A stretch of 64,000 bases of DNA from Malacoraja senta. Lineage: Eukaryota. The notes beneath the pieces are model-generated. The model was not told the origin of the DNA and ran no database searches. It saw only the letters and a program-made list of their open reading frames with translations. Position numbers and translations under genes: made by a program. The DNA lies in contig CM075987.1 of the NCBI GenBank assembly GCA_038087875.1, forward strand, positions 23,314,001 to 23,378,000. The letters run 5' to 3'. Shown here in pieces: positions 1 to 64,000 of this stretch (position 1 is the stretch's first letter; the number at the start of each line of letters is the position of its first letter).

Positions 1-150
1 TGGGACCCGTACCCCAGTGAGGGTCAGTGTGTGTGTGTGTGTGGGACCTGTACCCCAGTGAGGGTCAGTGTGTGTGTGTGGGACCCGTACCCCAGTGAGG
101 GTCAGTGTGTGTGTGTGTGTGGGACCTGTACCTCAGTGAGGGTCAGTGTG
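1..150. repeat. Minisatellite, ~40-bp unit GGGACCYGTACCCCAGTGAGGGTCA(GT)n
   Basis: About four tandem copies, cut by the window edge. Confidence 0.9.
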
Positions 151-223
151 GCCCAAGGAGAGGCCAGGTCTGATCTGTGCATTGATGGTCCTCACTTGGG
201 GACAGATGGGTCGGAGGACTTAC

Positions 224-277
224 CTTGATGCCCCGGGCACCGGGATAACCGATGGGACCTTGTGGCCCTGCTGGACC
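224..277 (-). CDS. Collagen helix exon GPAGPQGPIGYPGARGIK (54 bp)
   Basis: Acceptor ccttcag and donor gtaagt; GPQGPIGYPG is a collagen V/XI signature. Confidence 0.96.
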
Positions 278-3200
278 CTGAAGGGACAGAAGATAAAACG
301 TCAGCAGATGTGCGGTCAAAGTTTGAGAGATCCAAACTTCCTAACAATTGGGGTTGAAGACCAGATTCTCCAATCAGAGGTAACGCAACTTGAAACTGGA
401 GGCAAGAAGGATGTCAAGGAGGAGGGCACTAAGAACGGAGGGGGACCTGGCTGGGGGGGGAAGCGGGAGGTGAGGGTGCTGAGAATGAAGGGTGGTAGAA
501 TTTTAGTCAGAGGGTGGTGAATCTGCGGAACTCATTGGGCTGTGAGGGCTGTGGAGGCCAAGTCAGTGGATATTTTAAGATAGACCAATGGCGCAGTGGT
601 AGAGGTGCTGCCTTGCAAATGCAGCGCCGGAGACCTGGGTTCGATCCTGACTACGGGCGCTGTCTGCGCGGAGTTTGCATGTTCTCCCCGTGACCTGCGT
701 GGATTTTCTCCAAGATCGTCGGTTTCCTCCCACATTCCAGAATGAAATTAGGAGGCGGAGATCAGCCATGATTGAATGGCNNNNNNNNNNNNNNNNNNNN
801 NNNNNNNNNNNNNNNNNNNNNNNNNNNNNNNNNNNNNNNNNNNNNNNNNNNNNNNNNNNNNNNNNNNNNNNNNNNNNNNNNNNNNNNNNNNNNNNNNNNN
901 NNNNNNNNNNNNNNNNNNNNNNNNNNNNNNNNNNNNNNNNNNNNNNNNNNNNNNNNNNNNNNNNNNNNNNNNNNNNNNNNGTGGCCCTGTGGACAAGAGG
1001 AACGATGGGATCACACAGATCTGATCCTCCCCCCTGGGCAGAAGAGTAGTTCCCCCACCCTCTCTCTCTCTCTCCACACTGACCAGGACCAGCAAACTAC
1101 CTCCACCATCCCCCGGTACAGCTCTCCCCCCTCCCCCGGCACGGCCCTGGGCGCCACCCTTCCCCCCGCCCAGTTAGACTGCACCCCCCCCCCCCATTTT
1201 CGCCCTCCAACCCCATCAAGCAGAAGGCTCCCCCCTCCCAGAACAATTCCCGCACCCTCCTTCATGGACGAGCGGCATCTGCCACCCTCTCCCCCCTCCA
1301 CTACCCCCCCCCCAATCAGGCCGAACTCTTCCCCCCTCCCAGAACAACCACCCCACGTGGACCAGCACCATCTGCCACCCTCCCCGCCCCCCCCCATCTG
1401 ACAGAATCTCCTGGAACAACCCTCCCCCCCCTCAACAGTCAGAACAATTCCCCTCCCCTCTCCGTGGCCCAGCACCTTCTTCCACACTGTCCCCCCCCCC
1501 ACCACCACCACCCCTCCCCCCCCCCACTAGGAAAAACCCTTCCCCCTCACTCTTCCATGATCTTCCATCCACCCCCCTCTCCACCTCCATCAGGCAGAAC
1601 TCTTCCCCCCTCCGGGAACAACTCCCCCACCCCATGTGGATCAGAACGCTCTCTCTCCCCCCCACCCCCACCCCACCCCAACCCCACCATCGCCCGCACC
1701 TCAGCCCAACCCACCCCCCCACCCCCAGCCCCTCCCCCACCCCACCCCACCCCAACCATCACCCGCACCCCATCCCAACCCACACCCTCCCCCTCCCCCA
1801 CCCCGCCCCACAGCACCCCCTCCCCACCCCCACATCCCACCCCACCCCTCCCCCACCCCGGACGCCATATCTCCCCCCGATGGCAGCTCTCGGAGCCTGG
1901 GCTTCAGGAGGGGACTCACCGGGGGCCCGTCTGCTCCCGGGACTCCAGCGAGACCTGGTTTACCCGTCGGACCCTGTGGGTTGAAGAGAACGAGATTAAG
2001 AGTGAGCTCAGAGACAACGGGGCGACTAACAGAGACAAGGTGGGGCCAGCAGAGCGTCGACGGTCCTGACTTACGTTCGTTCCTGGGGGTCCGATGGCAC
2101 CTTGTGGCCCCGGGAGACCCTGTTAAACGTAAGAAATGTCGACAGGTTAAAGACGAACCCCAGACCACGGACTTTAATGCATCCTGTAGCTTGAGCATGC
2201 TTGTCGCATAGTAGCAGGGTGGAGGAGGAGGAGGAGGTGAGATGGGGAGGGGGTTGAGTGGACTGTGGGACGGGAGAGGCGAGATGGGGGGCGAGAAGGA
2301 CAAGGCAGTGGTACATGCCGGGCGGGGGGGGGGGGGTGGGGAATAGGGAAGGATGAACATGGAGGGAGGGAAGTGCAGGAGGGAGGAGGATAGGAGGGTG
2401 GGGCCTGAAGAGTCAGGTGGAAAGCAGGTGGGATTACGGGGGACGGGAGGGGAGTTGGGGGAGCGAAGTAGAGGAGAGGGTGAGGGAGTGGGGTGGCGAG
2501 AGAGATGAGGAGAGGACAGATGGGAAGTGGGAAGGAGAGGGATTTGCGGGAATGGCAGAGGGAGGTGAGGTGAGGGTGGGGTGTGGGTAGCAGGGTGAGA
2601 GAGGGGTGGTGAGGGTGAAGGGGGTGACGGTGGGAGTTGGGGGGGTATGAGGAGGGTAGGGAGTAGAGGCCGGGCGGGTGAGGGCAGGAGGGGGAGGTGG
2701 GTGAGGGTGGTTTTGGAGGTGATGGGGGGTGGGGGGAAGGAGAGGCTGAAGGGAGGTGAGGGCAGGTGGGTGAGGGTGGGAGGTGGGGAGGTGAGGGTAG
2801 TGTAGAACCGGGCATGCTGAAGCTGGTGGTGATGAAGGGGTGGTGGGGGTGGGTTTGCCGGGGGGGGGTGGGGGTTTGCCAGGGGGGCAGGTTACCTGGG
2901 CACCAGGGTTGCCTTGCTGTCCGGGAGGCCCTGGTTCACCTTGAGGACCCTAGAAACAAGAGTAGATCGATGACACATTGAACCGTAGTGCAGGGCAGCT
3001 GAGACTGAGACCGACACTGCCCAGAGTCGCTACAAGCTGCACTATACCCCAGCGCAGGGTCACACCAGATAGGTGGGGGGTGGAGAATTATCATCGCCCC
3101 TGCCACACCTGTAGACATATACTGGACACACAATTATTCACTTCCACAGAACACCTCCCCCACACACCTCGTCAGCTTTTGGGTGGGGGGGGGGGGGGCA

Positions 3201-6200
3201 TGGTGGCGCAGCGCCACAGACTCAGGTTCGATCCTGACTACGGGTGCCTTCCGACCGTACAGACTTCTCACTTTATTCCTCTGACTGCGTGGGTTTTCTC
3301 CGGGTGCTCCGGTTTCCTCCCACATCCCAAAGGCACGCAGGTTTATAGGCTAATTGGCTTTGGTAAAATTGCAAATTATCCCTAGTGTGTGTAGGATAGT
3401 TATAGTGTACGGGGATCGCTGGCTGGCGGGGACTCGTTGGGCCGAAGGGCCTGTTTCCACGCTGTATCTCTCAAGTCTAAAGCGGGCCTCTGCTGGACCA
3501 CGCGGGCTGGTGATGGGTGAGAGGGGAGGGCAAGGATCAGTCCCCCAGGGTGGGTTCCACAAAGCAAAGAGTTCACTGCTGGTATCTGACGTCAGGACCT
3601 ACCTGACTTCCCTTGGGACCGTTGTGGCCATCCATCCCTGTTATTCCCTGGAAAACAAGCAACAGGCAGGTTAGTTAACAAAGTACCTCAGGCGTCCGAT
3701 CAAAGCCCCAGGAAATCTTGGCACCTACACCAGTTTGCTGAGGACACAGAGGGAGCTGCCTGCATTCTGCTCGGCCCATGAGGAATGATGCCGGGGTTCT
3801 GGAAGACTGCAGGAATGATTGTGTTAACATATGATGAGCGTTTGACGGCACTGGGCCTGTACTCGTTGGAGTTTAGAGGGATGGGGGGGGGGGGGAACCT
3901 CAGAGGGCGGTGGAGGCAGGTTCTCTGGATGCTTTCAAGAGAGAGCTAGATAGGGCTCTTAAAAATAGCGGAGTCAGGGGATATGGGGAGAAGGCAGGAA
4001 CGGGGTACTGATTGGGGATGATCAGCCATGATCACATTGAATGGCGGTGCTGGCTCGAAGGGCCGAATGGCCTACTCCTGCACCTATTGTCTATTGAAAC
4101 TTACCAAACAGTGAAAGGCCTGGATAGCGTGGATGTGGAGAGGATGTTTCCACTATTGGGAGAGTCTAGGACCACAGCCTCAAAATAAAAGGACGTACCT
4201 TTAGAAAGGAGATGAGGAGGGATCTCTTCAGTCAGAGGGTGGTGAATCTGTGGAATTCATTGCCACGGAAGGCTGTGGAGGCCAAGTTAATGGATATTTG
4301 ATTCATCTTTGATTAGTACGGGTGTCAGGGGTTATGGGGAGAAGGCAGAAGAATGGGGTTGAGAGGGAGAGATAGATCAGCCATGATTGAATGGCGGAGT
4401 AGACTTGATGGGCCGAATGGCCTAATTCTGCTCCTATAACTTATAAACTTATGAAGCAGAAACCAGTCACTGAACAAAACAGAAAGTGCAACCTGCAGAA
4501 TTGCAGGCAGTCACCTTGGTGAGCAAGCTTGTGGGAACAGCCTTCTCACCAAGCTAACTGCCTGGTCACCTGGAAGAAAACCACTAGCCTTTTGTTCAAG
4601 TCTGATCTGATCATAGTGTAGAGAGCATGGATATGTTAAAGGCACAATGTGCCTGAACAAGAAATTAAACAGCAAGTGGTGGAAATCTGAACTAAAAACA
4701 TAACTGCTGGAAGAACTCAGCCGGTTGAGCAGCATATGCGGAGGGAGAAACCTGCCAACATTTCAGGTCGAGAACCCTTCACCAGAACTAAGAGCTGAAC
4801 AAGTTCTCCCCTCATTGGGGACAGCGATTCATTACTGGAGTGAGGCAAGGACAGAGTAGGAATGGGAGAGGGATAGTTAAAATAAAGAAAAGGTTTACAG
4901 GGATAGAGGCCAAACCCGGGCAAATGGAAGTAGCTGAGATGGGGCATCTTGATCTGCATGGGCGAGTTGGGCCGAAGGGCCTGTTTCCATGCTGTAGGAT
5001 TCTAAGTTGAGTGAGTTTATGAAGCGGGTGGGTGAAGCAGTGTGGATGACAGTGGGTAAATGGAGCTTACAACGAATGCTTATTAAAAAAACAATTGACT
5101 GTTTAGCCAATCTGAAGCCCAGGGGTATGAAAGAACAGTGCAGTTCAAAGCAGGGAAGTAGGTGGTGACCCATTGTGGGACAAGTGTGGAGAGACCAAGC
5201 AAGCTAAATGGTCCAATTTAACAAAGGCGTGGATAGTGGGAGGCCGAGGGGGTTTGTAAACACACGTTGGAACGCTAGATGCAGGAAAAATGTTCCCAAT
5301 GTTGGGCTAGTCCAGAACCAGGGGCCACAGTCTTAGAATAAAGGGGAGGTCATTTAAGACTGAGTTGAGAAAAAACTTTTTCACCCAGAGAGTTGTGAAT
5401 TTATGGAATTCCCTGCCACAGAGGGCAGTGGAGGCCAAGTCACTGGATGGAGTTAGATAGAGCTCTGGGGGCTAGTGGAATCAAGGGATATGGGGATAAG
5501 GCGGGCACGGGTTATTGATTGGGGACGATCAGCCATGATCACAATGAATGGCGGTGCTGGCTCGAAGGGCCGAGTGGCCTCCTCCTGCAGCTATTTTCTA
5601 TGTTTCTATGGAAGGAGGCAGGGCACGGTAATGCAACAGCTAGTGAAGGAAATGCGACCGAGGACTTCATTAACAGAAGCAAAAGTATACAAGCTAAACC
5701 TTTAAAAACACTCATTGGTCTCAGGTAGGTGGTAGAAACAAGGAAGTGCAGATGCTGGGTTACAAAATAAGACACCAAGTGCTGGAGAAACTCAACAGAT
5801 ATAGACACAAGTGCTGGAGTAATTCAGCGGGTCAGGCTGGAGAGAAGGAATGGGTGACGCTTTGGGTCGGGACCCTACTTCAGACTGGATGACCTCAGAA
5901 GGGTCTCGACCCGAAACGTCACCCCTCCTTTTTCTCCAGAGATGCTGCCTGATCCGCTGAGTTACTTCAGCATTTTGTGTCTATCTTCGGTATATACCAG
6001 CATCTGCAGTCTCTATCGACACAGCAACTCAGCGGGTCAGGCAGCATCTCTGGAGGACATGGATAGGTGACGTTTCGGGTCAAGGCTTGCACTTTGGGTC
6101 CGCGTTTTGTGGGTTTTTTTCAGCTGGATTGTGTTTAATTCTGGGCAGCCCAGGTCAGGAAGGACGAGAAGGCTGTGCAGGGAAGAACTGAAGAGGTTAA

Positions 6201-9200
6201 CAGAACTAGTTCCAGACTCGAGTGATTACATCCATGTGGACAGACCGGAGCCCCTGGGATTATTTAGATTGCTTTGATTGGATCGGAGAAGAACGAGCCG
6301 TGAGAGGTTGTGTAAAATCATGACGGATTTAACGATGGGGAAGATTTATTCAACATTTTCACACAACATAAATTGTTCCCTCTCCAACCGTTATAAAAAT
6401 CATTTTTACCTTTATACGGTGGAACGGACTTGACGACAAACAGGGACATAAATTGTTGAAATTCTTTGCAGCTCAGATTCTGTTTTGCTTTTTTTCCCTA
6501 GTTTAGGGGGGTTTTGTTTCTTCCTGTTTCCCTTCTTTTTTTCTTCTTTTTTTTCTTTTTATCTTTTTTGTTTTTTTAATATATATATACGTTTTCTTTT
6601 AAACATTTAACTATATTTACATAGAGGTCTATATTCAATGTAAGACTCATATTTAGGTTATACCTGTTATTAATGTAACCCTGATCCCTACGTATCAATA
6701 TCATTGTTATCTTTATCATTCTTCTTTTCTTTTTTTTTGGGGGGGGGGGGGGGGGGGAAACAAAACTAATAAAAAGATTTTAAAAGAAAGAAAGGATTTA
6801 ACGATGTAAATGCTGAAGCTGGGGATCGGGGCTGGTCTGAGGAGAAGGGCAAAGAGTACCGGGGAATACACGAGGAGCAACTGTGTTGTGTGACGATTGA
6901 AGCACAAAGCACTGGAGGAGAGCAGGCAGCATCTGACCTGCTGAGTTACTCCAGCCCTCTCCGTTTGGCTCAGGATTCCAGCATCTGCAGTTGCATGTGT
7001 TTCCGTTCATGTAACGCGTGACTGGTGTCTGGGGGGGGGGGGGGCTTGGCCTGAGGGCGGAGATTGGATGGGCGCTTGAGGCGAAGATAATGAGCAGGGA
7101 AACAGGGAGAGGGGGGCAGAGCCTAAGAGAGACACAAAATGCTGGAGTAACTCAGCGGTCAAGGGACAGGTGACGTTTGGGGGTCGAGACCCTTCTTTAG
7201 TTCTGAAGAAGGGTCTCAGCCCGAAACGCCACCTCTTCCTTTGCGACGGAGATGCTGTCTGACCCGCTGAGTTACTCCAGCTTTTTGTGTCTGTCTTTGG
7301 TTTAAAGCAGCATCTGTAGTTCCTTCCTATACAGAGGAGCAGAGCCTGCTGTGTGCGTGGGATGACTCCTGCACAGATCAAGTAGCTTCCCTCTCTTCAG
7401 GGAATATTCTCTGTTGCATGTTCAAGTAAACAGCAGGAATTAAGTGGTTCGCTCAGATTGTTGTGTAATGTTAAATGGGCAATAAGATGACATCATATAC
7501 CAGCTGTTGTATTAATAGCTACACAAGGGGTGAGGATGACCTCTAACCCCTGAACCTCATGACAACCAACCTCCCTCAGAGGGAGGTAAACAACATGGCA
7601 GCAACGATTAGCAAACGCCCGCGGGAGGTCTCTGAGATACTCACGTGAGGTCCGGCAGGTCCCGCTGGTCCCTTCGGTCCGAGTAAACCACGGGGGCCCT
7701 GCAAAGAACAAACATAATGAGAGACGGCATACAACACGTCAGATAATAAATATCACCAGGAATTGCACTCAAATGACCAGAGTCAAACAAACCAATCCAA
7801 AATTGCATCAGAAATCTGTTACCCAGAGTCAAAGCATGCCGATAAAAGTCAAATCATCCCACCAGACGACAAACCATCCCCATCAACATGAAAACATCGC
7901 ACCCGACATCGTACCATTCCGCCCCCACATCAAACCATCCAGTCCCCACGGCAAACCATCCCGCCCCATGTAAAACCATCCAGTCCCCACGGCAAACCAT
8001 CCCGCCCCATGTAAAAACATCCCGCCCCATGATGTTAAACCATCCCGCCCCATGATGTTAAACCATCCCGCCCCATGTAAAACCATCCCGCCCCATGATG
8101 TTAAACCATCCCGCCCCATGATATTAAACCATCCCGCCCCATGTAAAACCATCCCGCCCCATGATGTTAAACCATCATACCTCCATGTCGAACCATCCAG
8201 TCCCCACATCTAACAATCCCAACCAGCAACAAACGATCCCGATTGGCTTCAAACAAATCCGCCTGGATTCATACAACTCTAAGTGGCATCAAATTTGCCA
8301 GCCAGTGAGGAACATTCCTGCCGGATGTCTAAAAATCCAGCCTGGCATCAAACAATCATGCTTGTCATCAAAAATATGCTCCTGGTCAGTCAGCATCCGA
8401 CAATCCCCGACACTGGATCTGCCACTGAATCCTCGTCTTTCTGACCCACAGACCTCAATCAGTAAGGATGGGTAAGAACACCTTCGCCACAATAACTCGC
8501 AACACCAGAGCCCCCCCCCTCCCAAGGTTGTGTTCCCAGTCCCCTACTATCGTCCCTATACACTCACATGGCCAAACTCAGCTCTAATTCCATCCACAGG
8601 TCTGCAGGTGACACCACTGTGGTGGGCAGGATCACTAACAATGATGAGACGGAGTACAGGAAGGAGATGGAGAATTTAGTGCTGTGGTATCCAGACTATA
8701 ACTTCTCCCTCAATGTCAGCAAGATGAACAAGCTAGTTACTGGCTTCAGGAAGCATGCCCCAATCAGCATGAATGGTGCCCATGTGGAAATGGTTGAGGG
8801 CTTCAACTGCCTTGGCGTTAAATATCACTAACGATCTGTGGTGGACCAACCGCATCGATGCGACAACCAAGAAGGCTCACCAACGCCTCTACCTCCCGTG
8901 GAAACCAAGAAGATTCAGTATCTGTCCCGTGACACTTATAGATGCACATAGAAAGTGTACTGTACGGTTGTGTCACAGCTTGGTTTGGGTATGGCTCTGT
9001 CCACGATGGCAAGAAATCGCAGAGAGTTATAGATGTCGCCCAGTCCATCCCACAGTCTTGACTTGTCACCATTGACTCCAATTACACTCCACGCTGCATC
9101 GGAAAAAGCAGCCATCATAAATATAGACTTGTCCCAGTCAGGTCATTCCTTCATCTCCTTGCTCCCGTCCGGCAGAAGGCACAATGGCTTGAAAGTGTCC

Positions 9201-12200
9201 ACCACCAGACTCAGGAACAGCTTCTTCACCTCCGTTATCAGGCTTCCGAATGGTCTTCCATGAGCTAGGATACTGTCAGATGCACCTTTACGCCATTGAG
9301 GACATTGGACTTGGAACTGATGCGCTACAATTCTGAGAATTATTTTCTGCACTCTGTAACTGCCCCTTTGCTCTAATTAATTACTTCAGTTTAAACTGAT
9401 TTAAGTTCAAGTTCACGTTCGTGCTTATTGTCACTTAACCAACTAAGGTACAGTGAAATTTGAGTTACCATACGGCCATACTAAGTGAAAAGAACATATA
9501 TACGCATAAAATAAATTGAACATAAACTTCCACCACAGTGGAATCAACCATCCCCACTGTGATGGAAGGCAATAAAGTTCAGTCATCTTCCTCCTTTGTT
9601 GATCTCCTTTGTTGATTGTATCTCTGTCTGGTATATCTGTTTGGGTAGCATGCAAAATAAAGCTCATCACTGTACCTCAGTACATGCGACAATAAAGAAA
9701 CCTAAAAGGCCTGTCCCACTGTATGAGTTCATTCAAGAGCTCTACCGAGTTAATAATAAAATAATCTAACTCGTGGAAGCACGAAAAATGTACGTAGCGG
9801 GTACTTCGGAGCTCGGGGACGTCTCTTAGCGGCTCGTAACGCTAACGGCAGGTACTCGGCAAATGCAGTAAGCTCGGGAAGACTCGTGAAGATTTTTCAA
9901 CATGTCCACGAGAGCCCCGAGTACCATAGAGCGGCCATTACCGTAAATCTCCGAGTTCGAATCAGGGCAAACTCGGGGGGAACTCTTGAATGAACTCGTA
10001 CGGTGGGACAGGGCTTTTAATCTAAACCAATGGCAATAATCTCAATCAGCATCAAGCAATCCAGGTTGGCATCATACAACCCCGTGCTTGTTTCAAACGC
10101 TCAAGTCCAAACGATCGCCCCGGCATCAAAACATCCAACCAATGTAAACACTCTCCCAGCAACAAATCAGCCTACCCTCCCCATTGTCACCAACCGATCC
10201 AAATGGTATCAATCAAGTCCATCGTCAAATGATCACGACTAGAGTCAAAGAATCCCAAATAGAATGAAACATTCCTTTGGATATCAAACAATTCCAGAAA
10301 ACTAGAATCTATTCTGCCCGGCATCAATAATCTCACCCAGCATCAAATATTCCAGCCTGCTGCACAACGGTGCCACCTAATAGTACAAAATCATCCATCA
10401 ATAAGTAATTCAAGTCTACCATCAAACAGCTATTAGCAACAGAAATGGTTTCCACCTGGTGTCAAATGCACGGTTTCAGTCTTGCCCAACATTGCAGCCT
10501 GGCATCAAACCATCACAGATGCTTGCAACCTACACCAATGATTCATGACTGGCACCCTATCCCATGGTCAACCAATGGGTCAACCAATGGGCGGTAGAGT
10601 TGCTGCCTTACTGCGCCAGAGACCCACTTTCGATCCTGACTACGGGTGCTGTCTGTACGGAGTTTGTACGTTCTCCCTGTGATCTGCGTGGGTTTACTCC
10701 GAGATCCTCGGTTTCCTCCCACACTCCAAAGACGTACAGGGTTGTAGGTTAATTGGCTTGGTATAAATGTAAAAATTGTCCCTAGTGGGTGTAGGATAAT
10801 GTGTGGGGATCGCTGGTTGGTGTAGACCCGGTGGGCTGAAGGGCCAGTTTCCGCGCTGTATCTCTAAAAAAAGAATCAATGATTCCTGTTGAGACTCACA
10901 GAACACCATCCCGAATCAAGGAATCCCACTTGGAATCAAAGAATGCCACCCAGAATTAATTAACTCCACCCAGAATCAACGGATTCTGCCCAGAATCAAC
11001 AAATTCCTCACAGAATCAATTAATTCCTCCCAGAATCAATGGGAGAATGCCCAAATCAAAGGGATGCCAACCAGAATAGGAAAAAAAACTATCTCGAAAG
11101 GCTTCCCTGGCATCAGACAATCCTGCTGGCAATAGCCACATCCACCCAGCACACAATAAATCACCATTGAACAACCACCATTAGACAAGAACACCTGTTG
11201 TCATAGAAACACACTCGGCATTAAACAGTCTCAGACACAAAGTGCTGGAGTAACTCAGCGGGTCAGGCTGCATCCCTGGTGAACATGGATAGGTCAGGAC
11301 GCGTCTTTAGACACCTATCCGTATGCTCCAGGGTGCTGAGTTACTCCAGCACCTTATGCCTTTTCTCGTGAACCAGCATCTGCAGTCCCTTGTGTCTCCG
11401 TCAACCAGTCCAGCAATCCAAGCCACAGTTATATAATTCCACCCACAATGAGACGTTCCCAACCTGTATTGCATGCTCCCACATGGATTTATACATCGAA
11501 CAATCCATCAGGTATCAAACATGTGTGGACACAATACGCTGGAGTAACTCAGCGGGACAGGCAGCATCTCTGGAGAGAAGGAAGGAATGGTTGATGTTTC
11601 GGGTCGAGATCCTTCTTCAGACTCACCAGTCTGGTACCACACATACCAGGCATCAACAAACAAACGTGCCTGGTATCAACCATTCTAACCTGGTCTCAAA
11701 CATTCCCAGATGCTTCAAGTTATTGCAACTGGCGACATTGACTCATGACTGGCACCAAATCCCAATGCCAACCGCCATTGGACAACCACCATTGGACAAG
11801 AACACCTGTTGTCATAGAAACACACCTGGCATCAAATAATACGGCCCAGGCAAGAAATAATCCAACCCGCATCTTAGACTTTAGAGCTACGGCATGGAAA
11901 CAGGCCCTTCGGCCCGTACACCAACACTATCCCACACACACTAGGGACAATCTACAGTTTACAGAATCCAATTAACCTACAAACCTGTACGTGTTTGGAG
12001 TGTGGGAGTGAAACAGGAGCTCCTGGGGGAAACCCACACGGGTCACGTGGAGAACGTACAACCTCTGTACAGACAGCACCCGTAGTCAGGATTGAACCCG
12101 GGGTCTCTGGTGCTGTGAGGCAGCAACTTTAACGCTGCGCCACCGTGCCGCCCTTGACAAACTTAACCACCATCTAAACTGCCATCGACCAATCCGAACC

Positions 12201-15200
12201 GGAATCGAACGATCCAAAACTAAAATTAAACGACCCGACACAGAACAAAATGTTCCCAACACCATCTCGTGCTCCCAATGGATTTGTACAATTCCAGCCA
12301 ACAGCAGAGGGCACAGCATCAAACATTCCCTTCCGGCACTGGACTATCCCAACCGGCAGACGTGATCGCGCCTGGTGTATAACACACGGCCTCAAACAGT
12401 CCTGCCTCACATCAAACAATCCCACTTGGCAGCAAGCATTCCCAACAGGAATCTCACCATCCTGACTGCCACAAACAACACCTTCTTTCATCATACAATT
12501 CAAAGTGTCATCAAACAGTCGATCAAACACGGTGGTGCAGCGGTAGAGTTGCTGCCTTACAGCCCCAGAGACCCGGGATCGATCCTGACTTTGGGTGCTG
12601 TCTGTACGGAGATTACACCTTCTCCCTGTGACCAGCGTGGGTTTTCTCTGGGATCTCCGGTTTCCTCCCACACTCCAAGGACGCACAGGTTTGCAGGTTA
12701 ATTGGCTTGGTATAAATGTAAACAATAGGATAGTGTTAATGTGCGGGGATTGCTGAACGGTGCGGACTCGGCGAGGCGAAGGGCCCGTTTGCACGCCGTA
12801 TCTCTAAACTAAACTAGAATCCCATCCAACATCAAAGATAGATGCACAACGTGAAACATTATCAGTCTGACATCGGATATTACTGCGCGGCCAGCCATAA
12901 ACTATACCACCTGACAGATGCCAACCTGGACCGCCATCAAACAATCAAATCCGCCATCAAAGAGGTGGGATGGGAACCTGATTCCGCTCAGTGTCGAACA
13001 TTCCCGAATTCCAGCCCGGCATCAGACAATCCCATCCGGAAAGAAAACATCTACACTGGCAAGAAGTGATTCTAACTGGCACTAAACTATTTCACCCACC
13101 CTCGCACAATTCCAAGTGCCATCAAACATTAGACAATAGACAATAGACAATAGGTGCAGGAGTAGGCCATTCGGCCCTTCAAGCCAGCACCGCCATTCAA
13201 TATGATCGTGGCTGATCATCCCCAATCAGTACCCCGTTCCTGCCTTCTCCCCATATCCCCTGACTCTGCTATCTTTAAGAGCACTATCTAACTCTCTCTT
13301 GAAAGCATCCAGAGAATTGGCCTCCACTGCCTTCTGAGGAGGAGAATTCCACAGATTCACAACCCTCTGTGTGAAAAAGGTTTTCTTCATCTCCGTTCTA
13401 AATGGCTTACCCCTTATTCTTAAACTGTGGCCCCTGGTTCTGGACTCCCCCGACATCGGGAACATGTTTCCTGCCTCAAGCGTGTCCAAACCCTTAATAA
13501 TCTTATGTTTCAATAAGATCTCCTCTCATCCTTCTAAATTCCAGAGTGTACAAGCCCAGCCGCTCCATTCTATCAGCATATGGCAGTCCCGCCATCCCGG
13601 GAATCAACCTCGTGAACCTACGCTGCACTCCCTCAATAGCAAGAGTGTCCTTCTCAAATTTGGAGGCCAAAACTGCACACAATACTCCAGGTGTGGTCTC
13701 ACCATTACAAGACAATCTTACCCAACAAAAATAACCTCACCTGCGCTCCAACAGTCCCAACCACCTTGAGACAACCTCCTCGTCATCAAAAGACCTCCCT
13801 GATGTAAGTGGCATTAAACACTCTAACCTGGCATGAAATAAAAATGCCCAGCATGGAACTATCCAGCGGGCATCAGATAATCCCACGGGCATGAGGTAAT
13901 CCCGCCAGACGTGAAAGAATCTGCTTAGCAATCTACTATTCCTACTCAACATTAAACAATCCTCCCTGGGATCAAGACATACCATCCGGCACCAAGCTAT
14001 CCATTCACACGTCAAACAATTCCAACCAGGAGCAAGATGTTGAGCCAAGGATGTAACTAACCCAAAGTGCTGGAGTAACTCAGCGGGTCAGGCAGCATCT
14101 CTGGAGAACATGGATAGGTGACGTTTCACAGAGTGCTGGAGTAACTCAGCGGGTCAGGCAGCATCTGTGGAGCGAAGGAAATGGGCAACCTTTCGGGCCG
14201 AAACCCTGAAGGAAATAGGCAACGTTTCGGGCCGAAACCCGGAAGGGTTTCGGGCCGAAACGTTGCCTATTTCCTTCGCTCCATAGATGCTGCCGGAACA
14301 TGGATAGGTGACGTTTCACAGAGTGCTGGAGTAACTCAGCGGGTCAGGCAGCATCTGTGGAGAACATGGATAGGTGACGTATCACAGAGTGCTGTAGTAA
14401 CTCAGCGGGTCAGGCAGCATCTGTGGAGAACATGGATAGGTGACGTTTCACAGAGTGCTGGAGTAACTCAGCGGGTCAGGCAGCATCTGTGGAGAACATG
14501 GATGGTTGACATTTCGGGTCAGGATCCTTCTTCACACTGATTGAAGGGGACGCAACTCGAAACGTCATCTATCCATGTTCTCCAGAGATGCTGCCTGACC
14601 CGCTGAGTGACTCCAGCTTTTCGGAGTCTCTCTATCTTCGGTATTAACCAGCATCTGCAGTTCCTTCCCACACATGAAATAATCCGGCCCGGCACCTGAT
14701 AAATCACGGAAGGCATCGAGCAATCCCGCCGACAAAGACACAAACAATATGATCCCCGCCAACGTACAAGAATATCTTCGGGCAACGAATATTCTCATCT
14801 CAACTGGTGTCACACCATTGAGGCAGGCCTAAGAAACACAGTCGGTATCATGCAATCCAGATGTCTAGTTTAGCTTAGAGATACAGCGCAGAAACAGGCC
14901 CTTCGCCCACCGAGTCCATGCTGACCAACAATCCCCGCGCACTAACACTGCCCTACACACACTAGGGACAATTTACATATATACCAAGCCAATTAACTGA
15001 CAAACCTGTACGTCTTTAGAGTGTGGGAGGAAACCGGAGATCACGGGGAGAACGTACAAACGGCCGGGTCTCTGGCGCTGTAAGGCAGCAACTCTACCGC
15101 TGCGCCACCATGCCACCCGATGGCCATCTAACAATTAAAACTGGTATCAGACCCAGCGACAAGGAACAACGCTGGCATCAAACCATCGGCCAGCAAAGCA

Positions 15201-18200
15201 TTAGGCAATTACATCAGACAGGGATCAAACTAAGCTGGCATCTAATAGACAATGCTGGCATCAATTAATCCAGTCTATCAATTGTGAAACATGCCTGCAA
15301 TCCCACCGGATGTCATAAAATCCCAAGTTGAATCGTACAGTCCAATCCAGAATGAACCAACATTGCTTGCTCCCACACGGATTTGTGCAGTTGCAGCCAA
15401 CAGCAATCAGGCCCAACATCAAGCAGCTGTGGCTGGTGTTAAATGATGCTGCCTGGCCTCAGACAGTCTCAACTGGGACCAACCCCAAGCTGCCTATGTA
15501 TAAACAATGCAACCCACAATGAAACATTCCGATCGCCATTCCACCCTCCCTCGCCGATTTCTACAATCCCAGCCAACATCATTCAGGCACAGCATTCCCG
15601 CCTGGCGTTCCGGTCCAACATGAAGCGATCCCATCCGGCAGCAAGCCACTCCAACCCAGCATCCCCACCCAACCTCAAACGGACGCAGCAAGAATCAAAC
15701 AGGGTGCGGAAATGTAGAACCGCAGATGCTGGTTTATCCCAACGTTAGGCCCAAAGGGCTGGAGTAACAGCAGGTCAGTCAGCGTCTCTGGAGAAAAAGG
15801 ATGGGTCGGGACCCTTCTTCAGACTGAAAGTAGGGGGTTGGGGATGGGTGGGCGGTGGGGGGGATGGGGGGGGGGGGAGAGATGAAGAGCCAGCCACTAA
15901 TGACCTCAGGCAGGGTGTTGCCTATCGAATTATTCTAATAATGAGGCTCGTACAACGACGTAATCGGAGTCTGTCTTTATTTAGCAACTCACTACAGCAG
16001 CTGCCTCGTGCTGCATCCCCGGGCCCTGCTGCTAGGCCTCTCTCCGGTTACGCCCACAGCCCCACCTTCAGGCCGGATGCCGTCACTGCAGCCTGACCAC
16101 TGGCAGCAGAATAAAGGCATTCCTTACTCTATTATTCCATAATACCACATCTCCCTTTCTTTGAGAACAAAGGGTGGACTACCTTTGTCTCTGCAGGTCT
16201 TAAGGGGTTTATTCTGCCCTTTTGCTGAAAGACCTGTCCCTGATCAAACAAATCAATAAATCACCAATCAAGTCTCTGCGGCTTTCTAACCTCTCTCCCA
16301 CACCTGGTCCGCACAGGCTCTGTGGTGGGGCCCTCTCTGCTGGGTGATGTTGTCACTGGTGGAGCTGGCTCTGGTGTAGGTGAATCTTCTCCCACCGGTG
16401 GCTCATCAGCATCGACTACCCCACTGTTGGTCTGCAGCGGCACCAAGTGATGCCGGTTCCTCCTCAGTGTGCCCTGAGGCACCTGGACGATATAAGAGCG
16501 AGGGGTGTTGTGTGTAGATAGCACTGTGCCCTGGACTCGTGCATCGGTGATCCACACATCCTCCCCAGGTACGAGTGGCTCCAGGTTTCTCGCTCCGTGC
16601 CTCTTGTCGAAGGATCTTGCGTCGTTCCTCCTCTTCTCCCTTTCTTTGGCCCCCAGCGCGTTGTAGTCAGGCAAAACTGGATTCAGCAGGGTTGGAAGGG
16701 CAGGAACTGTAGTGCGGAGGCGGCGCCCCATCAACAGCTCGGCCGGGCTATAGCCGTTCTGTAGAGGGGTTGCTCTGTAGGCCAGCAATGCAAGATATGG
16801 GTCTGATGCCTTTGTTAGCAGGTTTTTCACGGTTTGTACAGCGCGTTCCGCCTCCCCATTGCTCTGAGGAAACTTGGGGCTGCTCGTGATGTGCACAAAG
16901 CCATACTCTGCTGCAAAGGCTTTAAAGTGGCTACCTGAGAACTGGGGCCCATTGTCACTTTTAAGAAATTCCCCAATTCCATGACGACAAAACATGGATT
17001 TCAGGTGCACCACCACATCTGTGGACCTTGTGTGTGTCAGCAGCGCAACTTCCACATACCTTGAGAAATAATCTACTACTAGTAGATAAGTCTTGTTTTT
17101 CAGCGTGAACAGGTCAGCTCCCAAGGTTTGCCAAGGCCTGTCTGGCATCTCCGTTGGCATCAGCGGCTCTTTGACGTTCCTTCTCTCTTGGATGCAGGTT
17201 CTACATTTCAGCACCATGTCATTCAGCTGGCTGCTGAGTCCTGGCCACCATACCGTCTGTTTGGCCCGGCCCCTGCACTTTGTCACCCCCAGGTGTCCCT
17301 CATGTAGTCTCTGCAGCACATCACCTTGTAAGGCTGTTGGGATGACGAGTCTCGTGCCCCGCAGCAGCAGCCCATCGTGCACAGTCAGCACTGCTCTATC
17401 AGCCCAGTAATGTCTCAGCACTCCCTGCAGTTGGCTTTTGTCGGGCCACCCGTCTGTGCAGTACTCCATCAGTGCAGAGCATGTGCTGTCTGCCTTCAGG
17501 TGCTCACGTAGGCTGCTCAGATAATCTCCACTGACAGGAATGTTGCTGATGACAGAGTCTACATAGATGTTGGTGTCCTCTAATAGGCTTATGTCTGTGT
17601 GTGCTCTTGCGGCTCTCAGAGGAGCACGAGATAAGGTGTCGGCTGTCCACAGGCTTTTGCCAGGGACATGATTGACTGTATAGTTGTACCTCATGAGTCT
17701 CATCCTAAATCTTTGGATTCTTGGTGGGAGGTCATCCAAAGCTTTCCTTCCCAGCAGACTCACCAACGGCTTATGGTCAGTTTCCAGCTCGAATGGTCTT
17801 CCCAGGATGAAACAGCTGAACCTTTCACATGCCCACGTTGCAGCCAATGCCTCCTTCTCTACTTGAGCATAGCGCTGCTCTGTTGGCGTCATTGACCTGG
17901 ACGCATATGCCACAGGTGACCACATGGCATCGCTCTTCTGCTTCCATAATACCACATTGCCTATTAAGCCTATTGTTGGCTGGGGAAGGTGTGATCTCAA
18001 GAGGGAAACAATGCAGAGAACTGTGGGACTGGTGAAACGACTAGGGTGGTGGAAGGGGGCAAGGGGGGAGGGGAGTACGAGATGAAGTAACTTAGAATGA
18101 GAGAATTCACTGTTCACATACTGTAGCTGGGGTGTAAGCTACCCAAGTGAGAAATGAGGTGCTGCTCAAATAATCGAGCACTGCTTCAAACAAACAATCA

Positions 18201-21200
18201 AACAAGCTGGATGCAGGAAGATTGTTCCCGATGTTGGGGAAGTCCAGAACAAGGGGTCACAGTTTAAGGATAAGGGGGAAGTCTTTTAGGACCGAGATGA
18301 GAAAAACATTTTTCACACAGAGAGTGGTGAATCTGTGGAATTCTCTGCCACAGAAGGTAGTTGAGGCCAGTTCATTGGCTATATTTAAGAGGGAGTTAGA
18401 TGTGGCCCTTGTGGCTAAAGGGATCAGGGGGTATGGAGAGAAGGCAGGTACAGGATACTGAGTTGGATGATCAGCCATGATCATATTGAATGGCGGTGCA
18501 GGCTCGAAGGCTGAATGGCCTACTCCTGCACCTATTATCTATGTTTCTATGTAACCCAAGCAGCCTTCTAAATGGGGAGCGATCCCAGCCATCCAGTCAC
18601 ACAACAGGTTGGCACTTCCACACAGGGCACGAGCCTTCACTCAAAGTGCCAACACCAATCAGCCCCTCTTGCTCTGACATTGCCCCCTCACATATAGACA
18701 CTTAACCAACTCACAAGGGGTACCCAACCAGGTAGCTGAGGCACATACTATCACATTGGTTAAAATACATTTGGACAGGAACATGGATAGGAGAGGTTAT
18801 AAGGTCATAAGTGATAGGAGTAGAATTAGGCTATTCGGCCCATCAAGTCTACTCCGCCATTCAATCATGGCTGATCCATCTCTCCATCCTAACCCCATTC
18901 TCCTGCCTTCTCCCCGTAACCTCTGACACCCGTACTAATCAAAAATTCTATCTATCTCTTAAAAATATCCACTGACTTGGCAAAGAATTCCACAGATTCA
19001 CCACCCTCTGACTAAAGAAATGTCTCCTCATCTCCTTCCTAAAAGAACGCCCTTTAATTGTAAGGCTATGACCTCTAGTCCTAGACTCTACCACTAGTGG
19101 AAACATCCTCCCCACATCCGCTTTTACTATTGTGTACGTTTCAATGAGGTTCCGCCTCATTCTTCTAAACTCCAGCGAGTACAGGCCCAGTGTTGACAAA
19201 TGCTCATCATGGGTTAACCTACTCAGTCCTGAGTTCAGAAGGGTATGGGCCAAATGCAGGCAGTTGGGGCTCTTGTAGATGGGCCATGTTGGTCAGTATG
19301 GGCAATTTGGACAGAAGGGCTTCTTTCCACACTGTATGACTCTGACTGAGAGAATGGGGTAAGTGGGAGGAGAGGAGAGTATTCAAGAGAGCGTGTGTGT
19401 CAGAGTGAGAATGAAGTAGCGGTGACACGAGCGTCACCTAAGATGGCGCCGGAGCCAGGCGACTCTTTGCGTGTTGGTCCCAGAAGTGGATCTGCCATCT
19501 TCATTTCAACAGCAGCACCTCTTACACTAGAGGGGCTGTCCCACTCTACGAGGTAATTCAAGAGCTCTCCCGAGTATTAAAAAAAAATCCACCTCGTGGT
19601 AAGTACGTAGAATGTACGTAGCGGGTACGTCAGCGCTCGGGACGTCTCTTAGCGGCTCGTAACGCTAACGGCAGGTACTCGGGAAAAGCGGTAAGCTTGT
19701 GAAGTTTTTTCAACATGTTGAAAAATGTCCACGAGATCCCCGAGTACCTACGAGCGGCTATTACCGTAATTTTTCGAGTTCGAATCAGGGGAAACTCGGG
19801 AGAACTCTTGAATTAGCTCGTACAGTGGGACAGGCCCTTAACTATGCTCTTCTTAATCTCCTTTAAGATCTGTTGATTCTATCTGTAATCAGACTCTATT
19901 GCACCTTATCTTACACTAAATGTTATTCCCCTCTATCCTGTATCCGCACACTGTGGACAGCTTGATTGGAATCATTTAGAGTCTTTTTGCTGACTGGACC
20001 TTTATCGACTTTCTGCTAACTGGCTAGCATGGAACAAAAGGCTTTTCACTGTACCTCAGTACACGTGACAATAATACGCTAAACAACACGAAACGGAGGA
20101 GCTGAAATGATAACAAGTGCAAAACTGGGAGTTGCTGGGACAAGCCAAGGAAGAAAACGACAGCCTGGAAAGATGCAAATACAGGATGATTACCGAAAAG
20201 GAATGCTGGAAATATTTAATAGACAATAGGTGCAGGAGTAGGCCATTCGGCCCTTCGAGCCAGCACCGCCATTCAATGTGATCATGGCTGATCATCCCCA
20301 AACAGTACCCCGTTCCTGCCTTCTCCCCATATCCCCTGACTCCGCTATTTTTAAGAGCCCTATCTAGCTCTCTCTTGAAAGCATCCAGAGAACCGGCCTC
20401 CACCGCCCTCTGAGGCAGAGAATTCCACACTCACAACTCTCTTGTGAGAAAAAGTGTTTCCTCGTCTCCGTTCTAAATGGCTTACTCCTTATTCTTCAAC
20501 TGTGGCCCCTGGTTCTGGATTCAATGATAAATTTAAACCCTGTCGATTTTCTGAAATGATTGAATGTGGTGTGGAGTTCCGAGGGCTGGTATATAATGTT
20601 GAGTCAGAAGATGAGGTGCAGTCCCGCAGACTGACGTTGAAGCTTGGTGGAACAGCGAAGGAGGAGGCAGATAGCAGAAAGGTCAGAGAGGGACCGAGAA
20701 CACTGGCATCTGGCATCCACAAGCTCAGCTGCTCTCTCACGGAATGAAAGGTGTCCTTATACAGCAGTGAGCCAATCTACACCTCATCTCCCCAGTGTAG
20801 ACGAGCTCAGCTCACAGGCTGGAGATAAAAGGTAGACAAAAATGCTGGAGAAACTCAGCAGGTGAGGCAGCATCTATGGAGCTAAGGAATAGGTGACGTT
20901 TCGGGTCGAGACTCTTCTTCAGTCTGAAGAAGGGTCTTGACCCGAAACGTCACCCATTGCTTCTCTCCAGAGATGCTGCCGGTCCCGCTGGGTTACTCCA
21001 GCATTTTGTGTCTATCTCCAATCTTCTTGGCCCCGCTCTGGGAGTAGGAGTGGGGGCGGATCCGGATCCGCAACGACCGTGAGCCCCAGGCTGAGTTCAG
21101 CGATCGTTTGCCTGCTTCTGCTGCCGTTGGTGGTGAGACGTTGCGCTGCGCCAGGGTCTTGGGCCTGTCCCACTTTGGACGTCAGTTACGCGACAGGCCG

Positions 21201-24200
21201 GTGGCGCGCGAAGATTTCTTGCAGGACGAAGTCCACACTCCTCCACGCCACTCCATGCGCCCGTCCCCGCACTACCCACGCGCTAGCAGGTCGCGTAAAT
21301 GGCTCGCGAAAGACAGCCAAGTGGGACAGGCCCTTAAGTTTACTTCATCATTTATGACCTTATGCTTCATCCCCAACAATGGCCCATTCTGATGAAATGC
21401 CAATATCGTTTCTCCACGGATGCTGCTCGTATTTTCATTATTACGTCTGAAGGTTTGAGAAGCTGCAGAGTGTCGAGTCCGGATACAACATGGTGGCCGT
21501 TTCACAATCGACCTCTTTGCTTCCCAGTGGCATGGGATTGAAACGCCAATATTGTTTCTGCACGGATGCTGCTGGTATTTTCACTCTTACTTCTGAGGGT
21601 TTGAGAAGCTGTACAGTGTAGAGTCCACACTCAACATCTTGTCTATCCCCGAATCAACCCCTTTGCATTCCAGTTGCAAGTTGACTGACTTCCAGTCTTA
21701 TCTTTGAGGTTTCTGTGGATCCAGCCCAGTATTAATATGTTTGGTCATATTGTACTTGATCCAAATTTGGGATTCCAATTCCATGCCATGTAATCCTGAC
21801 TCCATTCCAGGCTTTGCGAAATTCCCATTCCAGGTTCTGTATCCATTTCGCATTCCAGGCTTTGAATAGAGTTCCCATGCCAGAGTTTGTGGGTGCCAAT
21901 CCCAGGCATTGTATTATAAAAACTCTCCAGCTTTTTATTCTGTAAATCCATTCCCAGCCCTTGTGATATCCCTGATCAATTGGATTCCAGTCCAACGTGG
22001 TTCTGATCTTCAGTAACGGCCCTGTTTTGCCGTTGATTTCTGGACCCAGTCCACAAACAAAGGCCATCCTCATCCTGCTCCAATTCTGCAACTTGAGTCC
22101 AGCTGTCGATGTTGACCACCAGCGGTCATCACCATCTCCCCGCTCACCGGATCCACACGCAGCCTGCAGATGCCGAAACCCCGCATCGCATTCGGACCAC
22201 CAGCCAACAGTCCAGTGTACACGCCAGCACTCCCCAAACCAGGCAGTAACTCCCCAATTAACACACAGCCTGAGTGTAACACTGATATATCCCACGACAA
22301 TCACTGTAGCACTGACACACCCACACCCCAACATTGATACGCCCCACACCCCAATATTGACACCCCCCTCACCCCAACACTGATACGCCCCACACCCCAA
22401 TATTGACACCCCCCACACCCCAACACTGACACACCCCGCACCCCAACATTGATACGCCCCACACCCCAACATTGATACGCCCCAAACCCCAACACTGACA
22501 CACCCCTCACCCCAACACTGACAAACCCCACACCCCAATATTGACACCCCCCACACCCCAACACTAACACACCCCACACCCCAACATTGATACGCCCCAC
22601 ACCCCAATATTGACACCCCCCTCACCCCAACACTGACACACCCCACACCCCAACACTGACACACCCCACACCCCAACACTGACACACCCCACACCCCAAC
22701 ATTGATACACCCCACACCCCAACACTGATACACCCCACACCCCAACACTGACACACCCCACACCCCACACCGACACACCCCACACCCCAACACTGACACA
22801 CCCCACACCCCAACACTGACACACCCTCCTCACCCCAACACTGATACACCCCTCACCCCAACACTGATACACCCCACACCCCAACATTGATACACCCCAC
22901 ACCCCAACACTGATACACCCCACACCCCAACACTGACACACCCCACACCCCACACCGACACACCCCACACCCCAACACTGATACACCCCACACCTCAATA
23001 TTGACACGCTCCTCACCCCAACATTGATACACCCCACACCCCAACACTGATACACCCCCCCCCACCCCTCAGTGTAACACAGACGTGCCCATGCTGTACA
23101 ATGCCACCCTCTCGTGCTGCTATACTCACTGGTTCACCGGGTAACCCTCGTGGCCCGACCTCTCCATCATCTCCCTGTGAATGGAATGAGAGAGAGTGAG
23201 TGGAAAGTCAGTGGGTGCTTTCTCTCAGCCGGCTGCTGGGAACAACCCCGACGGTGGAGTCTACAGTAACGGCCCAGACTTGCACGGTGGTGGAGTCTGC
23301 AGTAACAGCCCAGACTTGCACGGTGGTGGAGTCTGCAGTAACAGCCCAGACTTGCACGGCGGTGGAGTCTGCAGTAGCAACACACTGGAGTCGGCACTAA
23401 CAGTACATGCCAGCATTACTCACCCGGTCTCCGATCTCTCCCGACGGACCCGGCTGTCCTTGAGAGCCTGCATCGCCCTGGGAAGAGACAAGGTTCAGAT
23501 CCCTGTGAGTATGTGGTCACAGCTGATGGGCAAGTGGTAGTAAATAGTCATCAGTCTGACAACCCTCCTCATGCAGTGTCCTGTACTGCAACACTGTGTA
23601 TCACACTCTCTCGTGGTTTCTCCCTGTCATGAGGCAGCTTACATTCTTCACACCTCACAGGTTCCGACCCAAAACGTCACCCAGCCTTTTTCTCCAGAGA
23701 TGCTGCCTGACCCGCTGAGTTACTCCAGCACTTTGTGTCCACCTTCCGTATAAACCAGGATCTGCAGTTCCTTTTCACACCCTACATTTTACTTAGCTCT
23801 AAAGTTTAAAGGAGACCAGATCAATTTCTCAAGACATGGACACCCTTCAACAAATTCTTACAAGAATAGCCTGGTGCAACACACATTTAAATTTAAATCC
23901 GATGCCAGGTTGGGTGAGATGGGGGGGGGGGACGAGGGGCAAGGTATATCTCCACCTCTCTTTTTTCTTATTTCTATATCTTTCGGCCACACTGGTAGTT
24001 TAGGGGTCTTTCCTCTGTTCTTTTTCGATCTATCTTTTCACTTTCCCCTTTTTCCTTTTCTTGTTCCCTTTTTCTTTTCTTTTTTTCATTTTCAGGTTAT
24101 AAGGTTAAAAATGAAGCTGTACAATAATTGTATAACTTCTAGACGCCGAATGTTTCATCTTTGTACAATTGCTTCTAATAAAAATAAAAAAATAAAAATA

Positions 24201-27200
24201 AAATACAATAAAGTTTAAAGGAGCACTTGTTCTTTACACAGAGGCTGGCGGGTGCCTAGAACGTGTTGCTGGGGGGTGGTGGTGGAGGCAGATACGACAG
24301 GGGCGTTTAAATGTTGTTTAGACAGGCACATGGATATGCAGGGACTGGAGGGGTGTGGACCATGCACAGGCAGAGATTAGTTTCTCTTGGCATCATGTTT
24401 AGCACAGACATTGTGGGCCGAAGGGCCTGTTCCTGTGCTGAACTTCTCTGGGAATCCCTGGGATTCTTCCACTGGCTCCTGGTCCAGCCAGTTTACTGTC
24501 ATGTGTACCGAGGTACAGTGAAAAGCCTTCACTGATGTGGAAAGCAGCCAGTGAAAAGCAGTGAGACTGACTTTTAAACTAAAACACAAAGTGCTGGAGG
24601 AACTTGGCGAGTCAGGCAGCGTCTGCGGAGGGAAATGGACGTGCTTCGCCACACCTGAAATGTAGCCCGAATATTCCCTCGCTGATGCTGCCTGCCTGCC
24701 TGCCCCCCCCCCCTGAGTTCCTCCTGCACTTTGTGATTTTGCTCAAGACTGCAGTGTCCGCAGCCTCGTGTCTCTAGGTTTTAAACCTCTCGTCATCCTT
24801 TTTCCAGCATNNNNNNNNNNNNNNNNNNNNNNNNNNNNNNNNNNNNNNNNNNNNNNNNNNNNNNNNNNNNNNNNNNNNNNNNNNNNNNNNNNNNNNNNNN
24901 NNNNNNNNNNNNNNNNNNNNNNNNNNNNNNNNNNNNNNNNNNNNNNNNNNNNNNNNNNNNNNNNNNNNNNNNNNNNNNNNNNNNNNNNNNNNNNNNNNNN
25001 NNNNNNNNNNCTCCAGTTTTTTGTGTCTATTTGCAATGTAATCCCTTCAATCGTGCCCACGACCACAAATGCCAGCCATGAATTAACCCTGCACATCCAC
25101 TACTTAACCCTTTCTCTGCCAGCACGCGGTAACTGCTGGGTGAACAATGGCGAGGAAATCTCCGTGGCTGTACTGATGAAAGATGGGTCAGAGGAGGCGT
25201 AATGTGAAGGGGAGCGGTCACCAGCTAGCAGCTGACCAGAGCAACAGCAGCTTGGTAGAATGGTGCAGGTGCCCAGGGTGGAAGAAGGGTCTCGACCCGA
25301 ATCGTCACCTATTCCTTTCCTCCAGGGATGCTGCCTGACCCGCTGAGTTACTCCAACTTTTTGTGTCTGCACCTGACTGGTGGGAATGGGCCCCTCTATG
25401 AAGCCACAATAGAAGGAAGCATCTAATGCCCTCTCAGCAGCAAGCAGGCACTAGCAATAGGAGATAGACACAAAAAGCTGGAGTAACTCAGCGGGTCAGG
25501 CAGCATCTCTGGAGAGAAGGAACAGGTGACGTTTCGGGCCGAGGACCTTCTTCAGACTGAAAGTCAGGGGAGAGAGAAACAAGAGCTATAAAAGATACAT
25601 AGAACAAATAAATGAAAGATATGCAACAAAAAAAAACAATCTTCAAGGAAAGGTAGAGCCCACAATGGTCCATTATTGGCTGTGGGGTAGGTGATAATGA
25701 GTTGTACAATAGTTCTCCCTCAGCGCCACTTTTTTTTCTGTAGATGAGATTCAAGACTTCGAACAAACTAATTGATTTAATATTGGGTCCCAGCTATAGC
25801 AAATTGCAATCAAAAACATCTGAAGGAACAACTCGCCCCCCCCCAAAATACATCCAGCGACCTGCTGTACAATAATTCACTCCCTCCCACCCCCCCCCCA
25901 CCCCCACGTGTTCTTCATCCCTGGGACATCACGGGCCAAGCACGTCCCAGTCAGAAAGAAGTCATTTCAGCTGGGGAGCGGTTCGAATCCAGGGAGGCCA
26001 CAGTAACACACTGCCCGGTGATGCCGAATTAACAGCAGCAGAGCCCAAGTGGTCAGGCTGTGCTCAAAATTCCCCACAATATCCCAACCTTACAGATGAC
26101 ACTTCCAGATTGCGTGTGTAATCCAGGCGCTTTGAAAGAAGGCAACTTCACCCCACCCCCCCCTCTCTCTATCCTTCATAGATACATATAGATACATAGA
26201 AAATAGGTGCAGAAGTAGGCCATTCGGCCCTTTGAGCCTGCACCGCCATTCAATATGATCATGGCTGATCATCCAACTCAGTATCCTGTACCTGCCTTCT
26301 CTCCATACCCCCTGATCCCTTTAGCCACAAGGGCCACATCTAACTCCCTCTTAAATATAGCCAATGAACTGGCCTCAACTACCCTCCAGAGTTCCAGAGA
26401 TTCACCACTCTCTGTGTGAAACCCCCCCCCCCCCCCTTCCCTCACTTGCTGAACTTTTTATATATTAAACAGTTTATTTAATAAAAAATAAAACACAGTG
26501 AATCCCACCCATCATGTGAGGGAGCCTGCGTTTTGGAAGCCGCGCTTTAATTCATTGGAAAGGTGAACGACTGAGGGACTGACGCTAGGAGGAGCGGAGT
26601 CCCCCATGTTAAAAAAAAAACCTACTTAAAACACACAGAAAAGTTGGGGGTCGTTTCAATCTTTGTATCTCCACGCAAGCGAGTTCCACAACTATACAGC
26701 CCCAACAAAGTCGAAAGTTTTGCAGTCTCTTTTTTTTGTTTTAAAGAAGAGAGTGGAGAGGGTTTGCTTGTCAGGGGAGGAGGGAAGTCAGTGGGAATCC
26801 GACACTCCTGCGCTTCTTTGTAAGGAATGCTCTCCCATTAAACAAAGTCATGTTTTCTCGTCTCTGGAACTGGACGGAGACAGAGGAGGGGAGAGAGGAG
26901 GGGGAGAGAGGAGGGGGGAGAGAGGAGGAGGGAGGGGGGGGGGAGAGATAAAGAGGAAAATTCTTGCAGCAGCACAAAGTTGCATACACCAGACATGACC
27001 TCCAAAAACAAGGCAAAAAAGTTTTGCTTTAAATGCAAAGTTTGCACTCGAGCTCCACGCACCCCTCTCCCCCCTCTCTCTCCTCACTCCTCTCCTCCCC
27101 AAATCCAGTCTGAGAGAGAAAGTTGTGCACAGATCACACTTACCTGCGCTGACACTGGTTGTTAAGGCGAGGATTGCGATTTGCAGCGTTAGAACCGAGT

Positions 27201-27243
27201 CCCAAAACCATCCCTTCCATCTCCACCGAACCCGATCATCCAT
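224..27243 (-). CDS. Clade-B fibrillar collagen alpha chain (collagen XI/V family; alpha-2(XI)/alpha-1(XI)/alpha-1(V)-like). Partial multi-exon gene that continues beyond the left edge.
   Basis: Signal-peptide exon at 27144-27243, then GT-AG, phase-0 Gly-X-Y exons at 23424-23477, 23130-23174, 7645-7698, 3603-3647, 2896-2949, 2075-2119, 1920-1973, 981-986 (cut by gap) and 224-277. The alternating 54/45-bp sizes, order and peptides match the COL5A1/COL11A1/COL11A2 major triple helix. Confidence 0.95.
781..980. other. Assembly gap (200 N)
   Basis: Run of N. Confidence 1.
981..986 (-). CDS. First two codons (Gly-His) of the expected GHPGKEG... helix exon, truncated by an assembly gap
   Basis: cttgtccacag|GGC CAC runs straight into the N-run. 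This is the exon expected at this position in collagen V/XI genes. Confidence 0.8.
1050..1860. repeat. C-rich low-complexity intronic tract with degenerate repeats
   Basis: Poly-C runs and recurring AACTCTTCCCCCCTCC-like motifs. Confidence 0.85.
1920..1973 (-). CDS. Collagen helix exon GPTGKPGLAGVPGADGPP (54 bp)
   Basis: Acceptor ccacag and donor gtgagt. Confidence 0.96.
2075..2119 (-). CDS. Collagen helix exon GLPGPQGAIGPPGTN (45 bp)
   Basis: Acceptor ttaacag and donor gtaagt. Confidence 0.95.
2215..2890. repeat. G-rich low-complexity intronic tract
   Basis: GGGAG/GGGTG runs. Confidence 0.85.
2896..2949 (-). CDS. Collagen helix exon GPQGEPGPPGQQGNPGAQ (54 bp)
   Basis: Acceptor tttctag and donor gtaacc; highly conserved collagen V/XI peptide. 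Confidence 0.96.
3198..3481 (+). mobile_element. HE1-like tRNA-derived V-SINE
   Basis: tRNA-like head (TGGCGCAG...GGTTCGATCC), V-domain (GGGTTTTCTCCGG..GGTTTCCTCCCACA) and CR1-type tail (GGGCCGAAGGGCCTGTTTCC). Confidence 0.85.
3603..3647 (-). CDS. Collagen helix exon GITGMDGHNGPKGSQ (45 bp)
   Basis: Acceptor ttttccag and donor gtaggt. Confidence 0.95.
3820..4455 (+). mobile_element. Nested HER1/CR1 LINE 3' fragments
   Basis: CR1 ORF2 C-terminal remnants and the 3' UTR GATCAGCCATGAT...GGGCCGAATGGCC, present twice. Confidence 0.85.
5275..5610 (+). mobile_element. HER1/CR1 LINE 3' fragment
   Basis: MFPMLG.SRTRGHSLRI..FTQRVVNLWNSLP coding remnant plus 3' UTR. Confidence 0.88.
5735..6082. mobile_element. 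Cluster of Penelope-derived terminal-repeat fragments in both orientations
   Basis: GCTGGAGTAACTCAGCGGGTCAGGCAGCATC / GAAGGGTCTCGACCCGAAACGTCACC motifs, the same as those downstream of the GIY-YIG remnant at 43.4-43.9 kb. Confidence 0.75.
7645..7698 (-). CDS. Collagen helix exon GPRGLLGPKGPAGPAGPH (54 bp)
   Basis: Acceptor ctttgcag and donor gtgagt; GPRGLLGPKGP is typical of collagen V/XI. Confidence 0.96.
7880..8220. repeat. Minisatellite, 21-23-bp unit AAACCATCCCGCCCCATG(ATGTT/TA)
   Basis: More than 10 tandem copies. Confidence 0.9.
8530..9400 (+). mobile_element. Degenerate Rex1/Babar-like LINE, RT C-terminal fragment
   Basis: DTTVVGRITNNDETEYRKEMENL..SLNVSK, KKAHQRLY and LLPSGRR..TTRLRNSFF motifs, with frameshifts. 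Confidence 0.85.
9706..10016. mobile_element. PIF/Harbinger-like MITE
   Basis: TIR GGCCTGTCCCACTGTA...TACGGTGGGACAGGGC with TAA-like flanks; same family as 19531-19838 and 52391-52706. Confidence 0.8.
10588..10868 (+). mobile_element. HE1-like V-SINE
   Basis: Near full-length match to the other copies. Confidence 0.88.
11875..12150 (-). mobile_element. HE1-like V-SINE
   Basis: Reverse-complement copy. Confidence 0.85.
12528..12816 (+). mobile_element. HE1-like V-SINE
   Basis: Full-length copy with a CTAAA tail. Confidence 0.88.
13130..13702 (-). mobile_element. HER1/CR1 LINE 3' fragment
   Basis: IEGVQRRFTRLIPGM..RLGLYTLEFRRMRGDLIET..FTQRVVNLWNS plus a (TCTATTG)n tail. Confidence 0.92.
14062..14675. 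repeat. Tandem 66-bp array and inverted copies of the Penelope-derived terminal repeat
   Basis: The unit CAGAGTGCTGGAGTAACTCAGCGGGTCAGGCAGCATCTGTGGAGAACATGGATAGGTGACGTTTCA occurs about five times. Confidence 0.85.
14866..15113 (-). mobile_element. HE1-like V-SINE, internally deleted
   Basis: Head and tail present, middle shortened. Confidence 0.8.
15923..17956 (-). mobile_element. Ty3/Gypsy (Mag-like) LTR retrotransposon, internally deleted provirus
   Basis: Polypurine tract AAAGAAAGGGAGA (16162-16150) is followed by a 3' LTR starting TGTGGTATTATGGAA (16149 to ~15923). The same 15-mer forms the 5' end (17956-17942). TTGCC(TAT) is duplicated on both flanks. The element is nested in a Penelope remnant. 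Confidence 0.92.
16261..17956 (-). CDS. Gypsy pol fragment: RNase H C-terminal part plus integrase; open frame of ~565 codons with no native start
   Basis: PVAYASRS..YAQVEKEALA..ETDHKPL (RNase H), HEGHLG..CRTC (HHCC zinc finger) and ADLF..SDNGPQF..GEAERAVQTVK (DDE). Confidence 0.9.
17957..18170 (-). mobile_element. Penelope-like element remnant; its other half lies at ~15710-15922
   Basis: Similar to the reverse complement of 43535-43740 (EQHLI..LGSL.P region and 3' repeat). Confidence 0.7.
18205..18552 (+). mobile_element. HER1/CR1 LINE 3' fragment
   Basis: FPMLGKSRTRGHSLRIRG...GYGEKAGTGY* plus 3' UTR. Confidence 0.92.
18805..19220 (-). mobile_element. HER1/CR1 LINE 3' fragment
   Basis: LGLYSLEFRRMR..FSQRVVNLWNSLP. 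Confidence 0.88.
19531..19838. mobile_element. PIF/Harbinger-like MITE
   Basis: TIRs AGGGGCTGTCCCACT / AGTGGGACAGGCCCT with TAG/TAA flanks. Confidence 0.8.
20218..20520 (-). mobile_element. HER1/CR1 LINE 3' fragment
   Basis: WNSLPQRAVEAGSLDAFKRELD..GYGEKAGTGY. Confidence 0.88.
20825..21018. mobile_element. Palindromic pair of Penelope-derived terminal repeats
   Basis: Inverted arms of ~95 bp centred on TTCTTCAGTCTGAAGAA. Confidence 0.82.
21027..21334. mobile_element. Harbinger-like DNA transposon end or MITE (CpG-rich)
   Basis: GGGCCTGTCCCACTT (21161) ... AAGTGGGACAGGCCCT|TAA. Confidence 0.65.
22310..23065. repeat. Minisatellite, 23-bp unit CACCCCACACCCCAACAYTGAYA
   Basis: About 30 tandem copies. 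Confidence 0.95.
23130..23174 (-). CDS. Collagen helix exon GDDGEVGPRGLPGEP (45 bp)
   Basis: Acceptor ttcacag and donor gtgagt; conserved collagen V/XI peptide. Confidence 0.96.
23250..23378. repeat. 36-bp tandem repeat in a short collagen intron
   Basis: CACGGTGGTGGAGTCTGCAGTAACAGCCCAGACTTG, about 3.5 copies. Confidence 0.9.
23424..23477 (-). CDS. Collagen helix exon GDAGSQGQPGPSGEIGDR (54 bp)
   Basis: Acceptor cttcccag and donor gtgagt; six Gly-X-Y triplets. Confidence 0.95.
23815..24208 (+). mobile_element. 5'-truncated L1-like LINE 3' end with a 15-bp TSD
   Basis: DQFLKTWTPFNKFLQE* ORF2-like end, a G-run, a T-rich UTR and an A-rich tail. TAAAGTTTAAAGGAG occurs at 23800-23814 and 24209-24223. 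Confidence 0.82.
24811..25010. other. Assembly gap (200 N)
   Basis: Run of N. Confidence 1.
26178..26420 (-). mobile_element. HER1/CR1 LINE 3' fragment
   Basis: Same subfamily as 18205-18552. Confidence 0.88.
27144..27243 (-). CDS. Collagen coding exon 1, signal peptide MDDRVRWRWKGWFWDSVLTLQIAILALTTSVSA
   Basis: ATG in a strong Kozak context (gggATGG), a basic/Trp-rich N-region, a hydrophobic core and a VSA cleavage motif, followed by a phase-1 donor G|GTAAGT. It resembles the COL11A1 leader (RW..KRWLWD) and its exon-1 size and phase. Confidence 0.85.
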
Positions 27244-27900
27244 CCCGCGCAGTTCCCGGCAGCGGCTGGCTTCCAAAAAGAAATTAAAGTTTTTTTTTTG
27301 TGTGTGTGTGTGTGTGCAAAATTGGGGATCGCCAAATTTAATGATGGGGATGTTTTCAAAAAAAAAACCCCAAACTACAAAATCTTAGGAAGCCATAAGG
27401 AGTTTTTGTTCCTTTAATCTTCTGGTGTCTCAACCCACCGGCTGCCTTCCCTTCCTTCAGCACTCTGCTCTGCCCCGGACTGACAGAAGCCTTGATCCTC
27501 TTCACGCCGTTTCCTGCAGCTGAACAAATTCTCCCAACAAAAAAAAAAGCCCAAAAAAAAAACAAAAAAAAAAAGGTCTGGAGTATTTTTTCCCCCCCTC
27601 CCTCTCTCTCTCTCTCTCCCTTTCACTGCCCACTCAAAGCACTGACACCGCCCAGAACAGCCCCTCCACTTAGCGGGCACGGGGAGGGAGGGAGGGAGGC
27701 TTCACAACTGAGATGTACAATAACGACTCCAACTTCAGTCTTTGTTTCATTCCCTGTCGTCCAACCCCGAAGTTTGAAGCGGCAACTTTAAACTTTCAGT
27801 GACAACTTTTGTCACACTTGGACACACACGGTCTCACTCTCTGTGCTTCACAGGGTCTCCCTCCCCCCCCCCAAAAAAAGGGGAGTCAAACCCCCCCCCC
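27244..27900 (-). promoter_or_regulatory. Putative 5' UTR and proximal promoter of the collagen gene
   Basis: TE-free island upstream of the ATG with a GC box (27648-27653), a purine tract, a SOX-like CTTTGTT (27740-27746) and a 7-bp palindrome (27799-27815). The transcription start site cannot be determined. Confidence 0.55.
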
Positions 27901-27917
27901 CCCATAGTTCCACCACT

Positions 27918-28200
27918 TTGGGGGGAGTCCAGAACCAGGGGAGTCACAGTTTAAGAATAAGGGGTAGGCCATTTGGGGCTGAGATGGGGAAAAACTTTTT
28001 CACCCTGAGAGTTGTGAATCTGTGGAATTCTCTGCCACTGGATGTTTTCAAGAGAGAGTTAGATTTAGCTCTTTGGGCTAACGGAATAAAGGGATAGGGG
28101 GAGAAAGCAGGAACGGGGGTACTGATTCTGGATGCTCAGCCATGATCATATTGAATGGCGGTGCTGGCTCGAAGGGCCGAATGGCCCACTCCAGCACCAA
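27918..28200 (+). mobile_element. HER1/CR1 LINE 3' fragment
   Basis: HSLRIRGRPF..RVVNLWNSLP plus UTR. Confidence 0.85.
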
Positions 28201-28730
28201 TAATCTATTTTTCGATCAGTCTGAAGAAGGGTTTCGGCCCGAAACGTTGCCTATTTCCTTCGCTCCATAGATGCTGCTGCACCCGCTGAGTTTCTCCAGC
28301 ATTTTTGTGTACCTTCTATTTTTCTATGTTTTCCCCAGTCACACCGCAACCTCGGATTAGGGCCCAACCTCAAAGTGACCCTGGGGGACTCACATCTGTT
28401 CCCAAATCTGAACCTTTTTTTTCTTCTTGTTTATTATGTTGTTTTCCGTGTACTATCATTAAATATTCTGCTGTGCTGCACCAAGTAAGAATGTCATTGT
28501 TCTATCTGGGACATATGACAATAAAACACTCTTGACTCTTGGCCCTTGAACCCTAATATGTTCTGTACCGTTTCATACCTTTAATTTCCCTCTGACTCTC
28601 AGTCTGAAGAAGGGTCTCGACCCGAACCGCCACCTATTCCTTCTCTCCGGAGATGCTGCCTGTCCCGCTGAGTTACTCCAGCATTTTGTGTCTATCTTTG
28701 GACCCAATTCAACCCCTGACAACGGGATTT

Positions 28731-29040
28731 TTAGTTTAGTTTAGAGATATACCGCGGAGACACGCCCTTCGGCCCATCTAGTCCGCACCGACCAGCGATC
28801 CCCGCACATTAACACTGTCCTACACACACTAGGGACAATTTACACTTATACCAAGTATACAAACCCAAGCCAATTAACCTACAAACCTGTACGTCTTTGG
28901 AGTGTGGGAGGAAACCGAAGATCTCGGAGTAAATCATGCGGTCACGGGGAGAACGTACAAACTCCGTACAGACAGCACCTGTAGTCGGGATCGAACCCGG
29001 GTCTTTGGCGTTGCAAGCGCTGTAAGGCAGCCGCTGCCAT
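28731..29040 (-). mobile_element. HE1-like V-SINE
   Basis: Near full-length reverse copy. Confidence 0.88.
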
Positions 29041-30018
29041 CCTGCTCCTAATCTCAATATAAGCATAGAGTCCCCAACTCAAGTCAACATTGCAGCCCCC
29101 AAATTCACTTCAACCAGGGGTGTGGGGAGGGGCAAGTACAGCAACCCCCCCCCCTCCCCCTCTCCCAGTCTAATCTTCAGATCCTGAAACCTTCCCAGCC
29201 ACAGGGTCCCAAGAGGCAAAGGTTGGGTTGTGCTTCAGGAACCATTAGAGTGTACCTTAACACATCCCTACCACTGATCCCTGAATATTATCCAAGCACA
29301 GCCCAAATGTTGTGTTCCATCTACTGGGTCCCAATTGCGGAATAACCACAGGATCCCAGCCATGCTGTTCCAAATGGGTGACATAGCGGTAGAGTTGCTG
29401 CCTGACAGCGCCAGAGACCCAGGTTCGATCCTAACCATGGGTGCTGTCTGTACGAGGCTTGAACATTCTTCCTGTGGCCGCGTGGTTTTTCTCTGGGTGC
29501 TCCAACTGCAACAATGGACCATTGTGGGCTCCACCTTTCCTTGACCATTGTTGCTGGCTTTGGATTGTTCTTTTCAAACCTGTCGTTCATTTGTTCTTTG
29601 TATGTTTTCATACCTCTAGTTTCCCTTCCCCCTGACTCTCAGTCTGAAGAAGGGTCTCCTGCCGAAACGTCACCTGTCTGTTCCTTTTCTCCAGAGTTGC
29701 TACCCGACCCGCTGAGTTACTCCAGCATTCTGTGTCTAAATTCACAGTAAATCATCAGTTATTTCTAAGTAAACTAGGCCATGATAGTACAAAAATGAAA
29801 ATATTTTATGCATGAAGTGCTGTGAATGATAAAGATAAAGATATTCTCCATTACAAACCAGACTTGAAGCTCTGTTTGATGAGCAAAGTGGATAATCTAA
29901 TGGATATTCACCGGACTGGTGTACAATCAGGACAATGCATTGGTTTGTTTAACAGGCTCTATCTATCCTTAATGGGTAAAGTGTATGATGATCAGTGCAC
30001 TACAGACAAATATATGGT

Positions 30019-30232
30019 GGACACAAAATGCTGGCGTAACTCAGCGGGACAGGCAGCATCTCTGGAGATAAGGAATGGGTGACGTTTCAGGTCGAGACCC
30101 TTCTTCAGGCTGATCCCGACCCGAAACGTCACCCATTCCTTCTCTCCAGAGATGCTGCCCGACCCGCTGAGTTACTCCAGCATTTTGTGTCTACCTTCGA
30201 TTTAAACCAGCATCTGCAGTTCTTTCCAACAC
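30019..30232. mobile_element. Palindromic Penelope-derived repeat pair
   Basis: Inverted arms of ~85 bp. Confidence 0.8.
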
Positions 30233-30389
30233 AGATAAATGTTTAATGGGTGAATGTATAATGCGGGTACAAACTACAGTGTAAGATGGAGGTATGAGGT
30301 GGATGGATGGATGTAGACAGGGTCAACGTACAACAGAAAGGTTAAAGAACATGTTGTACACAGTGAGTGAATGTATTAACAAGCATCAT

Positions 30390-30675
30390 CTTTAGGTTTA
30401 GAGATACAGCGTTGAAACAAGCCCTTCGGCCCACCGAGGCCGTGCCCCAGTGATTGCCCTGTATACTAGCGCCATCCTACACACTAGGGACAATTTACAA
30501 TTGACAAAAGCCAGTTAACCTACAAACCTGCGCCTCTTTGATATGTGGAAGGGAACCGAAGCACCCGGAGAAAATCCACGCGGTCACAGGGAGAACGTAC
30601 AAACTCCAGACAGACAGCACCCCGTAGTCAGGATCGAACCTGGGTCTCTGGCGCCGTAAGGTAGCAATGCTACCG
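30390..30675 (-). mobile_element. HE1-like V-SINE
   Basis: Reverse copy. Confidence 0.85.
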
Positions 30676-31344
30676 TTGGTTCAGGAGCAGCTTCTTCCCA
30701 ACAATCATCAGGCTATTGAACGCTATGAGCTACAACTAAACTCGGAACTACAAACTGCCTTGATTGCATTCGGGACTTTGGGACATGTTTGCTTTTTGAA
30801 CAATGCAGTTTTTTAAATAGATTGGACTTTTTTTAAAATGTTTCTTTATTATATTATGTACTGAGTTCTGTGTTTGCAAACCAGCTGTGCTACTGGAAGT
30901 GAGAATTGTCTCATTTTGATACATGTGACAGTAAACCACTCTTGACCCTTGAGTCTGCAGTCTGGTTGCTTGGGTTCTCCTGAGATCCCAAGGGTATGGA
31001 GATGGAAGAGAGAAGTACTTGAAAGCTTGGCATGGTTCCTGGAGGACATTCTCCAGGGATAATGTTTCCTCACTTACTGAATAGTTGAGCTTTGAGCAAT
31101 AGCTCTGACCACCATCTCCCAGGTCTCCTCACCAGAAAAGCAGTAGACTGGAAATACAGTACCACGTTAGATGGATAGATCTAGCAGCTACAGCTCTGAC
31201 AGCCTAACTTTGCAGTTGGGAAACATTTAGTGCTAAAATCAATTATCTTTTGGAAATAGCATGGGCTCACAAAAATGTTCAAGGAAAACCATTTTGTATT
31301 AATTTAGAGATTAGTGAGTAACAGGGACGATTGAAAGGATTGAA

Positions 31345-31708
31345 AGGTAAGATCATCTCTGACCCCTCTCACCCTGGCCACAAACTCTTTGAATCACTTC
31401 CCTCTGGAAGGCAACTCCGGACTGTCAAAGCTGCCACAGCCAGACATAAAAACAGTTTTTATCCACGAGTAGTTGCTCTACTCAACAGCCAAAAATCTGT
31501 AGCCTCCCTTTGATCTGGTATTTTGTTGGTTCACATGCTTGATCAATGGTGTTTTATCATTAATGTTTTATTATTATTAATGTTTAGTGTTTTCTGAGTC
31601 ATTCGTAACTGTCACTGTATGTCATGTTGTTACTTGTGGGCGGAGCACCAAGGCAAATTCCTTGTATGTGAATACTTGGCCAATAAATTTACTTACTTAC
31701 TTACTTAC
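31345..31708 (+). mobile_element. Rex1/Babar-like LINE 3' end
   Basis: KIISDPSHPGHKLFESLPSGR..TARHKNSFYP..LLN*, 3' UTR, AATAAA and a (TTAC)n tail. Confidence 0.88.
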
Positions 31709-33980
31709 TAGTGTGGTTGATGTGTACGTGGATTTTTAAAATATAATGACCATTCAGCCCTTTTGGGCCCATGCCAACTCCTAAGAAAGCATTCCCATTG
31801 CTCACTTATCCCTCCTCCATCTAGCATCCGTCCAACATATGCTTTCTCACACACGCCCATCCACTCTCCATTGACTCTACTCCGCCATTTAACCATGGCT
31901 GATCTATCTTTCCTTCTCAACTCCATTCTCCTGCCTTCTCCCCATAATCTTCGACACTCAGATTATTTTTCTTAGACCACAAAAGGATGGGAGAGAATGT
32001 AAGGTTGGATTTCTAAAGGACAACGCAAGCAAGCTTTCCAATTGCTTTCAAAAGTGAAATTTGTTTAAAAAAAAAAAAAAAAATTTAGAGAAAATACTAG
32101 ACATGAGGAGGATGCAGTGCAATGTGATTGATTGGATAGGACCAGGCATGATGGGCCGAAGGTCCTTCTCCCAGGCTGTGTCTTTAGTCTTTTTTTTGTT
32201 TTTAGTTTTAGAGATACAGCACAGAAACAGGCCCTTCAGCCCACCGGGTCCGTGCCGACCAGCGATCCCTGCCCACTTACACTATCCCACACACTGGGGA
32301 CAATTTACAATTATACCAAGCCAACCTGAGATAGATACAATTGCTGGAGTAACTCAGTGGGACAGGCAGCATCTCTGGAGAGAAGGAATGGGTGACGTTT
32401 CGGGTCGAGACCCTTCTTCACACACGTTCCGGGGTCAGCCACGACCCGAAACGTCACCCATTCCTTCTCTCCAGAGATGCTGCCTGTCCCGCTGAGTTAC
32501 TCCAGCTTTTTCGGTTGAAACCAGCATCTGCAGTTCCTTCCTGTACAACCTACAAACCTGGAGGCCTTTGACAATACTGATATCACGTGCAGGGGCCACA
32601 GAGAGAACATGGAGGGACCCGGTGTGGGAGGGCTACCAAGAGACTGCCAGGTCCCTCCATCTGCAGCACCCTGTGCCACATCACAACTCGTCTCATTAGT
32701 CATGTTGCAGCATCTGTGACTAAGGCATCCCAGGCATCTGGCAGCAGCTGACAAGGGCCACAGCTGGGACTACACAGACACATTCCAACCTTGCCCGCAG
32801 TGTTAACCCAGCTTACCAAGAGCGTGATACAGGTCAGTGCTAAGTGGTGTATCCCCCCCCCACCCCTCTGACCCTCCTCTCCCCACCCCACCAATTCTCC
32901 CTCTCCCCTCTCCTCCTCCACCTCTCTGCCCCTTCCCCTCTCCCTTGTCCCTCTCCCCCCCCCCCATTGCTCCTCCCCCATTCCTCTCCCCTTACATCAT
33001 AGAAAATGGGAGAATTCTGGCAAGGGCTTTCTCTCCTCATTATTCCTCAACGGTGCTTAGAATAAGCAGATTAACTGCCATTACACCCAGAAGCAGCGTG
33101 ACTCATTGATTAAGACACTCATAGCTGCAAGGCACAAAGCCTGGTGTAATCCATTTTAACTGTGTTTCCCTCATTACAAGAAGCTGTTAGCTGGACAATG
33201 TTCACTGGAGGTCCGGGCCGCTCTCAGATATCCCTGATCAAATTGCTGCTTGAAATTGAGAAATCTGCCTGTGAGCATTTGACACACAGGGGCCTTCAGT
33301 CAGTTAGCAGTGCAGTCGCGGTGGGTTGACAATGAGCCATCTTTGGTGTCTCTGCAGTGGATCAGACACACTGGTCTCTCCGTGAGCGAGAGTCCGCAGC
33401 TCCAGGGGTTGAAGATGAGGAGCTGAGGGGAGACAGAGGGGGAGAGAAGAAGGTGTGCGGCCGTGTGACACTGCTGTAAGTCAGCACCTCCCTCCATAGA
33501 TGGTGCCATTGCCCCAGCTTGAAGTAAACTCACCTCCAAGCAGAGATGATGGCAGAGGTCGGTCGAGGACACGCCACCGAGAGAATAAAGAGGGACCCGG
33601 CATGGGGGGGGGGGGCATTGACAAGAGGGACGTTGAACACTTTGTGACTTTGTCACATGTGATAAGAAAGTATCATTCACTCATTCATTCATTCATTCAT
33701 TCATTCTGATAACTCTGGGCAGAAAGGACCCAGTGTGTCCTGGCTCCATCAAGGTCCTCTGCATGATATTGTCCAGGTGAGTGTTCCCACTATCCAAGTG
33801 GCAAACCTTCTCTGCTGGTCGGTCTCGACGAAGCCTCCCACACTGAGTGTCCAGACCGCTGAAGGTTGCCAGAGCCAGTCCTCCCCTCTCCACCCATATC
33901 CGTCCCTCTGGCTTTACCTTCCCCTCCTCCTCTCTCCTTATCTTACATTCTGGCATCTTCCTGGTCACTTTACCCCATCC

Positions 33981-34430
33981 ACGGCGTTGCAGCGGTAGAG
34001 CTGCTGCCTTACAGCGCCAGGGACCTGGGTTCGATCCTGACTACTGGTGCTGACTGTACGGAGTTTGTACGTTCTCCCTGTGACCGCGTGGGTTTTCCCG
34101 GGTGCTACGGTTGACTCCCACACTCCAAAGACGTGAAGGTTTGTAGGATGTGTAGGAAGGAACTGCAGATGCTGGTTTAAACCGAAGATGGACGCAAAAT
34201 GGCTGGAGTAACTCAGCGGGGCAGGCAGCATCTCTGGAGAGAAGGAATGGGTGACGTTTCTGGTCGAGACCCTTCATCAGAGATGCTGCCTAGGTTTTGT
34301 AGGTTAATTGGCTTTGGCAAAAACATTGTAAATTGCCCAAAGTGTGTAGGATGATGTTAGTCTAGCGCAGACTCGGTGGGCCGAAGGACCTGTTTCCATG
34401 CTGTATCTCCAAACTAAACTAAACTAAACA
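33981..34430 (+). mobile_element. HE1-like V-SINE interrupted by a Penelope-derived unit (~34150-34290)
   Basis: The SINE resumes after the insertion, with TTTGTAGG duplicated. Confidence 0.82.
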
Positions 34431-34849
34431 TCTACCAATCCAACCCCCACCCCCCCTCCTCACCTGCATCTTCCTATCACTTGCCAGGTTTTGTCCCACC
34501 CCACCTTTGTCTGTGCAGCTATCTAACTCCCTACTCCAATCAGCCCGAAGTAGGTTCCCAACACATAGTGTTGCCTGCCCATTCCCTCCACCATTGCTGC
34601 CTGACCCATTGAGTTCCTCCAAAACGTTATTGATCAAGATTCCTGCATCGCCAGTTCCTTCTGTCTCCAACCCTCATGGTTTCTTTGCTCACCTGGTGGA
34701 TAGAAGGAATGTGCGAGTTTTCGGCAGGGAGTCACTTACCTCCCTTACTCTGATTGTCCGTGTCCCTCCCCTCCACTGCCCACACTAACTTTATCCCCGC
34801 AAGGCCATCAGTTTGACCCTTGACCTGCAGCCGACCCCCAAACTAACTT

Positions 34850-35145
34850 TTTAGTTTAGTTTAGTTTAGAGATACAGCGCGGAAACAGGCCCTTCGGCCC
34901 ACCGGGTCCGTGCCGACCTGCGATCCCCGCACATTAACACTATCCTACACACATTAGGGACAATTTTACATTGATACCAAGCCAATCAACCTACAAACCT
35001 GCACGTCTTTGGAGTGTGAGAGGAAACCGGAGAAAACCCACACAGTCACGGGGAGAACGTACAAACTCCGTACAGACAGCACCCGTAGTCAGGATCAAAC
35101 CCGGGTCTCTGGCGCTGTGAGGCAGCAACTCTACCGCTGCACCTC
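34850..35145 (-). mobile_element. HE1-like V-SINE
   Basis: Near full-length reverse copy. Confidence 0.88.
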
Positions 35146-35786
35146 CGCGCCTCTCGTATTTGGTTCCATTACAATTCCCAGCCCCTCCTTTAATCTCACT
35201 CTAATCCCACTCCCTTCTCCAATCCCACGTTGTAACGTTTATTCCATTCCCCATTATCACCCTCATCATTAATCTCAAATGATGTCCCGAATGCTTCCCA
35301 TTTTCTCACAGTTTAGCCTTGGATCCCTCCCAGCCTCCGTGCCTGGTGAAATCCAGGTCTTAAGTTGCAAGATGCTGCCTAGAATCGCAAAGCTAATAGT
35401 CTGAAATCATTGGAACTTTACCAAAAAAACATTCGAGACTAACATCTCATCTTGCTTCCTGTTTAAACAGCAGCACGCAAAACATGCGATGGAAACAATC
35501 GGTACATATGAAGACATTAAGCGATAGACAGATAGGAATGAGGGAAGCAAAGTGAGACGGGGGGGGGGGGGGAACAGTGATGTCGTCAGGTCAAGTCTAG
35601 AGTATTGTCTTACCCACAAGTACAGGCCCAGAGACATCACAGATATATAGACACAGATAAGGCACAAAACACAACATCACACAGATATTATACATGACAA
35701 TGAAAAAGAAAGACAAGAATATTAGTGTAAAAAAACACTTAAGAATCAAGAGCGTTTCATTATCATATACACCAGGATCAGGACAA

Positions 35787-35790
35787 TAAT

Positions 35791-35822
<32 letters not shown>

Positions 35823-36548
35823 GCCTTTATTGTCATTGTACTTAGAAATACAACAAAATTAGGAGTCCTACTACTGATCAATGCAACCAAAACATGTCCA
35901 AACAAGACAAAGTCACATCTAATGCATTCAATACGTTATTCTGCACTGGGAGAATATTACACTTTAAATTTAGTAAATACTTTAAAGGATTTTTAAAAAA
36001 GAGAGGAAATATTAACAGAGTGGTCTGTTTATAGTGGAAATGATGGCAGCATTCTCATGTCGTGTGGATAGTTGAGGAATTTAGAGTTCTAATGGCCCAG
36101 GGAAAGAAACTGTTATTGAGTCTGTTTTGACGCAGCTATACCGCCTACCAGAGGGCAGGAGGTTGAACAGTGACTGTCCAGGATGGGAGGGGTCTTTGAT
36201 TATTTTCCTGGTTCTACGGAGACACCGAGCGCTGGAGATGTCTTCCAGGGAAGGCAGAGGAGCAGCCGATGATTTTCTGGGCAGTTTTGATCACTCTCTG
36301 CAGTGCTCTCCTTTCTGCTGCCGAGCAGCCGGCATGCCGCACCGTGATACAATATGCCAGCACACTCTCGATGGTGGAGCAGTAGAAGGCCACCAGCAGC
36401 TTCTCCTCTAGACTGTTCTTCCTTAGCACTCTCAGGAAGTACAATCGCTGCTGGGTCTTTTTTTACCACCGCTGAAGTGTTGGCAGACCAGGAGAGGTCC
36501 TCCACGATGTGTGTTCCCAGGAATCTGAAGGTGGAAACCCTCTCGATA
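35787..36548 (-). mobile_element. Rex1/Babar-like LINE 3' fragment with a (TTA)n tail
   Basis: ERVSTFRFLGTHI.EDLSWSANT..YFLRVLRKN..FYCSTIESVLAYCITV..LQRVIKTAQKIIG, with frameshifts. Confidence 0.88.
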
Positions 36549-36939
36549 CAATCAATACAATACAATCAGTTTTATTCGTCACATTGCACATAAAGTGCAA
36601 GTGAAATGAATTTGCCAGCAGCGGTACAATGATAAAGAACACACAAAAACACAATAAAAATTTAATACAAACATCCACCACAGCATTCATCACTGTGGTG
36701 GAAGGCACAAAATTCGGCCAGTCCTCCTCCATTTTCCCACGTGGTCGGGACCTCAACCCTCCGCAGCCGCTGCTGCGGGCATCCAGATGAGTGATCTCAT
36801 CTCGACATCATCTCGACACTTGTTGCAGCTTTGCAGGTACATTAACACAACAACACAACAGATAAATGTACAATAAACAAAAATACAATAAATTATAGGT
36901 TATTCCAGGCAACCAACCTATAGTAATGCAGTAAATGTT

Positions 36940-37215
36940 TAGTTTTAGATTTTTAGTTTTAGAGATACAGCACGGAAACAGGCCCTTCGGCCCACCGACC
37001 AGCGATCCCCGCACATTAGCACTACCCTACACACATTAGCGACAATTTACATTTACACCAAGCCAATTAACCTGCAAACCTGTAGGTCTTTGGAGTGTGG
37101 GAGATCTTGGAGAGAATCAACACAACTCACGGGGAGACATGTAGTCAGGGGCACCCCCTAGTCAGGATCGAACCCTGGTCTATGGCGTTGTCAGGCAGCA
37201 ACTCCACAGCTGTGT
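36940..37215 (-). mobile_element. HE1-like V-SINE
   Basis: Reverse copy. Confidence 0.82.
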
Positions 37216-37265
37216 CCCTTGTAGTTAGTATGCAGTGTAGTCCTATACAAATTCATAATAGTTTG

Positions 37266-37403
37266 GTGTAGGAAGGAACTGCAGATGCTGGTTTTTAACC
37301 GAAGATAGATACAAAGTGCAGGAGTAACTCAACGGGTCAGGCATCATCTCTGAGGAAAAAGGATGGATTACATTACAGGTCGGGACCCTTCTTCAGACCG
37401 TAA
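37266..37403 (-). mobile_element. Short Penelope-derived unit with a 13-bp TSD
   Basis: TCATAATAGTTTG occurs at 37253-37265 and 37404-37416. Confidence 0.75.
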
Positions 37404-37957
37404 TCATAATAGTTTGATGCTGAGACAGTGTTGCGGTTAAGTTTGTGCAGGTGGTTCAAGAGTTGATGGTAGATGGTCGATGGGAGGAAGTTGTTCTTCA
37501 ATCTGGAGATCGTGGTTCTCTAGATCTCCAACCATCTTTCTATTGGTAGCGGTGAGATGAGACCACGCCCAATGTGATGATCTTGGAGCAGCGCTTCCTG
37601 TAGATCCCTTCCATAGTGGGGAGGAGATGTTTAGACTTTAGACATTAGAGATAGAGCGCAGGAACAGGCCCTTCGGCCCACCAAGTCCACGCCAACCAGT
37701 GATCCCCGTACACTAATGCTATCCTACACACTCGAGACAATTAACAATTTTACCGAAGCCAAGTAACCTGGATGTCTTTGGAATGTGGGAGGAAACCGAA
37801 GCATCTGGTGAAAACCTATGCGGTCACAGGGAGAAAGTACAAACTGCACGGAAACAGGCCCTTCGGCCCACCAAGTTTGCACTGACCAGCGATCCCTGCA
37901 CACTAACACTATCCAACACACTAGGAACAATTTACAATTATACCAAGCCAATTAACC

Positions 37958-40105
37958 TGCACACTTGCACAAACTCACCCACACATACAAACACCCATGC
38001 ACACTTACACAAACTTACACACACATACACCCATGCACACTTACACAAACTCACACACACATACACCCATGCACACTTACACAAACACACACACACATAG
38101 AAACACCCATGCACATTTACACAAACACACACACATACACCCATGCACACTTACACAAACTCACCCACACATACAAACACCCATGCACACTTACACAAAC
38201 TCACACACACATACACCCATGCACACTTACACACACACACACACACACACCCATGCACACTTACACAAACACACACACATACACCCATGCACACTTACAC
38301 ACACATACAAACACACATGCACACTTACACAAACTCACACACACATACACCCATGCACACTTACACACACATACAAACACCCATGCAAGGCAAGGCAAGG
38401 CAAGGCAACTTTATTTATATAACACATTTCATACACGAGGCAGACTCAAAGTGCTTCACACAAAAACATTGTCATACAACAAACGAAACAATAAAATGAA
38501 ACAAAACAGAAGAACCAAAAGAAAAGAAAAGCAAAATTAAAAATGCATCATAAAAAGTGCAAAAGCTAAAAGTGCAATGTAGTCAAGATTTAGCTGAAAG
38601 CCAAAGTAAACATAAAAGTTTTCAGTCTTGTTTTAAAAGTGGTCAAAGTTGAGGCAAGTCTTAAATCTTCAGGAAGTTTATTCCAGCTATTTGTTGCATA
38701 GTAACTAACTCCTGCTTTCCCATGTTTTGTATTTACTCTGGGAATCACTAGCAGATTGGTTTCAGAAGATCTTAGCGGTCTAGAAGGCTTATATAGTGGA
38801 AGCATGTCAGTGATATACTTTGGCCCTAAACCATGTAGTGATTTATAGGTGAGCAGCAGGATTTTAAAATCAATTCTCTGACATACAGGGAGCCAATGAA
38901 AGGATTTAAGAATTGGTGTAATATGCTCAAATTTTTTGGTCTTTGTTAGAACTCTAGCAACAGCGTTCTGAACAAGCTGTAGCTGCCTGACAGTTTTTTT
39001 TGGAAGACCTGCAAGGAGACCGTTGCAATAATCTAGCCTACTATTAATAAAGGCATGTACAAGTTTTTCTAAATCTTGAGCTGACATGAGTCCTCTTAAT
39101 CTTGCTATGTTTTTGAGGTGATAGTAGGCCGATTTTGTTACTGATTTGATGTGACTGTCGAAATTTAAATCTGAATCCATAATGACCCCAAGATTTCTGG
39201 CTTTGTTTGAAGTTTTCAGGGACAGAGAGTGAAGGTGTTGGGTTACTTTAAGCCTTTCTTTTTTAGCACCAAAAACAATTATCTCCGTTTTGTCCTTATT
39301 TAGTTGGAGAAAATTTTGGCACATCCAGTCTTTGACTTGCTCAATGCACTGGCACAGCAGATCTATGGGGCGATAATCATTTGGTGATAGCGCTACATAG
39401 ATTTGAGTGTCATCGGCATAGCAGTGGTGGTCAATATTATTATATCGCATGATTTGCCCTAGTGGGAGCATGTAGATGTTGAATAAAGAGGGCCCTAAGA
39501 TCGAACCTTGCGGTACTCCACACGTCACGTTTGTTGGTTCTGATACAAAGTCTCCAATGGAAACAAAATAGTTCCTATCTTGTAAATATGACCTGAACCA
39601 ACTTAAGACTGTGCCTGAGAGCCCCACCCATTTTTCCAACCTGTCCAAAAGTATTGAGTGATCAACAGTGTCGAATGCACACTTACACACACTCACCCAC
39701 ACATACAAACACACATGCACACTTACACACACTCACACACACATACACACATGCACACTTACACAAACACACACACAAACACACATGCACACTTACACAC
39801 ACTCACACACACATACACACATGCACACTTACACACACTCACACACACATACACACATGCACACTTACACAAACACACACACAAACACACATGCACACTT
39901 ACACACACTCACACACACATACACACATGCACACTTACACACACTCACACACACATACACACATGCACACTTACACAAACACACACACATACACACATGC
40001 ACACTTACACTCACACACACATACACACATGCACACTTACACAAACACACACACATACACACATGCACACTTACACAAACTCACCCACACATACAAACAC
40101 ACAGA
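37958..40105. repeat. CA-rich compound minisatellite (CATGCACACTTACAC core), split by an L2 insertion
   Basis: Arrays at 37958-38387 and 39675-40105. Confidence 0.92.
38388..39674 (-). mobile_element. 5'-truncated L2-clade LINE with an uninterrupted RT C-terminal frame
   Basis: AFDTVDH..GVPQGSILGP..YADDTQIY..SRLDYCN..HITPILKSFHWLPV..FKTRLKT* (38590-39674), then a 3' UTR and a (CCTTG)n tail. Confidence 0.95.
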
Positions 40106-40659
40106 CGCTCAAGCATATAGTCAGGGCTTGAAAGAGAGAGAGAGAGAGAGAGAGCAGGGCGGTGGACAGACAGACACAGGCAGGTTAGAGGTGGGAGGAG
40201 AACAGACTGACATGACTGTTGCAGGAAGGAACCGCAGATGCTGGTTTAAACCGAAGGTAGACGCAAAAAGTAACTCAGCGGTTCAGGCAGCATCTCTGGA
40301 GAAAAGGAATAGGTGACGTTTTTGGGTCGAGAAGAAGAAGGGTCTCGACCAGAAACATGGCCTGTTCCTTCTCTCCAGTTATGTTGGCTAAACCGCTGAG
40401 TTACTCCAGCTTTCTGTGTCCATCTTCAACTGACATCATGCATGTCAGGTCATCAACGTGAATCAGTAACTCCTGATGCAGCCTGATCTGTGGCCGACTT
40501 AGATCAGAAACAAAAAACCTCAGGCATGACAACATTTAATTGTGGCCTCTTTCTTGGGAAGCTACTGAACACATCCTGATTCATCCTCACTAGACCAACT
40601 TTCCAAGCAAGCGCGGAATGTTCCTTGAGCAAGTGGAGGTGCAAACTGTGCAATGACCC

Positions 40660-40698
<39 letters not shown>

Positions 40699-41547
40699 CT
40701 CACTGTTCTTTCCAGGGATTGCCGGCAACTTATAAATAAACGCCGACCCATTAATGAAGGGTTTGCAGTGTGTTTCAGAGTGTCAGACTGATTCCACGTG
40801 TGTCCATACTGCCAAGGTAAGGGCGCCGAGGTTGTGAAAGGATGCATTTTTCTTCGCTTGTTTACAAACATTTGCACAGCGACCAAAAGCAAGGAAGGCT
40901 TTTTGAAAAAAAAAATGTGTTTAGCATTTGCCGTCCAGCAAAGGCCAGCTTCATAACTCTCATGATATTTTGCAAGTCGCTCGCTCATAAAACGTGTGAA
41001 AACGCCTGCCTTCTATCCCGCGCCTGCTCAGCGGACCCATGAAGAGAGGATGAAATTCTTAAACTAGCACAGGTCACATCCAGGGTAAAGTTCCTCTCAC
41101 ATGGCCCCTTCATAACGTGCAGGTTCGAGTGGACTGGACACAAGACTCACACTGTTGGGACCGTGTCGCGGGCAAGAGGTAGATAGAGGCAGACCTTTGC
41201 TGAAGGAAATGGCGTTTTTTTTCACAACCCAAGGAAAGGCGGTGTTTTGTGAAGGTTGGTGGCTGTGTAGTACAAGGAAGACTTGTTGGGATGAATGGAC
41301 GTCGCGACGGGCTGCCTAACTTGACAGGAAGTGTTTCTCAACCCGACACACAGCTAATCACTCTCCTCCTTCCACTTGCCTGGCGACTGGAGCTCTTTGG
41401 GTGGAGGGCATGTTTGCGACTTTGGCTTGTGTAAGAGCTGGAGGAGGAGGAGTGTGTCTGGGAATAACGAGGCAACGGGCCAAGTGTTGGCTATGGTCAG
41501 CCTGGACATGGTGGGCAGAAGAAGGGCCTGCTTCCATCACGGAGGTT

Positions 41548-41980
41548 ATAGATACATAGATACGTAGAAAATAGGTGCAGGAGTAGGCCATTCGGCCCTT
41601 CGCGCCTGCACCGCCATTCAATATGATCATGGCTGATCATCCAACTCAGTATCCCGTACCTGCCTTCTCTCCATACCCTCTGATCCCTTTAGCCACAAGG
41701 GCCACATCTAACTCCCTCTTAAATATAGCCAATGAACTGGCCTCAACTACCCTCTGTGGCAGAGAGTTCCAGAGATTCACCACTCTCTGTGTGAAAAAGT
41801 TTTTCCTCATCTCGGTCTTAAAGGATTCCCCCCTTATCCTTAAGCTGTGACCCCTTGTCCTGGACTTCCCCAACATCGGGAACAATCTTCCTGCATCTAG
41901 CCTGTCCAACCCCATAAGAATTTGGTACGTTTCTATAAGATCCCCTCTCAATCTCCTAAATTCTAGCGAGTACAAGCCAA
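41548..41980 (-). mobile_element. HER1/CR1 LINE 3' fragment
   Basis: LGLYSLEFRRLRGDLIETY..GYGEKAGTGY*. Confidence 0.92.
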
Positions 41981-42419
41981 GTTGGGGCAGATGAATCAAC
42001 AAAGAGTCGAAGTAACCCCCCAAGCAATAAAGATTTTATATCTGAAGAATGTCTGAAGAAGGGTCTCGACCCGAAGCGTCACACCCATTCCTTCCTTCTC
42101 TCCAGAGATGCAGCCTGTCCCGCTGAGTTACTCCAGCGTTATTTCATCTCTCTTCGGTTTAAACCAGCATTTGCAGTTCCTTCCTACACATTTCATATTT
42201 CCATGCTGTATCATTTCATGTATAAAACCATTTTAAATGTAACATATTGTTTGTTCTTTGTTGCTCTAGCAAAGTTATTTTTGGAAAACAAAAATCTGAA
42301 AAAAAACCATATTAGATACGGAGTGAACCCTCAGCACTGAGAGGTGGAACCTTCCTGTGGCAGATACAGCATGGGTTGGACACAGGGTAGAGCTCACTCA
42401 CATGGGGGGGGGGGGGGGA

Positions 42420-43348
42420 ACGGTGGGTGTCGAGTAGAGGCGTGTGGGTGGAGCGATTCCGGACGAGCTTACCCCCGCTCCGTCGAAATTGCTCATAGGA
42501 CCCATGGCCCGGGTCCCTCCCCGAGAGCCGGCCCCACGCAACACGAGCCGCCTTTCCCAGATGCCCAGCGTGCCGTTCCGTGACGCGGAGAGGCGCGTAC
42601 TGTACAGGCGGCTGCTGCACACTCTCCACTTCCTCGCCCTCGTCTTCCGTCCAGACACACCCTGGCGGCCCGTGTTACCACCTGACGAGGGGAGCGGTCC
42701 CCAGTGGAGGTCTCTCCACAAGGGAGTCCTCCCCCTTTACATCGGGGACCTGGGATGGAGAGTGTTGCACAAAGCCGTGGCCTGTAACAGGTACTTGAGC
42801 CGGTTCACGGACTCGTCCGCCGCCTGTCACTTCTGCGGCGAGGAAGAGACCGTGTTCCACGTGTATATAGAGTGTGAGAGGTTGCGGCCCCTGTTCGAGT
42901 ATCTGAAGGGGCTGCTCCTCAAGTTTTGGCTCCACTTTAGTCTGACGTTATTGATTTTTGGGCACCCGGTACAGAGGGGGGAGGGTCGGGAGGAAGGAGG
43001 GGGATCTCCCTGTCGGTCTGCTCCTGGGCCTGGCCAAGATGGCCATTCACGGGTCCAGTCGACGGCCGCACAGCGGTTGACTGCCTGCCCCTTTTCCGGG
43101 GTTACGTCCGTGCCCGCGTGTCCCTGGAGAGGGAACACACACGCGGTGTCCACGGGGACTCTGGAGGCCGTCCGTGAGCGCTGGTCGCCGCGGGAGGTCG
43201 AGTGTTTTGTTGATAAAGTTGACGTTATATTAATTTGATGATCGTTTGTTTGTAAATTGTCAACATCGGCAGCTTTTGATTGTGTTAATATTCTGTATGT
43301 TTCTTTTTATTTTTTGAATAAAAGTATTTGTATAATAATTTTAAAAAA
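42420..43348 (+). mobile_element. Tx1-like (L1 clade) LINE 3' fragment
   Basis: DLGWRVLH..CHFCGEEETVFHVYIEC (ORF2 C-terminal CCHC motif), a frameshift near 42990, an AT-rich UTR, AATAAA and an A tail. Confidence 0.88.
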
Positions 43349-43401
43349 GGCGGGCACAGCACAGTTTAGACACAGAGTAAGGTTCCTCCAAAAGTGGAAC
43401 C

Positions 43402-43932
43402 ATGAAACGCAGACACGGCATGGGCCTACCTGATCTCCCGGTTGCCAAACACTTTAATCCCCCTTCCTATTCCCACACTGACCTTTCTGTCCAGGGCCTC
43501 CTCCATTGTCAGAGTGAGGCTAAATGCAAATTGGAGGAACAGCGCCTCATATTTTCGCTTGGGCAGCTTACACCCCAGCGGTATGAACATTGACTTCTCT
43601 AACTTCAAGTAACCCTGGCATCCCCGCTCTCTCCATCCCTCCCTCACCCAAGTCATACCAGCTTCAAAGTCATCTTGTTGAGTCTCATTGTCTGTAACTC
43701 GTTTTCACCTAGCCCACAGCTAACAATGGCCTGTTTCCTTTATCACCGTTATTTTTTTTTGCATATCTTTCAACCATTTGTTCTATATCTCCCTGCATCA
43801 CTGTCTATATCTCCCATTTCCATTTCCCCTGACTCTCAGTCTGAAGAAGGGGCTCGACCCGAAACGTCACCCATTCCTTTTTACCAGCGATGCTGCCTGA
43901 CCCGCTGAGTTGCTCCAGATTTTTGTGTCCAC
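43402..43932 (+). mobile_element. Penelope-like element: GIY-YIG endonuclease C-terminal remnant plus 3' terminal repeat
   Basis: LPVAKHFN..SHTDLSV.GL..C..E..KLEEQRLIF.LG motif, followed by a repeat containing CTGAAGA..GAAACGTC. Confidence 0.88.
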
Positions 43933-44198
43933 CTTCAGCCCACCGGGTCCATGCTGACCAGCGATCCCCATATACTAGCACTAACCTACACGCTAGGGAC
44001 AATTTACAATCTTTACTGAAGCCAATTAACCTACAAACCTGCACGTCTTTGGAGTGTGGGAGGAAACCCGTGCGCTCGGGTAAATCCTATGGGGAGAACG
44101 TACAAACTCCCAGCAGACAGCACCCATCGTCAGGATTGAACCCTAGGCCTCTGGCGCTGCGAGGCAGCAACTCTACCGCTGAGCCACTGTGCCGCCCC
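43933..44198 (-). mobile_element. HE1-like V-SINE
   Basis: Reverse copy. Confidence 0.85.
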
Positions 44199-44454
44199 AG
44201 CTGATGAAATGGGGAGGGAGAGTGAAAAATGCAATGATGGTGAATGGATGTTTGATGATCAGTACGGACTTGATGGGCCGAAGGGCATTTTCTGTACTGA
44301 ATGCTGCTCCGACTCCATGACATAGGACATCCTCAGTAGGATGTACATCTATACAGTCCCTCTATTATGCCCCACCATCCATCCCCTGCGTGATGCCCTC
44401 AGTTAAAACAGTCTGTGGCAACACTCCCAATCACACATCCTCCTGTTGGTGTAA

Positions 44455-44844
44455 AGCCCCTGTCCCACTTAGGAGACCTAAACAGCAACCTCTGGTGACC
44501 TTGTCCGCCACCCAAAAACAAATCAAGGTCGAGGTGACCTGCAACCTCCTACCACCTCCCACGCATATGTTGAAAACCTTCCTCGACTATGAAGAAAACC
44601 GGCTTTGACTAGACCTGCGACTAAAAAACTATCGATGTTTAAAACGGCAACCTATTTTTAGTCGAGGCCGGTTTTAAACATGATGAAAAAATAGCCGCAA
44701 CCTAGATGGAGCCTCGACCACGCGGAAACCACTTTCGACCTTTAGGGAGAATGACCAAAACCTCCGGTGACTTCATGGAAACCTTGGGTGGCGGGCAAGG
44801 TCACCAGAGGTTGCTGTTTAGGTCTCCTAAGTGGGACAGGAGCT
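44455..44844. mobile_element. Harbinger-like MITE with ~57-bp TIRs
   Basis: CCTGTCCCACTTAGGAGACCTAAACAGCAACCTCTGGTGACCTTG.. and its reverse complement at the two ends. Confidence 0.85.
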
Positions 44845-45339
44845 GAAGTCTGCACACCACAACTCTCTGTCCCGCCTTCTCCGTACTCGGTGTAAGAACT
44901 GAGTATCATGTATCTGTACACTGTGAATGGCTCGATTGTAATCATGTCTTGTCTGTCCGCTGGCTGGTTAACACACAACAAAAGCTTTGCACTGTGCCTC
45001 GGTACACAGCGACAATGAACGGAACTCAACTGAACGAAGATACTCAGTCTGTAACCTTGCTTCTGTTATATCCTGCCCTCAGTGTAGTGTTGTCAGATAC
45101 TGTTACAGTATACTCTGTGTGACACACATGATGTTTACACACTTCTACAATTTGCAGCTGGATCTCATTATGATAATATATCTCTCTCTCCATCCTGAAG
45201 GGAAGACTTATTGGAATTCTCCAAAACGTCACCTATTCATTTTCTCCTGAACTGCTGAGTTACTCTGGCATTTTGTGTCTATACATTTCCCATCTGCACT
45301 ATTCTGTTATACCCCCAAATACAAGGTAAAGCTCCCAAT

Positions 45340-45592
45340 GACAATAGACAATAGACAATATACAATAGGTGCAGGAGTAGGCCATTTGGCCCTTCGAGCC
45401 AGCACCGCCATTCAATGTGATCATGGCTGATCATCCCCAATCAGTACCCCGTTCCTGCCTTCTCCCCATATTCCCTGACTCCGCTATTTTTAAGAGCCCT
45501 ATCCAGCTCTCTCTTGAAAGCATCCAGAGAACCTGCCTCCACCGCCCTCTGAGGCAGAGAATTCCACAGACTCACCACTCTCTGTGAGAAAA
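45340..45592 (-). mobile_element. HER1/CR1 LINE 3' fragment
   Basis: FSQRVVSLWNSLPQRAVEAGSLDAFKRELD. Confidence 0.88.
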
Positions 45593-45690
45593 CATGATTA
45601 TAGACGTTATCCAAAGTGTCTAACACTCAGTCAGTGCTTTTCTGTTGTTACAGTGATATCTGAAGTCCACATGGACATATATGTTTTGTG

Positions 45691-45832
45691 GACACATGTT
45701 TTGTCTGAAGAAGGGTCTCGACCCGAAACGTCACCCACTCCTTCTCTCCAGAGATGCTGCCTGTCCCGCTGAGTTACTCCAGCTTTTTGTGTCTATCTTC
45801 GGTTTAAACCAGCATCTGCAGTTCCTTCTCAC
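45691..45832 (+). mobile_element. Short Penelope-derived unit with a hammerhead-like motif and a 16-bp TSD
   Basis: ACATATATGTTTTGTG occurs at 45675-45690 and 45833-45848; CTGAAGA-AGGGTCTCGACCC-GAAACGTC lies at 45705-45732. Confidence 0.78.
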
Positions 45833-47714
45833 ACATATATGTTTTGTGTTATGTCCTGCATTTATACAAGCTGTCCAATTGCCCAGCCCAGCTGTGAACT
45901 CAATGCTCATGTACCCAGTGTCATGGGATTCCTCAGATACATGTGTTCCCCATCAACTTCAGTTAAACTGGACAAATAGCGAGGGAGACTCCAGACCTTT
46001 GGGAAAGACTTTGACAGGTGAATTTTATTCCGATCCCATTCCCTGGTTGAATGTTTGCTCATTGTTGTCACGGTTGCTAGGCAGTGCATTACTCAAACGC
46101 GAGCCCTTCTTGGCTTTCGATCTTAACACAGCTGCCAGATTCTAGACAGAGCGAGCGTCTGAGCCCTCCGTCATCCTCCATGTGGTGAGCGAGCTGAGAG
46201 CTGGAAGTCGACCCGGAAAATCCTCAACATGCTGCTCAACAAGAGAGGATGTTTAAAGTTTCACCGGCGCAAGGCTTGAGTGTCAGGGAAGACTGTCAGA
46301 CTAAGACAGAAACATTCCTAATACAGGAATTGTTCGCAGCATGAGGTGGTTATTGGATAGGAATGAAAGGAAACAAGTGACAGAACATGGTCTGAGCAGT
46401 GTTTGAACATCACACGTGGATCACAACATGGAATCAGGCCATTTGGCCCTTCTGCTCCATGGTGGTATTCACCTTTTATGCAAATTTATAGCCCCCATTG
46501 CGTCTAACTTACCTTCTCCCTGTTCTATTCAGCTCCTTTCCCGTCAGTCCCAACTTTATACCCCAGCACCTCTGCTCCCCTCTTGGTGCCGGTGGGTGTA
46601 TGGAACGAGCTGCCGGAGGAGGTAGATGAGGCAGGGACGATTGCAAAGGTTAAGAAACAATTAGCCATGTACATGGATGGGACAGGTTTACCTGCACCTC
46701 CACGTGCCTATCTCAAACTCTCTCAAAACACCACTACCGTATCGGCCTCCACCGCCACCCCTCTGTTGTGTTCCAGGCCCCCCAACACCCTCTGTATTAC
46801 AAGACCTGCCCCCACACAACTCCATTAAACTTTCCCCCTCTCACACAAAAGGGTGGTGGGTGTATGGAACGAGGTGCCAGGGGGAGGTAGTCGAGGCAGG
46901 GACGATTGCAAAGTTTAAGAAACAATTAGACATGTACATGGATAGGACAGGTTTAGAGGGATATGGGCCAAACGCAGTCAGATGGGACTAGAGTAGATGG
47001 GACATGTTGGTTAGTGTGGGCAAGTTGGGCCGAAGGGCCTGTTTTCACATTGTATCGCTCTATCACTCTCAGTTTACAGCTACGCCCTCTAGTGTTGGAC
47101 ATCTCCACCCTGGGGGAAAAGGATCTGACTGTCAGCTCCATCTATACCACTCATAATATTATGTACTTCTATCATATTTCTCCTCAACCTCTGATGTTCA
47201 ATGAGATACTTTGAAAGTACTTTGTCCCCTGTAAAGCAGTTCAGGAGCTGGGATTCTGAAAGGAGCTTTGCTGAACATTTTCTGCTTTTCGTGAGTGATG
47301 ACAGAGCAATGTAGCTCGAGGCCAGAGCCCACGCATGACATACATGCTGCAGAAGACACCAGCAACATACTTTAACTGTGAGAAGTCGCTTGCGGGTTAG
47401 CACAGAGTCATGGAGCAGGGCAGAAACGGATTGCTTCAGTAGAAGCCTGGATCACACAGCACACATTAGGCTGTAGATAGACACAAAATGCTGGAACAAC
47501 TCAGCGGGACAGGCAGCATCTCAGGATAGAAGGTGACCCATTCCTTCTATTCAGAGAGGATGCCTGTCCCGCTGAGTTACTCCAGCATTTTGTGTCTATC
47601 TTCAGTGTAAACCAGCATCTGCAGTTCCTTCCTATACAAACTCAAAACTGTAACGTCCATGTGCTTCCCTTCAGCAAATTAGGCTATTAAACAGTACAAC
47701 CTCAAATAAGCTCT

Positions 47715-47853
47715 TCTTCTTCCTCTTGCATGTGGCGTGCACAGCCTAAAGTTGTGAGGCAACTTGTTCTGTTTGAACTTCTGTTTGTGCACGCCAGGTT
47801 GATTGCATTCGTCGAAACCAGGTGGACCACGTGAAGGTTGCAATCTCCCACCC
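47715..47853 (-). mobile_element. 139-bp non-autonomous retroelement (Ingi/Vingi- or RTE-type) with a 12-bp TSD and a (GAA)n tail
   Basis: CAAATAAGCTCT occurs at 47703-47714 and 47854-47865; a 3' stem-loop and a GAAGAAGAA tail are present. Confidence 0.82.
47801..47853 (-). ncRNA. Predicted minimal HDV-like self-cleaving ribozyme
   Basis: GGGUGG GA GAUUGCA ACC UUCACGU GGU CCACCU GG U UUCG A CGAA UGCAAUC. P1, P2, P3/L3, P1.1, a tiny P4 and a CGAA J4/2 are present in HDV order. Confidence 0.75.
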
Positions 47854-47902
47854 CAAATAAGCTCTGAACTATATAGACTATTATTATTATTATTACACTA
47901 TT

Positions 47903-48300
47903 TTTTTTTAAAATATTTTAATTTTATTAGAAGTAAGTACAATTGTATACAATCATATTTTCATAATACCTTTTATGTACAGCTTCTTATTTAAAAAAAA
48001 AATTTGAAATAAAGAAGAAAAAGAAAAAAGTTAGATAATGAAAAATAGAAAAATGTGAGATATATAGTGTGTGAAAAAGAAAAATAAAGAATGAAAAAAG
48101 AAAGTTGAGACATAGAAAATAGAAGAAAGAGAATAAAAGAAGAGAAGAGAAGAAAAGAAAATAGAAGGAGATCATTTATAATCTTGACCATCCGCAGTCA
48201 CGGATTAGCTTTTACACCTGTTTTGCACCATATGTTTCCAAAAAGACGACAAATGGAGACCAACTCGTTATGAATTGGTCAAATTTATCTATTAGGAGGA
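47903..48300 (-). mobile_element. L1-like LINE 3' end with TSD
   Basis: Poly-T start and an LLIDKFDQFITSWSPFV remnant; TATTATTACACTATT occurs at 47888 and 48301. Same family as 62115-62451. Confidence 0.8.
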
Positions 48301-48856
48301 TATTATTACACTATTAATGTGTGTTTGTCTTTTGTACGTACGTATGTGTGCTTGTGTGTGTGTGTGTATATATATATATTTATATATATGATCTGTATAT
48401 ATGTGTATTTGTGAGTATGTATATATATGGACGCACACTAGACTTATTTTTCGTGTTGATTATGTTATTTACAGTGTGCTATGTTCATTTATTCTGTTGT
48501 GCTGCTGCATGTAAGATTGTCATTGTTTTATCTGGGACATATGACAATAAAACTCTCTTGGCTCTTGACTCTCTATTAAAACAAGTAATGATGTGGTGCA
48601 TGGGCTGCAGTTAATCAGCAACAAATTCAAGTGTCTCAATTAAGACATTGCCAGCAACTTCAAGCCAACAATTAATTGAGAAACCTTTTCTTAACAGTTG
48701 GATCATTTTCCAGTTTGCTAAGTTCCAACATAAACGTTGACTTGGCACCTTGCAGAAGCACCAGGCCTCAGCCACTTGGCACATTCCGATTCGCACTACA
48801 CATCTGCCTACCTCTGCTCAACATGGGCCAAGCTCACGTTTAACTTCTCCAAGGTA

Positions 48857-49231
48857 ATAATAATAATAATAATAATAGATTTTATTTATATAGCGCTTTT
48901 CAGGACTCAAAGTCGCTTTACATTGAGAGTCAGGAATAAACAAAACAAAATAGAGCAGTAAGACAGAGATGCAAAGGGGAGGGGAACATGGGACTAAGGG
49001 TATGCAGAGGTGAAGAGATGGGTCTTGAGGCGGGACTGGAAGATGGTGAGGGACTCAGAATTTCGGACCAGTTGTGGGAGGGAATTCCAGAGCCTGGGAG
49101 CTGCCCTGGAGAAGGCTCTGCCTCCAAAAGTGCAGAGGTAGACAAAAAAGCTGGAGAAACTCAGCGCGTGAGGCAGCATCTATGGAGCGCTGGAATAGGC
49201 GATGTTTCGGGTCGAGAGCCGTCTTCAGATA
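48857..49231 (-). mobile_element. Chimeric insertion: a Penelope repeat fragment fused to an L2 3' end, with a 16-bp TSD
   Basis: TAACTTCTCCAAGGTA occurs at 48841-48856 and 49232-49247; the L2 part is nearly identical to 63206-63481. Confidence 0.8.
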
Positions 49232-49329
49232 TAACTTCTCCAAGGTAGTTGCTCCACTTGATTTTGCTGCTGTGCATTTTCCTGTGACTACACAAACACC
49301 AGGCCCCAATCACACCTCCTCTATTGGGA

Positions 49330-49610
49330 CGGCATGGTGGCGCAGCGGTAGAGTTGCTGCCTTACAGCGACAGAGACCCGGGTTCAATGCTGACTACGGC
49401 TGCTGTCTGGAGTTTCTACATTCTCCCTGTGACCAGGTGGGTTTTCACCGGGATCTCCGGTTTCCTCCCACACTGCAAAGACGTACAGGTTTGTAAGTTA
49501 ATTGGCTTGGTATAAATGTAAATTGTCCCCAGTGTGTGTAGGATAGTGTTAGTGTGCGGGGATCGGTGGGCTGAAGGGCCTGTTTCCGTGCTGTATCCAT
49601 AAACTAAACA
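49330..49610 (+). mobile_element. HE1-like V-SINE
   Basis: Full-length copy. Confidence 0.88.
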
Positions 49611-49789
49611 TTGGAATCAAGGGGTTGGAATGAATGATCCTTTTATTCCAGGGCGTCCCACTCTAAGAACCCGTTTGGGGTATTTTTACGTGGCATTGTA
49701 TTGGCAGATTTCCTCCATATGTACCCTATGTTTCATTTCACTATGGAGTGTTTGATGGAACTTCATGAAGTGAGATCCGCTCCATAATT

Positions 49790-50062
49790 TTTAGTTTAGT
49801 TTAGTTTAGAAATACAGTGCAGAAACACCGGCCCACTGAGTCCGCGCCGATCAGCGATCCCCACACTACACGCACGTGGGACAATTGACAATAATACCAA
49901 GCCGATTAACCGACAAACCTGTATGTGTTTGGAGTGTGGGAGGAAACCGAATATTCCGGAGAAAAACCCACGCAGGTCACAGGGAGAGCGTACAAACTCC
50001 GTACGGGCAAGCACCCGCAGTCAGGATCGAACCCGGGCCTGTGGCGCTGCGAGGCAGCATAT
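49790..50062 (-). mobile_element. HE1-like V-SINE
   Basis: Reverse copy, tail-to-tail with the previous one. Confidence 0.85.
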
Positions 50063-50149
50063 CTAACCCATCATGTACCTGTGTAGGGAATGTATGGAGG
50101 GAGACCGACTCACTCTCTGGATTGTACTTGCTCTGAAAATTGCAGCAAG

Positions 50150-50491
50150 AAAAGAGACAAAGAGACAAAAGAGACAAAACCAATTCTCCAAAACATGGTC
50201 TCCTTTCACTGAATTTCTTCAACAACAGAATGGTTGAACACAAATTTAAAACCGATGCTTGGGATGGGTGAGCGGGGTGGAGGGGGGGAGGACAGTGGGG
50301 CATATCTCCATCTTTTTTCTCATTTCTCTTTTTTCTTCTCGCACTTCTTTGGTAGCTCAGGAGTCTTTTCTTCTTTCTCTTTTGCATTTTTCTTCTTTTT
50401 CTTCATTCTTTCCTTTTTTCTCTGAAATGAAGCTGTACGAAAATTGTATAACTCTCATGCCGATTGCTTCATTCTTGTACAATTGCTTCTA
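50150..50491 (+). mobile_element. L1-like LINE 3' end
   Basis: Related to 23815-24208 (QFSKTWSPF.., G-run, T-rich UTR). Confidence 0.7.
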
Positions 50492-51369
50492 GACAAAGTG
50501 CTGGAGTAACTCAGCAGTTCATGCAGCATCTCTGGAGAACATGGACAGGCGATGTTTCGGGTCAGGACCCTTCTTCGGACTCTTATACCGAGTTTAGAGA
50601 TACAACCTGGAAACGGGCCCTTCGGCCCACCGAGTCCACGTCGACTATCGACCACCCGTGCACCACTTCTATGTTATCCCACTTGCGCATGCTACACACT
50701 ATGGGCAATATACAGAAGCCAATTAACCTACTGCTAATTAACGGCAAGGGTCTAGATGTTTGGAGCAGTTCCTGTTGCCTAACAATGATGGGAGAGTGAG
50801 GTGAAAGTTTTACTCGGTATAAAGCCCATCTGCAAGTCTGGTAATAATGCAAACAGTTCCCTACAATGGAATGACCTGGAGCTAGATAGAGAGTTAGATA
50901 GAGCTATAGGTGCTACTGGAATCAAGGGATATGGAGAGAAGGCAGGCACGGGTTATTGATTGGGGACGATCAGCCATGATCGCAATGAATGGCGGTGCTG
51001 GCTCGAAGGGCCGAATGGCCTCCTCCTGCACCTATTTTCTATGTTTCTAGGAGCAGTCGATGTTGGGCTGGTTCGATCAGTCTCTTTACTCGTCGAGCTT
51101 GGTGAGGTGGCTCCGTGGCTCAATTCTGAGTCAAAGCTCACCATCGTCCAAGGAAAACAGGTTATGAAGCCCGAGTGGTGTGGAGTGAGAGTTAAGTCTG
51201 CAGCTTGATCCATTGAGACATCAGCACGCCCTTGTGTTCAAAGCGGCTTGCTATTATAGACATGACCTCACTTGGAAGGATTTGATCAAGGCTTATAATG
51301 TTATTTTCATGTTAATGTCAGAGGAGTATGTGGAAGCAGGGCATTGGGAAAAGAGCCCTTTGAATATTT

Positions 51370-51678
51370 TTAGTGTTGTTTAGAGATACAGCACAGAAAC
51401 AGGCCCTTCGGCCCATCGAGTCCGTACTGACCATCGATCCCCCTATACTAGCACTATCCGACACACCAGGGATAATTTGCAATTCTTACCGAAGCCAATT
51501 AACCTGCAAACCTGCACATCTTTGGAATGTGAGAGGAAACCAGAGCACCCGGAGAAAACCCACGCGACCACAGGGAGAATGGACAAACTCATGGACAAAT
51601 ACATACGGCACCCGTGGTCAGGATCGAACCTGGTTCTCTGGTGCTGTAAGGCAGCAATTCTACCACTGCGCCACTGCG
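51370..51678 (-). mobile_element. HE1-like V-SINE
   Basis: Reverse copy. Confidence 0.85.
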
Positions 51679-52390
51679 TACTTTAACACCTACCCAGCTT
51701 GCTTCTGCAGCTATGAAAAACCTTTCCTCTCAAAAATGTACCAGTCTGGAAATGTCTAGTCGGTCCCAACAGTCAGACAGGAAACCAAGCTCCAGATTTG
51801 GACCCACTTTAGTGTGGAGGGAGGTTTAATGCCGTCATTTTAGAATGATCTGGCTGGAAGGAAAGACGAGGAACCTGGAACCCGTGTAGGAAGGAACTGC
51901 AGGTGCTGGTTTACACCGAAGATAGACACAAAATTCTGGAGTAACTCAGCCGGACGGGCAGCATCTTTGGATAGGAACTCTGCGGTCTAGCAAGCTGCTA
52001 AGGCTGGGGCTCTACTGGAATGTTTGCCTCTAAGACGGATAGAATCCCCGCTGGGTAAATATATGAAGCCAAATGGAACCATCTCCAGGTAAATGGAGGT
52101 ACGGAGACACTGGCAATGTTGAATGGATATTGACAGATTCTTGATTAGCACAGGTGTCAGAGGTCATGGGGAGAGGTCAGGGGAATGGGGTTGAGAGGCA
52201 AAAATAGATCAGCCATGATTGAATGGCAGAGAAGATCTGATGGGCCGAATGGCCTAATTCTGCTTCTAGAACTTATGAATGTGTGAATAGACCTGTTATT
52301 TCTGATGCCCTAATCACAGAGCCTAATATTACATTGCCCTTTCTTCATTATAACCCGTGATAATTTACCTCCATTACTTATACATGGTAA

Positions 52391-52706
52391 TAGCCCTGTC
52401 CCACTGTACGAGTTCATTCCAAGAGCCGAGTTTAAAAACAATCAAACTCGTGGTAAGCACGGAGAATGAACGTAGCAGGTACGTCGGAGCTCGGGGACGT
52501 CTCTTAGTGCTAACGGCAGGTACTCGGGACGACTCGCTAACAGGCAGGTAAGCACGGGAAGACTCGTGAAGATTTTTCAACATGATGATAAATGTCCACG
52601 GGAGCCCCGAGTACCGACGAGTGGCCATTACCGTAAATCTCCGAGTTCGAATCAGGGCAAACACGGGGAGAACTCTTGGAATGAACTCGTACCGTGGGAC
52701 AGGGGT
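52391..52706. mobile_element. PIF/Harbinger-like MITE
   Basis: Same family as 9706-10016. Confidence 0.8.
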
Positions 52707-53037
52707 TTTAGTGTGTTAGATTGAACAGGGAAGATTTGTTTGCATTGTTATCGCTAGAGATACAACTGACCTTCCAGGAACAACTTGCTGCCATACGAAG
52801 GGGGGTGGGTGTTGGAGAAAGTGCGGTTTTTGAAGCAGAAAACAGACACGAACTGCTGGAGTAACTCAACGGGCCATCGAGTATCGATGGTAGCATCTCT
52901 GGAGAACATGGATGGGCAAGGTTTCAAGTCGGAACCCTTCTTTAGACTCCTATTCCTAGTGTCTGGGGTTTTGAAACAGATGCTGTTGTCCCACAAATTT
53001 ATAATTTGGATCTCTGTTTGCATAATTTGGATGTCAG

Positions 53038-56000
53038 CAGGGCCGGCCTTAGGAGGTGCGGGGCCCAATTGGGAACAATTTTCATAGAAATATCAATAAA
53101 TAATTATAAACGAGTCACGTGTCGTGAGTAATATGACAGTCAGTCGGCTTTAAAAAAAAATCTTAAACCGCGCAGGCACAGATTGTTCTCCTCTCTGTAA
53201 AAATAAAAATAAAAATAAATAAAGTAACAATTCAATTTGCCCAAGGCTTCCAAATCTCCTTCTTTCTGAATTACTGAATGGGTGGGAGGTGGAGGGTGAC
53301 GGCAGATGGAAAGATGGTGGGAAAAACGGGAGCGCACCGGGACAACATGAATCAGTTGTCATCTTATTGAATGACAATACTAGTTCAAGGGACCAATTGG
53401 GGGGGAGAGTTCCTTTCACAGCGTGTAGGGAGTCTAGCCAGGGGTAAAGTTGCGGGGAGGGCGGGAGCATTGAGAAGGAGGGGGTCGGGGTTCATGCCAG
53501 TAACCCACTCACTGGGCGCGGAGCTACCGCATTGTGGCCAGGGAGGGAAGCAGCTCAAGTGGCTACAAGCGGCCGCCATCACCGGACAGCGGAACCGACT
53601 GCCATCTCACCGCCTTCTGCCGGCCCGCTCACCTCTGGCAGTGCTCTCCATCTGAACAGTGAGGGGACAAGCTCAAGAGCAAAGATCATAGAGCGGAGTG
53701 GGTCAGTGGGTGATGGATAACAGGACAGCGGGTGGTGCAGCTTACTCCTGTGTCAGCGCGAACAAGGGATCAATTGAGGTCACTCGCACTGACATATGGA
53801 GTAAGCTCCACCGCCCGCTGTCCTGTTATCCATCGCCCGCTGACCCGCTCTTGAGCTGGATGCTGGCATGATCCCCGACCCCCACCCTCCCCGCAACTTT
53901 ACCCCTGGACAGACTACCCACATGCTGTGAAAGGAACTCTCTCCCCCCCCCCCCAGCAGCGCTGTCCTTTTACAGCCGCTTCCCACTTTACAGATCGTTC
54001 TTGATGTTGCTGTACTGAGGGATAACAAAGTCTATCTTTCATGGCTAACAACCTAATCTTCGGCCTCCAAGATGTAGGTACATTTTCTAGCAATGTTACA
54101 AAATTTTGAGATTTTAAAAATCAAGCCTGCAATTTATCCCATCAGATAAAGCATAAAAAGAAGTTTAATTTGACACCTAATTCACTTTCATAACTTCAGT
54201 ATTAAAAAAGTTATGCCATTTTCATACTCGGAAATTAGCATCTTGTTCCCTATTGCTTTTCCATTGACTTAACACAAAAGCTGTGATCGAGGACAGTCAA
54301 AAGCCCATAACTTTCTTAAAAATTAGGAGAACTGAATGAAATTTTCAGTAGTTATAGATTGAAGCATTCTGAAACAAATATAAAACATGTTACTTGGATG
54401 ACCTGAAATTAAAGCATATAATTAGTTAATTACCTAATTGTAGTTAATTACAAAATTGACCGTTGTGACGGAAATAGTAATAAACACCCAGACTGCCTTG
54501 AAAATTCAAAAATGTGATATTCTCAAGATCAGAACATTAATACTATCGTATAATATGCTGTGTCCATAACAGATAGGTAAATAAATTACAATTTCTAGCA
54601 ATAGACCAAGTCTTTATGGAGAAGATCAGTTGCTAGCTGGTACATTGGCATATCATAATCAGTAGCATCATCATACTCCTCAGATTGTAATCAATAAGCA
54701 ACTCTGTACACCTTGTTTTTCCTCAACTTTTCAATGTTGGCATTGTAAACTACAAGTTTTTGCTCTTCAAACCACACATGACATGCCTTTCTGCCCACTC
54801 CCATTAACAATGTCCTGTAGATTCAATTTCTTAAGAAAAGGATTTTTTTTTAAATAGCCTAAGTATCCAAATAACAAACTAATCCCATTCACACAAGAAT
54901 TCACAATATAACATGATTTTTAAATCTTACTGTCATGAATTTATATGCTAGATGGAAGGAATTTAATGTTTAATTCCCATAAATTAATCTAGAAATATCC
55001 ACTCAATATAATCAAAATCTCTGTAGAACCTGCAATGTGGTGTTACATATATATTTCAATCAGTGATGGAAATGGGTTTTAGGAACTAGGGGTAGCTACG
55101 GTCCGTGAGGCTGAGGTTGGGCAGGAAGGGGGTGGGGGTAGACGCTATAAGCCCCCATGAGAAATTTGATTTAACTCTGAAATTGAGGATAGACAAAAGC
55201 TGGAGTAGCTCAGCAGGACAGGCAGCGCAGCGACTCTGGAGAGAAGATCCTTCTTCAGACTTAACTGAACTCTCGTCGGTGAGAGTACTTGTGATTGTCT
55301 GAAGAATGGTCTCGACCAGAAACGCAACCCTCTCCCCAGAGCCCCTGCCCGTCCCGCTGAGCCACCACAGACAGGGAGTTGAAGGTAGACACAGGAGGGT
55401 CCACCTTCAACTTCAGAGCCAAACAAAAAAAATGCAGAGTGCTGGAGGAACTCAGCGGGCAAGGCAGCACCCGTGGAAAGGGAACATATCACTTATCAGG
55501 AGCCGCCACGGGCCAGGACACCCCCCCCCCCAACAGAAAGGAACCGCAGATGCAGCTGTCACCGCAAAACGTCTAAGAAGGAACTGCAGATGCTGGAAAA
55601 TCGAAGGTAGACAAAAATGCTGGAGAAACTCAGCAGGTGAAGCAGCATCTATGGAGCGAAGGAAATAGCCAACGTTTAGGGCCGGGTCCGAAGAAGGGTT
55701 TCGACCCAAAACGTTGCCTATTTCCTTCGCTCCATAGATGCTGCCTCACCCGCTGAGTTTCTCCAGCATTTTTGTCTACCGCAAAACGTCACTGATTCCG
55801 GGAATGCCGAGAGAGCTAGAGAGAGAGACGAGATGGGGAGCGGGAGGGAGAGAGCGCGCAAGAGAGAGAGAGGTAGGGAGAGAGAGAGAGCGAAAGACAG
55901 AGAGACACAACGTGGGTCGGTAGATAAATTGAATGACTAACCTGCTGCACACCAAGAAGCTCACCAAGAAGAAGCCTTCAATCATGATGGTGAGTTTTAA

Positions 56001-56439
56001 GAAATTCTCAATGTGTCATCGATGCATCGATCTACATTCCTCAGTAAATGTAATTGTTTGAACAAGTATTAATGACGCCGCGTGAATTGTATTCAAAGGA
56101 ACGCAGCGTCATTAATACTTGTTCAACACACAATTACATTTACTGAGGAATGTGGATCGATGCATTGATGACACATTGTATAACTACTTGTTAACTACTG
56201 GCTGTTAACAAGTGCTACAGTAGTAGTTAACAAATCGTTTGTGTCTGATGGCCGTGCAGCAGTTGTTATCCATGTTCATTTTGTTAAAAAATCCGTATGG
56301 CGAATGTTTTTTAATAAATCTTTATTTAACAAAGCGAATTTGTATTTCCGCACGAAATACGGAAAATTAACGCAGGGCCCCCTTTAGGCACGGGGCCCAA
56401 TTGGGAGAAATCGGTCCAATCGGCTTAAGGCCGGCCCTG
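53038..56439. mobile_element. Non-autonomous composite hAT DNA transposon (Tip100-like ends)
   Basis: 14-bp TIR CAGGGCCGGCCTTA / TAAGGCCGGCCCTG and a perfect 8-bp TSD GATGTCAG (53030-53037, 56440-56447). Subterminal GGGGCCCAATTGGGA motifs are present, and there is no transposase ORF. Confidence 0.9.
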
Positions 56440-56581
56440 GATGTCAGTACTATAGTTTGTCTGATTAAGATGCAAAAAGTTGCACCACAGAACGCCAACT
56501 TAGAAGTCTCCCAGAATGCTGCTTGAATTTGAGAGCATTAGCCACAAGGAGAGGTTGCACAAACTTGGATTGTTTTCTTTA

Positions 56582-56799
56582 AGGGCCTGTCCCACTTACG
56601 CGATTTTTTTCGGCGACTTGCCGGCACCCGTCATAGTCGCGGGGTGACGCCTGTATGGTCGTGAGTAGTCGCCCAAAGAGTTGTACCTGTTTCTGGTCGC
56701 CGTGGATTTTCAACATTTTGAACATTTTCGCCGACCTGCTGCGACCTTGACGGGCGCCAGCAAGTCGCCGAAACAAATCGCGTAAGTGGGGCAGACCCT
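56582..56799. mobile_element. Harbinger-like MITE nested in an old CR1 fragment (~56520-57100)
   Basis: TIR AGGGCCTGTCCCACTTACGCGATTT / AAATCGCGTAAGTGGGGCAGACCCT. Confidence 0.8.
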
Positions 56800-58271
56800 T
56801 TTGCTGGAGGCTAAAGGGAGACCTGATAGAGGTATGTAAAATCAGGAGAGGCATATATAGGGTGGACAGTCAGAATCTTTCTCCCCAGAGTGGAAATGTC
56901 AAAGACTCCAAGACATACCTTCAAGGTGAAAGGGGCAATGTTTAAAGGAGATGTGTAGGACAAGCTTTTTTTTACAGAGGGTGGTGCATGCGGGGAATGA
57001 ATTGCCAGGGTTGGTGGTGGATGAAGATATGAAGTGGTGTTTAAGAGGCTTTTAGATAGGCACGTGGATGTGCAGGGAATGGAGGGATATAGATGAGGGG
57101 GTAACTCAGTGGGTTAGGCAGCATCTCTGAAGCAGTCTGAAGAAGGGTCCCGACCCGAAACATCACCCATTCTTCTCTCCAGAGTTGCTGCCTGACCTGC
57201 TGTGTTACTCCAGCTTTTTGTGTCTATCTTTGGTATGAACCAGCATCTGCAGATCTTTGCTTCGACATTCTCGGATATGGATCATATGCAGGTAGACGAG
57301 ATTAGTTTTTATTGGCATCGTGTTTGTCACAGAGGCTGCGGGCCAAAAGGCCTCTCCCTGTCCTATACCTTTCCAACAATCTTCTTCTTCACATCAGTGG
57401 TAGGACCTGAGGGACTTGAGTGTCAACTGAGATCGGCAGCCCGAGAGGAGTCTGAAGAAGGGTCTCGTCCCGAAACGTCGCCTATTCCTTCCCTCCGGAG
57501 ATGCTGCCTGACCCGCTGAGTTACTCTGGCTTTTTGTGCCTGTCTTCGGTTTAAACCAGCAGTTCCTCCTTGCACAGTCATTTGGAAGTGTTGCACTACT
57601 GGAAGGGTAACACGGAGAGAGTCCGACCCTGTCAGAGGTGCAGTGTTTAAGCTGCGCTGCATTGTTAAAAGCCATCAGGAAAACGCAAACGTCAGAGGGA
57701 GAGGCTTTGTGGTCTCTGGGACTGCAGGGAATGCTGACACTGGATTATCTGATTCCAGCTGGATAGACCCGACTGCAGGATCCTCCTGCTCTGCAGATGG
57801 GAGGGAGCCTGTGATATGTCACAGATACAAATGAGATCTTGTGGATCATGTACCATCCCACCATCCAAACAGTGTTTGCAATCCGATCGCAATCAAATTT
57901 AAATCGACAGATCATTCCATCCACTCAAGCAACATCCTTTAATGAAATAGTTACTTAATTTACTGCCTGGGGATGATAATTCAAAGTTCTTCTCTCTTTG
58001 TAAAGTTCAGCCAGAGCTGTGGTTTGCCGGGTGGGACTGCTCCAAGCTCGAAAAATTGCCAGATAAATTAATCTGGACTTCAGCATGACTGCGCCGATCA
58101 CTCCCACTGCAAAACATCGGCACATAAGGAAGATTCCTCTCATGTGACCAGATGTTGACCTCTTTGGGAAGTGCTTCCAGTTTTTGTGGAACTGGGCTAG
58201 TCAGGGGGGAATCTGCGGCCCACCCACCCAATGTCGTCGTGGTGGCGTTGCAATTGGCGGGAAGGTTAAAG

Positions 58272-58640
58272 TCACAAGGTCATAAGGGATAGGAGTAGAA
58301 TTAGGCCATTCGGCCCATCTAGTCTACTCCGCCATTCAATCATGGCTGATCTATCTCTTCTTCCGAACCCCATTCTCCTGCCTTCTCACCCATAACCTCT
58401 GACACCCGTACTAATCAAGGATCTATCTATCTCTGCCTTAAAAATATCCATTGACTTGGCCTCCACAGCCCTCTGTGGCAGTGAATTCCACAGATTCACC
58501 ACCCTCTGACCAAAAAAATTTCTCCTCGTCTCCTTCCTAAAAGAACGTCCTTTAATTCTGAGGCTATGACCTCTAGTCCTAGACTCTCCCACTAGTGGAA
58601 ACATCCTCTCCACATCCACTCTATCCAGGCCCTTCACTAT
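58272..58640 (-). mobile_element. HER1/CR1 LINE 3' fragment
   Basis: IVKGLDRVDVERMFPLVGESRTRGHSLRIKG..WNSLPQRAVEA. Confidence 0.9.
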
Positions 58641-59280
58641 TCTCCCTGCTCTCTCCCATCTCCTCACGTCGGTCGCCACCAGCAGCCCCTTCCTCGGCTC
58701 TCCGCTCTTTGGTGCTGAGCTATTCAGCCTTCCAGCTGGTGCTATACAGGACTGCCCTTTGCATGAGAATGTTTCTCTTGATCTCACCTGGGGGCCTTTT
58801 GTTAATTCCCTAAAATCAGTTTCTTTAGCAATTCTCCCACCTGGAGGGCCTGTAAGCTGCGGGGAAGGGGTGCACGCCCTCAACAGGGGAGTGAGTGGGC
58901 CACTGGAGACCCTGCAGTAGACCGGGGCTCGGCTGCACCGGGCCCCACTCTAAATGGCCGAACATGTGGACTGGATGCGGCCTACAGCGGTGGAGCAGCG
59001 TCGGAGGGCACCAACGGCTACGCTTGGCCGGGCCGACCCTGCAACGCCACCAGGACAACAGACCTTCATGGTCAGATCCAGATCCCTGCATCTACAACAA
59101 CTGGGACTTGAAAATGGCACCAAAATGGCGACTGTATACTATCTCAGTCCACTACTGATACACACTTGTACTGTATCTGACATCTAATATGTATCAAAGT
59201 GACAATGTATAATGATACTTGTACTGAACTGTATACAAAATGAATGTCACTGCACCTCGACACATGTGACAAATAAAGTT

Positions 59281-60181
59281 CCATACCATACCATACCATA
59301 CTATACCACACCATACCATACCATACCATACCATACCATGCCATACCATACCATACCATACCATACCATACCATACCATACCATACCACACCATACCATA
59401 CCACACCATACCATACCACACCATACCATACCACACCATACCATGCCATACCATACCATACCATACCATACCATACCATACCATACCATACCATACCACA
59501 CCATACCATACCATACCATACCATACCACACCATACCATACCACACCATACCATGCCATACCATACCATACCATACCATACCATACCATACCATACCATA
59601 CCATACCATACCATACCACACCATACCATACCATACCATACCACACCATACCATACCATACCATACCACACCATACCATACCATACCATACCATACCATA
59701 CCACACCATACCACACCATACCACACCATACCATACCATACCATACCATACCATACCACACCATACCATACCATACCATACCATACCACACCATACCATA
59801 CCATACCATCCTATACCATACTATACTATGCCATCCCATCCCATCCCATCCCATCCCATCCCATCCCATCCCATCTCATCCCATACCATACCATAACATA
59901 CCATACCATACCACACCATACCATACCATACCATACTATACCATACCACACCATACCATACCATACCATCCTATCCCATCCCATCCCATCCCATACCATA
60001 CCATACCACACCATACCATACTATACCATACCACACCATACCATACCATAACATACCATACCATACCATACCATACCATACCACATCATACCATACTATA
60101 CCATACCACACCATACCATACCATACCATACCACACCATACCATGCCATAACATACCATACTATACCATACTATACTACAC
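59281..60181. repeat. (CCATA)n pentanucleotide satellite with CCACA/CCATC/CTATA variants
   Basis: Array of about 900 bp. Confidence 0.97.
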
Positions 60182-60759
60182 CAATTGTCTATTCCAGGAA
60201 TGGAAACAGTTTCTCCTCACTTCATCAAAATCCATGATGACTTTAAATATTAAATCTTTCTTTGCTCTCGGGATCACTTGGGATCTTTGTTAATTCATTG
60301 GCCCAACCTTGTCAACTCTTCAGATATATGAGGTCCTGCTTTCTTTCTGTCCAGGTCAGGTCTCCTGCACGTCCCCAATTCCTTTGCACCATCCCTGGAG
60401 TCCGTGCCCGAGTCCACAAACTCTAACAATCCTTCCCTGAACCTCTCCACCTTCTTATCTCCACCTTCCCTTTTAAGAAGATAGACACAAAATGCTGTCG
60501 TAACTCAGTGGGTCAGTCAGCATCTATGGCGAAAGAGAACACGTGACATTTTGGTTTGAGACCCTTCTTCAGACTTCACTCTTGGCCCGAAACGTCACCT
60601 ATTTCTTTCCTCCTTCTGACCCGCTGGGATACTCCGACATTTTGTATCTATCTTTGGTGTAAAGTTCCTTCCTACACACTCGCCTTTTAAGAAACCCTTC
60701 TACACTTTCTACTATGCTTCAGCTTTAGGTGACTGGTCATTATATACCTTAACTCGAGG

Positions 60760-61190
60760 ATGTTGCCTAGAATGGACGGCTGCTGTTGTAAGGAGAGATT
60801 GTATCGGCTGGGTTTATTCTCGCTGGAATGTAGGAGGTTTGATCTTGTAGAGGTTTATAAAATTGTGAGTGGCATGGATTGGGAGTAAATAGTCTGAGTC
60901 CTTTTCCCTAAGGAGTGCGAGTCTAGCAGTGGTGGGCATGGGTTAAAGGTGTGAGGGGAGAATTTTAAAGCAGATCTGAGGGATAAGTTCTTCACACAGA
61001 TGGTGGTGGTTAACTGGTACATGCTACCTGAGGAAGTAATAGAGGCAAGTACCATTACAACATTGCAAAGGAATTTGGACTTGAATGGGAAAGGCACAGA
61101 GAGATGTGGGCCTCTGCAGGCAAATGGGATTAGCGTGGATAAACAATATGGTCGGCACAGATAAAGTGGTCGGAAAGAGCACTTATCTGT
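60760..61190 (+). mobile_element. Old CR1 LINE 3' fragment
   Basis: Degenerate ERL.RLGLFSLECRR..DLVEVYKI..FFTQ.VV..W..LP. Confidence 0.75.
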
Positions 61191-61546
61191 GTTTAGTCAT
61201 GAAAAGCTGGAGTAACTCAGCGGGTCAGACAGCATCTCTGGAGAAAAGGAATAGGTGACGTTTCTCCAGAGATGCTGTCTGACCCGTTGAGTTACTCCAG
61301 CTTTTCGTGTCTACATTCGGTTTAAACCAGCATCTACAGTTCCTCCCTACACCTATCTGTGCTCTATGATGCAGTGATTCTATGATTCTGACTTGGCTCG
61401 GTCGAGTTATATCAGGTGGTCGAAAAGCAAACCCCGACAAATGCTGTAAATATGAAATATAAAATGCTGGAAACAGAAACTGGCCCTTCGGCCCACCATG
61501 TATGTGCCGGCCTTGATCCCAGTCAAAGTCTGATTGCACATACCGT

Positions 61547-61872
61547 AAGTTTAGTTGAATTTAGTTTAGAGATACAGCGCGGAAACAGGCCCCTTCGGCC
61601 CACCGAGTCTGCACCCACCAGCGATCCCCGCACACTAATACTATCATACACACACGAGGGACAATTTACACACATACACCAAGCCAATTAACCTACAAAC
61701 CTGTACGTCTTTGGAGCGTGGGAGGAAGTCGAAGATCTCGGAGAAAACCCTCGCATGTCACGGGGAGAACGTACAAACTCTGCACAGACAAGCACCCATA
61801 GTCGGGATCGAACCCGGGTCTCCGGCACTGCAAGCGCTGTAAGGCAGCAACTCTACCCGCTGCTCCACCATG
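61547..61872 (-). mobile_element. HE1-like V-SINE
   Basis: Near full-length reverse copy. Confidence 0.88.
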
Positions 61873-62114
61873 CATTCGGCCCATCTAATCCGCCATTCAA
61901 CCATGGCTGATCTATCTCCCCCTCTCAACCCCAGTCTCCTGCCTTCTCCCCAGAACCCCTGACACCCGCACTAATCAACAATCTGTCCATCTCCACCTTA
62001 AAAATACCCAATGACTTGGCCTCCACAGCAGTCTGTGGCAATGAGTTCCACAGATTCACCATCCTCTGACCAAAGAATTTCCTCCTCGTCTCCTTTGTAA
62101 AGGGTCGTCTTTTT

Positions 62115-62451
62115 CCTCCTAATAGATAAATTTGACCAATTCACAACGAGTTGGTCTCCATTTGTCGCCTTTTTGGAATCATATGGTGCAACACAATTGT
62201 AAAAGCTAACTCGTGACTGGGCGAGGGATGGTCAAGTTTATAAATAAGATCTCCTTACTTCTTTTTTCTTTTTCTTCACTTTTCTTCTTTTCTTCTCTTT
62301 TTCCTATTTTCTATTCTTTAACTTTCTTCTTTCACTCTCTATTTTTCTTTTCCACACACTATATATCTCACATTTTTCTATTTTTCGTTATCTAACTTCT
62401 TTTTCTTTTTCTTCTTTATTATAAATCTTTTTTTTAAAAGATGAAAATAAA
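62115..62451 (+). mobile_element. L1-like 3' end nested in a CR1 fragment
   Basis: AAAGG(G/T)TCGTCTTTT is duplicated on both sides; the CR1 sequence resumes after 62467. Confidence 0.78.
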
Positions 62452-63205
62452 AAAGGTTCGTCTTTTTATTCTGAGGCTGTGCACTGGTCCTGGACTCTCC
62501 AACTAGTTGAAACTTCCTCTCCCATGGTCTGCATCTCTCTATTCCCTGCCTGTTCATGTATCAGTCTAAATGCCTCTTCAACATAGCATCGTGCCTGGTT
62601 CCACCATTTCCCTGGCAGCACAATCCAGGTTCTACCTTCCCCCGTGTACATAAACTTGCCTCGCAAATCTCCTTTAAATTCCCCCCCTCTCACTTTAAAC
62701 CTATGCCTTCCATCCTGGGATAAAAAGACACCTATTTACACCTCTCATCATTTCATTTAATTCTAGCAGATCAAGCAGCATCTCAGGAGAGAGAAGCAGA
62801 GATGATCTTCTCTGTATCGATACAAGCAACAAGAGGCGGTTAGAACACTAAATCGAAAGGAAAAGTGTCGTACTCTGTGATAGTGAGTAACAGGGCAATG
62901 GCTGTTCACAGCTCAGGATCAGAAGTCCAACAGCGATGATCAATAGGAGACTTGGATCCTGATCCCACACTGCCAGTCCTGGCTCAGGGTCCCACCATTC
63001 TTGGACTGCTCGCACTGTGGAAGGCTTGGGCTACTTCAACCTTGGTCTGAAACAACTCCGCTGGTGGTGGAGACCGGAAAAATCTCAATCTGCCGTAGTG
63101 AAGGAGTGAACGGGTAATAATAACTCAGACTGCACCAATGAATGAAGAATTAGACAGAGCACAGGCTGGAGGTGGAAGCTACACAGGTCGTGTGATAGGG
63201 AGGAG

Positions 63206-63870
63206 ATAATAATAATAATAATAATAGATTTTATTTATATAGCGCTTTTCAGGACTCAAAGTCACTTTACAATTGAGAGTCAGGAATAAACAAAACAAAA
63301 TAGAGCAGTAAGACAGAGGGGAGGGGAACATGGGACTAAGGGTATGCAGAGGTGAAGAGATGGGTCTTGAGGCGGGACTGGAAGATGGTGAGGGACTCAG
63401 AATTTCGGACCGGTTGTGGGAGGGAATTCCAGAGCCTGGGAGCTGCCCTGGAGAAGGCTCTGCCTCCAAAAGTGCAGAGGTTTGATTTCGGAGTGGAGAG
63501 GAGACCAGCTGATGTGGATCTGAGGGACCGTGAGGGTTGGTAGGGGGAGAGGAGGTTAATGAGATAAGGGGGGGCCAGGTTGTTGAGGGCTTTGTAGGTG
63601 AGGACCAGGATTTTGTAGGTGATCCGGTGGGAAATGGGAAGCCAGTGAAGTTCTTTGAGAACTGGGGTGATGTGGTGCCAGGATTTGGTGTGGGTAATGA
63701 GTCGAGCGGCTGCATTTTGGACCAGTTGGAGTCGTTTGATGCTGCTGGAATTGATTCCGAAAAGAAGAGAGTTACAGTAGTCCAGTCGGGAGGAGATGAA
63801 GGCATGGATGAGTCTTTCAGCAGCGGGGGGTGTGAGAGAGGATCTGATTTTTGCAATGTTGCGGAGGCAA
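63206..63870 (-). mobile_element. L2-clade LINE 3' fragment
   Basis: LRNIAKIRSSL..HAFISSRLDYCNSLL..LQLVQNAAARL..LHWLPI..FQSRLKTHLF* with a (TTA)n tail. Confidence 0.93.
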
Positions 63871-64000
63871 TGATGGGGCTCAGACTGTGTCAGAGGGAGG
63901 GGAATGTGTGAGAGGGAGTGGTGATGATGGACCTCATATTGAGTGAGAGGAGGGGAGATGATGGGGCTCATATTATGTAAACGGCAGATGATGGGACACA

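What the first reader, a model, noticed from the sequence alone, without database searches (positions are those of the whole stretch)
47703..47865. Miniature retroelement that begins with an HDV-like ribozyme
Seen: a 139-bp minus-strand insert bounded by a perfect 12-bp duplication (CAAATAAGCTCT). Its first 53 nt read GGGUGG-GA-GAUUGCA-ACC-UUCACGU-GGU-CCACCU-GG-U-UUCG-A-CGAA-UGCAAUC. This gives a 6-bp P1 (GGGUGG/CCACCU) with a G1-U wobble exactly at the element's 5' boundary, a perfect 7-bp P2 (GAUUGCA/UGCAAUC), P3 ACC/GGU closing a 7-nt L3, a GG for P1.1, a vestigial UUCG P4, and CGAA before P2. The rest is a GGCGUGCACA/UGUGCACGCC stem with an inner AAGUUG/CAACUU hairpin and a (GAA)n tail. 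No tRNA-like A/B boxes are visible. Established: this nested double pseudoknot with a catalytic C in J4/2 defines HDV-like ribozymes, which generate the 5' ends of R2, RTE and ingi/L1Tc retrotransposon RNAs. Inference: a promoterless SINE-like element that cuts itself out of read-through transcripts and borrows a Vingi/RTE LINE for insertion. Whether the family is already described in elasmobranchs cannot be determined here. P1 is one pair shorter than canonical in this copy.
Basis: partly seen in the sequence, partly recalled or inferred. Interest (0 to 1): 0.82.

Follow-up and report, generated by a model that had tools for sequence, protein, structure and literature searches.

The report
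Ribozyme-headed SINE and its partner LINE
This is one worn copy of a very abundant 140-base jumping element whose front end folds like a hepatitis-delta-type self-cutting RNA, and the same genome holds a 3.2-kb parent-like element that begins with a related version of that fold and ends with the same tail.

Summary
Window 47715-47854 (- strand) is a TSD-flanked, (GAA)n-tailed short retroelement. Its family has at least 3,922 exact-head copies in the 1.94-Gb genome. With it, the family consensus forms a canonical 54-nt HDV-like double pseudoknot: 7-bp P1 opening with G1.U36, 7-bp P2, 3-bp P3, L3 UUCACGU, C22-G37, a P4 reduced to UUCG, and J4/2 CGAA. The window copy carries two substitutions (C35U, U36G) that remove the G1.U36 pair.

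A generic descriptor gives 0 hits in 32 Mb of random sequence. All 38 hits in the held DNA are family copies.

I found a 3.2-kb LINE (AP-endonuclease + RT, RTE-like layout) that is the likely partner:
- It starts with a homologous ribozyme that has a full P4.
- It ends ...CATTCGCAA(GAA)n, like the SINE.
- It uses the same T-Y|A target site and similar TSD length.

Between SINE and LINE ribozymes, 6 of 18 pairs changed on both sides and none is broken.

Self-cleavage is untested. One poly(A) RNA-seq run shows only read-through and no discrete 5' end. Rfam scores are below threshold.

Verdict: a real, structurally conserved HDV-like ribozyme heading a non-autonomous retroelement, and a new member of a known kind.

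The parts
47854..47865 (-). Upstream copy of the 12-bp target-site duplication AGAGCTTATTTG. Its last base (47854) is also the family's first nucleotide G1, so the boundary is ambiguous in this copy.
   Evidence: sequence. (G at this position in 3,655 of 3,922 exact-head copies)..
47801..47854 (-). 54-nt HDV-like ribozyme head, where position n = 47855-n. P1 1-7/30-36 (47854-47848 / 47825-47819); J1/2 8-9; P2 10-16/48-54 (47845-47839 / 47807-47801); P3 17-19/27-29; L3 20-26 (47835-47829, UUCACGU); G37 (47818) for P1.1 with C22 (47833); vestigial P4 38-43 (UUUCGA); J4/2 C44-A47 (47811-47808). In this copy, positions 35 and 36 (47820, 47819) are U and G instead of the consensus C and U, so G1 is unpaired.
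47811..47811 (-). Putative catalytic cytosine C44, equivalent to C75 of HDV and C57 of CPEB3. It is the first base of J4/2 (CGAA).
   Evidence: It is not among the positions with variants in 8% or more of 75 copies. The equivalent C is present in the LINE ribozyme's J4/2 CAGA. The CPEB3 numbering comes from passages of PMC4836649.
47734..47796 (-). Long 3' hairpin (element nt 59-121): an 11-bp outer stem, UGGCGUGCACA/UGUGCACGCCA, and a 7-bp inner stem. It has no counterpart in the partner LINE sequence held.
   Evidence: fold of consensus copy L012..
47715..47733 (-). 3' terminus ACAUGCAA plus the (GAA)-type tail. The family consensus CAUACGCAA(GAA)n matches the LINE's CAUUCGCAA(GAA)n at 17 of 18 positions.
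47703..47714 (-). Downstream copy of the TSD AGAGCTTATTTG.

Best explanation
The feature is one decayed copy of a roughly 140-nt non-autonomous non-LTR retroelement (SINE-like).

Structure of the element:
- Its only 'head' is a minimal, P4-less HDV-like self-cleaving ribozyme.
- A 63-nt hairpin follows.
- The 3' terminus, CAUACGCAA(GAA)n, matches that of a 3.2-kb LINE in the same genome.

Proposed mechanism:
(i) The element has no recognisable promoter of its own, so it is transcribed as part of host or neighbouring transcripts. This step is inferred. Read-through RNA is seen.
(ii) The ribozyme folds into the nested double pseudoknot and cuts immediately 5' of G1, releasing an RNA that begins exactly at the element's first base. 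The fold, its covariation and the genomic 5' end are shown. The chemistry is inferred.
(iii) The LINE's endonuclease/reverse transcriptase nicks T-Y|A target sites and primes on the GAA-repeat tail by target-primed reverse transcription. This gives 11-12-bp TSDs. The shared tail, terminus, TSD length and target motif are shown. Trans-mobilisation is inferred.

The LINE itself begins with a homologous ribozyme that keeps a full P4. The frame is open from G1 through the ribozyme, and the first in-frame AUG overlaps J4/2-P2.

The window copy carries C35U and U36G and is probably catalytically impaired.
For: Family and ends:
- 2,077 first-look candidates. The best 40 are 93-95% identical to the window copy and nearly all start at query nt 1.
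- 3,655 + 267 exact heads, 93% with G1.
- Subfamily A copies differ from their consensus at 0-2 of 128 positions in most cases.
- 52 of 69 copies have TSDs, with a mode of 11-12 bp. T at -2 in 38/52, C/T at -1 in 38/52, A at +1 in 38/52.

Fold:
- The strict descriptor hits consensus copies exactly at G1. It gives 0 hits in 32 Mb of random sequence, and 38 of 38 hits in held DNA are family copies.
- The nested MFE of the 54-mer is P1+P3. The MFE of the full element shows P2.
- On the isolated segment, the only two Rfam families reaching E<=10 are HDV-type: RF02682 at 15.9 bits and RF00094 at 15.0 bits. Both align end to end from G1.
- G1.U36, U20, U21, C22, A23, C24, G25, U26, G37, U38 and a 4-nt J4/2 match the CPEB3 ribozyme position for position (passages).

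Covariation:
- SINE versus LINE ribozyme, 18 pairs: 11 identical, 1 one-sided change, 6 changed on both sides and still paired, 0 broken.
- 184 of 185 cells pair in the proposed register, against 34-46% when the 3' partner is slid by 1-3 nt.
- All 5 common SINE variants (G8A, C31U, A32G, G42A, G45U) keep the fold. Only 35% of all single substitutions would do so.

Partner LINE:
- A 3' end with ORF C-terminus, short UTR and (GAA)n, with 2,691 candidates.
- An RT domain, and endonuclease relatives carrying PF14529/PF03372.
- 22 5' ends examined: 8 start exactly at GGGAGAG, 6 differ at one position, and the base at -1 is never G in those 14.
- Two full-length copies have TSDs and the same T-Y|A site.
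Against: - No cleavage assay exists.
- Rfam scores are far below gathering thresholds (15.9 vs 44; 15.0 vs 50). The wider scans gave no HDV-family hit at all.
- In the one raw RNA run laid (poly(A) RNA-seq, coded organism C), 1,217 family reads were found and 95% ran on into unrelated flanks. No place where many molecules begin or end was reported. Loose ends at the 5' boundary (131+130) were no fewer than at the 3' boundary (139+58 listed), much as in a contig run that is probably DNA. This test has low power: both strands are present, most reads come from diverged copies, 471 loose-end rows were not shown, and the RNA was poly(A)-selected.
- No intact LINE ORF was seen among the scored copies (longest open frames 703 aa, with stops), although SINE subfamily A looks very young.
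- The SINE head is only 74-78% identical to the LINE head, and the hairpin body has no LINE counterpart. The SINE is therefore not a simple internal deletion of the LINE copies I sampled.
Confidence: 0.8

Rival explanations
1. The head is a conserved structured RNA or DNA module that does not cut. It might serve as a binding site for the LINE protein or as an internal promoter. Published examples are the R2 5' pseudoknot bound by R2 protein and Pr77 of L1Tc, which is both promoter and ribozyme. On this reading the 5' end at G1 is a transcription start.
For: - No processed 5' end was seen in RNA-seq.
- Rfam scores are sub-threshold.
- Precise 5' ends are also typical of promoter-driven SINEs.
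- Dual-function heads are documented (abstract of PMC3383444; passage of PMC6765202).
Against: Every residue tied to HDV-type catalysis is present and conserved in both SINE and LINE: G1.U36 at the helix end that coincides with the RNA end, U20/G25, C22-G37, and the J4/2 cytosine. A pure binding or promoter role would not obviously require all of them. No A/B boxes or tRNA-like fold were found. The two functions are not mutually exclusive.
Confidence: 0.13
2. It is an ordinary RNA-polymerase-III SINE with a degenerate tRNA-, 5S- or 7SL-derived head, and the HDV-like fold is incidental.
For: SINEs usually have such heads. GUUUCGA at positions 37-43 loosely resembles a B-box core; this comparison is recalled and not computed.
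Against: ARAGORN finds no tRNA. In Rfam scans at E<=10, no tRNA, 5S, 7SL or snRNA family matched the element. The head is homologous to the 5' end of a protein-coding LINE, not to a small RNA gene.
Confidence: 0.04
3. The fold is a chance resemblance in a repeat with no structural constraint.
For: The descriptor I used was written after seeing the sequence.
Against: 0 hits in 32 Mb of random sequence. Six compensatory pair changes and none broken between SINE and LINE. The slid-partner controls pair in 34-46% of cells against 99% in register. The only Rfam families reached are HDV-type.
Confidence: 0.01

Closest known systems
Bipartite non-autonomous LINE derivatives that keep a 5' HDV-like ribozyme: NARTc/RIME of L1Tc/ingi in trypanosomes, R2 SIDEs in Drosophila, and RTE-derived short elements
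   Same: A short, non-coding element that carries its partner LINE's type of 5' ribozyme and its 3' terminus. It has no promoter of its own and is mobilised in trans. Sources seen: abstracts of PMC3383444 and PMC3414825, and passages of PMC5786205 and PMC6765202.
   Different: - It lives in a large (1.94 Gb) animal-type genome, not an insect rDNA unit or a trypanosome, and it is dispersed rather than site-specific.
- It is not a simple internal deletion. The head is only 74-78% identical to the LINE head, with re-paired helices and P4 removed.
- The 63-nt hairpin body has no LINE counterpart in what I hold.
- Only the last 18 nt are shared at the 3' end.
CPEB3 ribozyme (mammalian intronic HDV-like ribozyme)
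   Same: The core is collinear and identical: G1.U36, 7-nt L3 U20-U21-C22-A23-C24-G25-U26, P1.1 made of C22-G37 plus U21/U38, and a 4-nt J4/2 C-G-A-A (passages). The mouse primer GTTCACGTCGCGGCC is consistent with this.
   Different: The helix sequences differ. P4 is reduced to a UUCG loop closed by at most one pair. It is a multicopy mobile element, not a single conserved intronic site. Rfam RF00622 was not among the matches at E<=10.
Minimal HDV-like ribozymes lacking P4 (metagenomic drz-Mtgn, phage theta ribozymes)
   Same: A double pseudoknot without a P4 domain (passage of PMC10879173).
   Different: Those come from metagenomes and phages, and the passage describes their origin and function as unknown. 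This one sits at the 5' end of a eukaryotic retroelement, with a P4-bearing homologue in its partner LINE.
RTE-clade LINEs with 5' HDV-like ribozymes
   Same: The partner LINE is about 3.2 kb with one ORF (AP endonuclease + RT), a short 3' UTR, a microsatellite-type tail and a 5' ribozyme. The list of LINE clades that carry ribozymes is in a passage of PMC5786205.
   Different: Clade membership was not tested by RT phylogeny. The published RTE insertion signature (a T-stretch about 10 nt upstream of the TSD; abstract of PMC6007223) shows here only as a weak T excess at -12 (26 of 52). Rfam's RTE-associated drz-Agam models gave no hit.

Membership tests
HDV-like (delta) self-cleaving ribozymes | Nested double pseudoknot: P1, P2, P3, P1.1 (P4 optional) | tested here: met
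   The descriptor hits consensus copies at G1. The pair table shows 184 of 185 cells paired. The nested MFE shows P1+P3, and P2 appears in the full element.
HDV-like (delta) self-cleaving ribozymes | Helices supported by compensatory changes among homologues | tested here: met
   SINE versus LINE: 6 of 18 pairs changed on both sides, 1 changed on one side, 0 broken. Slid-partner controls pair in 34-46% of cells. LINE copy L102 also has A3-U34 where the other four LINE copies in the table have G3-C34.
HDV-like (delta) self-cleaving ribozymes | The cleavage site immediately 5' of the first P1 nucleotide defines the RNA's 5' end | tested here: met
   This was tested only as genomic 5' ends. SINE copies start at G1 in 93% of 3,922 exact heads. 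14 of 22 LINE 5' ends reach G1, with no conservation upstream. The RNA ends themselves were not seen.
HDV-like (delta) self-cleaving ribozymes | Catalytic cytosine in J4/2, G.U wobble closing P1, and the U20/G25 pair in L3 | tested here: met
   All are present in the SINE consensus and in the LINE. None is among the SINE positions varying in 8% or more of copies. In the window copy itself the G1.U36 pair is lost.
HDV-like (delta) self-cleaving ribozymes | Match to a curated Rfam HDV-type covariance model at its gathering score | tested here: not met
   RF02682 scored 15.9 bits (gathering 44) and RF00094 scored 15.0 bits (gathering 50) on the isolated segment. The wider scans gave nothing. These models cover narrow families and cannot encode pseudoknots.
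HDV-like (delta) self-cleaving ribozymes | Divalent-ion-dependent self-scission giving 5'-OH and 2',3'-cyclic phosphate | not testable with these tools
   This needs an in vitro transcription and cleavage assay.
Non-autonomous (bipartite) derivative of a ribozyme-bearing LINE | The 5' part is homologous to the partner LINE's 5' end | tested here: met
   SINE nt 2-39 aligns to LINE nt 3-43 at 74-78%. The alignment is ungapped over columns 1-39 and the fold is the same.
Non-autonomous (bipartite) derivative of a ribozyme-bearing LINE | The 3' part is homologous to the partner LINE's 3' end, with the same tail, TSD length and target site | tested here: met
   The last 18 nt are 94% identical and followed by (GAA)n. 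LINE TSDs are 10-11 bp at T-C|A and T-T|A. SINE TSDs have a mode of 11-12 bp at T-Y|A. Only two LINE junctions were examined.
Non-autonomous (bipartite) derivative of a ribozyme-bearing LINE | The whole body is explained by internal deletion of the LINE | tested here: not met
   The hairpin (nt 55-120) has no match in the LINE pieces held. Searches for the hairpin or the head joined to other sequence found only SINE variants.
Canonical Pol III SINE (tRNA/5S/7SL head) | Head derived from a small RNA gene with an internal promoter | tested here: not met
   ARAGORN found nothing. In Rfam scans at E<=10, no small-RNA family matched the element.
RTE clade (for the partner LINE) | About 3.2-kb element, single ORF with AP endonuclease and RT, microsatellite-like tail | tested here: met
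   Length about 3.2 kb. RVT_1 match. GDFNWHHTEWG motif and relatives with PF14529/PF03372. (GAA)n tail.
RTE clade (for the partner LINE) | RT groups with RTE references in a phylogeny | not tested

The most novel reading that the evidence does not exclude
This LINE/SINE pair may be a living lineage of CPEB3-type delta ribozymes in vertebrate retroelements. The SINE's 54-nt head has the same L3, P1.1, G1.U36 and J4/2 letters as the mammalian CPEB3 ribozyme. If so, the single-copy CPEB3 ribozyme (and perhaps the deltavirus ribozymes) would descend from an exapted insertion of such an element. The SINE would also be the first natural P4-less 'minimal' delta ribozyme with an assignable biological role, namely 5'-end definition of a promoterless SINE.
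Probability: 0.15. Interest if true: 0.8.

Novelty: new member of a known kind. Interest (0 to 1): 0.6.

Why it matters
Ribozyme-processed retroelements are documented mainly in insects (R2, RTE), trypanosomes (L1Tc/NARTc) and a few other invertebrates. This case offers several things.

- **Scale.** The genome holds thousands of near-identical copies of a 54-nt delta-type ribozyme, next to a P4-bearing homologue in the probable partner LINE.
- **A natural P4 experiment.** The pair gives a before-and-after comparison of P4 loss and helix re-pairing.
- **A promoterless SINE.** It shows concretely how a SINE can do without a Pol III head.
- **A compact candidate for assays.** The ribozyme is small and abundant, which suits biochemical work.
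- **The CPEB3 question.** The letter-for-letter identity of the core with CPEB3 makes the old question of where that mammalian ribozyme came from more testable.

For genome annotation, the family (at least 3,922 copies) and its LINE should be masked and classified as one system.

Tried and rejected
**Searches for a long element joined to the SINE's parts.**
- Ribozyme 3' end followed by non-SINE sequence: 290 hits. The 30 loci read, plus 6 more fetched, were all subfamily-B or indel variants of the SINE.
- Last 25 nt with a non-SINE upstream: 11 hits, all SINE variants.
- Hairpin with a non-ribozyme upstream: 11 hits, all SINE variants.

**Other routes to the partner LINE.**
- The generic RT search (PF00078) gave 159,857 candidates and its loci could not be cut. 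The one abundant 1,271-aa LINE I sampled ends in poly(A). It is L1-like and I rejected it as the partner.
- Mining the held DNA for other (GAA)n tails found only GAA runs internal to an unrelated hairpin repeat.
- The search for homologous proteins returned relatives without names, so no clade label came from it.

**Rfam.** Scans of 1.6 kb of the window and of five whole loci gave no HDV-family hit.

**Earlier findings.** The search of earlier findings by sequence and by words returned nothing.

**Sequencing runs.** No RNA holder was listed for the window stretch. Only small-share contig runs and one raw RNA run added through a shared study appeared.

**RTE insertion signature.** The upstream T-stretch is inconclusive.

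**Literature.**
- No paper held the 22-nt head string.
- Searches combining HDV-like ribozyme with SINE, non-autonomous, shark, cartilaginous fish, RTE or vertebrates found no description of this family.
- Ruminski et al. 2011, the primary source for RTE ribozymes, is not held, and Dfam and Repbase cannot be searched here. Prior description in those sources cannot be excluded.
Full report
**1. The observation.**

On the minus strand the window reads AGAGCTTATTTG (47865-47854), then a 139-nt body (47853-47715) ending AAGAGGAAGAAGA, then AGAGCTTATTTG again (47714-47703). ARAGORN finds no tRNA in 47500-48100. A first Rfam scan of 47000-48600 at E<=10 gave 14 weak matches, none to an HDV-type family and none on the element itself.

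**2. It is a large, young repeat family.**

A DNA search of the window's own genome (G000; 1.94 Gb, 6,182 contigs) gave 2,077 first-look candidates. The 40 that were scored are 93-95% identical to the window copy, and nearly all begin at query base 1. In the 30 loci returned, most copies differ from their majority sequence at only 0-2 of 128 positions. Three of them (L012, L020, L023) are identical to it, while the window copy has 7 differences. Of 69 copies in held DNA, 52 have a recognisable TSD, most often 11-12 bp. The target preference is T at -2 (38/52), C or T at -1 (38/52) and A at +1 (38/52). The tails are (GAA)n.

**3. The true 5' end and the consensus fold.**

Genome-wide, the exact 29-nt head follows a G in 3,655 places and another base in 267. 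Base -2 is not conserved in the 32 copies. Among 31 copies with an exact TSD core, the TSD abuts this G in 13, could extend into the G-run in 13, and stops one base short in 5. The element therefore starts at that G, which is window position 47854.

The consensus also reads CCACCCUG where the window copy reads CCACCUGG. Numbering from the new G1, the consensus gives:
- P1: G1.U36, G2-C35, G3-C34, G4-C33, U5-A32, G6-C31, G7-C30
- J1/2: R8 A9
- P2: 10-16 with 48-54 (7 bp)
- P3: 17-19 with 27-29
- L3: U20 U21 C22 A23 C24 G25 U26
- P1.1: C22-G37
- P4: reduced to U38-A43 around UUCG
- J4/2: C44 G45 A46 A47

The window copy has C35U and U36G, so its G1 is unpaired.

**4. It is not chance.**

I wrote a descriptor from the general HDV architecture, with no family-specific helix letters. 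It requires:
- G.U at the P1 base and a 7-bp P1
- a 3-bp P3 and a 7-nt L3 with U1, C3 and G6
- a G after P1
- J4/2 of the form C-N-R-A
- a 6-8-bp P2

The descriptor hits consensus copy L012 exactly at G1 and finds nothing else on either strand of the 64-kb window. Over all held DNA (637,430 bases counting both strands), all 38 hit positions are family copies. It found nothing in 32 Mb of first-order Markov sequence of the same composition. The descriptor was written after I had seen the sequence, which weakens it as a blind test, though not the zero background.

RNAfold on the 54-mer returns exactly P1+P3. On the whole element it returns P2 plus the 59-121 hairpin, with P1 in the centroid.

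When Rfam is given only the 76-nt segment, just two of the 4,227 families reach E<=10, and both are HDV-type:
- RF02682: 15.9 bits, E = 0.29
- RF00094: 15.0 bits, E = 2

Both align end to end with the model's cleavage-site G on G1. Both scores are far below the gathering scores (44 and 50), so curated-model membership is not met.

**5. Resemblance to CPEB3.**

Passages of PMC4836649 and of the bioRxiv preprint 10.1101/2022.09.22.508989 give these features for the CPEB3 ribozyme:
- G1.U36
- a 7-nt L3 running U20, U21, C22, A23-C24-G25-U26
- a P1.1 made of C22-G37 plus a weak U21-U38 pair
- a 4-nt J4/2 from C57 to A60, with G58 and A59 named

The SINE consensus has the same letters at the same positions 1-38, and the same CGAA. 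The helices differ and P4 is missing. Minimal delta ribozymes without P4 are known from metagenomes and phages, and their roles are described as open (passage of PMC10879173).

**6. Subfamilies.**

A second, apparently older subfamily has A8 and G32 (U5.G32) and a different central loop. Further common variants are U31 (G6.U31), A42 in the P4 loop, and U45 (CUAA). All five keep the fold. Only 56 of 162 possible single substitutions, and 30 of 54 transitions, would do so, which gives a joint chance of about 0.02. This is modest support, and two of the five are CpG transitions that may simply recur.

**7. Finding the partner.**

Three pattern searches for a longer element sharing the SINE's head or hairpin at high identity found only SINE variants. 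An abundant LINE with a 1,271-aa ORF ends in poly(A) and was rejected. Its 3' end lies next to the window's SINE copy, at 48300-47914.

Relaxing the search to the last 15 nt revealed a family ending ...AUUCCUUUGGUUUAUGUUU(U/A)AUUCGCAA(GAA)n.
- **3' end.** Fetched copies show an ORF C-terminus (...NHVISGCPLYHPPNGAQGLA.IDAETTTWLLNTR.EI*), a short UTR and the tail. There are 2,691 candidates for that peptide.
- **Walking upstream.** Through RT-bearing copies (RVT_1) I reached L096 and L097. They share 2,237 nt at 92%, starting at one point.
- **5' end.** At that point L097 reads GGGAGAG-A-UGUUGGCA-ACC-UGCUCGU-GGU-CUCUCCU-G-(about 41 nt)-CAGA-UGCCGAUA, which a relaxed descriptor recognises as an HDV-like fold.
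- **How many 5' ends.** The genome holds only 32 such 5' regions. Of the 22 examined, 8 begin exactly at GGGAGAG, 6 differ at one position, and 8 are truncated or diverged. In the 14 copies with at most one difference the base at -1 is never G.
- **Full-length copies.** Two copies of about 3.3 kb carry the head, RT, C-terminus...CAUU(C/U)GCAA(GAA)n and TSDs of 10-11 bp. The TSDs are preceded by T-C or T-T and start with A, which is the SINE's own target signature.
- **Overall layout.** The LINE is about 3.2 kb. Its frame is open from G1 and the first in-frame AUG overlaps J4/2-P2. An AP-endonuclease-type N-terminus follows. Public relatives carry PF14529/PF03372 but no names. This is an RTE-like layout, but the clade was not tested by phylogeny.

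**8. Covariation.**

SINE and LINE heads align without gaps over columns 1-39. With P2's 3' strand placed by position, SINE-A and LINE copy L104 have 18 comparable pairs:
- 11 are identical.
- 1 changed on one side and still pairs.
- 6 changed on both sides and still pair: P1 pairs 4, 5 and 6, and P2 pairs 11, 12 and 13.
- None is broken.

Over five SINE and five LINE sequences, 184 of 185 cells are standard pairs. When the 3' partner is slid by 1-3 nt, 34-46% are. One LINE copy (L102) also has A3-U34 in place of G3-C34. P3, C22-G37, U20, G25, G1.U36 and the J4/2 cytosine are the same in both. This is the strongest evidence that the double pseudoknot is under selection in replicating lineages.

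**9. What the SINE shares with the LINE.**

The SINE shares only nt 2-39 (74-78%) and its last 18 nt (94%) with the LINE. The hairpin body has no LINE counterpart in the pieces I hold. The SINE is therefore related to the 'bipartite non-autonomous LINEs' described for the RTE, Ingi and R2 clades (passages of PMC5786205). It is not a plain deletion product of the LINE copies I sampled.

**10. RNA evidence.**

One search for runs offered a raw poly(A) RNA-seq run (X7, coded organism C) and contig-only runs (X1 and X2 from organism A, X3 from organism B). I laid them on consensus copy L012.
- Contigs of all three contig runs carry the element, some over its full length, so the family also occurs under other organism labels.
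- X7 gave 1,217 reads from about 6% of the run, on both strands. Of these, 95% ran on into unrelated sequence, and no position was reported where many molecules begin or end.
- Loose ends at the 5' boundary (131 + 130) are no rarer than those listed at the 3' boundary (139 + 58). The ratio is similar to that in X3, which is probably DNA.

In this sample, then, element RNA is mostly read-through of embedded copies. That fits co-transcription but gives no evidence of cleavage. The test has little power. Only 34 of the 1,217 reads are 99% or more alike, both strands are mixed, the RNA was poly(A)-selected, and many table rows were not shown.

**11. Open points.**

- No intact LINE ORF was seen among the scored copies. 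The longest open frames are 702-703 aa, and those rows list stops. Yet SINE subfamily A looks very recent. Either rare intact copies escaped the capped searches, or a related LINE supplies the proteins.
- The origin of the hairpin body is unknown.
- Dfam and Repbase, and the primary paper on RTE ribozymes (Ruminski et al. 2011, not held), could not be consulted. My statement that the family is undescribed rests only on the full-text searches.

**12. Verdict.**

This is a promoterless, ribozyme-headed SINE-like element with an identified RTE-like partner LINE that bears a homologous delta ribozyme. The kind is known (NARTc, R2 SIDEs, RTE-derived bipartite elements). This member is new as far as I could search, and it is notable for its P4-less 54-nt ribozyme with a CPEB3-identical core. 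Catalysis remains to be shown.

Noticed in passing
window 47914-48300 (- strand); also 62113-62420 (+): The 5'-truncated 3' end of an abundant L1-like LINE (1,271-aa ORF in many genomic copies, AATAAA + poly(A)). It is 97% identical to L083 and lies 48 bp upstream of the SINE insertion. A second, older fragment is 86% identical.
   Followed up: partly
window 47489-47659, with many other places in the window (e.g. 34130-34258, 45727-45828, 30125-30233): A very abundant hairpin-type repeat with a core like ...CTCAGCGGGTCAGGCAGCATCT.... It gave 204 BLAST hits in 319 kb of held DNA. It causes spurious sub-threshold Rfam microRNA and plastid-UTR matches and contains internal GAAGAAGAA runs.
   Followed up: partly
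L093 (G000:C1:213266200-213268800) and about 10 other places listed: A second repeat family ends in a similar terminus plus tail...ATTTGAAACATGGAAGATGGATACGAAA(GAA)n. It may be another element using the same LINE machinery. Its 5' end was not examined.
   Followed up: no
G000:C7:27516008-27517717 (places; only L100 fetched): A LINE 5' ribozyme end lies only about 0.8-1.7 kb upstream of matches to the LINE's C-terminal region. This suggests an internally deleted, non-autonomous LINE copy, a possible intermediate towards short elements.
   Followed up: no
L105 (G000:C1119:336721-336840): The LINE head is preceded by a partial direct duplicate of its own first 16 nt (GGGAGAGATGTCGGCA, then the head starting GGGAGAGATGTCGG...). 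This looks like a 5'-junction duplication or a tandem insertion.
   Followed up: no
L017 (G000:C1:330459821-330462959): Three SINE copies of different ages (93.5%, 86.5% and 85.6% identity to the window copy) lie within 3.1 kb in both orientations, forming a local cluster of insertions.
   Followed up: no
L086 (G000:C9:24867840-24868800) and L033: These are ribozyme heads followed by unrelated sequence or by only about 20 nt before the TSD. They are severely 3'-deleted or chimeric copies.
   Followed up: partly
L094 (reverse complement nt 1-2000): Upstream of a truncated LINE copy lie several 80-140-aa open stretches of another, unidentified mobile element. They were not analysed.
   Followed up: no
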